DNA of 50,144 bases, from IMG/VR virus record IMGVR_UViG_3300025607_000091, positions 1 to 50,144 of that record. One strand, given 5' to 3'. The notes under the pieces are model-generated. The model did not search any database and was not told where the DNA came from. It worked only from the letters and a program-made list of their open reading frames with translations. The position numbers were made by a program, and so were the translations under genes. Origin of the DNA: a virus (Duplodnaviria > Caudoviricetes). Positions 1 to 50,144 of this stretch are shown here, piece after piece (the stretch's first letter is position 1; every line of letters begins with the position of its first letter).

Positions 1-1209
1 ATGTCTAAATTTAAGCAATTTCTGTTAAATGAATACGGAAATGAATACGATTTCAGGATGAAAAGAAAATATTCAGAACCAAAAATCTATGACGCAAATG
101 GGGATTTGTCAAAACGTTGGTATGTGTATTTTTCTTTCAGAAATCCGAACACAAATAAACTAGAAAGACAGAAACCAATTTATGTTTCTTTACTGCTAAA
201 ATCCAAAAAAGATAGAATGGCAGAATTGAAAGTTTATCAAGCGTCATTATCTAAAATGTTAGGAAAAGGATTTTCTCCTTATGACAATGTAAATTTTGAT
301 TCTGAAGATAAATTAGTAACAACTCGTCAAGCTATCGAATTTGGTTTAAAAATCAAAAGCAATACCTTAAATCAAAGTTCCTACAAAAAGTATGAATCGC
401 GAATTAATCAATTTTTGAGATACACAAAAGAGATTGGTTATGATGTGAGAAATATCAAAGACTTGAATAAAAAGATTGTCAACGCTTTTTTGAATGATGT
501 TTTAGATAGGACCACACCTTCAAATAGAAATAATAGCAGAAGAGAAATAAGTTCTTTATTCAATATTCTTGTTGAAAATGAAATCCTTCAGCACAATTAT
601 GTAGAAGGAATAAAGAAATTAAAAACTCAAGCAAAAAAGAATAAAGCATACACACCAAAAGAAGCAGAATCTATTTTCAAGCATTTAAAAAATAATGATC
701 CGCAGCTTTTACTTTTTATAAAATTTGTGTCCTATAATTTTTTAAGACCTATAGAGGTATGTAGATTAAAAGTAAAAGATGTAGACATAGAGAATAGGCG
801 TTTAATCTTTAAAGCTAAAAACAAGCCTACCAAAATTAAGATACTTGTCGATTTGCTTTTAAAAGATATTCCTGATTTATCAAAATTGGATCCAGAATTT
901 TCTTTATTCACTCCTAATGGAGTTCCTGGTGTTTGGGGTATATCCGACGAGGATAAAAGAGGGTATATGACTAAACGTTATGGAAAAATAAAAAAACAAT
1001 TAGGTTATAGCGCTGATTATGGAATGTATTCTTTTAGACATACGTTTACAACCAAAGTTTATAGGAAATTACGCGAAACATTGACGCCTGATGAAACAGA
1101 AAGTAATTTAATGTTGATTACTGGGCACACTACAAGAGGTGCGCTAAGAAAGTACTTGAGAGAAATAGACGCGGAATTACCAGGTGATTATTCAGATTTA
1201 ATAATGTAA
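1..1209 (+). CDS. int: Tyrosine recombinase (phage integrase); start may be ATG at 58
   Basis: Catalytic motifs LRPIEV (R), YSFRHT (HxxR variant), GHTT and C-terminal KYL tyrosine. Confidence 0.92.
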   Translation: MSKFKQFLLNEYGNEYDFRMKRKYSEPKIYDANGDLSKRWYVYFSFRNPNTNKLERQKPIYVSLLLKSKKDRMAELKVYQASLSKMLGKGFSPYDNVNFDSEDKLVTTRQAIEFGLKIKSNTLNQSSYKKYESRINQFLRYTKEIGYDVRNIKDLNKKIVNAFLNDVLDRTTPSNRNNSRREISSLFNILVENEILQHNYVEGIKKLKTQAKKNKAYTPKEAESIFKHLKNNDPQLLLFIKFVSYNFLRPIEVCRLKVKDVDIENRRLIFKAKNKPTKIKILVDLLLKDIPDLSKLDPEFSLFTPNGVPGVWGISDEDKRGYMTKRYGKIKKQLGYSADYGMYSFRHTFTTKVYRKLRETLTPDETESNLMLITGHTTRGALRKYLREIDAELPGDYSDLIM

Positions 1210-1213
1210 AATA

Positions 1214-1240
1214 AAAAAACACTCTTATTGAGTGTTTTTT
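1214..1240. terminator. Bidirectional intrinsic terminator after the integrase
   Basis: AAAAAACACTC-ttatt-GAGTGTTTTTT hairpin with A and T tails. Confidence 0.8.
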
Positions 1241-1263
1241 ATGCTTAAATAAAGATTGGGATT

Positions 1264-1308
1264 TTAACCCTCATCTTCCATCGTGAAATTCTTAATAAAT
1301 GTTCTCAT
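1264..1308 (-). CDS. Putative 14-aa peptide MRTFIKNFTMEDEG
   Basis: Minus-strand TATATTTG -7 box at 1365-1358, A-rich leader, terminator downstream. Confidence 0.4.
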   Translation of the reverse strand: MRTFIKNFTMEDEG

Positions 1309-1375
1309 GTCTTATGTTTTTTAGTTAATTGGTATTTACAATGTAATGAATTTTCTGCAAATATAAGTATAAAAC

Positions 1376-2551
1376 TTATATATTTATATTATGTACAATC
1401 ATTATGCCATTCCCGTTTAATAACCATGAATTTGTAGATATATCAATAGAGTTGGAATCTTTTACAATATTAATACCTCCATTTTTTGTGTCTTGAAAAG
1501 TTCCAAAACAAGTACCTATTAAATTCACAGAACTATCATCAAAAGAATAATTGATTGAAAAATTTTCAACAGGTGACGAAACCCTGTGAGTATATCTATT
1601 ATCCTCTTTTTTCAAAACCCTTGTTTCTGTTATTTTGATCTGTATGTTATTATCAAAGTTTAATTCTTGTTTATCATTTTTTGGTTTTATTTTTGTCATA
1701 ATATCATACGGTAAAGATTCTTCTTCGTATTCCTCTGGGTCTAATTTATAATCTTTCCATAAATCTTTCCAATCGCCTTCGTTGTCAATAATCACTTGAA
1801 ATTTATGTATTTCCCTAAGTTCTTTAATTTCTATACCGTCAATTTTTTCATGAGTAACTCTTGTTTTTAAAAATAGTAACGCGTTACAGAATTCCTTTTT
1901 AGGGTTGTTTAATTTGAAAGTTGTTGAGATAGACTTTTCTAGCAAACCATCTTCCCTATATTTACATTTAATAATTATTTTGTAAGAACAGAAGTAAGGC
2001 GTTAGAAACAAACCGGCTATTTTCGCATCAATTTTTTTTAATGAGCTATTAGGTGAATTTGCATACTTTAAATACGCGCATTCAGTTGCATCGGTTCTTA
2101 GTTTATTTAATTCTTCAATATCTAGCCTTTTTAAAAACTCATTGTCTTTTAGAAGCCTTATAGAAGAATTATTAACATCGTTTAGTAAAGTTGGCATTCT
2201 TAGCAGTAAAGCTATAAGTGATGTAGCGATGAAAGTTAAACCTAAACTCATAAAGAATAATGAGAAGTTATACTCATTGAATAATATTTTCGGGATAGCC
2301 ATAGAAAAAAACACTAATGTTACTCCTGAAGATAGAACTAACCAAATTCTATTCTTTGTTAATCTTGATGATTCTGAAATTAATTTTTTTTCACTCATTT
2401 TATTAATAGTTTTAAGACATGTATCATATAAACTAAAAAAGAAATCCTTTATATATTTTAAAAATTTTCGCATAAAATTATTTTTTATAACTGTAATATA
2501 ATTCAAATATATTATTAGAGTCTGTAAAGCATGACTTTTTGGATATGACAA
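1376..2551 (-). CDS. Accessory membrane protein (2 TM segments plus large soluble C-terminal domain); true start probably downstream
   Basis: 391-aa ORF with hydrophobic segments IWLVLSSGVTLVFFSMAI and FSLFFMSLGLTFIATSLIALLL. Confidence 0.7.
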   Translation of the reverse strand: MSYPKSHALQTLIIYLNYITVIKNNFMRKFLKYIKDFFFSLYDTCLKTINKMSEKKLISESSRLTKNRIWLVLSSGVTLVFFSMAIPKILFNEYNFSLFFMSLGLTFIATSLIALLLRMPTLLNDVNNSSIRLLKDNEFLKRLDIEELNKLRTDATECAYLKYANSPNSSLKKIDAKIAGLFLTPYFCSYKIIIKCKYREDGLLEKSISTTFKLNNPKKEFCNALLFLKTRVTHEKIDGIEIKELREIHKFQVIIDNEGDWKDLWKDYKLDPEEYEEESLPYDIMTKIKPKNDKQELNFDNNIQIKITETRVLKKEDNRYTHRVSSPVENFSINYSFDDSSVNLIGTCFGTFQDTKNGGINIVKDSNSIDISTNSWLLNGNGIMIVHNINI

Positions 2552-3197
2552 ATCAGTAGCTTCATTAGTTTAAGCACATGTGTTTCTGTAATGTTTAAAT
2601 TTTTATTAGTTATAGTTCATTTTCAAATTAAACACCGCACAGACAAATATTATGGCTGATTTATCTACACGGTGTTCGCTAGTTTAACCCATTCTAAAAG
2701 GAAACTATTGGTTCGTTTTTTTTATTTTCCCAGTCCCGAATCTAAAACAATTTTAACTTTCACTAGTTTTGATTACTTCGATATAGCTAGTGTTAGCGAG
2801 TGCAATATCATCATAATTGGGTATTTTTTATTTTTTTTTGAAACTTCTAAATTTTTATGGGTAACGTTTATTTATTTTTGGTAACATGATAATGTGAAGG
2901 CGTTTCAAAACGAGTTTAAAACATTTTTTTTAAGTCTGGGAATGTAGTTTATTGTAATTAAAAACTAACTAAGGATTTATATTGAAAATAGTAAGGATTT
3001 TGCTTACTGATGTTTTAAACGAGTTTATTATTTTTAACAAAATAATATAAATACGCCCGAAATCATGACTTTTTAAACGAAAGTTATACAAAAAAAGAGT
3101 TGAAAAAATGGTGATAACTTAGGCTTTACATCGTTGATATGTAATTGATTAATTGATAATTTCGTGACAGAAAAATTAATCATTTAAAGTATCAATT

Positions 3198-3395
3198 ATG
3201 AAAAAAGTATTATTTATCGCAGTAGCATTATTTAGTTTAGTATTAATCACCTCATGTGAGAATGATTCAATAGAAGACTTACAACAACAAGAAAACGAAC
3301 TTAACCAAATAGAAACTTATGCACGAGAAGGTGATACAGGACACGAAGAAGTCGGAGACCCGGAAGAGGAAGAGCCGATGGAAACTGGTGACTAG
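3198..3395 (+). CDS. Small acidic lipoprotein
   Basis: MKK, hydrophobic core, lipobox LITSC, then acidic low-complexity tail. Confidence 0.75.
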   Translation: MKKVLFIAVALFSLVLITSCENDSIEDLQQQENELNQIETYAREGDTGHEEVGDPEEEEPMETGD

Positions 3396-4143
3396 ATTAA
3401 GTAAAACTATATTATTAGGGGCAGTGGTTCTTTTAGCTATCACTGTTCCTTTTTCACATGAATACCAGCCTAAAAAATCCTTAGATAAGACAAACAACAT
3501 TAATGATTATCATGAGATTATAAAGGAAAGAAATAATCTCACGGAGGATAATTTATCTCGATTTGAAAAAGGAGACATTTCTAAAGAGCAATACTTAGTA
3601 AGTTTTAGACAAGTCATTTCTAGCTCTAAATTAAAACTTAGAAACAACAAAAAAGAAAGGCTCGCGATAAAGTCAAATGAATCATATTTAGGCTATACCT
3701 CTTATAAAAACTTTCTTCTTGGTATTGGATTCCCTATAAGCGGATTTATTCTATCTATTCTATTCTTAAACATAGTAGTTCGAAACATACAAAATTCCTT
3801 TAAAAAGAAATACTACATCATTGTTTCATTCGTTTTTATAGCTGCTTGGGGTTATTGGCTAGCCTGGAGTTGTTTAGATTTCGCTTTTGATCCAATTAGA
3901 GGTTATGATTGGGAAAGGAAATACTATAATATAGCATTGTATTTTTTACCAACAACAATATTTATAGCTTCATATTTTTTATTCACATATTTTGATACTA
4001 TTGAACAAAAATTTAGAGATGCTATTAAAAATATGTTTGGATACATCTTTGAATCATCTAATGATTTAAAAGAAGAAACAATTGAGGATCATAAAATCAA
4101 AAGAGGAAAATTAATCAGAGAAACCTTAGACAATGTCAAATAA
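3319..4143 (+). CDS. Multi-pass membrane protein (about 4 hydrophobic segments)
   Basis: ORF track and hydrophobic stretches; start uncertain because it overlaps the upstream gene. Confidence 0.65.
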   Translation: MHEKVIQDTKKSETRKRKSRWKLVTRLSKTILLGAVVLLAITVPFSHEYQPKKSLDKTNNINDYHEIIKERNNLTEDNLSRFEKGDISKEQYLVSFRQVISSSKLKLRNNKKERLAIKSNESYLGYTSYKNFLLGIGFPISGFILSILFLNIVVRNIQNSFKKKYYIIVSFVFIAAWGYWLAWSCLDFAFDPIRGYDWERKYYNIALYFLPTTIFIASYFLFTYFDTIEQKFRDAIKNMFGYIFESSNDLKEETIEDHKIKRGKLIRETLDNVK

Positions 4144-4333
4144 TAGTAAATGTAAAAAAGAAATTGTCTACTCTGGATTAATACCTGAAGCTTATATTGA
4201 AGAAGCTACTGATGCATTATCAAAGTATGATAAGCTAGAAGAAGAAATTAAAAAGAGAAATGAAGCAAACCAAAAAGCTTCAAGTTTTCTAGAGATTAAT
4301 AAAGTATATTTTAGGCCTTCATTCAATTTTTAG
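4133..4333 (+). CDS. Hypothetical protein
   Basis: 66-aa ORF overlapping the upstream stop. Confidence 0.5.
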   Translation: MSNNSKCKKEIVYSGLIPEAYIEEATDALSKYDKLEEEIKKRNEANQKASSFLEINKVYFRPSFNF

Positions 4334-4343
4334 ACAACAAATC

Positions 4344-5060
4344 ATGATAGTATTGTTTGTATTAGCTGTTTTAATTATATTAATAGTATTTATTTCTAAT
4401 TCAAAAAAGGATGACGTTGAAAAACGTGAGCGTATTGAAAAACTAAGTAATGACATATATCTAAAGAAGATAGAGAAGGAAAAAGAATATACTCTTGAAG
4501 GTATTATAGGTAATATAGAATTAGTTTATCAGGTTGATGACTTTGATAAGACTGAATGGATACATTTTAATAATATATCTCAAGATGGGTATAAGTATCT
4601 TCCTATGTATTTTGAGTCAATTGTGGATGATTTAGTTTCTCACAAACATATAGGTTTGTCTTTCTCATTATTTAAAAATAAAACATATCTGCTAGATGTT
4701 TATAGTTATGGTGTTAATGAAATGGGGCTCGCTAAAGGAGATGAACTGAAGTTAATCTTTGAAAATGGAGATAAAATTGACATTGTATTCGAGCAGTTAA
4801 GATCTAGTCAACCTGGTTTTAAATCAAATTGTTATATTCTTAATGAAAATGAATTAAAAACATTTTCGAATGAAAAATTAGATAAATGGAAACTAACTTC
4901 TACAAAAAGAAATATTTATGTTGTTGGTGACAATTCTATTTTCTTTGAGAGATGTAAAATTAAATCTAAAAATATATCACAAGAAGTTTTAAAACATTTA
5001 GCTACAACAATAATAAATGTACACACCAAAAAAAGAAGCAAAGTACATAGTGTTAAATAA
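4344..5060 (+). CDS. Membrane-anchored hypothetical protein
   Basis: N-terminal hydrophobic anchor MIVLFVLAVLIILIVFIS. Confidence 0.7.
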   Translation: MIVLFVLAVLIILIVFISNSKKDDVEKRERIEKLSNDIYLKKIEKEKEYTLEGIIGNIELVYQVDDFDKTEWIHFNNISQDGYKYLPMYFESIVDDLVSHKHIGLSFSLFKNKTYLLDVYSYGVNEMGLAKGDELKLIFENGDKIDIVFEQLRSSQPGFKSNCYILNENELKTFSNEKLDKWKLTSTKRNIYVVGDNSIFFERCKIKSKNISQEVLKHLATTIINVHTKKRSKVHSVK

Positions 5061-5081
5061 ACATATAAATAACTATATATA

Positions 5082-5636
5082 ATGAAATATCAATTAATAG
5101 TTTACGTTTTATCATTATTATTATTATTTTCATGCTCAAACAAAAATAGTTTGGATATAGAAAGTGTAATCGAAATGCACAATCAATATGATTACAATAA
5201 TTTGCAAAAACACTACACTAACGACTATAAAGAGTTATCAGGTAATTATATAGACATAGATGGGAAATTAGAGTTAAAAAACGCATTAGAATATTACGAG
5301 CTTCTTGAATACAGAACAAAATTAATCTCTATTAAAAGAATAGATGGTAAGATTGAAACAATTGAAGAAATAAATAATATACAAAACATTACTTTAGGAC
5401 TAGGTAAACAAAAGTTTAAAGTTATTTACAATATTAAGAACAACTTAATTACTTCAACAATAGTAGAGCATATTAAATCAAGTGATTCCACTAATAATTT
5501 AATAAAAACATTAGATTTTTTCGACTTTTGTTCTAAATATAATTATAAATTTAATGAGAAATCTGATAAGAAGTCAGGGGTAATTAAATTAAAAGCTTTA
5601 AAAATGTACTCTAATAAAGAATCGGAAGAGATATAG
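5082..5636 (+). CDS. Putative lipoprotein
   Basis: Signal peptide ending LLLFSC. Confidence 0.7.
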   Translation: MKYQLIVYVLSLLLLFSCSNKNSLDIESVIEMHNQYDYNNLQKHYTNDYKELSGNYIDIDGKLELKNALEYYELLEYRTKLISIKRIDGKIETIEEINNIQNITLGLGKQKFKVIYNIKNNLITSTIVEHIKSSDSTNNLIKTLDFFDFCSKYNYKFNEKSDKKSGVIKLKALKMYSNKESEEI

Positions 5637-5674
5637 GCGGGTATATTTTAAATAAAACTTATACTATTAAACAC

Positions 5675-5706
5675 AAAAAAGGCGCTAAGTTAATTAGCGC
5701 CTTTTT
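5675..5706. terminator. Bidirectional terminator between the accessory operon and the repressor
   Basis: AAAAAAGGCGCTAA-gttaa-TTAGCGCCTTTTT. Confidence 0.85.
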
Positions 5707-5752
5707 CTTTACTATATATTAAAGGTGTTGAATACGGCACCTTTCTATTCGA

Positions 5753-6139
5753 TTACTTATAATCTACTTTAATTCCCTGATCTTCCAAAAACTTAGTTAC
5801 AGCTTTGGTTTCAATATCCTGTATAATAAGGTCAAAATATCTGTATTTGCCTCTAAAGTATTCAATATTTTCAGACACTATATATATCCCTTCTTTTTCT
5901 GGAAATTTTATTTCATCGTCTGAAATAAAAAGATTTAAGTTAGATAGTTTGTCTTCCTTCATATTACTAGAGCTGTAATTTTCAAAAAACTTTACCAATA
6001 TTGGGATTTTAGTCCCCGGTATTTTCCCTCCATTCTCGTAATTATATATTGTGTTCTTACTCATTCCGAGTTTAGCACCAAGCTCTTCTTGTGACAAGTT
6101 GAGTTCTATTCTTTTTAATTTGATTTCTTTACCGTTCAT
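5753..6139 (-). CDS. XRE-family HTH repressor (CI-like)
   Basis: IKLKRIELNLSQEELGAKLGMSKNTIYNYENGGKIP; divergent from the early operon. Confidence 0.88.
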   Translation of the reverse strand: MNGKEIKLKRIELNLSQEELGAKLGMSKNTIYNYENGGKIPGTKIPILVKFFENYSSSNMKEDKLSNLNLFISDDEIKFPEKEGIYIVSENIEYFRGKYRYFDLIIQDIETKAVTKFLEDQGIKVDYK

Positions 6140-6181
6140 TATCAGTTAGTTATGAGTATAAATCACAATATCGCGAATTAA

Positions 6182-6225
6182 TCCCAATATTTGTATTGAC
6201 AATCCAAATATTGGGACTATATTTG
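6182..6225. promoter_or_regulatory. Switch region: paired operators and rightward -7 promoter box
   Basis: TCCCAATATTTG (6182-6193) and CAAATATTGGGA (6205-6216) form a perfect inverted repeat; TATATTTG at 6218-6225; related CCAATATTGG palindrome at 5995-6004. Confidence 0.65.
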
Positions 6226-6257
6226 TATCGCAATACAGAAACAAAGATACTAAAATT

Positions 6258-6539
6258 ATGAAATTATTAACACAAACTTCGGAATTGATAGAATTACTAA
6301 AGGGATGTACTTCTTTAGAGTCAATGGACCAGTTAAAAAACGGTGATGTTGTTTTCGATTTTTTCAATCCAATTTTAGATAAACAAGAAAAAGGAGTTCA
6401 GGCAATTATGCACAAAGAGTTCTTTAGTGTTTCTGATGTAAATGTTCTTGAATCTCATATAGTAGATGAAAATGATTTCTTCATCAATGAGTTATTGAGC
6501 AATACAATTCAAATGGAATTATCAATTGTAAACTACTAA
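6258..6539 (+). CDS. Hypothetical early protein
   Basis: First ORF after the rightward promoter. Confidence 0.6.
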   Translation: MKLLTQTSELIELLKGCTSLESMDQLKNGDVVFDFFNPILDKQEKGVQAIMHKEFFSVSDVNVLESHIVDENDFFINELLSNTIQMELSIVNY

Positions 6540-6543
6540 TCAA

Positions 6544-6735
6544 ATGGCAACTACACTATCAGCAAACAGCACGGAAACAGTTTCGGTATTAATCAGAACG
6601 GCATTTGATAAAATAGATTTTGCTAATGATTACATCTATAACGAAGCTGACAAATTAATAAAAACAGCAAAGGAGTTAGGATTAATGGATTTAGCTCAGC
6701 AATTACACAACGATAAGTTAACAGAATTAATATAA
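6544..6735 (+). CDS. Hypothetical protein
   Basis: Tightly packed operon ORF. Confidence 0.6.
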   Translation: MATTLSANSTETVSVLIRTAFDKIDFANDYIYNEADKLIKTAKELGLMDLAQQLHNDKLTELI

Positions 6736-6740
6736 AACGA

Positions 6741-6968
6741 ATGAAAGATATAGAAAGATTAAACAAAGTGTATCATCAAGACTTAGAAGGCTTAAAGTCC
6801 TTGTCTGCTGAAAAATACGGTTGTTCAGTCGCTTATTTCAGAAGAATAGTTGACAATGTACCAAAAAACAATATAGGGGTGCCTAAAGCTATTCAAGCGG
6901 TAAAGGACGCGTCAAAGGAAATATTTACAAAACACAAAAAGATTAACAAATACATTCAATCAATATAA
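6741..6968 (+). CDS. Small possible DNA-binding (Cro-like) protein
   Basis: SAEKYGCSVAYFRRIV resembles an HTH; position fits. Confidence 0.4.
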   Translation: MKDIERLNKVYHQDLEGLKSLSAEKYGCSVAYFRRIVDNVPKNNIGVPKAIQAVKDASKEIFTKHKKINKYIQSI

Positions 6969-6975
6969 AGTAACA

Positions 6976-7164
6976 ATGCAAGCAGAAGTAGTATATCCAT
7001 TAATTAAAGAGCTTCAACCAGTTGAGCTTTTAAAACTATACCGAAAGATAGGTAGTATGGTTAGGATGGATTCTACGCCTGTAATTAATAAAGCTAAAAA
7101 TAGTGTTTTGACAGAAGAACAAGCAATTGAAAACTTGTTTAGAAAAGGACACTTAAAACGATAA
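6976..7164 (+). CDS. Hypothetical protein
   Basis: Operon ORF. Confidence 0.55.
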   Translation: MQAEVVYPLIKELQPVELLKLYRKIGSMVRMDSTPVINKAKNSVLTEEQAIENLFRKGHLKR

Positions 7165-7274
7165 GAAAAGCTGCAGAGGTAGGACTTGAATTATTAGTGC
7201 CGCACACATTTAATGGAGTATTCCTCTGCTTTTTTTGACAATCAACACTAACAATAACTATTAAACTAAGAATT

Positions 7275-8102
7275 ATGGGAAATTCAAACAACAATCAATT
7301 AGAAATAGCTAAACAGCTAAATTCAAGTGTCATTTCGGTACTTGGTCAAGAGAACTTAATAGGTTTTGAAAAAGCTTATTTAATCGCTAATGCAACAGGG
7401 CAACTAAAAGCATTGTTAACTCCTGAATACATGAGGCCAATCATGCAATTACAGGGAAATGTTTTAGGGTTCAAAACCGACAAGGATAAAAACGGAGGTT
7501 ATAAAGAAGAGATAGTTAAAAATTGTTTGATTGAAGCGGTGTTAATGGGTTTACAGCCTTACGGGAATCAATTCAATATTATAGCAGGAAATACTTATCC
7601 AACTAAACAAGGGTTAGGGTATTTACTATCAAACTTCAAAGGACTTTCTTATGAAATTATTCCTTCTCTTCCACGAGTAAATAAAGAAAACACTAGTGCT
7701 GCAATTGTAATGAATATTTCATGGTCTGTTAACGGCTCTAAAGTTAAAGAAAGACAAATTGAGATACCGATCAAAGTAAATAATTTCATGGGTACCGATG
7801 CAATTATCGGTAAAGCCACTAGAAAAGCAAGAGCATGGTTATACAGTACAATTACTGGAAGTGAAATTTCTGATGGAGATATACAAGATTTAGACTCAGC
7901 TACACAAACCATAGTTATTGAACCAGCCAAATTAGATGAAGAGCTTGAAAGAATACTTTCATTCTTGGATAAAGCAGAAAGTCAAGCGGATGTTGACTCG
8001 ATTAAAAACTCTTTAGACGCTCAACAATTAGAAGCTTTAAAAGTTGAAATCGAAGAGGTAGAAAACAATATCATTATATCATTAGAAACTAAATCAGCTT
8101 AA
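7275..8102 (+). CDS. Putative single-strand annealing protein (RecT/Sak-like)
   Basis: GLQPYGNQFNIIAG and GKATRKARAWL motifs; sits directly before an exonuclease. Confidence 0.55.
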   Translation: MGNSNNNQLEIAKQLNSSVISVLGQENLIGFEKAYLIANATGQLKALLTPEYMRPIMQLQGNVLGFKTDKDKNGGYKEEIVKNCLIEAVLMGLQPYGNQFNIIAGNTYPTKQGLGYLLSNFKGLSYEIIPSLPRVNKENTSAAIVMNISWSVNGSKVKERQIEIPIKVNNFMGTDAIIGKATRKARAWLYSTITGSEISDGDIQDLDSATQTIVIEPAKLDEELERILSFLDKAESQADVDSIKNSLDAQQLEALKVEIEEVENNIIISLETKSA

Positions 8103-8104
8103 TT

Positions 8105-9052
8105 ATGGACTTCAATAACTTTTTATTCAGACCTCACGCAGTAACTAAAATAATGGGAGGAATTCCAAAACCATTAACTGCAAACCAACAAAAAACCCAT
8201 GATGATTTATTAGCTCGTCATGAAGGAGAAGGAAAAAAATTAACGATTAAACAAGTTGAAACTTTAGGAGGTTTATCAGAACGTAAAAACGCAAAATGCA
8301 AACTTACGGATGGTGCTAAAAAAGAGCTTGTAAAATTGGTTTATGAATTTTTAACTAAAAGATCTAGCAAGATAAAAGCCAAGTACCTGGACAAAGGAAT
8401 TCAGCAAGAGGACAAGTCAATTACTACCTATTCAAATGTATTAGACAAACTTCTTCTTAAAAACAAAGAACGTAGAACCAATGATTTCTTTTCTGGCGAA
8501 TGTGACAATTCACAAGAAATGATCAGAGATATAAAAACCTCTTGGAGTTTTGAAAGCTTCCCTTTAATGGATGAAGTAATTAAAAACAGTGGGTACCAAT
8601 GGCAATTGGATTGCTATATGGATTTATGGGATTTGAAACAATCTGAGCTTGTTTATTGCTTAGTTGATACACCAACAAAGTTATTGAATGACGAAGTAAA
8701 AAGGGAATGTTGGAAAAACAACCTTTTGGATCAAGAAGGGAATGTTGACAGCGAAATAGGTAAAGAATTACTAATTGAAACTATCTGCAATCACATTTTC
8801 ACTTTCAAAGGTTTAGAGGCTTTTTGCAATCAAAGTTCGATTGTTGAATTGGAATGGTTCGAGGGATTATTTACTGAAATACCTGAAGAAATGAGAATCA
8901 AAGTATTTACACATGATTATTGCGAAAAGCGTAATTCTCAACTAAAAGAAATGATTGCATTAGCAAGGGATTACATGGACGAAATTTTGCTTTCAATACC
9001 TGACAATCAAAAGAAACTAATCGAATTAAAAGAAACACAAAAAGCAGCTTAA
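8105..9052 (+). CDS. YqaJ/lambda-Exo-like PD-(D/E)xK exonuclease
   Basis: KGIQQE, SGECD...DIKTSW, YQWQLDCYM. Confidence 0.75.
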   Translation: MDFNNFLFRPHAVTKIMGGIPKPLTANQQKTHDDLLARHEGEGKKLTIKQVETLGGLSERKNAKCKLTDGAKKELVKLVYEFLTKRSSKIKAKYLDKGIQQEDKSITTYSNVLDKLLLKNKERRTNDFFSGECDNSQEMIRDIKTSWSFESFPLMDEVIKNSGYQWQLDCYMDLWDLKQSELVYCLVDTPTKLLNDEVKRECWKNNLLDQEGNVDSEIGKELLIETICNHIFTFKGLEAFCNQSSIVELEWFEGLFTEIPEEMRIKVFTHDYCEKRNSQLKEMIALARDYMDEILLSIPDNQKKLIELKETQKAA

Positions 9053-9054
9053 TT

Positions 9055-9288
9055 ATGTCGCGATTAGATAAAGAAAGGCAAGAAAAACTTGAACCAACAA
9101 GACTAAAAAAAGCTTTAAAAGAGTTTGAGAAAATTGATGTTAAGATAGTTTGTTATAGCGACACCGCAATAACTATACAACACAAAGGTAAAAACGTTTT
9201 GTATCACGCTTACTCAGGATGGGCAACTGGTAAAACTATAAAAGATGGTAGGGGTTTAAAAAACCTTTTAAAACAAATAAAAAATTAA
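9055..9288 (+). CDS. Hypothetical phage protein
   Basis: YSGWATGKTIKDGRGLKNLLKQ; operon context. Confidence 0.6.
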   Translation: MSRLDKERQEKLEPTRLKKALKEFEKIDVKIVCYSDTAITIQHKGKNVLYHAYSGWATGKTIKDGRGLKNLLKQIKN

Positions 9289-9312
9289 TAATCACCCAAT
9301 AAAAAAAGAAAT

Positions 9313-9591
9313 ATGAAAGTATTAATAGTAGGACAAGTAACACAAGTCGGAGCAGTTCAAGAATACGGCGCAAACGGTTTTAAAAAAGCAGAAGTAATTG
9401 TAAAAACAATAGAGGAACGCCCTAATTTTTATGTAGTAGAATTTACACATGATAATATCGATTTACTTAAAGAATTCAAAGAAGGGGATAACATGAAATT
9501 CACTTGTGGTTTAAATGGTAGAGAATACAAAAAAGATGACAAGTATTCTGTATTCATGAGTTTGAACGCTTGGAAAATTGAAAAAGCTTAA
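9313..9591 (+). CDS. DUF3127-like OB-fold ssDNA-binding protein
   Basis: GANGFKKAEVIV...LNGREY...SLNAWKIE. Confidence 0.75.
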   Translation: MKVLIVGQVTQVGAVQEYGANGFKKAEVIVKTIEERPNFYVVEFTHDNIDLLKEFKEGDNMKFTCGLNGREYKKDDKYSVFMSLNAWKIEKA

Positions 9592-9594
9592 GGT

Positions 9595-10032
9595 ATGAGT
9601 TTAGCTACCAATAACCGAAACAGAGCTTTTATAAACTTAATAGACAAGTTGCCTGCAAAAAGGCAATATGTATACAGTTTAATCAAAGAGAATGAACCTT
9701 GCACACTTGAATATTTGTGTAATAAATACGGATTAGAAAAAAACGTATCTGGAAGACTTACTGAATTAAAAAGCTCTTGTTTGATTATGGAATTTGGGAG
9801 CAAAATAAATGAAGTAACTAATAATCAAAACACGCTTTATAGAACTGTAGGAAATGATGAAAGAATCAACTTAATCAATTTAAACTATGGTGAGTTAATT
9901 GAAAAGAAAGACGCTTTGATTAATGATTACAATTTAGGAATGAGCAGTTTTTCACGTGAGCTTTTAGATAAGGAGTTGAAGAAAATCAAAAGCAAGATTA
10001 AGAACCTTGAAAACATTTTAGATGCAGCATAA
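9595..10032 (+). CDS. Winged-HTH DNA-binding protein
   Basis: PCTLEYLCNKYGLEKNVSGRLTELK. Confidence 0.55.
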   Translation: MSLATNNRNRAFINLIDKLPAKRQYVYSLIKENEPCTLEYLCNKYGLEKNVSGRLTELKSSCLIMEFGSKINEVTNNQNTLYRTVGNDERINLINLNYGELIEKKDALINDYNLGMSSFSRELLDKELKKIKSKIKNLENILDAA

Positions 10033-10708
10033 ACAAAAACCATGCGAGCCAAACAGTAAAGCTCCAGGAGCTGAAGGTTGTGGAAAGCCATCTTTTAAAA
10101 GAACTTATGGCTTGTGTGATTGTTGTTTAATGGAATGGGCCACAACAACTGAGAACGGTAAAATTTGGTATCAAAAAACATTTCTTCCAAGGGTTGCTAC
10201 GAAAGTAAAGTTAAACCAAAAGAAGAAAGAAAAAGCTCAAAAGGACCAGTTAACAGATTGGGGTAAAAAGCTTCAAGATAAGGTTAACGAAATAGTAAGG
10301 CTTATTGATATTGGATTACCGTGTTTGGCAAGAGGTTATCACGCGAATCAGATTCATGCAGGACATGTATTTGCAAGAGGAGGAAATCAAACGATCAGAT
10401 TCAATTTACACAATATACATCGTCAATCAGCTCAATCAAATACTTATCAAAATGATGATGGATTATTAAGAGAAGGATTAGTAAAAGAATACGGTCAAAA
10501 GTATTTTGAATTTATTAGCGAATTAAGGCAAACACCATCTTTAAGCTATTTAAACTTAGAATACCAAGATAAGTATCAATTAGCGAGTAAAATCGCTTTA
10601 AAGCTTAAAAAAGAAGGTAGGGTTTTCAATTTAAAAGAAAGAGTTGAAACAAGGAATAAAATAAACTTAGAGCTATCTATTTACGATTACAAGTATTGTG
10701 TAGCATAG
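10022..10708 (+). CDS. ninG: NinG/Rap-like recombination nuclease
   Basis: VRLIDIGLPC...HAGH...RFNLHNIHRQ. Confidence 0.7.
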   Translation: MQHKQKPCEPNSKAPGAEGCGKPSFKRTYGLCDCCLMEWATTTENGKIWYQKTFLPRVATKVKLNQKKKEKAQKDQLTDWGKKLQDKVNEIVRLIDIGLPCLARGYHANQIHAGHVFARGGNQTIRFNLHNIHRQSAQSNTYQNDDGLLREGLVKEYGQKYFEFISELRQTPSLSYLNLEYQDKYQLASKIALKLKKEGRVFNLKERVETRNKINLELSIYDYKYCVA

Positions 10709-10740
10709 TAGTAAAACACCCAATTAAACTAATAATTATA

Positions 10741-11619
10741 ATGGCAAAAAGATTTACAGATACGGAAAAATACAAGGACTCATGGTTCGTGGATTTAGAG
10801 CCTATTGAAAAATTACTCTTTTACTACTTAATAGATAGTGTTGATAATGCTGGTTTTTATGAAATTTCTTTTCGCCATATCTCATTTCATATTGGGATTT
10901 CAAAAGAGGAAATTCTAGGGGCTATCAAGGGGCTAAGTAGGGGCTTGCTAGGGGCTGAAAAAAACATTGAAAAAGGAAGTAAAATTTATTTGAAAAACTT
11001 TCTTCAACACCAAAAAATGTATCCTTTAAATCCTTACAACGCCTTTCACAAGAGTTCTTTAAAGATTTTTAATGAGAATTTGGAATTTATCAATTCTTAC
11101 GAGTTTTTAAAAAATTTATCTGTTTTAGGGGCTAAAATAAAAGATAAAAAAATAGTAGAATCTATTGATACTAATCTCTTAAAATTCTTAAAAGAAGAAA
11201 TGGGGCTAACTAGCCCCTTAGTAAAAGGAATAGTAAAAGAGAAAGGAAAAGGAGAGGTAGAAGAAAAAGGAAAAGTATTTGGAAAGTCTGAAAACCTTTT
11301 GAAAATCTCAAAATTAGAAATTGAATTAAAAAACTCTTTTTCCTGGAAAGAGACTATTTGCAGAAATGTAAATGAAACTGATATTAAAATCACGCCTGAA
11401 GAAATTGACGATAAAATATCACAATTCATAAAAACTATTTCCGGTGACGGAGAAGACGAAAAAGATTTAAAAGACGCTAAAAAACATTTCAACAGATGGC
11501 TAATGTTGGATATTAAAAACACCTCAAATGAAAAGCAACAAAATAGCAAAAACCAATCAGGGACAAGTGATGCTTTTAGAACAAAGACGCTTGAGAGACT
11601 GGGCTTTGTATCAGCCTAG
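10741..11619 (+). CDS. Phage replication initiator (ATG at 10741)
   Basis: KRFTDTEKYKDSWF N-terminus, KEKGKG linker, KKHFNRWL C-terminal domain. Confidence 0.65.
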   Translation: MAKRFTDTEKYKDSWFVDLEPIEKLLFYYLIDSVDNAGFYEISFRHISFHIGISKEEILGAIKGLSRGLLGAEKNIEKGSKIYLKNFLQHQKMYPLNPYNAFHKSSLKIFNENLEFINSYEFLKNLSVLGAKIKDKKIVESIDTNLLKFLKEEMGLTSPLVKGIVKEKGKGEVEEKGKVFGKSENLLKISKLEIELKNSFSWKETICRNVNETDIKITPEEIDDKISQFIKTISGDGEDEKDLKDAKKHFNRWLMLDIKNTSNEKQQNSKNQSGTSDAFRTKTLERLGFVSA

Positions 11620-12292
11620 CAATTGTTTTAAACACTCAGTAAAATTAAAAACTGTAAAAGATGTTTTGACATTACCATCAAAATCCCTAGGTGATTTTAA
11701 AAGAGAATACGGACGAAATTTTGTTATAGGATATGTATCGACGTGGTTAATTGAACTAAATGACAATTCCAACGTGAAAACCAAAATGAGTGACGCTCAA
11801 AAAGAGTTCACAGCAGAAAGGATTTACGACATGTATTGCTTGAAAGTAACTGATTTGACATTGTTTTTCAGAAATGTAAAAGAAGGAAAATATGGAGGTT
11901 ATTACGAGAATTTATCACAGGAAAAAATAATGCAATGGTTAAGTATTTACTGGGATGAAAGATGTGAGTACGGGCAAATGATGGCTCAGCAAAATCATGA
12001 AGGTTTTTCTGCTACTAAAGACAAATTAGAACCTGATGTAATAAAGAAAATATTCAAAGGAGTTGGTGAAGTAGAGTTGGACCATAGTAAAAGGGGAAAT
12101 GGTTCCGGGGCAAGAATGAAAAGAAAGGTGATGAATAACAGGACTGAATATTTAAACAACATGCTTATTCAGGTTAAAAATCAGTCAACAGAAAGCTTGA
12201 AAGAATATTTAATTAATACTGATGTGAATTCAAAAGCTTTTGATACTCAAGTATATGAACTAGCAGAAAGGGAATTAGACTCAAGAAAATAG
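11528..12292 (+). CDS. Replication-associated protein (helicase-loader position)
   Basis: Overlaps the initiator; LFFRNVKEGKYGGYY motif. Confidence 0.5.
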   Translation: MKSNKIAKTNQGQVMLLEQRRLRDWALYQPSNCFKHSVKLKTVKDVLTLPSKSLGDFKREYGRNFVIGYVSTWLIELNDNSNVKTKMSDAQKEFTAERIYDMYCLKVTDLTLFFRNVKEGKYGGYYENLSQEKIMQWLSIYWDERCEYGQMMAQQNHEGFSATKDKLEPDVIKKIFKGVGEVELDHSKRGNGSGARMKRKVMNNRTEYLNNMLIQVKNQSTESLKEYLINTDVNSKAFDTQVYELAERELDSRK

Positions 12293-12293
12293 T

Positions 12294-12557
12294 ATGGACT
12301 CAAAAAATAGCACTTGGATAACGCGCTATAAATCCAATAAGAAAACAATTGAGCTATACCAGAATTTCTTTTTCAGTCAAGAATTAGACACCAAAAGTAA
12401 AACATTGCTTTTAGAAGAAATTACAAGATTAGAATATCAGAACAAATGGATTGAAAGTATGACGCAATGGGAAAGGCGTCAGGACGATTCAAGCTCAATT
12501 ACAATTATAGAATCAAGATTACACTTAATACCAAACGAACAACTAATAATTAACTAA
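12294..12557 (+). CDS. Hypothetical protein
   Basis: Operon ORF. Confidence 0.55.
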   Translation: MDSKNSTWITRYKSNKKTIELYQNFFFSQELDTKSKTLLLEEITRLEYQNKWIESMTQWERRQDDSSSITIIESRLHLIPNEQLIIN

Positions 12558-12570
12558 ACCAATAACTAGT

Positions 12571-12924
12571 ATGGGAACTATAACAGGAAGATACACACCG
12601 CAAGAAGTACAATACTTAAAAGACAATTATAATTTGATGACAAGATCAGATTTTGCTTTAGAATTTAATAGAGAAGAAGATTCTATTAGACATAAACTAA
12701 AAGCAATGGGTCTTGAATCTACTACCATTTCAAAAGGAGTAAGAAAATACATAAGTTCTGGAATAAAAAGAATGAGAACCGAAGGTGATAATGGAGGAAG
12801 ATTAAGATTATTGAATTTCATCAATTCTCAATATACAGATAAAAACTACGATCATGTTTCCAGAGCCTTTATTGATTTAGGGAGATATGAAATCTTAAAT
12901 AGTTACAGAAGACATTCAGCTTAA
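12571..12924 (+). CDS. Myb/HTH-like small DNA-binding protein
   Basis: YTPQEVQYLKDNY...SIRHKLKAMGL. Confidence 0.55.
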   Translation: MGTITGRYTPQEVQYLKDNYNLMTRSDFALEFNREEDSIRHKLKAMGLESTTISKGVRKYISSGIKRMRTEGDNGGRLRLLNFINSQYTDKNYDHVSRAFIDLGRYEILNSYRRHSA

Positions 12925-12935
12925 TAAAATTAGAT

Positions 12936-13271
12936 ATGATCACAGATAAATGGACTCAGGAAGAATTGGATTACTTATATGAAAACTATGCAAATACATG
13001 TAGTAAGGAATTGGCTAAACACTGTAAGAAGCCACAGAAAAAACTTTCAGACAAAGCGAGAACTATGGGCCTTAGGAAATCAACGAATTTTATTAGTGAA
13101 TTAAGAGGTATAGAAGGAGATACGAAAAGCAGTTCTTATAAAAAATATATTGATATGCTAGAATTTGGAAACTCATTAGATCCTTCAGTTAAACACAGAA
13201 ATCTGACTCCAATTTTTAACAAGTACGGATTCTACAAATTTAAAGAATTATATAAACTACACTCAGTATGA
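12936..13271 (+). CDS. Myb/HTH-like protein resembling the upstream gene
   Basis: WTQEELDYLYENY...KARTMGLRK. Confidence 0.55.
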   Translation: MITDKWTQEELDYLYENYANTCSKELAKHCKKPQKKLSDKARTMGLRKSTNFISELRGIEGDTKSSSYKKYIDMLEFGNSLDPSVKHRNLTPIFNKYGFYKFKELYKLHSV

Positions 13272-13645
13272 AAACACTTCACTTAAACTTAAAACGAAAG
13301 TGGTTTGATATGTTTCTATCGGGTATTAAAACTGAAGAATACCGAGAAATTAAAGAAAGTATGATTTCAATCTTGTTTGATTGGAAAAACAGTGGTGTTA
13401 GCAGAAAGGATTTTGTTGAAGATCTTAATTATGATGTTTTTCATCCGTCCTATTGGAGTTGGTTAAAAGATTTTGACACCATTACTTTTTCAAATGGTTA
13501 TGCTAAAAATAGAGATCAATTTGTCATTGAGTTTAAAAACATAGAAATCAGAAAAGGGAATCCTGAATGGGGAGCTGAAAAAGGTAAAAAATATTTTGTT
13601 CTAGAAACTGGAGAAATAACCACCAAAAAAATTAAAACCCAATGA
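13268..13645 (+). CDS. ASCH/PUA-like domain protein
   Basis: LHLNLKRKWFDM..SGIKTEEYRE, FSNGY, GNPEWGAE. Confidence 0.75.
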   Translation: MKTLHLNLKRKWFDMFLSGIKTEEYREIKESMISILFDWKNSGVSRKDFVEDLNYDVFHPSYWSWLKDFDTITFSNGYAKNRDQFVIEFKNIEIRKGNPEWGAEKGKKYFVLETGEITTKKIKTQ

Positions 13646-13854
13646 AAAAGAAAATACTAAAAAAGCTTACAGAAAAACACAACCGATGCGCTCAAGGATT
13701 AGGAGTATTTAAATCGGAATTACTAGAAGGGAAAGATGAATTAGAAGTTAATTCAGCTTTAAAGGAATTAGAGAAAGAAGGATCTATTGAATATCGTGAT
13801 GGGACTTTTGGGAGATTATATAAACTAACTAAGAAATATTTAAAAACGATTTAG
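13642..13854 (+). CDS. Small wHTH-like protein
   Basis: ATGA overlap with upstream gene; ALKELEKEGSIEYR. Confidence 0.5.
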   Translation: MKKKILKKLTEKHNRCAQGLGVFKSELLEGKDELEVNSALKELEKEGSIEYRDGTFGRLYKLTKKYLKTI

Positions 13855-13856
13855 GG

Positions 13857-14147
13857 ATGGACGAAATAAAGGAAGTTGTTGACGCATTTAATGATTTATA
13901 TCCAGTAGGAACCGAATTAATTGTAGTTGATGATTTGGGCAAAAAGAAAGTTAGAAAGTTAAAATCGAAAGCTTGGGTAGTTGGTAAGGATGAGGTAGTG
14001 GCATTATTTGAAGGTGTTTCTGGAGGGTATAGCATTAAGCGAATCCAGCATGTTCAAACCTATAAAATGAACTTTGAATTAGGTGTAAGCTATTTAGTTC
14101 CTGCAGATGCTCACGGAACGCCAATGAGTCAAGTACAACAATCTTAA
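13857..14147 (+). CDS. Hypothetical phage protein
   Basis: FNDLYPVGT motif. Confidence 0.55.
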   Translation: MDEIKEVVDAFNDLYPVGTELIVVDDLGKKKVRKLKSKAWVVGKDEVVALFEGVSGGYSIKRIQHVQTYKMNFELGVSYLVPADAHGTPMSQVQQS

Positions 14148-14259
14148 AAATCAAAAATCATGAAATCAACTAAAACCCGATAAAGAAACGCTAAAATTCA
14201 CAATAGGCTTATTACTACTATTAGCTATTTCAATATTGTGGTTTTATGTAGAGAAGAAA

Positions 14260-14469
14260 TTAAACTAATTGCTGGAAAGTATATGTTTTTCCGTTCAGAG
14301 TATAATCAAAACAAGGTTCTTGCTTAAACTCTTTTAAAAACCAACGGTAAGAATGACAGGAAGGCTCTAAGTTCTTAAAAAGTTCGCAAAACATTTCAAG
14401 ATTAGTTTCAATAACCACAACTTTATTGTTGTGACAACAAGCAAATAATTTAGTAATCCGTTTATTCAT
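14260..14469 (-). CDS. Small protein divergent from the DGR operon
   Basis: Minus-strand TAAGTTTG -7 box at 14481-14474 directly upstream of the ATG. Confidence 0.55.
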   Translation of the reverse strand: MNKRITKLFACCHNNKVVVIETNLEMFCELFKNLEPSCHSYRWFLKEFKQEPCFDYTLNGKTYTFQQLV

Positions 14470-14485
14470 AATACAAACTTACGAA

Positions 14486-14542
14486 ATAAGTGCGTATAAT
14501 TATCATTTTGCTTGTTTTGATAAATATAAGTGCTTATATTTA
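14486..14542. promoter_or_regulatory. Putative operators in the divergent region upstream of the DGR targets
   Basis: Palindrome TAAATATAAG-tg-CTTATATTTA (14521-14542) and related ATAAGTGCGTATA (14486-14498). Confidence 0.5.
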
Positions 14543-14588
14543 CGATTCGATAAATAAAAAAGAATAACAATTAAACCAAATATAAAAA

Positions 14589-15071
14589 ATGAACACTCTA
14601 GAAATTAAAAAAGAAGATGCTTTAAAAGCGCACGAAAACGCATCAAGTAAAGGAAAAACATTGCTTGAAAATTTATTAGGTAAAAAAACTTTTCAGAAAA
14701 AAGTAACTGACCGTATTAAAACAATTAAAGATGTTTTAGAATACAATGGTATTTCTGAAGAAGAACGAAGTGAAAAATACATGCTGTTCTTTGATAATTT
14801 AAAGTTGCCACATTTATACTATCAATGGTTAGCAGAATTACTATGCAAATCATTAAATGAGGATTGGACTCCTGATTGGGATAATTCAAATGAGCGTAAA
14901 TACTTTCCTTGGTTTAAAATGTGTTCTGGTGGTTTCCGTTATGACGACTTCGCTTATTGGCTTACGGGTTCGAGTGTCGGCTCTCGCCTTTGCTTAAAAT
15001 CGGATGAATTAGCAAAGTATGCCGGAACCCAATTCACAGAAGTTTACGAACAATTTATGATAACTAAATAA
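14589..15071 (+). CDS. DGR target protein 1 (160 aa)
   Basis: Contains VR1; KYFPWF...VGSRLC motif shared with target 2. Confidence 0.9.
   Translation: MNTLEIKKEDALKAHENASSKGKTLLENLLGKKTFQKKVTDRIKTIKDVLEYNGISEEERSEKYMLFFDNLKLPHLYYQWLAELLCKSLNEDWTPDWDNSNERKYFPWFKMCSGGFRYDDFAYWLTGSSVGSRLCLKSDELAKYAGTQFTEVYEQFMITK
14923..14993 (+). repeat. DGR variable repeat VR1
   Basis: 71-bp copy of TR with 12 mismatches, all at TR adenines. Confidence 0.95.
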
Positions 15072-15082
15072 TACATATTACA

Positions 15083-15481
15083 ATGAAAAAATTTACAGAT
15101 TTAAAAACATTTGAACAAGCGTGTGAGTTATTAAATATTGACTCAAAAACAGTATTACCAGACTTTTCAAATTACCCTGAGCAGGGCAGATTAGCTATGA
15201 TAGCTCATGCTAAATTACCAATTATAGTAAGAGCTGCTAACAAGCTTGCAAACGATGGAGAGGAAGTTGTTTTTGATTTCAATGATTCTAGCCAATGTAA
15301 ATATGAACCTTGGTTTGATATGGAAGATTATTCAGACGGTTCTGGTGGTTTCCGTTTTAACGGCTACGATGGTTGGCTTGCGACTTCGCTTGTCGGCTCT
15401 CGCCTTTGCTACATTTCAAGAGAAGTGTGCGAATACACAGTGAATCAGTTTATAGAGGTGTACAAAGCTTATTTTAAATAA
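15083..15481 (+). CDS. DGR target protein 2 (132 aa), paralog of target 1
   Basis: Contains VR2; KYEPWF...VGSRLC. Confidence 0.9.
   Translation: MKKFTDLKTFEQACELLNIDSKTVLPDFSNYPEQGRLAMIAHAKLPIIVRAANKLANDGEEVVFDFNDSSQCKYEPWFDMEDYSDGSGGFRFNGYDGWLATSLVGSRLCYISREVCEYTVNQFIEVYKAYFK
15339..15409 (+). repeat. DGR variable repeat VR2
   Basis: 71-bp copy of TR with 13 mismatches, all at TR adenines. Confidence 0.95.
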
Positions 15482-15490
15482 TATAAATAT

Positions 15491-15687
15491 AGGTTGTGTG
15501 ATGTGTTGAGCGCAGTTCTGGTAGTTTCCGTTATAACGACTACGATAATTGGCATACGAATTCGAATGTCAGCTCTCACCTATGCAAAAAGAAAATAACA
15601 TCACAAACCTTGCACGCAATGCAAAAAATTACAAACCTAATCAAGGCGTTGGTACTACTATGGAAAGCGACTTATTAAAGCAAAGGA
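15491..15687 (+). ncRNA. Putative structured TR-containing RNA of the DGR (ends approximate)
   Basis: AGGTTgTGTGATGT (15491-15504) can pair with ACATCACAAACCT (15598-15610); TTGCA-cgcaa-TGCAA hairpin follows. Confidence 0.55.
15515..15585 (+). repeat. DGR template repeat (TR)
   Basis: Intergenic GTTCTGGTAGTTTCCGTTATAACGACTACGATAATTGGCATACGAATTCGAATGTCAGCTCTCACCTATGC; 18 adenines, rich in AAY codons, upstream of the RT. Confidence 0.95.
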
Positions 15688-16650
15688 ATGAAACGAATAG
15701 GTAATTTATATCAGAAAATAATCAGTATTGAAAACTTGCAATTAGCAGATGTTGTAGCTCAAAAAAATAAAAGCAAACAGTATGGTGTGCAATCACACAA
15801 CTCAAAAAGTGATGCTAATATTTGGGAGTTACACAAAATGCTCAGGGATAAAACATATGCAACATCAAAGTATGACGTATTTAAAGTATATGAACCAAAG
15901 GAGCGAGAAGTTTACAGATTGCCATATTTTCCTGATAGAATAACACATCATGCAATCATGAATGTGTTGGAACCAATATTCGTTGCAAATTTTACAGCGG
16001 ACACATACAGTTGCATTAAGGGTAGAGGAATACATAAAGTACTTAAAAATGTAAAAAAGGCTTTAAAAGATGAAATAAATACGGTCTACTGTTTGAAATT
16101 AGATATTAAAAAATTCTACCCGAACATTGACCATGAAATTTTAAAGCAATTATTGCGAAAGAAATTTAAGGATCAGGATTTGCTTTGGCTATTAGATGAA
16201 ATTATTGATAGTGCAAAAGGATTACCAATAGGTAATTATTTAAGTCAATATTTTGCGAATTTTTACTTGTCATATTTTGACCATTGGATCAAGTAGCAAA
16301 AAGCAGTTAAGTATTATTTCCGTTATGCTGATGACATTGTAATACTTCATAAGGACAAAGAATACTTACATAAGATACTTGCTGAAATAAGCTATTACCT
16401 AAACACTAATTTAAAGTTATCGGTAAAAGGTAACTATCAAGTATTTCCAGTAGCATCTAGAGGGATTGATTTTGTAGGATATAGAATTTACCACACGCAT
16501 GTATTATTAAGAAAACGAATCAAACAAAACTTTGCTAGAAAACTAAAAAAGAAGCCAAACTCTTCTTGTATCGCATCATATTTAGGATGGCTAAAACATT
16601 GTGACGCGTTGAACTTAACCAAAAAATTATTGCCAAATGAACAATTTTAA
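15688..16650 (+). pseudogene. DGR reverse transcriptase (320 codons) interrupted by in-frame TAG at 16294-16296
   Basis: PKER, DRITHHA, LKLDIKKFYP, GLPIGNYLSQ motifs; after the TAG the same frame reads QKAVKYYFRYADDIVIL...GIDFVGY...SYLGWLKH to TAA at 16650. Confidence 0.9.
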
Positions 16651-16933
16651 AGATTTTGGAATTAAAACAAAATCGATCTCATTTGTTGGAGAAAAAATAG
16701 CAGTAAATAGATTATTCAATATTCGAATTACTGTTCATGCTTTTAAAATTGAACCTTCAAAACAAAAAGAAGGAACAGAATGTTTAACACTTCAGATAGA
16801 AAAGGCTGGAGAAATGAGAGTAGTATTTACAGGATCCACTTTCTTAATGCAAATGATAAAACAAGTACCAAAAGACAAGTTTCCTTTTGAAACAACCATA
16901 AAAAGAGACAATGAATATTATGAATTTACATAA
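16637..16933 (+). CDS. 98-aa protein coupled to the RT; candidate DGR accessory factor
   Basis: Start overlaps the natural RT end; beta-rich pattern (VVFTGSTFL, FPFETTI). Confidence 0.6.
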   Translation: MNNFKDFGIKTKSISFVGEKIAVNRLFNIRITVHAFKIEPSKQKEGTECLTLQIEKAGEMRVVFTGSTFLMQMIKQVPKDKFPFETTIKRDNEYYEFT

Positions 16934-16962
16934 CTAACCAAAAACTAACTAAAACAGAAATT

Positions 16963-17532
16963 ATGAAACCAAAATTAAAACCGGAACACTTAAATCCATT
17001 TTTAATTTACGAGCCAGTGGTTCAGTACAAAGGCATTTTGAACGGTAAAGAATTAAAGGATTATGATATTGATTATAAATCAAGGGGTAATTCATTAGAA
17101 ATTGATTTTTTAAAGAATGATGAACCTTATAATCCTCCTAAAGAAGTTATTGGTTTAAAGACTGGTTATATAAAAGTTGTTCAATACTGGAAAAGCGGAC
17201 TAACTTATAGAATTGGTAATACCTCAATGGGCTTACAAACTCATAATAATACTGATGATTTTAAATTGGTATTAAGACCGTTAAGTGACTTAGGAGAAAT
17301 TGACACTAAAGAACACGGTATTATTTACCCAGTAGATTATTTCGATAATCACACAGATGCTTTAAAAATCAATAAGGAATTAATCTCAATGATGGAGAAT
17401 AATTATTGTGACTTTCATCTTCCATATTTTGTTATGGAAATGTTGTTTGAGTATCATTTCGATGTTTTCGGCCTAATCAAAAAAGGACTTGCTGTAGATA
17501 TAAACACATTAGATACTAACCCTTATAAATAG
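16963..17532 (+). CDS. Hypothetical phage protein
   Basis: KLVLRPLSDL...HFDVFGLIKKGLAVDINT. Confidence 0.65.
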   Translation: MKPKLKPEHLNPFLIYEPVVQYKGILNGKELKDYDIDYKSRGNSLEIDFLKNDEPYNPPKEVIGLKTGYIKVVQYWKSGLTYRIGNTSMGLQTHNNTDDFKLVLRPLSDLGEIDTKEHGIIYPVDYFDNHTDALKINKELISMMENNYCDFHLPYFVMEMLFEYHFDVFGLIKKGLAVDINTLDTNPYK

Positions 17533-17537
17533 AAATT

Positions 17538-17816
17538 ATGAAAGAATTCAAAGGAACAAAAGGAAAATGGAAAGCGCGAAATTTATTTGATAATTGGATT
17601 ATTTCAGATGAAAAAGACCTTGTGTTAAATATTGTAGATAATGAAGCCAACGCAAAACTAATAGCTTCTGCTCCTGAATTATTAGAAGCATTAATACAAG
17701 TCACTTCTTCATTAGAAAAAGCAAATGAACTTCTCGAGAAAAAAGGTGTTTTGTTGATAAATGACAATACAAGCAAGGCAAAAGAGATTATCAATAAAGC
17801 ACTAGGTGTTAATTAA
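17538..17816 (+). CDS. Hypothetical phage protein
   Basis: FKGTKGKW...EANAKLIASAPELLEAL, a common phage motif. Confidence 0.7.
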   Translation: MKEFKGTKGKWKARNLFDNWIISDEKDLVLNIVDNEANAKLIASAPELLEALIQVTSSLEKANELLEKKGVLLINDNTSKAKEIINKALGVN

Positions 17817-17828
17817 TAATTAAGAATA

Positions 17829-17993
17829 ATGGCAAAGCTAGGTGATTATGAAGTGTATTATAAGCCATGTAAAAAATGCGGGTATGATACAGCAAAAAGC
17901 TCAAAACCAAAAGAAGGAAATAAAACCTGCTGGAAGTGCGGAAACTTCATAGGAAGGGATTACAGCGAAAGAGCATTAAAGTCTAACCAATAA
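17829..17993 (+). CDS. 54-aa zinc-ribbon protein (not in ORF track)
   Basis: MAKLGDYEVYYKPCKKCG...TCWKCG. Confidence 0.55.
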   Translation: MAKLGDYEVYYKPCKKCGYDTAKSSKPKEGNKTCWKCGNFIGRDYSERALKSNQ

Positions 17994-18003
17994 CAAAAAC
18001 AAG

Positions 18004-18312
18004 ATGAAAAAATCAGAAAGAGAAATAATTTATCAAGGTGCATTAGATAAATGGGGTGAACGTGCTCAAATAGAAATGGCTCAAGAAGAATCTACTGAAT
18101 TAGCATTAGCGTGTAGAAAAATCATAAGGCAAAAAACAGAATCAAGGTTAAATGATTTAGCTTCTGAAATAGCTGATGTTGAAATTATGATTGAGCAATT
18201 AAAATACATGTTACCAACTATAGGAAATGTAGTAGAGGCTCAAAAAGGTTTTAAGTTACACAGATTAGAGGAACGAGTTTTTAACCAAAAAAAGATAAAA
18301 CTAACAAAATGA
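18004..18312 (+). CDS. MazG-like nucleotide pyrophosphohydrolase
   Basis: AQEESTELALA...LASEIADVEIMIEQL. Confidence 0.75.
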   Translation: MKKSEREIIYQGALDKWGERAQIEMAQEESTELALACRKIIRQKTESRLNDLASEIADVEIMIEQLKYMLPTIGNVVEAQKGFKLHRLEERVFNQKKIKLTK

Positions 18313-18800
18313 AACTAGAAATTAAAGCGTATAAATGTGTGTTCCCTGGCTTTTATATTGATGCTTATAATCAATACATGTGGCAAGATCCAAAACAGTA
18401 CGAAGTAATATTTGGGAAGAATCAAAAGGAAGCTGTAAAGGAAAAGTGCCGACTAGATGAATGTTATTCCTATTGGGAGTTAAAACAATCTATAAGAACT
18501 CAAAGATTCCCGGAGAAAGATTTACACAGTCAAGAAAAGAGCGAGCTATTAAATGATTTAACGGATAAACAAATAAATCATTTAACTCATTCATTAGGTG
18601 TTAAAACAGGTGGCTATTGTCCAGAAGAGTTTTATAGAAATTATTCAGCATATCATAATAAACATGAAGATTGTGAAAAACTGGTGAAACTTGGCTTAAT
18701 GGAGAATTGGAAAAAATTTGAAAGCGAGGTTTACGGAGTAACCGAAAAAGGAATTGAGGCAGTTAAAACTATACTATTAATAAATAAACCAACTAAATAA
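18309..18800 (+). CDS. Hypothetical phage protein
   Basis: HSLG...YRNY...LVKLGLM...VTEKGI. Confidence 0.6.
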   Translation: MKLEIKAYKCVFPGFYIDAYNQYMWQDPKQYEVIFGKNQKEAVKEKCRLDECYSYWELKQSIRTQRFPEKDLHSQEKSELLNDLTDKQINHLTHSLGVKTGGYCPEEFYRNYSAYHNKHEDCEKLVKLGLMENWKKFESEVYGVTEKGIEAVKTILLINKPTK

Positions 18801-18807
18801 TTATAAC

Positions 18808-19863
18808 ATGATAAACTTATATCAAACAAACATCGAACAATTATCAATTCATCAAGTAGGGAATAAGAGCAAAGCAGAAGGATGTTTTGTTTCAGATAGC
18901 ACTACAGAGTTAAATGATGAAATAGCACCATTAGTAAAAGATTTCTTCTTTAGGCCATTTAGGGAAAAGGAAGAAGTATTTTTTAATTTCTCACACGAAG
19001 TTGATGTAGCGTACAATGAGGTTTTTAAAACTTCTGAATCAATTTTTAATAATCCAAACTGTTTTCATGAGAAGTCAAAAGATATAGTAGGTCTTCTGTA
19101 TAATGAATCAATGCACCCACACATTAAAGGAGGTGAAGTTTATGTTACTTATTTAGATAATGTAATTATCGACAATCAAAAAGTTAATGCAATCGGAATA
19201 TTTAAAAGTGAGCTTAAGCATGATTTCCTACAATTCGAAAACAAAGGAAAAAACATGGAGACAATTTTACAACAAGGAGTTAATCTTAAAAAATTAGACA
19301 AAGGTTGTATCATTTTTAATATCGAAAAAGAAAGTGGTTACAGAGTTTTAAGCGTTGATAGTAACAAGTACGATACTAAGTACTGGTTAAATAGTTTCCT
19401 TGGCCTAGATGCTGTGATTGATGATGCTTATCAAACTAAGAAATACCTTCAATTATGTCAAAACTTCGCAAAAGATGTTGTTTTTCCTGCGGAAGACAAA
19501 AAGGAAGAAGTTATGTTCATGAATCGTTCAATGGATTATTTCGCCAAAAACGATGAGTTTGAAGAAACGGAATATTTAAACGTCGTTGTAGAGAATCCAG
19601 ATCTTATTCCAGAATTCAAACACTATAAATCAGAGAATGAACAAAAATACAGTGTAGAGGACCTAACTCAGTTTCCTATTTCAAATACTGCCGTTACTAC
19701 TTCAAGGAAAAAGATTAAAAATGAAATAAAACTAGACACAAACATGTCTATAAAATTAGACTTTATTAATCCCGATTCTGCTGAGAAATTCCTTGAGAAA
19801 GGTTGGGACGAAGAAAAGCAAATGTATTACTACTTATGTTACTTCAACAAAGAGGAGAAGTAA
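18808..19863 (+). CDS. Nucleoid-associated protein (NdpA/YejK-like)
   Basis: LSIHQVGNK, HPHIKGGEVYV, IGIFKSE, KLDKGCIIFN, YWLNSFL, EKGWDEEKQMYYY. Confidence 0.75.
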   Translation: MINLYQTNIEQLSIHQVGNKSKAEGCFVSDSTTELNDEIAPLVKDFFFRPFREKEEVFFNFSHEVDVAYNEVFKTSESIFNNPNCFHEKSKDIVGLLYNESMHPHIKGGEVYVTYLDNVIIDNQKVNAIGIFKSELKHDFLQFENKGKNMETILQQGVNLKKLDKGCIIFNIEKESGYRVLSVDSNKYDTKYWLNSFLGLDAVIDDAYQTKKYLQLCQNFAKDVVFPAEDKKEEVMFMNRSMDYFAKNDEFEETEYLNVVVENPDLIPEFKHYKSENEQKYSVEDLTQFPISNTAVTTSRKKIKNEIKLDTNMSIKLDFINPDSAEKFLEKGWDEEKQMYYYLCYFNKEEK

Positions 19864-19988
19864 TGGAAGAAAAATCATATCAAATCACTAGAGGTTATCA
19901 TGAGGAGTATGAAGAAATTACTCCTCTCTCTGGAAAGAAAAAAAGAAGATTAAAAAGAAAGAAACAACGCAACAAAACTAAACGATGA
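19863..19988 (+). CDS. Small basic protein
   Basis: TAATG overlap; ends SGKKKRRLKRKKQRNKTKR. Confidence 0.45.
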   Translation: MEEKSYQITRGYHEEYEEITPLSGKKKRRLKRKKQRNKTKR

Positions 19989-20191
19989 AAGCAGAAGAGT
20001 TTTACAAAGACTTTACAGATAGAAATAACCCTGACATTAACCGAAAAGGTAAAAGCACAAGAGAATTACTTTACCAAATGATGGAAGAATACGCAGACCA
20101 TAAGAAATTAAATATAGGTGTTGTTAGCACCTGTACGGATTTGAAAACTAAAAACTTAATAAGATGGGATACATTAAACACAACGCAATAG
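19985..20191 (+). CDS. ORF reading into module M1
   Basis: KKLNIGVV, with GTT 20123 in frame. Confidence 0.55.
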   Translation: MKAEEFYKDFTDRNNPDINRKGKSTRELLYQMMEEYADHKKLNIGVVSTCTDLKTKNLIRWDTLNTTQ

Positions 20192-20498
20192 TTTGCACAA
20201 CTTGGAAAGAAGAGGATGCTATTGAAGCACAGCAAAAAGCAAAAGAAAAGGTAGTAGCCAATTAGTATCTGAATTAGTAGAATACATTGTTAATGGTGGA
20301 TATAGTTTCTTTATAGCACCTGATGGAAGCAAGGAAGGTTGGGAAGATAGTAAACAATGTGATGGTGCGAGAAAAGATTTCTTGGATTGGTTGAAAGAAT
20401 CTGACAACTATTGCGATTACATAGAAGTTAGGTTTGGTGGAGATGATGAACACGAAGACATCGTAAGAAGCAAAGACACCGATTACGATACAATGTAG
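20164..20498 (+). pseudogene. Frameshifted cargo gene of module M1
   Basis: MGYIKHNAIVCTTW... stops at 20263-20265; the -1 frame continues LVSELVEYIVNGGYSFFIAPDGSKEGWEDS... to TAG 20498. Confidence 0.6.
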
Positions 20499-20555
20499 TA
20501 TTGGTGCTAATGGGTAGGTGTATGGTTAGATTTTTAACGAGTAAATAAAGAACAA

Positions 20556-20819
20556 ATGGAACTAAATACAGCAATTGAAATATTAGATTACCACCAAGAA
20601 TGGAGGCAAGGAAAAAGAGAAGATATGATTCATGAACCTAAAAAACTAACAAAAGCCTTGGATATTGTGCTGAGTGAGATTAAAAAATTAAATATACATA
20701 GTGTTATTATGCGAAGCGAACAGTTAGGCTGTGCATGTAAAAACCAACCAAGGTCAATTTTTGGATACACTTGGAAAACTTGCAAAGCCTGTGGAAAAAC
20801 CTCATTAATGCCTAATTGA
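20556..20819 (+). CDS. Linker ORF fused to a Cys-rich tail encoded by module M2
   Basis: KKLNIHSV-IMRSEQLGCAC...CKACG; GTT 20703 in frame. Confidence 0.6.
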   Translation: MELNTAIEILDYHQEWRQGKREDMIHEPKKLTKALDIVLSEIKKLNIHSVIMRSEQLGCACKNQPRSIFGYTWKTCKACGKTSLMPN

Positions 20820-20867
20820 TTATAACGGAATACAGATAAGATTTTTTGCGAATAAAAAACAAACAAG

Positions 20868-21023
20868 ATGAAGAAAAAAGATTTAATAAAACAATTAGCA
20901 AATAGAATAAACCAACCCCATGTAATAGAAAGTTGGATTGATAAAATAGAAAAAGCAGCCTACAATAAAGGCATTAAAGATACAGAAGCTAAGCAATTAA
21001 TTTTATCTGGTGTTGGCAATTGA
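20868..21023 (+). CDS. 51-aa linker ORF (not in ORF track)
   Basis: MKKKDLIKQLANR...KQLILSGVGN; GTT 21012 in frame. Confidence 0.5.
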   Translation: MKKKDLIKQLANRINQPHVIESWIDKIEKAAYNKGIKDTEAKQLILSGVGN

Positions 21024-21083
21024 TAAAAAGCCACTTAGTGACGTAGGAACTAAAATATTTACAAACAAACTAAAAAATAAATT

Positions 21084-21419
21084 ATGAAAGCAACTCATTT
21101 AGTAAAAAGTAACAACATTGAAAAGCAAATTATTAAACAAAAAGAAAAGGTAATAATTCCTTTAAATAAAATTATTGATTACAGGTATAAACAACGCTTG
21201 GTAGTTGCTAAAGGTTTTTTAGAGGAAGAAAGAAATTTTGGAACTAAAAAAGAGCCAATTATGAAAATTGTAAAATTTATGCAATATGATGATTATTTTA
21301 CTGATGAAGATACAGGAGAAGTTGTTACCGTTAAGAGACACGAAAAAATTGAAATAGATGGTGAAAAATGCGACCATTTTGGAAATTTAATAAAATATTA
21401 CACAATAGATGACCTTTAG
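21084..21419 (+). CDS. Cargo gene of module M3, hypothetical
   Basis: 111-aa ORF inside 23-bp IRs; FTDEDTGEVVTVKR. Confidence 0.6.
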   Translation: MKATHLVKSNNIEKQIIKQKEKVIIPLNKIIDYRYKQRLVVAKGFLEEERNFGTKKEPIMKIVKFMQYDDYFTDEDTGEVVTVKRHEKIEIDGEKCDHFGNLIKYYTIDDL

Positions 21420-21541
21420 ATTAGCCCGTATGAGTGAGGTGGCTTTTTATTTGTTGCCAACGATAAATGTAAAAAGCGTTTTAATGCCTTTTACACCTTG
21501 TTAGCACAAGTACGGGGTATTAATTACTAAACTTAATTAAA

Positions 21542-21910
21542 ATGAATTACAAAATAGATTACAAAGGATTGAAAGAGTTTTTAGAAACGCTTACGTACCG
21601 AAGCATAAAAGATGGTGCATTGGTTAAAGCACACGCAAGAAATGACATTGACTTTTTCTATAAAACAGATGAAGACAAAAGCAAAATAACATTAAACCAA
21701 GTTATTGAATATGGACAGCCATTTTTAGTAGATGCTATTGGAAATGATTTATCTGTTTGTGTTCTGACTAAAAGAAAATACAAACTACCTACTGGAAGAG
21801 TAGTAAGAATGAAATTTGATGCTACAATAATAGACGATTGCAGAAAGGTTTTAGGAAGCCCTGTAAACAACTATTATGTAATACCAGACAGATTTATAGT
21901 ACGAACTTAG
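21542..21910 (+). CDS. Cargo gene of module M4, hypothetical
   Basis: 122-aa ORF whose TAG overlaps the right IR. Confidence 0.6.
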   Translation: MNYKIDYKGLKEFLETLTYRSIKDGALVKAHARNDIDFFYKTDEDKSKITLNQVIEYGQPFLVDAIGNDLSVCVLTKRKYKLPTGRVVRMKFDATIIDDCRKVLGSPVNNYYVIPDRFIVRT

Positions 21911-21980
21911 TATTTGTGCTAATGTTAAATGTATGTTTTGTGCGTGAATAATTAATGAATTAAATAAAAAACAAATAAAG

Positions 21981-22256
21981 ATGAAAGCAATGGATTTTAT
22001 AAAAAGTATTGATGCAAAAGTTATTAACGGAATATTAAAAAGTTATAGCGATGAAGAAGCGATAAAGCACTTAAAAGAACACCTACAAAAGCAATTAAAT
22101 ACACATGATGTTAGCAGTAGTAGTGAAGAATTAACTAACGAAAGGAAAATAGAAAAATATAACGAAATAGCTATAATCATGAAAAGGACTTATAAAGAAA
22201 ACCTAAGCTCAGAAGACATGCACGCCATGATTGTAAAAGTAACAGCCTATGAATAA
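21981..22256 (+). CDS. Linker ORF fused to a tail encoded by module M5
   Basis: KQLNTHDV-SSSSEEL...; GTT 22110 in frame; stop overlaps the right IR. Confidence 0.6.
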   Translation: MKAMDFIKSIDAKVINGILKSYSDEEAIKHLKEHLQKQLNTHDVSSSSEELTNERKIEKYNEIAIIMKRTYKENLSSEDMHAMIVKVTAYE

Positions 22257-22298
22257 CTATTACTGCTAACAAGCGTATATAACAACTTTTACAGAAGC

Positions 22299-22526
22299 AT
22301 GAAGCTAACAATCACCGTAGTTTATACTATAGAATATGTAATTGATTTTGCAAAACATTACGGTTTCACAAAATGTAAAAAATGTTTCAATTTAAAAACT
22401 GGCAGAGAGATAAAACAAGTATTAAAAAGTAACTGTATTGGCTACAATATTAATACAAAGTTTTACTCTCTTTTTAAATTAAGGAATCACCTTGTTAAGC
22501 CTAAAAAAGAAGATTGTCCTTTTTAA
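22299..22526 (+). CDS. Hypothetical phage protein
   Basis: CFNLKTGREIKQV...IGYNI...EDCPF. Confidence 0.6.
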   Translation: MKLTITVVYTIEYVIDFAKHYGFTKCKKCFNLKTGREIKQVLKSNCIGYNINTKFYSLFKLRNHLVKPKKEDCPF

Positions 22527-22790
22527 TAAAAAACACTAATAAAAATACGTTGAGTTAATTACCAACTATTGTTTACTGTATCTTTGATATGCGGTACTAT
22601 TCAATTCAAAGTCTATTTGTTTTTGACAGTGTCGCTATTTTTATTTCCCAAAAGTAAGTAGCCTATCTGAGAAAACAGAAGGCTTTTTTTATTCAATAGT
22701 ATATCGTTATAGTTTATTAGTTAGTTGGTTTAAAGCCTAGTGTGGAAATTCCCCATAGTTGAAGCGCTAGGTTTTAATTAAAATCAAATT

Positions 22791-22919
22791 ATGATTGAAA
22801 TAAAGAACGGAAAAGTACTAGTTGACGGCGAGGAGTTTAACAATCCTCAAATACTTGGAGAGTTAATCCTAAGTATGGCTAAAGAGCAAAGCAATCAAAT
22901 CATATTAAAATCAGCTTAA
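22791..22919 (+). CDS. 42-aa hypothetical protein (not in ORF track)
   Basis: MIEIKNGKVLVDGEE...LKSA after an A-rich leader. Confidence 0.5.
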   Translation: MIEIKNGKVLVDGEEFNNPQILGELILSMAKEQSNQIILKSA

Positions 22920-22921
22920 TT

Positions 22922-23125
22922 GTGAAGATACTAACCGAAAAGAGATACTACAAAAGACTTTCAGCACTTCAAGGGGCTGTTTTAAATATATCCGACAAGC
23001 AACAAGACTCATTTACTGTTTCAAAAAGAAAAATTTATAAAAAAAGGCTTGAGAACTTCAAGAAGAATAACACCTTTTTAAAATGGCAAGACAAAGAATT
23101 CATGAATACTAAACTATCAGCTTAA
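22922..23125 (+). CDS. Hypothetical protein
   Basis: Operon ORF. Confidence 0.5.
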   Translation: MKILTEKRYYKRLSALQGAVLNISDKQQDSFTVSKRKIYKKRLENFKKNNTFLKWQDKEFMNTKLSA

Positions 23126-23127
23126 TC

Positions 23128-23412
23128 ATGTTCGGATTCTTCAAAAAAAGATATTACAAAGTAGTAAGTGTAACACCAGTAGAAACACGAGATGTTACCG
23201 ATGGCTTAAAACACCGTAAAACTTTAAAGAGTGTAGTTCTATGTGGAAATAAAGCAATAGAATATTCTCAACAAATAATAGTAAAGCGTAGAGGTGAGCA
23301 TAAGAGCGTAAAACACTACTTAAAAATCAAACTCAAGAAAAGAAAGGGAGATAATCCCCATACAGAGGCAATACTTAAAACGGTTAAACCAGGAGATATA
23401 ATAAGGCTATGA
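23128..23412 (+). CDS. Hypothetical protein
   Basis: Operon ORF. Confidence 0.55.
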   Translation: MFGFFKKRYYKVVSVTPVETRDVTDGLKHRKTLKSVVLCGNKAIEYSQQIIVKRRGEHKSVKHYLKIKLKKRKGDNPHTEAILKTVKPGDIIRL

Positions 23413-23711
23413 AAAAGATTCTAGTTATAGGAATGGATTTCGGATTAGGTCATTCAATAGGATCTCAACTTGTAATAGAAGCAAATAGGCAAATAGCTAT
23501 TTCATGTAGAAAGCAAGAAGAAATCAAGTTAGGTATTCCACAATACACAAATGAAGAATTAGCTCTTAAAAATCTAGGTTATGAGGCAAAGACACTAAGC
23601 GAAGCAATTAACGAATTATCAGAAGCTTTTAACAGCCTAGTAAAAGTTTCATTCGACCCAATTACGAGTAAGTTTTTCGGAGCTCCAAAACACAATTACA
23701 AAAGAAGATAG
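23409..23711 (+). CDS. Hypothetical protein
   Basis: ATGA overlap with upstream gene. Confidence 0.55.
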   Translation: MKKILVIGMDFGLGHSIGSQLVIEANRQIAISCRKQEEIKLGIPQYTNEELALKNLGYEAKTLSEAINELSEAFNSLVKVSFDPITSKFFGAPKHNYKRR

Positions 23712-23713
23712 TT

Positions 23714-24094
23714 ATGAAATCAATAACCTTTCCAGAATCAACAAACAAGATAGCAGAACACCAAGAGGAGTTTGAAACAGTTCATGTTCAATTCCAAAAT
23801 GAAGACATGAGTGCAAACATGTGTTTTGAATTGTCACCAGAGGAAATAAAAGAGGTTTCAACAACCGGTAAGATTTGGTATAAGCAAGTACTAGGAAGCC
23901 AACTAATGCACCCAATGAGGTTATCTCCGTTCAAGGAAGTGATTATACAGCAAAAAGAAAAGATTGTTATGGTATGTGAATCTGATTGTGGCAAGAAACC
24001 ACACAGGGAAACAGTAGGTAGTACTGAGTATATATTCTGTTGTGAAAATGGCTTTAAAAAATCATTAGAAGAATTTACAAAAAGTATCAAATAA
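23714..24094 (+). CDS. Hypothetical phage protein
   Basis: CFELSPEEIKEVSTTGKIW. Confidence 0.6.
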   Translation: MKSITFPESTNKIAEHQEEFETVHVQFQNEDMSANMCFELSPEEIKEVSTTGKIWYKQVLGSQLMHPMRLSPFKEVIIQQKEKIVMVCESDCGKKPHRETVGSTEYIFCCENGFKKSLEEFTKSIK

Positions 24095-24096
24095 TT

Positions 24097-24279
24097 ATGA
24101 AAGTTATTTATAAAACAGGAAACACAGTATATCACATAACAGACGAAATGCAGGAGCCAAGATTGGTAACAGGAGTAGTTCAAAGACCTAACAATGTAAT
24201 AACATATTTAGTAGGTAGCAAGGATGGAGAAACCGAGTGTTATGAGATAGAACTATCAAACGAAAAAACAATATTCTAA
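24097..24279 (+). CDS. Small hypothetical protein
   Basis: Coupled to terS by TAATG. Confidence 0.55.
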   Translation: MKVIYKTGNTVYHITDEMQEPRLVTGVVQRPNNVITYLVGSKDGETECYEIELSNEKTIF

Positions 24280-24722
24280 TGGCTTACTCTCCAGAAGAAA
24301 AAGAAGAGATATTTAAAAAGATATTTAAAAGCATATCTGAAGGACAATCCCTACGTAAATCTTTAAAAGAAGAAGGTATGCCTAGTAGAAAAACTTTCTT
24401 TAAATGGCTAGAAGAAGATAATGAAAAAGGAAACCAATACGCGTGTGCGTGCGAGGAAAGAGAAGAATTGATTTTTGAAGATATTTTAAACATAGCTGAT
24501 GATAATGGGGCAGATACTCGTTTTACAGAGAATGGAATCATGACTGACCACGATAATATTCAAAGGTCAAAATTAAGAGTTGATGCTAGAAAATGGGCGT
24601 TATCAAAAATGAATCCAACGAAATATGGTAATAAGCTTGATTTATCTGTAGAAGATAACACATTATCCAAAGAAGAACGTGCTGCAAGACTGGAAGAATT
24701 GAAAAGTAAATTATTGAAATAA
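24279..24722 (+). CDS. terS: Terminase small subunit
   Basis: GQSLRK...MPSRKTFFKWL HTH; RSKLRVDARKWALSKMNPTKYG. Confidence 0.85.
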   Translation: MAYSPEEKEEIFKKIFKSISEGQSLRKSLKEEGMPSRKTFFKWLEEDNEKGNQYACACEEREELIFEDILNIADDNGADTRFTENGIMTDHDNIQRSKLRVDARKWALSKMNPTKYGNKLDLSVEDNTLSKEERAARLEELKSKLLK

Positions 24723-24782
24723 CAATTGTCTCCACGCGGTGGACAATGTATAACTAACTACTATAAACAAAGGGATTATAAA

Positions 24783-25136
24783 ATGAGAGAAGTAAAAGTA
24801 AACGAGTTGAGAATTGGGAATAACCTTCAGGATAACGGGAGTTTAATTGAAGTGTGTGTAGGTATGTTGAATTATCTAGGTCAAAACGAAGACAATGACA
24901 TAAAACCAATCCCACTAACAGAAGAATGGTTGTTGAAGCTAGGATTTGAAGAAGGCAAAGAAAACGCAGGAACATTAAAATGTTTTAGAAAAGGAAAATA
25001 CACAATAGCTAAATGGATTGGTGATAAGTGGCAATTTTGGATGAATACGGTAGATGTTTATAATTCACCGCAACACGTCCACCAGATCCAAAACCTATAC
25101 TTCGCTTTAACTAATACTGAACTAACAATTAAATAA
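24783..25136 (+). CDS. Hypothetical phage protein (likely start 24783)
   Basis: ELRIGN...PIPLTEEWLLKLGF...VHQIQNLYFALT. Confidence 0.7.
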   Translation: MREVKVNELRIGNNLQDNGSLIEVCVGMLNYLGQNEDNDIKPIPLTEEWLLKLGFEEGKENAGTLKCFRKGKYTIAKWIGDKWQFWMNTVDVYNSPQHVHQIQNLYFALTNTELTIK

Positions 25137-25137
25137 T

Positions 25138-25368
25138 ATGAAAATAGCTGATTTAAAAAATATTATTGAAAACCTTCCAGATGATATGCCAGTTGGTTTA
25201 TGGGATTTGTCAACAGATAGTTTTACAGACGGAAACTATCAACTTGCCCCTAAAGATTTGATTATTGAAGACTATGTTAAAAACGAAGATGATAGCGAAA
25301 TAGCTGGTCAAATGTTATTTATCACTTTCGAGAATAAGTTGAATGAGAATCCAATTAACGAACTATAA
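25138..25368 (+). CDS. Hypothetical protein
   Basis: DLKNIIENLPDDMPV. Confidence 0.6.
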   Translation: MKIADLKNIIENLPDDMPVGLWDLSTDSFTDGNYQLAPKDLIIEDYVKNEDDSEIAGQMLFITFENKLNENPINEL

Positions 25369-25381
25369 AAAAAACTAGAGC

Positions 25382-25825
25382 ATGAAACTAATATCAATGA
25401 CCGATTATGTGTTAGATCTTGAAAAAGAAACTAATCCTTTAGGTAAAACATTAAATAAACTTAATGTAGAAGATGTTGCAAAATATGGAAAATGCTTTAA
25501 GTACGCGGTTTTCCTCAAACAACCTCTAAAGCTAGAAATGTTTGTTCCTTGTGATGATGAGGGGAATGTATTGGAAGATGGGGTTTATGAGGCTAGACAC
25601 ATAGTAGCAGTAACAAACGACGAGAAATTTAAGCAATACCAACAAGCAAAAGAAAAGGTTTTGTTTAAAGGGTGTAGAGTTATTTTAGATAATGAGTGTA
25701 ATGATTATTACATAGAAATAAATGGTGATTATTTTGGATGGATTAGCGATGACTTACCTAAAAATATGGAGAAAATAATAGGACTGAATTTAGAACTAAC
25801 AGAAGCAGCACAAAAACAATTGTAG
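25382..25825 (+). CDS. Hypothetical phage protein
   Basis: MKLISMTDYVL...FLKQPLKLEMFVPCDDEGNVLE. Confidence 0.65.
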   Translation: MKLISMTDYVLDLEKETNPLGKTLNKLNVEDVAKYGKCFKYAVFLKQPLKLEMFVPCDDEGNVLEDGVYEARHIVAVTNDEKFKQYQQAKEKVLFKGCRVILDNECNDYYIEINGDYFGWISDDLPKNMEKIIGLNLELTEAAQKQL

Positions 25826-25826
25826 G

Positions 25827-26216
25827 ATGGAGTATAAAGACTTAAAAGAAGGTTGTAAAGTGTTTTTCATTGGAGAAGTACTACCAATGGAACTAATATC
25901 TAGGACTGATAGATATGGTGTTGTAGTTAGAAGTTTAGACATAAAAGAGGATTACGATCTAATTTATTTCGAAGTAGAGAGAGGAGCTTATTTTGACTGT
26001 GAATCTGCCTATGAAGCATTAAAAAAAGAACCGGTGTATTCTTTATTAGATTTTGTTAAAGAGAAAAGAGGAGCTTCAAACTTAATATTTTGTTCCTACG
26101 ATTTCTTTTCCAAGATGGATTGTTTTAGAAGTGTAGTAGGCCTAGAGTCTGGATACCATGAAATATCCAAAAGAAACGGAATAGATTTAAAAATTGATTG
26201 GACTAAAACTAAATAA
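25827..26216 (+). CDS. Hypothetical protein
   Basis: Operon ORF. Confidence 0.55.
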   Translation: MEYKDLKEGCKVFFIGEVLPMELISRTDRYGVVVRSLDIKEDYDLIYFEVERGAYFDCESAYEALKKEPVYSLLDFVKEKRGASNLIFCSYDFFSKMDCFRSVVGLESGYHEISKRNGIDLKIDWTKTK

Positions 26217-26218
26217 CC

Positions 26219-26620
26219 GTGAAGAAACAATTAAGGGAAATAGTTTTTAACAAATGTAATGAACATTGTGCGTACTGTGGTGAAGAGCTTGAGTATAAAA
26301 ATATGCAAGTAGATCACATTATCCCTCAAAGAAACTTCTTGATTGATATTACTAGCGAATCAAGAACTCCTGGCTTCTTAAAACATCTAACCGCAAAGGA
26401 TTTAAATCATATTGACAACCTTAATCCTTCATGTAGAATATGCAATAAAAGAAAAGATACCTTTCATTTAGAATTGTTTAGAAAAGAGATTGCGTCACAA
26501 GTAGAAAGAGCAATTAAATCTAGTTCTAATTACAGGATAGCCAAACGATATGGATTAATAAAAGAAACCCCAAAACCAATTGTATTCTACTTTGAGACTT
26601 TAAAAACAATAAAACAATAA
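26219..26620 (+). CDS. HNH endonuclease
   Basis: HCAYCG...MQVDHIIP...NLNPSCRICNKRK. Confidence 0.85.
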   Translation: MKKQLREIVFNKCNEHCAYCGEELEYKNMQVDHIIPQRNFLIDITSESRTPGFLKHLTAKDLNHIDNLNPSCRICNKRKDTFHLELFRKEIASQVERAIKSSSNYRIAKRYGLIKETPKPIVFYFETLKTIKQ

Positions 26621-26633
26621 AACAAATATAACA

Positions 26634-26804
26634 ATGGGATTTTTAGACAACATTATTAGTTCAGCAGTAAAAACAGTGATTACGCCAATTGCTATAGTAA
26701 AAGACGTGGTTAATGTAGCTACTGGCGAAGAGGCAAACGCTACAAAAAAGCATGTAAAGTCTATAACTGAAGATGTAGAATCAGCTATTGATGATATTAC
26801 ATAA
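26634..26804 (+). CDS. 56-aa hypothetical protein (not in ORF track)
   Basis: MGFLDNIISSAVKTVITPIAIVKDVV... after an A-rich leader. Confidence 0.55.
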   Translation: MGFLDNIISSAVKTVITPIAIVKDVVNVATGEEANATKKHVKSITEDVESAIDDIT

Positions 26805-26831
26805 AAACCAATATTTAAAACTAGACAACCA

Positions 26832-27059
26832 ATGAATTTTAAATCAGTCAATAGAGGAAAACAGTTAAAACTCGTGAGAGAGTATAGAGGATATAGTCAA
26901 ACTGAACTATCAAAGGAGGTAAAAGGCTTATCACAGTCCAACTTATCTAAATTTGAAAAGGGTTTTCAAGTTATAAAAGAAGAAAAAATCAAGGAAATAA
27001 TGAAGTTTTTAAGATGGCCGTTTAAGTTTATAGACGCTGTTACAGGAATTTATTATTAA
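26832..27059 (+). CDS. XRE-family HTH protein
   Basis: LKLVREYRGYSQTELSKEVKGLSQSNLSKFEKG. Confidence 0.8.
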   Translation: MNFKSVNRGKQLKLVREYRGYSQTELSKEVKGLSQSNLSKFEKGFQVIKEEKIKEIMKFLRWPFKFIDAVTGIYY

Positions 27060-27077
27060 ACATACACGTATAACCAA

Positions 27078-28523
27078 TTGAGCCTAACCGACTCCGAAAT
27101 ACTAGAATTAGAACAACTCTTACATGAGCAGAAAATCGACCTTTTAAATGAAGGTCTTTCTTCGTTTGGTAAAATGACTAATCCTAATTACAAGTTTATT
27201 CACGATGCAATTACCTTACAAGAGTATGACCGTTTCAATAAACTTACAAAAGGTTATGCTGGATCAATTTTAGAAGGTTCTTCTCGTTCAGGTAAAACAT
27301 GGAGTGGAATTGATATAATTATTTGGCTTTGTACAGTTGTAGAAACTAATTGTACAATAAATATTTATAGAGAAACATACAATGAGTTTAAAACAACGCT
27401 CTATGATGATTTCAAAAGGCGTCTTGATGATTTCGGACTACCAAACAAGTTTCACAACGCTGAAGATGTAAAAAGCTTTAAGATTGTAGATAATAAGATA
27501 TTCTTTCTAGGATGTGATAAAGTAGGTAAAGCTCATGGGGGTGGGTGTGACTATGCTTTCTTTAATGAAATGATGCACATCCCTAGAGAGATATTTGACC
27601 AAGTAGAAATGCGTTGTCGTAAATTCTGGTGGGGTGATTACAATCCAAGTTATACAGATCATTGGGTTTTCAACAATGTTATTCCTCGAAAAGAAATAGG
27701 TTTTTTAAGGACCACATTCTTAGACAATCCATTTATTTCAATAAAAGAGAAAAACAAAATACTTTCTTACGATCCATGGTTACCTGGAAGTTATGAAGTG
27801 CGTGAAGATGACGTATTTTATAATGATGAACCAGTTACCGATAAAAACCAACCACCACCACATCCAACGAATATTGAACAAGGAACCGCCGATATATTCA
27901 TGTGGAAAGTATACGGTTTAGGTTTACGCGGAGCTATGAAAGGAGTTATTTTCAATCATTTAACATGGATTGAAGAATTCCCAGATGTTGCGCATACTTA
28001 CGCGAATGATTTTGGTTTTACTGCAGATCCTAACGCATTAGTAAAATACGCCGAAGACGAAAAGAATATCTGGTTTGAATTACTTTCCTATGAGCCAATT
28101 GAAACTGATAGTGAGCTTTCAGAGTTCTTTGAAGCTGTAGGAGTAGAGAAGGACCTACCAATCATTTGCGATAGTTCTGATAAGTATACCGGTGAAAACA
28201 AAGGTACCATCGAAATGGTTAAAGGGCTTAAAAGAAGAGGTTGGAAAGCAAAGAAGGTGAGTAAAACTAAATCCATCATGTATTGGATCCTTTCCATGAA
28301 AAAGAAAAAGATTCATTGTGTTAAAAGCTCACATTGGAAACATGTTAAAAAAGAACGCGAGAATTACAAGTTCAAAGAAGTTAGTGGAATATTAATCAAT
28401 CAACCAATTGATAAATATAATCACTGTTTTGATGCGGTCCGTTATGGCCACATTTCCCACAACACCAAAACAACAATTTCAAGAACAACTAAATCAGTAT
28501 CACAATTAGGAATTAATTATTAA
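27078..28523 (+). CDS. terL: Terminase large subunit
   Basis: Walker A EGSSRSGKT, Walker B AFFNE, DYNP, nuclease DFGF..DP and NHCFDAVRY. Confidence 0.92.
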   Translation: MSLTDSEILELEQLLHEQKIDLLNEGLSSFGKMTNPNYKFIHDAITLQEYDRFNKLTKGYAGSILEGSSRSGKTWSGIDIIIWLCTVVETNCTINIYRETYNEFKTTLYDDFKRRLDDFGLPNKFHNAEDVKSFKIVDNKIFFLGCDKVGKAHGGGCDYAFFNEMMHIPREIFDQVEMRCRKFWWGDYNPSYTDHWVFNNVIPRKEIGFLRTTFLDNPFISIKEKNKILSYDPWLPGSYEVREDDVFYNDEPVTDKNQPPPHPTNIEQGTADIFMWKVYGLGLRGAMKGVIFNHLTWIEEFPDVAHTYANDFGFTADPNALVKYAEDEKNIWFELLSYEPIETDSELSEFFEAVGVEKDLPIICDSSDKYTGENKGTIEMVKGLKRRGWKAKKVSKTKSIMYWILSMKKKKIHCVKSSHWKHVKKERENYKFKEVSGILINQPIDKYNHCFDAVRYGHISHNTKTTISRTTKSVSQLGINY

Positions 28524-28597
28524 ATATATCAAGGATCTATAATTAGGCACTTATAACCAAGCGGACTTAAAAAGAGGACGTTTCCATAAAAACAAAC

Positions 28598-30013
28598 ATG
28601 GAAGAATTACTTAAATTATTAGAATCAGATGTTGCCGGAGCATTAAAAGTCCTTACTGCTCAGCAAAAAAACAAAGGAAATATTACCGATCGGAGAGAAG
28701 AATTCAATGAAATCGCTAGGGATTCAAGAGAAACTCAGATAGATAAAATACAGCTAGATAAAAATGTAGGAGAGGGAGAAAAAGCAAAAATCGTAAAAGC
28801 GGTTAAAATACCAGTGCCATTTCAAAACAAAATTGTAAACACCGCAACTGCATTTGAGGTAGGCGCCCCTGTTACATTAATCCCCAACAATACAGATAAT
28901 CTAGAACTTTCAGATGAAATATCAAGGCTTTGGGAGGTAAACAGAGTTGATTCGGTGTTACAAGAAGCTATTAAATTGCAAAAAAGTGAATTACAAAGCG
29001 CTATAGTATTTCACATTAAGGATTTAAGCAAAAGCTCTCTGTATAATCGGGTTATGGGAGTTAACCAAAATAAAGACATTAAAGCAAAGTTATTAAAGAA
29101 TGAAAACGGCGTGATGTCTCCTTATTTTGACGCATTCGGCGACATGAAGTCTTTTACATGGGAATACTCCACAACGAACAGTGAAGGAACAGAGGTAAAG
29201 AACATTTTAATTTACACAGATAAGCTACTTTATACATGCTCAGATGAATCAGGAAAGTTAATTTTCGTCAGAAAAGACGCTCATGGATTTGATAAAATAC
29301 CAGTCGTTTATTTATCTCAAGAAAAACCCGAATGGTTTATTGCAGAAAAAATGATTGATAGACTTGAAGTCTCAATGTCAAAACTAGGAGCTGCAAATGA
29401 TTATTCTGGACAACCTATTTTAGTTCTTTATGGATCGGTTCAAGGCGCACCAGATAAAGATGAAGATGGTAAAGCAATTATTTGTGATATTCAAATAGAC
29501 CCAGAAACAGAAAAAGAGGTGCGATCAGATGTTAAGTTTTTAACTCATGATAATGCGCCTGCATCTGTAAAATTGGAATTAGATCGTTTAGAAAAATACA
29601 TTTATTCTTTAACATCAACTCCTGATTTGTCATTTGACAACCTAAAAGGATTAGGAACTGTTTCGGGAGTAGCTTTACAATTAATGTTTCTTGATGCAAT
29701 ATTAAAAGCAAAAATGAATGAAGGGCAAAACAGAACAGTGGTCCAAAGAGTTCTTAATGTTTTTATTTCTGGAACAGTTACAACAACTGTTACTAAATTA
29801 AAGAGCCATGCCAAAGCAACTTATTTTAAGGTGAAGTTTAATAGCATTATACCAAACGACCTTAAAACCTCAGTAGAAACATTTTCAAAAGCTATTGAAT
29901 CGGGTATGATTAGTAAGAAAACATCTATTGATAATCTTGGTATTTCTACTAATTCAGAAGATGAAATAAAGCAAATTGAATTAGAGAAAGAAACATCGAA
30001 TAAAGATTTGTAA
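28598..30013 (+). CDS. Portal protein (SPP1 gp6-like)
   Basis: Follows terL; HGFDKIPVVY, TPDLSFDNLKGLG..SGVAL. Confidence 0.85.
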   Translation: MEELLKLLESDVAGALKVLTAQQKNKGNITDRREEFNEIARDSRETQIDKIQLDKNVGEGEKAKIVKAVKIPVPFQNKIVNTATAFEVGAPVTLIPNNTDNLELSDEISRLWEVNRVDSVLQEAIKLQKSELQSAIVFHIKDLSKSSLYNRVMGVNQNKDIKAKLLKNENGVMSPYFDAFGDMKSFTWEYSTTNSEGTEVKNILIYTDKLLYTCSDESGKLIFVRKDAHGFDKIPVVYLSQEKPEWFIAEKMIDRLEVSMSKLGAANDYSGQPILVLYGSVQGAPDKDEDGKAIICDIQIDPETEKEVRSDVKFLTHDNAPASVKLELDRLEKYIYSLTSTPDLSFDNLKGLGTVSGVALQLMFLDAILKAKMNEGQNRTVVQRVLNVFISGTVTTTVTKLKSHAKATYFKVKFNSIIPNDLKTSVETFSKAIESGMISKKTSIDNLGISTNSEDEIKQIELEKETSNKDL

Positions 30014-30041
30014 ATTTGGGTAAACTAATTTATAAATAAAT

Positions 30042-30296
30042 ATGAAAAAATATCAATTAATAGCGCAACACCTTGTAAATAGTTTGTCTGAGGGACATAG
30101 TAGGGTTTTCCTAACATCTCAAAACGAATTCCATTGCAGGGTAGTAGTATATAGATTAACAGGAGATGACAGTAATGACGATTTATTCAAAACTATAGGA
30201 GGATTACTAAATGATTACTGTACAATGGACACTAGCTTTAGGTGGAATTCATTAAACGGATCAAGTGAAATGTATATCAAACTTATTGATAATTAA
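30042..30296 (+). CDS. Hypothetical moron-like protein
   Basis: Between portal and scaffold, followed by a terminator. Confidence 0.5.
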   Translation: MKKYQLIAQHLVNSLSEGHSRVFLTSQNEFHCRVVVYRLTGDDSNDDLFKTIGGLLNDYCTMDTSFRWNSLNGSSEMYIKLIDN

Positions 30297-30316
30297 CCTA
30301 ATCTATATTAAAAATC

Positions 30317-30345
30317 AAAGCCTCTATTTATTAGGGGCTTTTTTT
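30317..30345 (+). terminator. Intrinsic terminator
   Basis: AAAGCCTCTA...TAGGGGCTTT followed by a T-run. Confidence 0.7.
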
Positions 30346-30375
30346 ATGCAACAAATTTAGAAATACAATTTTACT

Positions 30376-30415
30376 ATTTAGAATGATTCTAAATAAGAAA
30401 TAATTTATATATTTG
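30376..30415 (+). promoter_or_regulatory. 19-bp palindrome plus -7 box upstream of the head operon
   Basis: ATTTAGAATGATTCTAAAT (30376-30394); TATATTTG (30408-30415). Confidence 0.7.
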
Positions 30416-30452
30416 TTATCTAAGGTATTAACTAAATTTTTCATTACACATT

Positions 30453-31118
30453 ATGGCTGTAGAAGCACAAAAGATTAAGGGTAGACTTAAGGTGAAATAT
30501 CCAAAGGCTAACTTATCGACACAAAGGCTAGACGCATTAGCGGATAAACTTTCAAAATTACCTGCAGACGATGCAGACGACGCGGCAATTGACGCAGTAT
30601 TAGACACTGCTAATAGTTTTATGGCTTTCGAAGACATCGCAAAAGAAGATGACCGAGTAAGAACATTAGAACAAAAAGCAAAAGGTACTCCTCCAAAAAC
30701 AGCGGAAGAAATCGAAGCAGAACGTGTTGCTAAAGAAAAAGAAGAAGCAGCGAAAAAAGCGCAATCAGAGGCTCCTGAGTGGGCTAAACCTATGATTGAG
30801 GCAAACGCTAAGTTGGCAGAAGAAATTATCGCTCTAAAAGAGGGTAAGGCAGTTGACAACAAAAGAGAGTTAGCAGCAAAAGCTTTTGGTTCTTCTGACG
30901 CATTAAAAAACTTAAAGCCTGAGATAAAAGAGGCGTGGCTTAAACGAATTGATTTAGATTCTGAAGATCCATTTGAAGATCAAGTAAAAGTATTAGAAAC
31001 TGAATACACAGAATTGGTTCAAGTAAACGCAGATAACCAAGATTATCCAGGAGCGCCTTCTAGTGGATTTGCTAGCGGTGAAGCAACTGAAGAAGAGCTT
31101 AATGCAATTGTAAACTAA
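30453..31118 (+). CDS. Capsid scaffolding protein
   Basis: Charged coiled-coil, APEWAK motif, upstream of capsid genes. Confidence 0.7.
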   Translation: MAVEAQKIKGRLKVKYPKANLSTQRLDALADKLSKLPADDADDAAIDAVLDTANSFMAFEDIAKEDDRVRTLEQKAKGTPPKTAEEIEAERVAKEKEEAAKKAQSEAPEWAKPMIEANAKLAEEIIALKEGKAVDNKRELAAKAFGSSDALKNLKPEIKEAWLKRIDLDSEDPFEDQVKVLETEYTELVQVNADNQDYPGAPSSGFASGEATEEELNAIVN

Positions 31119-31135
31119 TTTTTTTTGCCTAAAAT

Positions 31136-31160
31136 ATTATTTAGAATCGTTCTAAATAAT
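31136..31160. promoter_or_regulatory. Second copy of the palindrome
   Basis: ATTATTTAGAA-tcg-TTCTAAATAAT with 11-bp perfect arms. Confidence 0.7.
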
Positions 31161-31184
31161 TAAACGTTAAAAACAAAAAACAAC

Positions 31185-31547
31185 ATGAGCGTATTAGATT
31201 TAAGTACGACAAGTGAAGAGTTTCATTCTGCGGATAGCGTAGGAATCAAACATTATATTCACGGAAAAGAGGGTGGTGCCGTACTAGACACTACAGACTT
31301 CACAGATAAAACAATCCATGCTGGACATGGTGTTATTTTAGAAGGTGGCGTATATAAGCCACAACCAATTGATGGAACTAAAGACACTCTATTGATTGGG
31401 GTTGTTAGGTCAGCAACTCAAACTTCAAAACCTTCAACAGGCGTAATGACTCAAGGAACTATTAACAACAATGCTTTAAAATACCCATTTAATGCAGCTT
31501 CATTAGCCGTATTGAAATTACAAGGCATTTATAACCAAGTAGATTAA
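31185..31547 (+). CDS. Head decoration / minor capsid protein
   Basis: 120 aa between scaffold and major capsid gene. Confidence 0.6.
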   Translation: MSVLDLSTTSEEFHSADSVGIKHYIHGKEGGAVLDTTDFTDKTIHAGHGVILEGGVYKPQPIDGTKDTLLIGVVRSATQTSKPSTGVMTQGTINNNALKYPFNAASLAVLKLQGIYNQVD

Positions 31548-31548
31548 G

Positions 31549-32829
31549 ATGGCGACTACAATTTCAAATTTCAAAGATTTAATTAAAAAATTCTTCACCG
31601 GAGTAGCGAAGAAGGAATACGATAAGATAAACGGTTCAAAAGATGAACCAAAATATCTTCACGATCAAATGTTAACACCAGAGTATTCAGTCGACATGAC
31701 TTACTCTTCAATAAGCGGAAACTTTACAAGAGTAACTGCAGATGTTGTTTCTTTTGATTCTCCTGTACCATTAAAGTCTAGAGGCTCAATTAAATCTGCA
31801 ACTGGAGATATTCCAAAAATTGGTATTGGATACACCTTGAATGAAAAACAAATGAATACACTTCGTATTCTAAGAAACATGAAAGGAAGAGCAACGGAGC
31901 TTGCTAAAAAAGTGTTTAAAGATACGAACGCTTGTATTTTCGGAATCAAGGAAACGATAGAAGAAGCACATTTAATTGGCTTTTCTTCTGGTGTAACTAT
32001 TATCCCAGACACTACTAATGTAGGTACAGGAATTAGAATTAATTACAATATTCCAGAAAGTAATCAATTTGGAGGTGTTGCTAAATGGGATAGTACTGAT
32101 GCAAAGCCAATCGACGATATTAAAAGAGTATTGAGTGAGGCTAAAGACAAAGGTGAATACCCTGATACTATTTGGATGGATAGTTATGGTGTTGATCGAT
32201 TAGCAACTAATCAGCAAGTAAAAGAAATGTATGCTTTCGGTTTAAACTTTACTGGATCAAACATTCCTTCTCCTGATGAAGAACAATTAACCAGGTTCTT
32301 AAAGAAAAGATTAAAGTTAAATCTAAGGGTAATTGACAGAAGTTTTATTCATGAAAAAGACGGAAAAAGAACTGTTTCTCAAGGATGGACACCAAACATG
32401 GTTGTATTTACTACTGGTGAAAAAGTTGGTTCTTTGGTTTATAGTACTCTTGCAGAAGTTGAATTTCCACAAGAAGGAGTTGCTTATGCAAAGCCTAATG
32501 AGTACATCTTAATTAGTAAATCAGGTACAACGAACCCAGTAAGTGAAAACACAACTGGTCAAGCTCTTGCTATTCCTGTTTTACAGAATGTAGATTCAAT
32601 TTTCTATTTAGATACTAACGAAGCTCAAGAAGTTGATTCTGGAGAAACTGAAGGTGATTTAAATATTACTATTTGGGAAACTTTATTAGTTAAAGCAACA
32701 GTAATCGCGAAACTTAACGAAATGGAAATCAACACAACATCTACAATTACTGATGCTGGATTGATTACTAAGATCAATAAGTTAAATGATGAAGATGAAG
32801 CAACATTAAAAGGTTTATTAGGACTGTAA
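31549..32829 (+). CDS. Major capsid protein
   Basis: Size and position; ADVVSFDSP, GDIPKIG, KPIDDI, ALAIPV motifs reminiscent of lambda gpE-type capsids. Confidence 0.8.
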   Translation: MATTISNFKDLIKKFFTGVAKKEYDKINGSKDEPKYLHDQMLTPEYSVDMTYSSISGNFTRVTADVVSFDSPVPLKSRGSIKSATGDIPKIGIGYTLNEKQMNTLRILRNMKGRATELAKKVFKDTNACIFGIKETIEEAHLIGFSSGVTIIPDTTNVGTGIRINYNIPESNQFGGVAKWDSTDAKPIDDIKRVLSEAKDKGEYPDTIWMDSYGVDRLATNQQVKEMYAFGLNFTGSNIPSPDEEQLTRFLKKRLKLNLRVIDRSFIHEKDGKRTVSQGWTPNMVVFTTGEKVGSLVYSTLAEVEFPQEGVAYAKPNEYILISKSGTTNPVSENTTGQALAIPVLQNVDSIFYLDTNEAQEVDSGETEGDLNITIWETLLVKATVIAKLNEMEINTTSTITDAGLITKINKLNDEDEATLKGLLGL

Positions 32830-33405
32830 ATGTATAGCACAGATTCAATAGAAGCATTAGAACTAAGAATAGGTTTTGGAGTGCCCAATGGCGTGTCGAT
32901 TTCGGTCGATGCGTCAAACCAAACAGGAACTTCAGGAAGAACCATTTCAGGTTTTCACAAGTTAGCCACAATTAAAAACCTTTACGAAACAGTTGAGGTT
33001 GTTGATATGGTTGGTCCATCTTTCAATTCTTATTTAGCACAGCTTAAAACCGATGCGGTAAAGGCTGTTTTAGTAAGGATATTGAATCAAAATAATAAGT
33101 ACCTGGATAGTGAAGATTATTCAGGTACAATTATTAGTAAAGCTGAATTATTTGATGAAGCAGTTGGTTATGCAATGGCAATTTCTGCAATTGAACAGTT
33201 TATTTCTACTACTAGGAAGAATTCAACAGTAAGATCCTTAGAAGGCTCTTATAAAATGCTGAAAATTGAATTGGAAGGAGCTAAAAATAATAAAGGAGCT
33301 GTTGTAGCAGTAGGTTTAAGAAACAAACTGACTACTTCAATTAAAACATGTTCTGACAGCATATTTCCAAACCCTTTAAAAATCACCTCTAAACAAATTT
33401 GGTAA
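32830..33405 (+). CDS. Putative head-tail connector
   Basis: Position after the capsid gene. Confidence 0.5.
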   Translation: MYSTDSIEALELRIGFGVPNGVSISVDASNQTGTSGRTISGFHKLATIKNLYETVEVVDMVGPSFNSYLAQLKTDAVKAVLVRILNQNNKYLDSEDYSGTIISKAELFDEAVGYAMAISAIEQFISTTRKNSTVRSLEGSYKMLKIELEGAKNNKGAVVAVGLRNKLTTSIKTCSDSIFPNPLKITSKQIW

Positions 33406-33911
33406 TGAATTATTTAAAGGATAATCCAGTAGGAATAGATAAAGACATTCAAAAGATGCAAATCAAGTTATTTGATAATCTTGGTTTCAGCAATTTTGAA
33501 GGTTATGGTAGAGCTTATATCGATACTCAAAAAGATAGTGTAAAGCCTATTTTCTTTCAATCTGGTATTGATTATAAAGAGTTATTACTTGATGATTCAA
33601 AAAGCGGAAGATTCTTTTTTGTTGAGGATCCAGAAACGGATTCAGAAATGACAATGAGTGAATCTAAAGTTGATATAATCTTCTTGGTGAATCTCGTAAA
33701 GTTATATCCGGATATTCCATACAGAGCAGACGAGGAATTCAGACAGCACATTTACAAAATACTTAAAAAGAGTCGCCATTTTTTCCTTAGCGACATTAAA
33801 ATAACTAAAGGAATCGATGCATTAAAAGGATTTAAAACAAACTTAATTGATATGCACCCTTACCACTTTGTAAAATTTAGTGGTGAGATTAAATATCAAT
33901 TAGATAAATAA
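33405..33911 (+). CDS. Putative tail terminator / neck protein
   Basis: Position before the major tail gene; TAATG coupling. Confidence 0.5.
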   Translation: MNYLKDNPVGIDKDIQKMQIKLFDNLGFSNFEGYGRAYIDTQKDSVKPIFFQSGIDYKELLLDDSKSGRFFFVEDPETDSEMTMSESKVDIIFLVNLVKLYPDIPYRADEEFRQHIYKILKKSRHFFLSDIKITKGIDALKGFKTNLIDMHPYHFVKFSGEIKYQLDK

Positions 33912-33917
33912 AAAACT

Positions 33918-34784
33918 ATGTCAGTATACATAAGACCGAAAGGATCAAGTACGCCAGTAATTAATACTGGTAAAGCAAAACAAGATTTAGAAAAGCCAAC
34001 TATTAATTACGCTTTAACATTAGAGGACTTTGAGTTTGATAGTTTAGACGACGCTGAAAACAAGGCTATTTTAGACGCGGCAAAAGTATCTAAAAATGCC
34101 GTAGTAATGTTTAGTGTTGAAGGTTCTGAGCTTGCGAATGCAGAAGCAACTTACTACGAAGCAAGGACAGTAAAAGAGGAAACAAAGCCAGCTAGAAAAG
34201 GGATCAAATTCAAGCATCACTTGGATTTATATTCTCATGCGGCTTTAAGAACTTACGAAGGTAGTGAGTACACTAGAATTATTGAGTTTACTGAAGATGG
34301 TAGGCTTAAATTAGTGAATGAAAACGGAAAGTTTAAAGGGCAAAAAATGAGTAATTTCATTGTTCCTATGCGTTCTGATGCTGTAATTGGTGGAGATATT
34401 CCAACAACAACAGTAGAGGTGGCTTACAAAGACTACAACCAATTTGAAAAAGATGGTGTTTTAGTTAATCCAAACTATGATTTAGAAGACCAAGAAGGGA
34501 TTTACAACCTGATTATGGTTGTTAAAAGTGCTTCAGCAACAGAAATAAAAGTAACTGTAACAAATTACGATGGTAATGCAGTAGAGAACTTGGTTTTAGC
34601 TGACTTCAAATTGTTAAAAGCTGACAATACTGTTCAAACCATTACCGGAGCATCTTATATAGATGGTGAATATGTGTTGACTGGGACTCTTTTAGTAACA
34701 GGAACATTAAACACTGAGGGTGTAGTTTCTCAAACAAATATCATGTATGAGGGTGAAGCACCAGTAATCGTAACAGTTGTTTAA
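33918..34784 (+). CDS. Major tail tube protein with Ig-like C-terminal extension
   Basis: Position; beta-rich C-terminus IKVTVT...GEYVLT. Confidence 0.6.
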   Translation: MSVYIRPKGSSTPVINTGKAKQDLEKPTINYALTLEDFEFDSLDDAENKAILDAAKVSKNAVVMFSVEGSELANAEATYYEARTVKEETKPARKGIKFKHHLDLYSHAALRTYEGSEYTRIIEFTEDGRLKLVNENGKFKGQKMSNFIVPMRSDAVIGGDIPTTTVEVAYKDYNQFEKDGVLVNPNYDLEDQEGIYNLIMVVKSASATEIKVTVTNYDGNAVENLVLADFKLLKADNTVQTITGASYIDGEYVLTGTLLVTGTLNTEGVVSQTNIMYEGEAPVIVTVV

Positions 34785-34924
34785 TGAGAGGTTACAAAAA
34801 CATTCAATTTGGTGAGAGGTTCGAAGGATCTCTTACCGAATTTAAAAAAATCTTCAAAACTCATTTAAAATATTTAAGTGATTATGAAGTAAAAGAAGCA
34901 TACAAAGCAGCAAAGGAAAAATAA

Positions 34925-35371
34925 GTGAGTAATTTTCTATTACAATACGAAAAAGCAATCAAACTGACTCCTGAAAAGGTTCGACAAGATTTATTTGTGT
35001 TTGTTAGAACATTAGAAACTTATTTCGCTGACTTAAATGCAGATCAGTTACACAACGAAAGCAAAGATGTATTTGGTAATCCAATAGGATTTTATTCCGC
35101 AGGAACTGAAGCAATAACCAAAGGACGAAAAAAAGAAGGAGATCCTTTTGATTTAAAAGAATCCGGTCAATTTCTAAACGAGTTATTCGCAGAAGTTCAA
35201 GGTGATAGTTTATTCTTTGACACCAAAGACGAGAAGAAACCAGAGGTATTAGAAAACCTATTGAGCAAAGATATATTCGGGCTTTCAGATGAAAATTTAC
35301 AAGAGGCAATAAATGAAAAGTTATTGCCTTTTTTTCAAAACTACTTTTTCGAACAACTATTACTCAAGTGA
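34925..35371 (+). CDS. Putative tail completion protein
   Basis: PFDLKESGQF, DIFGLSDEN; position. Confidence 0.5.
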   Translation: MSNFLLQYEKAIKLTPEKVRQDLFVFVRTLETYFADLNADQLHNESKDVFGNPIGFYSAGTEAITKGRKKEGDPFDLKESGQFLNELFAEVQGDSLFFDTKDEKKPEVLENLLSKDIFGLSDENLQEAINEKLLPFFQNYFFEQLLLK

Positions 35372-35958
35372 ACAACAACCAATTTTTATACAATTCAGTT
35401 GATACGATACCAGCTAAACTATATTATAAAATAGTTTCAAGCGGTGATTTGACCTTGTTATCAAGTGAAAAACTAGAAGAAAAAGAGCTTATTGAGATTT
35501 GGGAAACCATACAAAATGAAGACGCGGAACTTTCTCCAGGAGGTAAAGCCGATAAGATTATAAATGTTTCACGTAAAATTGAAGCAATAGCAGCTAAATA
35601 TGATGCCGTTAATCTAGCGGTTTACTACTTAGAACGCAATGAAGATGAAGAACTGATCAATCAGTTGAAAAAATACAATTATAAGTTTTCAGGTGACTTG
35701 CAAGAGGATTTAAAAACCATTGCAAGAGAAAATAAAGCGTTGATATTAATAATCAAACGCTATCAAAAACAATTACCACAACAAGACGAAGAAAACACAA
35801 GCAAATCAACGCTTGACGATAACATACTTCAATACGCAGTTATAACCGGATTAGGGTTTATTGACCCAAACACAATAGTATTATCAACATACCGGTCTTT
35901 AATAAATGTCGGAAACCAAAAAATAAAAGCTTTAGAAGATGGCCAACAACAAGGGTAA
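35368..35958 (+). CDS. Putative tail assembly chaperone
   Basis: Immediately upstream of the tape measure gene. Confidence 0.45.
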   Translation: MNNNQFLYNSVDTIPAKLYYKIVSSGDLTLLSSEKLEEKELIEIWETIQNEDAELSPGGKADKIINVSRKIEAIAAKYDAVNLAVYYLERNEDEELINQLKKYNYKFSGDLQEDLKTIARENKALILIIKRYQKQLPQQDEENTSKSTLDDNILQYAVITGLGFIDPNTIVLSTYRSLINVGNQKIKALEDGQQQG

Positions 35959-38900
35959 AGTAACATTTGAAAAATCCATTGAAAAAAAGGTTTTTGACAT
36001 TGGTCCTAAGTATGCAAAATCACTTGAACCGGCTTTAAAAGCAAACAAGGAATGGTTAGCTTCAATGGAAGCTTTGAAGAAATCAGCACTTGGATATGCC
36101 AAACTTGAAAAGCAATTTAAGGCAGCGAAAGGAAGAAAGGAATTCTTAGCAGCTCTTAAAGAAGAAGAAGTTGTAAGAAAAAATGCTGTAAACGCCGTAA
36201 AAGATGAAGAAAAAGCAAGGGTTGACGCTGAAAGAGTAAAGCAAGCTGAATTAGTTACTGCTAAAAGAAGACTTGAGCTATCAAAAAAAGAAATAGAGTT
36301 AGCTGATAAGGTGGCAACTCAAAAAAAGAAAAATACAAAGCTTACAGTTGAAGAAAAGCTAGCAAATCAACAAGTTAATAAAACTAAAAGAGAAGATGCG
36401 GTATTAACAAGTAAACTAACCGGAGCATACCAAAAACTTAACCTTAAGCGCACCCAAGCAAAAACAACACTTCAAAACTTAATTGCTAGTGAGGAAGCTT
36501 CTACAAAAGAAATTGAGAAGGCTCAAAAAGCATTTAATAAATTAGACGCTAAAGTTAATAAAGCTGATTTAGCGGTTAGGGACTTTGGGAAAAACGTAGG
36601 AAACTATCCTAGACAACTTGGAAGAGGTATCGCTAGTATAAAAAACTTAATGGGTGCATTTGGCGCGGTTGGTGGAATCATGCTATTCGCTAAAATCATG
36701 AAAGAATCTTTTGCAATAACAAGAGATTTTGAAAAACAAATGGCAACTACAGCTGGTGTTTTGGGGAAAACTAGGAAAGAAATAAAACCCTTAACAGATG
36801 ATGCAAAACGACTTGGAGCAACAACGGAGTTCACAGCAAAACAAGTTGGAACACTTCAAGAAGCTTACGCGCGTTTAGGGTTTACACAAGAACAAATACT
36901 TGACACAACCGAAGCAACACTAAAAGGAGCAACCGCTTTACAGTCTGACCTAGGAGAAACGGCAGACCTTGTAGGATCAACACTTAATCAATTTGGTTTG
37001 GATGCTAAAGAGTCGGGTAGGATTGTCGATGTTCTTTCAAAATCAACTCAAATAAGTGCCTTAAATTTCAAGAAATTACAAACAGCACTTCCAATAGTTG
37101 GGAAAGTTGCTAAACTAGCTGGTGTTAGTTTTGAAGAAACCGCTTCAATGCTTGGGGTATTGTCTTCTAACGGTATTGACGCTTCAACTTCAGCTTCAGC
37201 ACTAAGAAACATATTCCTTGATTTAGCCGCTAACGGTCTTACTTTAGAAGAAGCGCTGGGTCAGATAAACAACTCTACAGACAAACTAAATACAGCAAAT
37301 GAATTATTCGGGAAAAGAGGGGCTACAGTAGCAGTAACTTTAGCAGAAAACACAGACTTAGCAGCTAAATTTAGCGATCAATTAAACAACGCTGGTGGTT
37401 CAGCCGAGAAACTTGCAAAAGAACAACTTGATACCTTAGATGGTAGTATTAAATTATTAAGTTCAGCCTGGGAAGGTTTTATTTTATCCGTTGACAATGG
37501 AAGCGGAGTTTTTGGGAGTATCACAAGGGGAATTATCGATTTTGGAACAGCGATTTTAACAGCTTTTACACCTTCAATAGATAAAGCCACAGAATTAAGC
37601 AACTCTTTCTTTAAACAACAAAAGAGTGTTGAAAGTTTAGATAAAAGCATTTCACCGCTACTTACAAGATATGACGAGTTAACTAAAAAAACAAAAGGAA
37701 ACACAACCGAAACCAAACTATCTAAAAAAGAGCAAATTGAGCTTGACGGAATTATTTTAAAAGTTGCGGAAGACATTCCTTCAGCGGTTACTGCTTTTGA
37801 TGAATACGGTAAAGCATTAGGAATTAACACGACAGCGGCAAAGAATTTTATAAAACAACAGAAGCAAATACTTGCGATTAAGAACGCGGAAGCAATTGAA
37901 GAACAAGTAAAAGCAATTAAAGGTCTTAATACAGAAATCACAACCACTACCAATACTTTAAACGGAGTATCGGGAGGGTATCGAGAAGTAGTAAAACAAA
38001 ACGGTAAGTTTTATAAACAAGTTATAAAAGGAGGGAAAGTTACTAGAACTGAATTAGAGGAAATAGAAGGCGGTGTTGAGAGGTTTGCTGGTAAATTAGA
38101 AGAGCTTCAAAACGAAAAACTAGGTAGGGAAGGAATACTTGCGCAGTTAAGAGGAAATAAAACAAAAGAACAAATAGCCGCAGAAGCTGAAGAAGCGATA
38201 CTTAATGCAAAAAACTTAGCCGGAGCAACTGACGATTTAGTTGATTCAGAAAGCAAACTAAACGCTGAAAGACGAAAAGCATTAGCAGAAGCAAATCACA
38301 CTTTAAAAATCGCTCAATTACAAGAAGAAATTGATAAGTATAAAGAAGTTGCAGAAGATGAAGAGAACTTATATTCATTACGTTATCGCGCGTTAGTATC
38401 GTTAAACGAATCGAAAAAGCAACTGATTGAAGAGCAGTACAAATACGATGCTGAAAATATTGATAAAACAATAAAAGATGAAGAAATAGCAAAAGCTAAA
38501 AAGAAAGTTCTTGAAATAAATTACAATAGTGACATAAATAAGATAAAAGGCGAAAACACCCAATTAGCGGAGAAATTGCTTAAAGATAATTTTGAAGCAG
38601 TTAAACGAAATCTTGAGGGAAAGAAAAAAGCTCAAAACGAAGCTTTAGCAGCAGAAATAGAAAGTTTACAAGGGCAATTACAACGAAAAGAAATTTCAGT
38701 CGAACAGTACGAAGAAAAAGTACTTGAGCTTAAAAAGAAAAAAGCAAGAGAAGGTTTAGAAGTTGCAATATCAACGCTTGAAACTGAGATAAACACACGT
38801 TTACTAGCCGGAGAAGATGTAGCAGCGTTAGAAGAGCAGTTATCAGCAACAAGGCGCGAATTATCTAATAATGATACTGAAGTAATCATTGAGGATTTAG

Positions 38901-39883
38901 AAAAGCAAAAAGAAGCAGAAGAAAAGCTTGCAGCTGCAAAAGCAAAAATCATAAAGGATGGGTCAAAAGGTTTAGCAGAAGCACTAGGTATAGACGCAGC
39001 GCACTTGGAAGATTTTATTACTGGTGTAGTAAGTGGGTTTGGTGAAGAGATAGACCCCACAATGACTGAGTTTCAGCAGAGCATGCAAAAAACACACAAC
39101 GCTTTCGCTGCGCTAGGTTCGGTTGCGTCAGTTGTTGGAGATATAGTAAGCGCTGTTTTTGAAGGAAACATTCAGAACTTAGAAAATGAACTTGATGCAA
39201 ACGAGGAATATTACGCAAGAAAACAAGAGCTTGCCGGTGATGATCAACGAAAAAAAGACTTACTTAAAAAAGAAGAACAGCGAAAATCCGACATTTTAAA
39301 AAGGAAAATTGCTAAAGAGAAAACCAAAGCGGCTAAAGCAGAAAAAGCAGCTGCATTAGTTCAAGCCGGAATCAATACAGCATTAGCAATTACTTCAGCG
39401 TTAACAATGGCACCGCCAGCCGCATACGTTATGGCCGCTTTAAGTGCTGCAATGGGTATTGCTCAAATCGCTGCAATTGCTTCAAAGCCAATTCCAAAAT
39501 ATGCAAAAGGTACTGATTATCACCCAGGAGGACACGCACTTGTTGGGGAAGAACGCGCCGAGGTTATTAGCGAGCCGGGAAAAGCTCCTTATATCGTAGA
39601 TGGTCCGCAAGTTTTAGACTTGGCAGAAGGAACAAAAGTAACTCCAAGTTTAGGAGAATACGAAAAATTAATGCGCGCTTCAATCATGGCTAGTTTGGAT
39701 ATAGACAACCAAAAAGCGAAAAAATACAATTCAGAAGCAACAACCTTTGATCAAAATTTGTTATTGATGGAAATGAAATTGACACGTGAAGCGATTGAAA
39801 GACAGCAAACTAATATAAATATTGAAGGTCCGAAAATAGACTTAGAATATTTGGCTCACCGTAACGAACAACTAAACGGCTAA
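35939..39883 (+). CDS. Tail tape measure protein (TP901-like core)
   Basis: 1314 aa; AKRLGATTEFTAKQV, GIDASTSASALRNI, LFGKRG, QLDTLDGSIKLLSSAWEG, PKYAKGT. Confidence 0.92.
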   Translation: MANNKGKVTFEKSIEKKVFDIGPKYAKSLEPALKANKEWLASMEALKKSALGYAKLEKQFKAAKGRKEFLAALKEEEVVRKNAVNAVKDEEKARVDAERVKQAELVTAKRRLELSKKEIELADKVATQKKKNTKLTVEEKLANQQVNKTKREDAVLTSKLTGAYQKLNLKRTQAKTTLQNLIASEEASTKEIEKAQKAFNKLDAKVNKADLAVRDFGKNVGNYPRQLGRGIASIKNLMGAFGAVGGIMLFAKIMKESFAITRDFEKQMATTAGVLGKTRKEIKPLTDDAKRLGATTEFTAKQVGTLQEAYARLGFTQEQILDTTEATLKGATALQSDLGETADLVGSTLNQFGLDAKESGRIVDVLSKSTQISALNFKKLQTALPIVGKVAKLAGVSFEETASMLGVLSSNGIDASTSASALRNIFLDLAANGLTLEEALGQINNSTDKLNTANELFGKRGATVAVTLAENTDLAAKFSDQLNNAGGSAEKLAKEQLDTLDGSIKLLSSAWEGFILSVDNGSGVFGSITRGIIDFGTAILTAFTPSIDKATELSNSFFKQQKSVESLDKSISPLLTRYDELTKKTKGNTTETKLSKKEQIELDGIILKVAEDIPSAVTAFDEYGKALGINTTAAKNFIKQQKQILAIKNAEAIEEQVKAIKGLNTEITTTTNTLNGVSGGYREVVKQNGKFYKQVIKGGKVTRTELEEIEGGVERFAGKLEELQNEKLGREGILAQLRGNKTKEQIAAEAEEAILNAKNLAGATDDLVDSESKLNAERRKALAEANHTLKIAQLQEEIDKYKEVAEDEENLYSLRYRALVSLNESKKQLIEEQYKYDAENIDKTIKDEEIAKAKKKVLEINYNSDINKIKGENTQLAEKLLKDNFEAVKRNLEGKKKAQNEALAAEIESLQGQLQRKEISVEQYEEKVLELKKKKAREGLEVAISTLETEINTRLLAGEDVAALEEQLSATRRELSNNDTEVIIEDLEKQKEAEEKLAAAKAKIIKDGSKGLAEALGIDAAHLEDFITGVVSGFGEEIDPTMTEFQQSMQKTHNAFAALGSVASVVGDIVSAVFEGNIQNLENELDANEEYYARKQELAGDDQRKKDLLKKEEQRKSDILKRKIAKEKTKAAKAEKAAALVQAGINTALAITSALTMAPPAAYVMAALSAAMGIAQIAAIASKPIPKYAKGTDYHPGGHALVGEERAEVISEPGKAPYIVDGPQVLDLAEGTKVTPSLGEYEKLMRASIMASLDIDNQKAKKYNSEATTFDQNLLLMEMKLTREAIERQQTNINIEGPKIDLEYLAHRNEQLNG

Positions 39884-39886
39884 AAA

Positions 39887-42145
39887 ATGATATTACCTTC
39901 AGTAGCAAATAGAGTCCAGTATATTTTAAAACATAAGGGTTTTGAAAGGGTGGTGATTCCTGAGCCGATTGGTTGGGATTCGGACGAAAAAGAGTATGCC
40001 CGAAATAAAAAGCACCATGGTATAATTCCGAAGTTTTCCAATAGTTTAAAATTCATCGGTGAAGGTGCGGAATACATTCTTTTAGTAGAGGAAATTTACG
40101 GTGTTAACGCTGATTTAAAACTCACTAAAAAACAAAGGCACCCAATTACGGATAAATGGGAAGTTGTGTATTCGGGGAACTTTGATTTAACTACTTTAAA
40201 GGAAGAAAAAAAACAAGTGTCTGTTAAGTTTCACGCCGGAAGCTTTGACAAGGTGAGAAAATCGCGCTTCAGTAAAAAGGTAGAGATTGACCGAACCACT
40301 AATTTAGATGGTGGAGCAATTCCCGAATTAGAGCCAAAAATCATGGCTTTAGATGGCAGGGAGATTTTCAGAAAAACGGACTATGATGTGAAAGATAGTG
40401 ATAATTCAGCACTACTACACAACACGACAAACGACAGTAATGAAAGAGGCGGAACAGTAGCTATTCCGGTTAACATTGTCAACAAATCACATACAGAAGC
40501 TCAATCTGTTACACCAAACTCACCTTATCCGGACAATTCACAAGCGAGAATTGGAGCAGGGGACACTAGCAATATGTTTTTTGCTATTTCTGAAAAAGAT
40601 AGGGTTTTAAGAATAAAATTTGAATTAACATTTACCGGACTTAGTGTACCTAACAATCTTGATATAATGACTGTTTATGTAATGCTGACAACTTACAAGG
40701 ATGGTACCAATTACACATGGAAGGATCACACAAAACTATTTGAAGAGTTTACACCGCACAATCTAGTTTACACAACACACACCATTCAGTTTGAAGCTGA
40801 TGTTCCAGTACTGCAAGGGGAAAGTTTAAGTTTGAATTTTCAACATTATATGCACGCTTCCGCAGGAGGGGGGCATTTAAGCTCAAGTTTTTATGATATT
40901 TCATGCCCTATGGTAATTGAAGAAGATTCCTTTGTAGAGGCTTCACAATCAAAAGTTATGCTTGCTGAAGAATTAGGTGAAAGGCTAACACGCATAACAA
41001 CAGGAAAAGAAAACGCGTTTTATTCGGAGTTTTTCGGGCGTACTGACATTTTAAACCCTGACGGATCACAAAAATATACAGAAGATGGACCAGGAGCGTA
41101 CACGGGTTTTTCACATGGTATGTGGATCAGGCAATTTGATAAATCAGATACATTATTCAAAAGTTTCACTACTTCATGGAAAGACTTTCACGAAGCAAAT
41201 GAGGCTGTTTTAAATATGGGTCTTGGAATTGATATGGTCGGGAAACGTGAACGTATTAGATACGAGCTTTTAGATTTCTTTTATCAAAATCATGTTACTA
41301 TTAAATTAGGAAAGGTAATAAACGGAACCTTTGAATATTTACAACCTAATAACATAAAACGAACCAAAGCAAAAGAATATTTGTATACTGGCGCTGAGTT
41401 TAGCTGTATTAAAGCCGGTGAATATGAAGAAGTAAGCGGACTAGATGAATACAACGCAAAAGCGACTTTTTCAACACCAATTAAAGTAGGGGAACAGATT
41501 TACAAAAGATCACATAAATATAGAACGGATCCATACGGCCAAGAATTAACACGAATAAAGTCAAGGTTTGAAAACTCTACTGAAGATTACAGAACGGACA
41601 AGGAAATCTTCATGAATGACTTAAAAAAAGGAGATACCGAAGTTTTACTTCAACGCAAATGGCAAGATGATTTTGAAGAAGAACCTACCGGCGTTTTTAG
41701 TCCAAGTACAGCAACAAATTTAAGGTTTTCACCGGTTAATTGTCTATTAAGGCATGGTTGGGTTGTTTCTGCAAGCGGTCTAAAATACTTGTCTAATTAC
41801 GTAAGGTATAATAGCTCTACTGGAAACAGCAGTTTAACAACAAAGCTAAGAGCGGATTTATACCCAACCTTAGGCGGGGCAGCAAGAGCAGAAAACGGAG
41901 ATATTCAAGTAAAGGATCTGCAAAGAGCGCGTTTTGTTCCTGAGTGGGTAGAGTTTGAATATAAAGTTGATTTTTTTATTAATCAAGCAATTCAAGGAAG
42001 CACAACGGTTTTAGGAAAAGTAATACCAAATTTTTACGGATTAGTACAATACAAAAATGAAGACGGCGACCTTGAAAAAGGTTTTTTATTCAGTGTGAAG
42101 CCAAATGGCAAGGGAAAGTGGCGAATACTCAAGGCTAACAGATGA
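39887..42145 (+). CDS. Tail tip / baseplate-hub-like structural protein
   Basis: 752 aa directly after the tape measure gene. Confidence 0.6.
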   Translation: MILPSVANRVQYILKHKGFERVVIPEPIGWDSDEKEYARNKKHHGIIPKFSNSLKFIGEGAEYILLVEEIYGVNADLKLTKKQRHPITDKWEVVYSGNFDLTTLKEEKKQVSVKFHAGSFDKVRKSRFSKKVEIDRTTNLDGGAIPELEPKIMALDGREIFRKTDYDVKDSDNSALLHNTTNDSNERGGTVAIPVNIVNKSHTEAQSVTPNSPYPDNSQARIGAGDTSNMFFAISEKDRVLRIKFELTFTGLSVPNNLDIMTVYVMLTTYKDGTNYTWKDHTKLFEEFTPHNLVYTTHTIQFEADVPVLQGESLSLNFQHYMHASAGGGHLSSSFYDISCPMVIEEDSFVEASQSKVMLAEELGERLTRITTGKENAFYSEFFGRTDILNPDGSQKYTEDGPGAYTGFSHGMWIRQFDKSDTLFKSFTTSWKDFHEANEAVLNMGLGIDMVGKRERIRYELLDFFYQNHVTIKLGKVINGTFEYLQPNNIKRTKAKEYLYTGAEFSCIKAGEYEEVSGLDEYNAKATFSTPIKVGEQIYKRSHKYRTDPYGQELTRIKSRFENSTEDYRTDKEIFMNDLKKGDTEVLLQRKWQDDFEEEPTGVFSPSTATNLRFSPVNCLLRHGWVVSASGLKYLSNYVRYNSSTGNSSLTTKLRADLYPTLGGAARAENGDIQVKDLQRARFVPEWVEFEYKVDFFINQAIQGSTTVLGKVIPNFYGLVQYKNEDGDLEKGFLFSVKPNGKGKWRILKANR

Positions 42146-42175
42146 TTTAGCTTTATATTGTTTAAACAGCTGAAA

Positions 42176-42970
42176 ATGATAGGAATATATAAAATAATAA
42201 ACCCTAAAAACAAAGTTTACATAGGTCAAAGTGTAGAGATAGAAAAAAGGTTTTCTGCTTATAAAAGACTAAAATGTAAAGGCCAAAGGATATTGTATAG
42301 GTCGTTAAAAAAATACGGTGCTGAAAACCATAAATTTATTCTAATACACGAATGTAATGTATCAGAATTAAATGAATTAGAAAGGCATTATCAAGAAGAG
42401 TACAATGCAATTGGTTCTAACGGAATGAATTGCAGGTTGACAAAAACAAGTGATAAAAGCGGTTATTGTTCTGAAGAAACTAGAATGAAAATAAAAATGG
42501 CTAGTGTAGGAACCAGGGTAGGAAGAAAACACACTCAAGAAACCAAAAATAAAATTGGGTTAGCTAATGTTGGGAATAATCACGGGCTAGGCAAAAAAAT
42601 GAGTGTAGACACAAAATTGAAATTAAAAGAGATCAATACCGGAAATAAATACGGTTTAGGAAGGGTCGCAACAGAAAAACAAAAGAACGACCACTCTGTT
42701 TATATGCAAGGAAATAAACATTGTGTAAATAGGATTATTTCAGAGGACACAAGAAATAAAATATCGAAAGCAACAAAAGGGAAGAAAAGAACAGCTGAAA
42801 CCAAGAAAAGATTGTCATTAGCAAAAATGAAAGTGATATTAAACACGCAAACCGGGGTGTTTTTTTTAGGAGTAAAAGAAGCAAGTGAAGCATATAATAT
42901 TAAAATATACACTCTTACTAGCAAATTAAATGGCAAGAGTAAAAACGACACAAATTTAATTTACGTTTAA
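42176..42970 (+). CDS. GIY-YIG homing endonuclease with NUMOD3-like repeats
   Basis: MIGIYKIINPKNKVYIGQS; repeated SEETRMKI, TQETKNKI, SEDTRNKIS, TAETKKRLS. Confidence 0.88.
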   Translation: MIGIYKIINPKNKVYIGQSVEIEKRFSAYKRLKCKGQRILYRSLKKYGAENHKFILIHECNVSELNELERHYQEEYNAIGSNGMNCRLTKTSDKSGYCSEETRMKIKMASVGTRVGRKHTQETKNKIGLANVGNNHGLGKKMSVDTKLKLKEINTGNKYGLGRVATEKQKNDHSVYMQGNKHCVNRIISEDTRNKISKATKGKKRTAETKKRLSLAKMKVILNTQTGVFFLGVKEASEAYNIKIYTLTSKLNGKSKNDTNLIYV

Positions 42971-42983
42971 AAGCAAATAGATA

Positions 42984-45005
42984 ATGGCTACATATTCAGA
43001 AATACAAATCACCTTCAACGCTGATTTAGCAACAAACAGCAACGTAACATTTGACATACTTAATGTTCCAACAACATTAGAAACAACATTGTTTGAAAAA
43101 TGGGTTAATACAAGAGTGAGTTCAAACCAAGTAACCCTTGGAACGCCAACGGCAACACCTGGAGAAATAAGCGCAATTAATTACATAACCGCTTTTGAAT
43201 TAGATTACAACAATACTAATTTATATGTTGTTTCAAGGGTGGCCAACGTGGTAACTATAAAATGTACTAACCAAGATATAAGTTTTCAAAACGGATCCGC
43301 GCTTGATAGCCAAGATCCGCCAAACATTTTAAATGTTGACTTTGCATATAATAATTACAACACTTCTTCTTTTGGGTTTACCGATATAAGCTATTCACAA
43401 TCAACAGACCCTTGTGGTTTTGTTGATGTAGTTGTAACTACAAGCGAACTAGCTACCGAAATTGTTACGCCTGGAATAGGAGTAAACACAAACAATCCTT
43501 TTACCGTGAAAATTACAAGAGCTACAAACGGCCTTGTAAAAGTAAAAAACGCTTCAGGGGTAGAAATTGAAACGAATTTTACAACACCGCCTTTGTTAAG
43601 TGTTGCTAATGTTGATGTAAATATAGTTTCTACACCAGCGCAAGCAACGGTTTCAATAACGGTAAACAATTCAACGGGATTAATACTTGAATATTCCATT
43701 GATGATGTTACTTGGCAAAGTTCAAATATATTTAATCTAGTTCCTGGAGCTTATACGGTTTATATTAAAGATCAGTACGGTTGTGAGATAAACAAAGCTT
43801 TTAATGTTGATGCTTTTGGAATTCAAACCCCTTATTTTTATTTATCAAAATCGAATTCAATTCGTTTTGCAAATCGTATCGTTTGGAATAATAACGGAAA
43901 CCACAAAACACTTGATAATAGTTTAAGCTATGAAGCTGAGGTTGATTTACCAAAAATGGAAATTATACAGTTTCAAAGTAATGATGTAATCACAACACAA
44001 TTCAAGTCTAATTACGACACAAGGACCGCTAAAGTAATAAACCCTGATTTATCAGAAGATAGTATTTCTATTGTTAAAAAAACGGAAAACATAGGTATAA
44101 CAAATAAGCGTGACGCACGAATAATTAGTATCGCGAGTGATACTACTAAAACTGGAATTTACTTCGGCTCAGGTAACTTGTATGATTATGATACCGGAAT
44201 TGATACCGGAGTTGATTATGCTTTAAACGGTGGTGTTCCTGAATGGGGGATTGAAGGGAATTATATTGAATTTAGTGGTTCATGGTTTTTAATTGAAGAT
44301 GTTGTTTTTGATGAAGTAAGAAATGTTTACTTATTAATTATCACGAATACCTACACCGGAACAGATGACGCAACAATAATCGTTTCTTCATTGTATAATA
44401 ATGAAAACTACGAAGTGTATGAATTTACGATTGATTTTGCCAACTATATTGATAAACAAGTCAGCGTTCGAATTGATAATGTAGACGCTAATTTTGATGA
44501 TTTAGAGCATTTATCTGAATTAATAGATGCAAGAAACACGCAAGAAGGAACGGTTGAAATTAGGTGTAAAAACGAAACAAACACCGATATTTTATACAGC
44601 ACCGGAATAGAACATAAGTTTAGAATACCGCTAAATAAAAAGGATGCAAAACCAAAATCAACTTTGGAAGCGCACGATACTGATTCAAGTACTATTTTAT
44701 TGAATTCGCAATCAAGAGAGGTTTTTCAATATACATTTCATCCAGTTACAGAACAACGAATGGAGTGTTTAAAACAGGCTTTATTACATGAAACCGTAAT
44801 AATTAACGGTGAATATTTCGTGAGTACTTCACCGCCAGAAATAGAAGGAGCAATTGGTGAAACAAACTGGTACATTGTAAAAGCTTTAATGACACGTTCA
44901 AATAGTGTTTACAATAGTCAAAACGGAGGAAACGGGGACTTTAACTCAGGTAATTCAGATATACCGAACTTGTTACAAGGTAGCAACGGTTTTATTGCTT
45001 ACTAG
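42984..45005 (+). CDS. Tail structural protein with Ig-like domains
   Basis: Thr/Asn/Val-rich; YSIDDVTWQSSNIFNLVPGAYTVYIKDQYGC. Confidence 0.65.
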   Translation: MATYSEIQITFNADLATNSNVTFDILNVPTTLETTLFEKWVNTRVSSNQVTLGTPTATPGEISAINYITAFELDYNNTNLYVVSRVANVVTIKCTNQDISFQNGSALDSQDPPNILNVDFAYNNYNTSSFGFTDISYSQSTDPCGFVDVVVTTSELATEIVTPGIGVNTNNPFTVKITRATNGLVKVKNASGVEIETNFTTPPLLSVANVDVNIVSTPAQATVSITVNNSTGLILEYSIDDVTWQSSNIFNLVPGAYTVYIKDQYGCEINKAFNVDAFGIQTPYFYLSKSNSIRFANRIVWNNNGNHKTLDNSLSYEAEVDLPKMEIIQFQSNDVITTQFKSNYDTRTAKVINPDLSEDSISIVKKTENIGITNKRDARIISIASDTTKTGIYFGSGNLYDYDTGIDTGVDYALNGGVPEWGIEGNYIEFSGSWFLIEDVVFDEVRNVYLLIITNTYTGTDDATIIVSSLYNNENYEVYEFTIDFANYIDKQVSVRIDNVDANFDDLEHLSELIDARNTQEGTVEIRCKNETNTDILYSTGIEHKFRIPLNKKDAKPKSTLEAHDTDSSTILLNSQSREVFQYTFHPVTEQRMECLKQALLHETVIINGEYFVSTSPPEIEGAIGETNWYIVKALMTRSNSVYNSQNGGNGDFNSGNSDIPNLLQGSNGFIAY

Positions 45006-45204
45006 ATTTATTTTCATTGAGGGCCGCAAGGTCCTCTTTGGATATGTGCAAATGATTTTCTGTAATGTAGTTGTGATTTACATAAGTAGTTTTTGAAGGT
45101 TTTTCTTCTTCATATGTTTCTTTTGGCACCAAGGCATCAAAGATAGAGGTGAATAACCACCAACCTAACAAAGGCAAACCGATAAACAATAGAAAAACAA
45201 CCAT
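44992..45204 (-). CDS. Small antisense membrane protein (moron)
   Basis: TM segment MVVFLLFIGLPLLGWWLF; minus-strand TATCTTTG -7 box at 45218-45211. Confidence 0.55.
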   Translation of the reverse strand: MVVFLLFIGLPLLGWWLFTSIFDALVPKETYEEEKPSKTTYVNHNYITENHLHISKEDLAALNENKSSKQ

Positions 45205-45238
45205 ATAATACAAAGATAATCTTTATATCAATTCTATT

Positions 45239-45279
45239 ATTTAGAACGATTCTAAATAAGAATAGTTTTCATATATTTG
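45239..45279 (+). promoter_or_regulatory. Third palindrome copy plus -7 box upstream of the fibre/lysis operon
   Basis: ATTTAGAACGATTCTAAAT (45239-45257); TATATTTG (45272-45279). Confidence 0.7.
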
Positions 45280-45295
45280 TAATAACAACCACAAG

Positions 45296-45775
45296 ATGAA
45301 TCAATCAGCACAATTATTACTAGCAGTTAAAGCGTTAACAAGTCGACTAGACGACATACAAAACAACGCAAAAACAATTCCTGAATTAGTAGCGCAAACT
45401 GCTTTGGTTTTGTCTTCAAAAATTCCAGTTCATAACAACGGATCTTCTGAAAATATCACCGTACAACAAATAGTTGATGCTGTTTCAGTCGCTAACGGTG
45501 GTTTGCCGTTTATTACTGTAACCGCTTCAAGGGATTTTTTAGCAACTGATAACGGTAAAACCTTGATTGTTAAAAGTGCCGGGGTTGTATTGTCAATGCC
45601 AGTCATTGCCCTACCAACGGACTTCAATTGTTGTATTAAGCCATTAACCGGATATGATGCAACCCTTGATTTTACAACATACACTTATGACGCACCAAAC
45701 GGTTTAGCAATTGCCGAAAATGAAATGGTTTCCATTGGTTTTGATGATAGTTCAACTTTTATTGTAAGTCCTTAA
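45296..45775 (+). CDS. Putative tail fibre / receptor-binding component
   Basis: Position; AKTIPEL and TDNGKTLIV motifs. Confidence 0.5.
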   Translation: MNQSAQLLLAVKALTSRLDDIQNNAKTIPELVAQTALVLSSKIPVHNNGSSENITVQQIVDAVSVANGGLPFITVTASRDFLATDNGKTLIVKSAGVVLSMPVIALPTDFNCCIKPLTGYDATLDFTTYTYDAPNGLAIAENEMVSIGFDDSSTFIVSP

Positions 45776-46383
45776 TGAATACATCTGTATTAAATACATA
45801 TAGTCAAAATCAAACGCCAGTTGTAACAAGTTGTTATCGCCTAAACCTTGATAAAGCAAACACTGATAACATAGTACACGATCAAGTTGTTGTTCTTTCA
45901 GGGGTTTTTGATATATTTTTTAAGTTTAGTGTAAGAGCAGAGGACAATCAATTTGCCCCATTAATAGGTGGGGATGGTACAACTAGAATATTCATATCTC
46001 CTTCGAGAAGTGAAATATGGATTACATTCGATAATGGGTCAAATAGTGTTATTGGTGGATTGTCGTTATCTCTTAATACTGAATATGAGCTTAGAGTGTA
46101 TAGGGGAGGTGATAATATTGTTTACTATGAATTAAATGGTGGCGCTCCTACAACTGTAAGGACAACAACATCCGACTTGACTTTTCAATATGTGGGTAGG
46201 TCGCAAACTAGGTATTTCGATGGGTACATAACAGAAGCGAATTATGGAGGGGATTATAATTTTCAATTAAACGAAGGTAGTAGCGCAGCTGTAAATTCTG
46301 AACTAGGAAGCAAAACCGGAGCGATTACAACAACACAAGATTTAACCTATATCAACAATACAATGTGGGAATTATGCCCTTAA
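45775..46383 (+). CDS. LamG/ConA-like beta-sandwich protein (possible receptor binding)
   Basis: Beta-rich; YFDGYITE...FQLNEGS. Confidence 0.5.
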   Translation: MNTSVLNTYSQNQTPVVTSCYRLNLDKANTDNIVHDQVVVLSGVFDIFFKFSVRAEDNQFAPLIGGDGTTRIFISPSRSEIWITFDNGSNSVIGGLSLSLNTEYELRVYRGGDNIVYYELNGGAPTTVRTTTSDLTFQYVGRSQTRYFDGYITEANYGGDYNFQLNEGSSAAVNSELGSKTGAITTTQDLTYINNTMWELCP

Positions 46384-46394
46384 AATAAACATAT

Positions 46395-46850
46395 ATGAAC
46401 CCAACAATAACAAGCTTAGTTCCCGTAATAATCTCAAAAGATGACCGAGGTAACAAAATACTTTCTTCAGGAATAGTTGAAATTGAAATTGTTTCAATTA
46501 CTCGTAATTTATCAAATGATAACCGAGTGTTTAGAGTCGAGGACTTTCTAACAACCCCAGGAAAAGAAACAGTAAGTCCTGAAGGAAACACGGTTTCTGC
46601 AACACCGAGCCGCCAAAAAATAAAACAAGGAGTTGTCGATAACAAGTCAATTTATCACAAAGAAATAACCAAAACCAAAGAGGAATACGAAGGTTTACTT
46701 GCTTATTTTAAAACAACTTACCCAGAAGCAACCTATAATGAAATGGTAAGCTTTGCTTTATTGAAAGACACTCAAGAAAACCCGATTTACAACACTATTG
46801 AAGGAGTTGAAACAACACCGGAACAATGGCAAATAAAACCACAAGCATAA
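46395..46850 (+). CDS. Hypothetical protein
   Basis: ORF track. Confidence 0.55.
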   Translation: MNPTITSLVPVIISKDDRGNKILSSGIVEIEIVSITRNLSNDNRVFRVEDFLTTPGKETVSPEGNTVSATPSRQKIKQGVVDNKSIYHKEITKTKEEYEGLLAYFKTTYPEATYNEMVSFALLKDTQENPIYNTIEGVETTPEQWQIKPQA

Positions 46851-47257
46851 TGAAAGGCGTTTATTATAAAGATTTATCACCACAAGAACAAGCACACGCT
46901 TATAAAGTAATGAAGGCTGAGTGTAGTTCTACACAATGGATTAATGATGTTTTTGTAATTGCATGGAGCGATTATGTAGCCGGAAAATTCAAATACGATG
47001 GAGCAACATTTGTTCAAGAAAACAAAAACGAGTTCTGGGAGGTCGCTTCTTTTATTCATGATTGGTTAAATATAATTGGTTATGTAGGAAAGCAAGTTGA
47101 CTTGTATTTCATTGATATTATGATTGCGTTAAACTATCCTTCAAATATCATTTTTGAGCGTTGCAAATGGATGCAATGGACTTGGCTAAATGTTTTAGTG
47201 CACCGAATAAAAAGAAACTTTAAAGGCGACAAGTTGCCAGAATTTTTAATACAATAA
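46850..47257 (+). CDS. Hypothetical protein with DG...HD motif
   Basis: YDGATFV...ASFIHDWL...DLYF; TAATG coupling. Confidence 0.55.
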   Translation: MKGVYYKDLSPQEQAHAYKVMKAECSSTQWINDVFVIAWSDYVAGKFKYDGATFVQENKNEFWEVASFIHDWLNIIGYVGKQVDLYFIDIMIALNYPSNIIFERCKWMQWTWLNVLVHRIKRNFKGDKLPEFLIQ

Positions 47258-47272
47258 AAGCCAAATTAACCA

Positions 47273-47956
47273 ATGGATTTTTTAAAAGATATATCAAACA
47301 GTTTTGGCACTCTTTCGCCGATTTTAACATTCTTACTCATAATCATATTAGTAATGTTTTACTTCTTAAAAGACACTATAAACGAGGCTTTAAAAAGTTT
47401 GTTATTGCGAAAAAAGAAGTCTAAAATTGAAAACTTAAAAAGCCATGACATGTTTATCACGCTTGAATCAGTACGTTCGAAAATAGACAAAGTACAGTTT
47501 ACGACTCATGATAAAATTGATACTGTAAAGACAAAGCTATTACAAGAATTGATTCATATAAAGATTGATAAAACAAAAGAGCTATTCAATGAGTTTTTAA
47601 GTAAAAAAGATGTTTGTAATTATTCAGGCCAAGAACTAAAATTTGAGGTTGATTCTTTGCTTAGAAAATTAGTAAAAGAATATAGTCAAGAAGCACACCG
47701 CGCATTTATCTGCAAGGCTATTGAAAATGATGATGCAGCCTATTTGATAAGTTCATATGAAAGATTCAGAACTGATATAATGGAAGGTTATGTTGAGCGA
47801 ATAGAAAGTATTTCAACCAATGAAGACTACAATTCAAACTATGACCGTATCAGCGCAATTTTAGAAGTCATTGCTTTAGGATTCTTTGTCATTCCTAAAG
47901 ACGCGGCAAACGCTTGTGATTTGATTAATGGAAGGTTTTTAAAATATGTAAAGTAA
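47273..47956 (+). CDS. Membrane-anchored protein, holin-like position
   Basis: N-terminal TM segment; directly upstream of the putative endolysin. Confidence 0.45.
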   Translation: MDFLKDISNSFGTLSPILTFLLIIILVMFYFLKDTINEALKSLLLRKKKSKIENLKSHDMFITLESVRSKIDKVQFTTHDKIDTVKTKLLQELIHIKIDKTKELFNEFLSKKDVCNYSGQELKFEVDSLLRKLVKEYSQEAHRAFICKAIENDDAAYLISSYERFRTDIMEGYVERIESISTNEDYNSNYDRISAILEVIALGFFVIPKDAANACDLINGRFLKYVK

Positions 47957-48363
47957 TGAAAGCATTATTACCTAGACTCGTTCACGAAACTAAACAAACA
48001 CTTGGAGAATTGAATTTTTACCAAGATGTTAACCGCGTGTTTTCCTGCAAGATCTTGGAGTTACCAGATAGAGCAAATCAAAATTCTATCAGCAGAATAC
48101 CTGCAGGAACGTACACGTGTGTTTTAAGATGGTCCCAAAAATACAAATGGCATTATCATGTTACTAATGTTCCTGGGAGAAGCTTAATTCTTATTCATTT
48201 TGGCAACTACTTTAAAGATACACGAGGTTGTTTACTAGCAGGAGTTAATTTTCATGATATTAATCACGATGGTTATAGGGATGTAACAAGCTCGAAAAAA
48301 ACAATGAAGCGTTTGTTGGCAATTGCTCCAAAAACATTTGAATTAACAATAATTGATTTGTAG
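47956..48363 (+). CDS. DUF5675-like putative endolysin
   Basis: IPAGTY, VPGRSLILIHFGN..DTRGCLLAG (His/Cys motif). Confidence 0.7.
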   Translation: MKALLPRLVHETKQTLGELNFYQDVNRVFSCKILELPDRANQNSISRIPAGTYTCVLRWSQKYKWHYHVTNVPGRSLILIHFGNYFKDTRGCLLAGVNFHDINHDGYRDVTSSKKTMKRLLAIAPKTFELTIIDL

Positions 48364-48609
48364 GTATGAGAAAAAGAGAAGAAGAATTTACGGGAGATGT
48401 GATCTCTTGGGATATAATCGAATTTTAAAGCAAAACAGTATTAAGGTTAAATAGCGAAACACCTTATTTAACTTTTAGAAGAAAAACTTAAACAGCAACT
48501 AGCCGTTGAAAAAGGTATAATTAATTTTTGGAACAAATAAGGAGCCGTTCAAACGAATATTAGTTGCTGTTAATTTTAAAGGACCATATAATTAACTTAT
48601 AAGTGAATC

Positions 48610-49248
48610 ATGAAAAACATTTCAATTAAAAACACGCTTATTTTCTGCATGGCAATTGCTTTGTTTATGACTGTTCACGAATGCAAACAACGAGAACAAC
48701 TAAACGACTCACAAAAAACCTCTTTTGCAGATACAACGAACCAATACAAGAATGATATTGGAACGCTTACGGCTACTAAAGAAGTATTGCAGTTAGAGAA
48801 AAAGGATCTTAAAGAATTGGTTTACTCGAAAGATGATACATTGAACACCTTGAGAAAAGAATTTTCAAAGGTTAAAACAGTAATTCAAATTAAAACAATA
48901 GCCAAGATTGACACCGTTTCAATTCCTTTTGATGTATTTGTGCCTTGTGACTTTGAAAGGGTAGGAAAACACACAAAAAAGTGGTTTCAATTTGATTATA
49001 CAGTCAATCAAAACGGCTTAACTTTTACAAACTTCACAATCCCAAACAAACAAACCTCAATTACTGGCTTCAAAAGAAAATGGTTGTTGGGCAAACAAAC
49101 CTATACAACCGATATAACCAATAGTAATCCATACATAAACACCGTTGAGATTCAAACTATTCAATTGGTAGTTCCTAAACGTTTTTATGATACACGATTA
49201 TTTAATATTGGGGTTGGGTTTGTTGGAGGAGCGTTGTTGATGAAGTGA
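48610..49248 (+). CDS. Spanin-like / lysis-associated membrane protein
   Basis: N-terminal hydrophobic segment, coiled coil, C-terminal GVGFVGGALL. Confidence 0.55.
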   Translation: MKNISIKNTLIFCMAIALFMTVHECKQREQLNDSQKTSFADTTNQYKNDIGTLTATKEVLQLEKKDLKELVYSKDDTLNTLRKEFSKVKTVIQIKTIAKIDTVSIPFDVFVPCDFERVGKHTKKWFQFDYTVNQNGLTFTNFTIPNKQTSITGFKRKWLLGKQTYTTDITNSNPYINTVEIQTIQLVVPKRFYDTRLFNIGVGFVGGALLMK

Positions 49249-49283
49249 TTTATAGTTATATTTACGTTAATAAACTTATAACC

Positions 49284-49508
49284 ATGTTAACGACAGAGTA
49301 TAAAATAAAAGAAGCGGAAATGTATTTGCCAAGCATAAACGAAGTTTATGGAGAGTTTACGGAAGTGCCTATTGGTAAAGAAATTCACACCCTTCCATAT
49401 GGAGGTGTTTCTGAAAAAATAGAATCTTGTAACTACGTAGCTGTTTTTAAGAAATCTAAAAGAGAAAACGAAGAGTTATATTGGAAGTTTCATTCTTTTA
49501 AATATTAA
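49284..49508 (+). CDS. Hypothetical protein (likely ATG at 49284)
   Basis: ORF track with A-rich leader. Confidence 0.45.
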   Translation: MLTTEYKIKEAEMYLPSINEVYGEFTEVPIGKEIHTLPYGGVSEKIESCNYVAVFKKSKRENEELYWKFHSFKY

Positions 49509-49603
49509 ACCTTTAATATAAATTTACTATGCAACCCTCATTCATGCGGGTTGCATAGTAAAACAAGTGTGCAACTTTCCAGTTGGAAGCATGCAATCGA
49601 GTG

Positions 49604-49633
49604 AAGTCAAGCCATTGAAGCTTGGCTTTTTTT
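49604..49633 (+). terminator. Intrinsic terminator
   Basis: AAGTCAAGC-cattgaa-GCTTGGCTT followed by a T-run. Confidence 0.6.
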
Positions 49634-49754
49634 GTGCTTTTTTTATTTGATTAGAATTCGGAAAACTACCACGAATCCCTTAAAAACATTGAAAACACTA
49701 CTATTGTTTATTTGATTGGGTTTTGATTGCGAGGCAATCTAAACTTTACTAGGG

Positions 49755-49982
49755 TTAATTTTTTGACTCTTTCGCTTCCTTTCTTGTGTGATAAATCTCA
49801 TTACTCCATAACCCCCATGAATTATTATTCGAATTTTCAGGATGACTTTTAACAGTTACGAAAACATTATCTCCAGATATTTTTTCATGATGGATTTTTT
49901 CGAGTTTCAGTTTCTCGATTTTAGAGCCGAATTTTGTAAAATACGTTTCATCTTCAATAAGAGTTATGTTATATTCTTTCAT
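49755..49982 (-). CDS. Hypothetical protein (likely start 49982, MKEYNITLIEDE...)
   Basis: 3' part of the track ORF; the upstream extension looks intergenic. Confidence 0.45.
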   Translation of the reverse strand: MKEYNITLIEDETYFTKFGSKIEKLKLEKIHHEKISGDNVFVTVKSHPENSNNNSWGLWSNEIYHTRKEAKESKN

Positions 49983-50144
49983 AGTAATTGTATAAACGTG
50001 ATTATTTCGTGAAGATAAGTTTTTTTTTGCACCATATTCCCGACGTCGGCAAAACGATACAAACCATTTTGTTAACGTCAACAAATTGGTTATGTATGTA
50101 AATCCTCTTTTTCTATACACGTTATCTAACTCAAGTATAAACAT

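Follow-up and report, generated by a model that had tools for sequence, protein, structure and literature searches.

A probable integrase-less, integron-like array of five small gene cassettes in a phage genome, with relatives in Flavobacteriaceae and their phages

Organization of the array

The window, that is, the whole 50,144-nt stretch of viral DNA analysed here (Caudoviricetes; record IMGVR_UViG_3300025607_000091), belongs to a marine flavobacterial prophage and contains at 19985..22270 an array in which five cassettes, M1 to M5, alternate with linkers, all on the plus strand. The five modules running from GTT to AAY that a sequence-only reading had described, together with the arms it quoted, are all present. 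The array opens with a linker-type ORF segment (19985..20122) whose N-domain ORF (19985-20191) continues into M1 and whose 3′ end is a conserved 31-nt repeat; a repeat search places copies of a direct repeat family, D1, at 20099, 20679, 20988 and 22086. Cassette M1 (20123..20511) is bounded by arms at 20123-20136 and 20498-20511, with a G.T pair at position 11, and its cargo is one phrog_11375 gene (20164-20498) split by a frameshift. The following ORF-bearing linker, B1 (20512..20702, 191 nt), forms a weak stem between 20519-20537 and 20680-20698 (19 nt, 79% complementary; duplex −10.5 kcal/mol) and contains the start of an ORF (20556-20819) that cassette M2 (20703..20826) continues in frame, adding a Cys-rich tail between degenerate arms. 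Linker B2 (20827..21011, 185 nt) carries the ORF 20868-21023 and a stem between 20833-20849 and 20993-21009 (17 nt, 82% complementary; duplex −18.3 kcal/mol).

Cassette M3 (21012..21461) has 23-nt arms, 87% complementary, at 21012-21034 and 21439-21461, enclosing a cargo ORF (21084-21419) of unassigned function. It is separated from M4 by a short S-type linker (21462..21499, 38 nt in all), in which a stem (21468-21476 with 21487-21495) closes the conserved loop CGTTTTAATG (21477-21486); with its flanking ..CCAAC and GTTAGC.. boxes, this is the most attC-like junction of the window. Cassette M4 (21500..21923) extends between arms at 21500-21513 and 21910-21923 and carries the ORF 21542-21910, followed by linker B3 (21924..22109, 186 nt), which forms a weak stem (−10.0 kcal/mol) and contains the start of ORF 21981-22256. 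The in-frame continuation of that ORF lies in M5 (22110..22270; arms 22110-22124 and 22256-22270), the last cassette, whose AAC is followed by A rather than G. The repeat search delimits the M5 inverted repeat as 22109-22124 with 22256-22271 (16 nt, 94% complementary).

Four junctions lie within 20512-22109. In the window's linkers, ORFs in the junction loops read on into the next cassette, bearing out the earlier proposal that the attC-like loops carry ORFs of their own, and stop codons lie in or adjoin the 3′ arms. These linkers would supply a start codon and a peptide of ~47 residues that could be fused to an incoming cassette. As had been said of the locus, no integrase is adjacent: none is encoded within ~19 kb, and the sole integrase of the window is the distant one at 1-1209. 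The window additionally encodes a NinG/Rap-type junction nuclease.

Arm pairing, linkers and the family signature

Duplexes between a module's own ends reach −18.6 (M1), −34.0 (M3), −21.4 (M4) and −21.7 (M5) kcal/mol, against −4 to −17 kcal/mol for 5′ and 3′ ends taken from mismatched module pairs. In these four modules the complementary arms open with T|GTTA and close with TAAC|G. The M2 arms yield only −8.9 kcal/mol, which is not above background, so that the overall claim of self-paired modules stands for M1, M3, M4 and M5 and is weak for M2. Specifically, a scan of own pairs finds 11 Watson-Crick pairs, 2 G.T pairs and 1 mismatch over 14 nt in the M1 arms, and 14, 4 and 1, respectively, over 19 nt in the M4 arms. 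A generic scan for GTT..AAY inverted repeats returns 103 pairs in the window, with M1 alone at background level; the GTT..AAY criterion by itself is therefore not special, and the suggestion that GTT-anchored repeats are distinctive in their own right falls away. When ~537 kb of distinct sequence was scanned for the specific motif (GTTRGYA / TRCYAAY, score at least 11), pairs turned up in only four of the sources, including three pairs in the window (all within 21012-22270), three in phage Leef_1 and two in L015.

A pair of arms carries the family signature if positions 2-10 include no more than one non-Watson-Crick pair, position 11 is G.T and position 12 is Watson-Crick. The window has four matches, three of them inside 2.5 kb; in 300 dinucleotide shuffles the mean is 0.95 matches, and three within 2.5 kb occur in 1 of 300. 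M3, the strongest pair, falls outside the count by this criterion. Other window matches (18600, 23966, 24932, 25411, 25920, 34776 and others) are internal to ORFs and were put down to chance.

Across phages, metagenomes and chromosomes, 157 distinct cassettes in 79 loci carry the signature of about ten Watson-Crick pairs followed by G.T at position 11, a feature that lifts the arm pairs above chance. Where positions 2-10 and 12 of an arm pair are all Watson-Crick, the counts at position 11 are 157 G.T, 42 Watson-Crick, 5 A.C, 4 T.G, 2 C.A and 6 other; at each of the other tested positions (5-10 and 12), no wobble class (G.T, T.G, A.C, C.A) exceeds 5, and other mismatches number at most 18, reached at position 12. 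A T precedes GTT in 153 of the 157 cassettes and a G follows AAC in 132. Their ends are complementary over 12-25 nt and the arms pair across distances of 98-2003 nt, while arm sequences differ from cassette to cassette. The signature is searchable as T|GTTA, five variable bases and (A/C)GT at one end, and as AT(T/G), five variable bases and TAAC|G at the other.

A reading of each module as an inverton or shufflon, turned over by a recombinase so that genes or C-termini are switched, would also account for the inverted repeats of 14-25 nt around segments of 150-450 nt and for the N-terminal ORFs that continue into alternative modules. This is highly improbable and largely refuted by the polarity of position 11, which is fixed (157 cassettes against 5 in the mirror state), by the sense orientation of phage cassette ORFs in 79 of 80 decided cases, and by arms that are not alike between cassettes, so that sites are not common to all segments. 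Strand-changing joints and inverted module copies are likewise absent from the compared contigs. The shufflon likeness first drawn for the locus is thus given up in favour of one orientation with one G.T polarity.

Three linker types occur between cassettes: the 38-nt S type, a class of ~115 nt, and the window's own type of ~190 nt with an ORF. In the 115-nt class, compensatory changes occur in 18 of 20 pairs, one G.U pair persists in 11 of the 12 sequences, and the loop is ~74 nt long. For the S type, pattern scans recover 141 distinct stems around one fixed loop; the window's S hairpin is slightly more stable on the minus strand (−9.4 kcal/mol) than on the plus strand (−7.4 kcal/mol), a result that weighs against the integron-like reading. 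The TAAC|G and T|GTTA boxes are conserved and bracket the hairpins, with only ~4-5 of 7 box positions fitting RYYYAAC / GTTRRRY, and it is on boxes and hairpins, not on L boxes or extrahelical bases, that the attC likeness of the junctions rests. The linker covariance model R1 has no match in the window. A generic long-hairpin scan over 537 kb, which served only to find the linker family, gives similar numbers on the two strands (50 plus, 55 minus) and hence no overall strand bias.

Several of these features would also suit arms and linkers that work as mRNA structures, with long-range stems enclosing each ORF and hairpins between ORFs, either processing or stabilising a polycistronic early transcript (RNase III-like sites) or controlling its translation. 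The better-pairing strand, which carries G.T, is the mRNA strand in phage and metagenome cassettes (79 sense, 1 antisense, 51 undecided), non-Watson-Crick pairs in S-type stems are biased on the mRNA strand in the same way (39 G.T against 5 A.C), pairing over the observed distances is easy for RNA, and stop codons sit in or beside the 3′ arms. An mRNA origin of the pattern is nevertheless unlikely, since cassettes of bacterial genomes have the same polarity with the G.T strand antisense to the cargo gene, as in L303: 14 cases are antisense, 3 sense and 9 undecided. Fold polarity does not follow the strand of the gene, and a G.T strand that is coding in phages and non-coding in chromosomal arrays argues against a purely mRNA-level role. 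Searches of 8 sources against the Rfam 15 covariance models, moreover, yield nothing relevant at E ≤ 1, and the ATG of the S loop, considered as a cargo start codon, was rejected because only 13 of 170 frames are open for at least 40 codons.

Cassette boundaries in related contigs

M4 is ~99% identical in contigs of four metagenome runs from four studies, and all four matches stop at 21922 (GCTAA|) and then run into different linkers; pieces matching the S linker are present in all four runs. M4 also occurs with other neighbours in L043, a contig of run X4 matches M1 over 20366-20510 and ends at GCTAA|, and L050 and L051 have one common cassette end followed by different linkers. M4 moves without its downstream linker, an ability of the family's cassettes that sets them apart from the canonical integron unit. 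Judged from these comparisons, the cassettes behave as the units of exchange. The expectation that homologues break at the module ends stood at the AAY end, for M4 in the four runs and L043 and for M1 in one contig. It did not stand for some breakpoints inside the arms, as in phage Leef_1, where the M3 ends enclose a different ORF, and in L041 and L042, which contain homologues of the M4 cargo without arms.

Such mosaic edges admit two further explanations. Under the mRNA account, only recombinants with intact self-pairing modules would survive, and breakpoints outside the arms and just inside them both fit this selection. Alternatively, the elements may be intergenic regulatory cassettes whose conserved sequences offer short stretches of homology to general or phage-encoded homologous recombination, without a site-specific recombinase, in the manner of the PeSL promoter/stem-loop cassettes of T4-type phages. 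The identical 47-nt S-type copies that recur inside one contig (five in L075), the different cargo between the same ends, the cargo found elsewhere without arms, and the NinG/Rap-type junction nuclease of the window are all compatible with this homology-based account. We nonetheless give it a low probability, because homology handles need no self-complementarity, no covariation of the ends and no G.T at a fixed position, and because the M4 boundary is identical to the nucleotide in four of four runs, with only ~7 nt common to other cassettes. PeSLs (PMC2839356) are similar in being repeated intergenic stem-loops that flank small accessory ORFs and mark boundaries of insertion, deletion and replacement in phage genomes. 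According to the available part of that report, however, PeSLs serve as direct repeats for homologous recombination, and neither cassette-specific end complementarity nor a dedicated recombinase was found described there. Unlike in PeSL, no promoter was identified in the window array.

The metagenome contigs compared with the window showed neither circles nor rearranged joints at the arms. A search of viral contigs returned no relatives of the M3 cargo, and the exact M4 3′ end was not found in JGI metagenome contigs. Among public runs sharing sequence with the window, no RNA run is listed and all shares are small (at most 0.10). A search for indels over ~250 loci gave two cases, one in an unrelated Helicobacter and the other an ordinary gene indel at ORF boundaries, away from the arms. 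Additionally, a contig of run X3 skips from 20548 to 20680 inside B1, with a side of 27 that is too weak to use.

Array-adjacent recombinases and relation to integrons

In the four Flavobacteriaceae chromosomes examined in detail (L303, L304, L216 and L307), an Xer-like recombinase gene is followed by a short palindrome of the type ATAAC..GTTAT and then by the array, the palindrome lying between the recombinase and the first cassette; the window contains neither such a palindrome nor a homologue of the recombinase. Homologous recombinases are carried by three phage arrays, and six array-adjacent recombinases are 33-52% identical to one another. All 14 linker-model matches, from 10 of 30 loci, are found downstream of the recombinase and on the strand opposite to it. 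On the IntI model TIGR02249, whose cut-off is 265 bits, the array-adjacent recombinases reach 122-204 bits, and they align in two stretches that skip about positions 180-240, which indicates that the IntI-specific insert is missing; no IntI above the cut-off occurs in any of 10 Flavobacteriia genomes. A homologous recombinase at the array end in four chromosomes and three phages is hard to accommodate if the elements act in mRNA, and a dedicated recombinase with a palindrome at chromosomal arrays likewise speaks against mere homology handles.

The region is probably best described as an integrase-less, integron-like array of five small gene cassettes, belonging to a system widespread in Flavobacteriaceae and their phages. 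Its sites would act as folded single-stranded DNA, and an Xer-like recombinase, supplied in trans for the window prophage, would cut and join at the TAAC/GTTA boxes, with insertion, loss or exchange of cassettes as the predicted outcome. The earlier claim of a cassette array with attC-like junctions is supported, the junctions being ordered ..TAAC, hairpin, GTTA...

Integrons are the classic means of gene capture and shuffling in bacteria. The family resembles them in having one ORF per cassette in a single orientation, in accessory cargo, and in junctions that read ..YTAAC, imperfect hairpin, GTTAR.., with the box order R″ then R′. As in attC sites, structure is conserved while sequence varies, and strand polarity comes from non-Watson-Crick features at fixed places. 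The box that follows a cassette's ORF is complementary to the start of that cassette, and chromosomal arrays have a tyrosine recombinase of the Xer/IntI group at one end. There are also differences. The family's recombinase falls below the IntI cut-off, is devoid of the insert specific to IntI and points in the same direction as the cassettes; own-end complementarity covers 12-25 bp and includes the position-11 G.T; the loop of the linkers is conserved in sequence (S), ~74 nt long (115-nt class) or, in the window, replaced by an ORF; and phage cargo lies on the G.T strand. Integron integrase recombines at G|TT; natural mosaic boundaries fall here at GCTAA|C. The window differs from a complete integron in having no adjacent IntI-type integrase.

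The cargo consists of accessory genes: 7 of the 142 cassette ORFs examined encode DNA methyltransferases, and chromosomal arrays include TIR, SUKH-1 and HNH proteins. A more ambitious reading, which we hold only tentatively, is that Flavobacteriaceae and their phages possess a distinct integron analogue with its own Xer-family recombinase devoid of the IntI domain, a palindromic docking site, attC-like junctions and G.T-marked cassettes, adjoining one conserved recombinase gene in most genomes of the family and missed by standard integron finders. Phages would use the flipped gene orientation to trade anti-defence and accessory genes, with linkers donating N-terminal peptides. Were the system recombinase-driven, a major marine bacterial family and its phages would have a parallel cassette system run by a different enzyme. 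It would also explain in concrete terms how the early regions of flavobacterial phages come to be hypervariable, and offer a route for phage-host exchange of methyltransferases, TIR, immunity and other defence-related genes, with the recombinase as a direct experimental handle. The predicted action on folded DNA has a parallel in the CTX phage, which XerCD integrates as folded single-stranded DNA. Both cases involve an Xer-family recombinase and a one-strand hairpin, but CTX uses a single site and integrates as a whole phage at dif, not as cassette arrays.

The locus had been put forward as an undescribed system, and this holds in part. The available part of the IntegronFinder 2.0 report gives almost no integrons in Bacteroidetes, and our literature search found no description of the S-loop motif, of the family's own features and recombinase, or of this cassette system as such. 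However, attC sites have been reported in a phage that shows the same design: according to the accessible sections of Qi et al. 2023 (PMC9892861), standard attC models predict two attC sites (a CALIN) in Polaribacter phage P12002L, likewise a marine flavobacterial phage, and IntI1 recombined P12002L_attC2 with attI1, the junctions being sequenced. Those sections contain no mention seen of cassette-specific arms, a G.T signature or linker classes, nor of a cognate Xer-like recombinase or chromosomal arrays. The predicted P12002L sites are probably of the same kind as the S-type junctions: in the methyltransferase region of this phage, ..TGCTAAC and GTTAGGC.. enclose S-type hairpins, and an N-domain ORF there reads into a cassette.

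Modules and arms of the window array

The window is a provirus of 50,144 bases with a G+C content of ~31%, encoding a tyrosine integrase (1-1209), a NinG-type nuclease (10022-10708) and a nucleoid-associated protein (18808-19863), downstream of which small plus-strand ORFs follow in a run. The sequence-only reading, which placed an integron/shufflon-like array of inverted-repeat-bounded modules at 19985-22270, describes a real feature: all five GTT...AAY modules are present (M1, 20123-20511; M2, 20703-20826; M3, 21012-21461; M4, 21500-21923; M5, 22110-22270). Repeat search of the window recovers the complementary terminal arms of M3 and M5 together with two linker repeats, and a custom inverted-repeat scan recovers those of M1 and M4. 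Duplexes are most stable when the 5' and 3' ends come from one and the same module (M1 -18.6, M3 -34.0, M4 -21.4 and M5 -21.7 kcal/mol), compared with -4 to -17 kcal/mol for ends of mismatched modules; M2 (-8.9 kcal/mol) is not convincing. Because the imperfections are G.T pairs, the arm duplexes are always more stable on the plus than on the minus strand.

A plain GTT..AAY inverted-repeat scan of the window returns 103 pairs, so these ends, as originally proposed, are insufficient on their own. Restricting them to GTTRGYA/TRCYAAY leaves pairs only in the window array, Polaribacter phage Leef_1 and one related contig, within ~537 kb of distinct sequence. A sharper signature emerges from 2.03 Mb of oriented loci, scored with G.T and A.C treated alike: arm pairs with Watson-Crick pairing throughout positions 2-10 and 12 have G (5') opposite T (3') at position 11 in 157 cases, a Watson-Crick pair in 42, A.C in 5, T.G in 4, C.A in 2 and another mismatch in 6. 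At positions 5-10 and 12, each wobble class (G.T, T.G, A.C, C.A) occurs at most 5 times and other mismatches at most 18 times, with the maximum at position 12. These 157 distinct signature cassettes, in 79 loci, have a median length of 267 nt (range 98-2003), with T before GTT in 153/157 and G after AAC in 132/157. The G.T mark is carried by M1, M3, M4 and M5; the window gives four signature matches against a mean of 0.95 in 300 dinucleotide shuffles, and three matches within 2.5 kb arise in one of the 300.

Linkers and cargo

Cassettes are separated by linkers of three types. The 115-nt linker follows the layout ..TAAC G nn, stem of 18-22 bp, loop of ~74 nt, returning stem, (T)GTTA..., and its 12-copy alignment contains compensatory changes in 18 of 20 pairs, with one G.U pair kept in 11 of 12 copies. 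A covariance model of this linker detects 21 copies in these phage contigs, always on the gene strand, and none in the window. The S type is represented by the 38-nt M3-M4 spacer, in which a 9-12-bp stem closes the fixed loop CGTTTTAATG between flanking AACG and TGTTA. Pattern scanning detects at least 120 such stretches in each of the viral and bacterial genome collections; a good stem is formed in 112 of the 138 viral and 51 of the 127 genomic matches listed, with many compensatory changes. An Rfam search gives no match for the 115-nt class or the S type. The remaining three linkers of the window (185-191 nt) bear ~47-codon ORFs running into the next cassette, a kind that also constitutes gene 37 of both Leef_1 and Polaribacter phage P12002L; they have 'KKLNIGVVS'-like C-termini in common, encoded by the linker 3' stem plus the 5' arm of the next cassette, a direct-repeat family in the window.

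Three further linker observations were made. In public run X3, one contig joins the 5' part of the M1-M2 linker to its 3' stem (window 20548->20680), skipping 131 nt with the linker-ORF start; this joint, weak since its shorter side spans only 27 nt, may represent an ORF-less version of the linker. In contig L040 (12750-13031), a cassette ORF begins within the preceding linker loop, and the linker 3' stem plus cassette 5' arm encode a lipoprotein-like signal peptide (..SIVSC). A Pontimicrobium chromosome carries near-identical single S-type hairpins, in both orientations, dispersed at 11 places among those listed, a pattern closer to that of dispersed REP- or MITE-type repeats than to an array.

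Among 142 cassette ORFs, Pfam identifies five N6_N4 methylases, one MT-A70 and one D12 methylase, and ~130 have no Pfam match; chromosomal cargo includes TIR, SUKH-1, PhoD, HNH and thioredoxin proteins. In M1, a frameshift within an A-run near 20240-20260 breaks the cargo, one phrog_11375 gene (20164-20498); a pseudogene, sequencing error or slippage could account for it.

Cassette exchange and the associated recombinase

The anatomy of the array is conserved across phages, and cassettes are exchanged in unit-like fashion. Leef_1 keeps the M3 ends nearly unchanged around a different ORF; it contains more cassettes, each bearing arms of its own, as well as ~115-nt spacer repeats, and an integrase gene lies immediately downstream. 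Three other loci (L011, L015, L040) are regular alternations of cassette and ~115-nt linker. The arrays compared have linkers and arms in common and no cargo in common. M4 recurs at ~99% identity (4-6 differences per ~370-430 nt) in contigs of four public runs from four studies, and all four matches end at 21922 (..GTGCTAA), beyond which differing sequences resemble other linkers; an M1-cargo contig match likewise ends at 20510. Comparison of related loci, a check proposed in the sequence-only reading, thus places breakpoints at the AAY end. In metagenome contig L043, M4 lies behind an S linker whose stem has compensatory changes; the cassette end upstream and the linker downstream both differ from those of the window. 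Moreover, the cassette of a 50%-identical M4-cargo homologue has quite different arms that retain G.T at position 11, and is followed by different linkers in two contigs (L050, L051).

Breakpoints are not confined to module ends. Others lie just inside the arms: besides the Leef_1 M3 ends, run X1 has an identical M1 5' arm and leader followed by another ORF, and M4 homologues at 80-82% identity in two loci (L041, L042) are entirely without arms. These cases argue against a simple exchange picture; homologous recombination is a possible reading, mainly for the phage context.

In a Tenacibaculum chromosome, the gene for a 269-aa tyrosine recombinase precedes, on the same strand, a palindrome and a row of seven one-ORF cassettes; all seven have signature arms, and S-type or 115-nt linkers lie between them. 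The same recombinase-palindrome-array order occurs in two Aquimarina genomes and a fourth genome (L307). Identity among the recombinases of the chromosomal arrays and of the phage arrays in Leef_1, L011 and L015 is 33-52%. Against the XerA / 'integron integrase' model (cut-off 220) their scores are 181-229 bits, and against the integron-integrase model (cut-off 265) only 122-204 bits, in two stretches skipping the IntI-specific part. No IntI above cut-off is found in any of the 10 genomes with such elements. A class member (at least 268 bits) is present in 51 of 61 sampled Flavobacteriaceae genomes, clearly apart from ordinary Xer-like matches (140-197 bits). All 14 linker-model matches, found in 10 of 30 recombinase loci with only ~1.5 kb of flank each, map downstream of the recombinase gene and to the other strand. 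The window contains no homologue of the array-adjacent recombinase.

At least 14 high-scoring recombinase genes begin within ~800 nt of a contig's first base, and assemblies seem often to break beside this gene. Downstream of the Leef_1 integrase (6906-7400), AAAGATTACAAAA is repeated several times in direct and inverted orientation. These repeats resemble the arm-type binding sites of an attP region and suggest that this array-adjacent recombinase also serves lysogeny.

Strand polarity and relation to integrons

The wobbles of S-type stems (39 G.T versus 5 A.C) gave a first indication that the structures act in mRNA, a possible reading mainly for the phage context. The decisive observation between RNA and DNA is the position of long ORFs relative to the G.T strand. 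Of the phage and metagenome cassettes, 79 have the long ORF on the G.T strand and 1 on the opposite strand, with 51 undecided; for cassettes from bacterial genomes the counts are 3, 14 and 9, respectively. In chromosomes these elements therefore lie antisense to their genes with their internal polarity unchanged, an arrangement hard to reconcile with a role in cargo mRNA. By analogy, the polarity fits a strand-specific, integron-like DNA structure. In integrons, the folding strand is the one opposite to the cassette ORFs.

The window array thus probably belongs to an integron-like cassette system and is itself integrase-less; in this system, folded single-stranded DNA would be the substrate and an Xer-like enzyme the putative catalyst, presumably acting in trans on this prophage. 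The P12002L methyltransferase region has exactly the window-type design. According to Qi et al. 2023 (PMC9892861), this phage carries a CALIN of two attC sites and two methyltransferases; IntI1 recombined one of these sites with attI1 when the bottom strand was supplied, and no recombinants were obtained with the top strand; we infer that the attC sites described there correspond to S-type junctions. For Bacteroidetes, the IntegronFinder 2.0 preprint reports nothing beyond In0 elements and a single complete integron, and in a paper on a Tenacibaculum genome IntegronFinder is reported to have detected no integrons. In the literature searched, we came across no account of the signature, of the linker classes or of their association with a recombinase.

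Elsewhere in the window, 14589-16650 is likely a diversity-generating retroelement: near-identical repeats end two adjacent ORFs (14589-15071 and 15083-15481), and a third, A-richer copy at ~15515-15590 precedes a reverse transcriptase ORF (RVT_1, 15688-16296) that is interrupted by an in-frame TAG and continues to ~16650, with a YADD motif.
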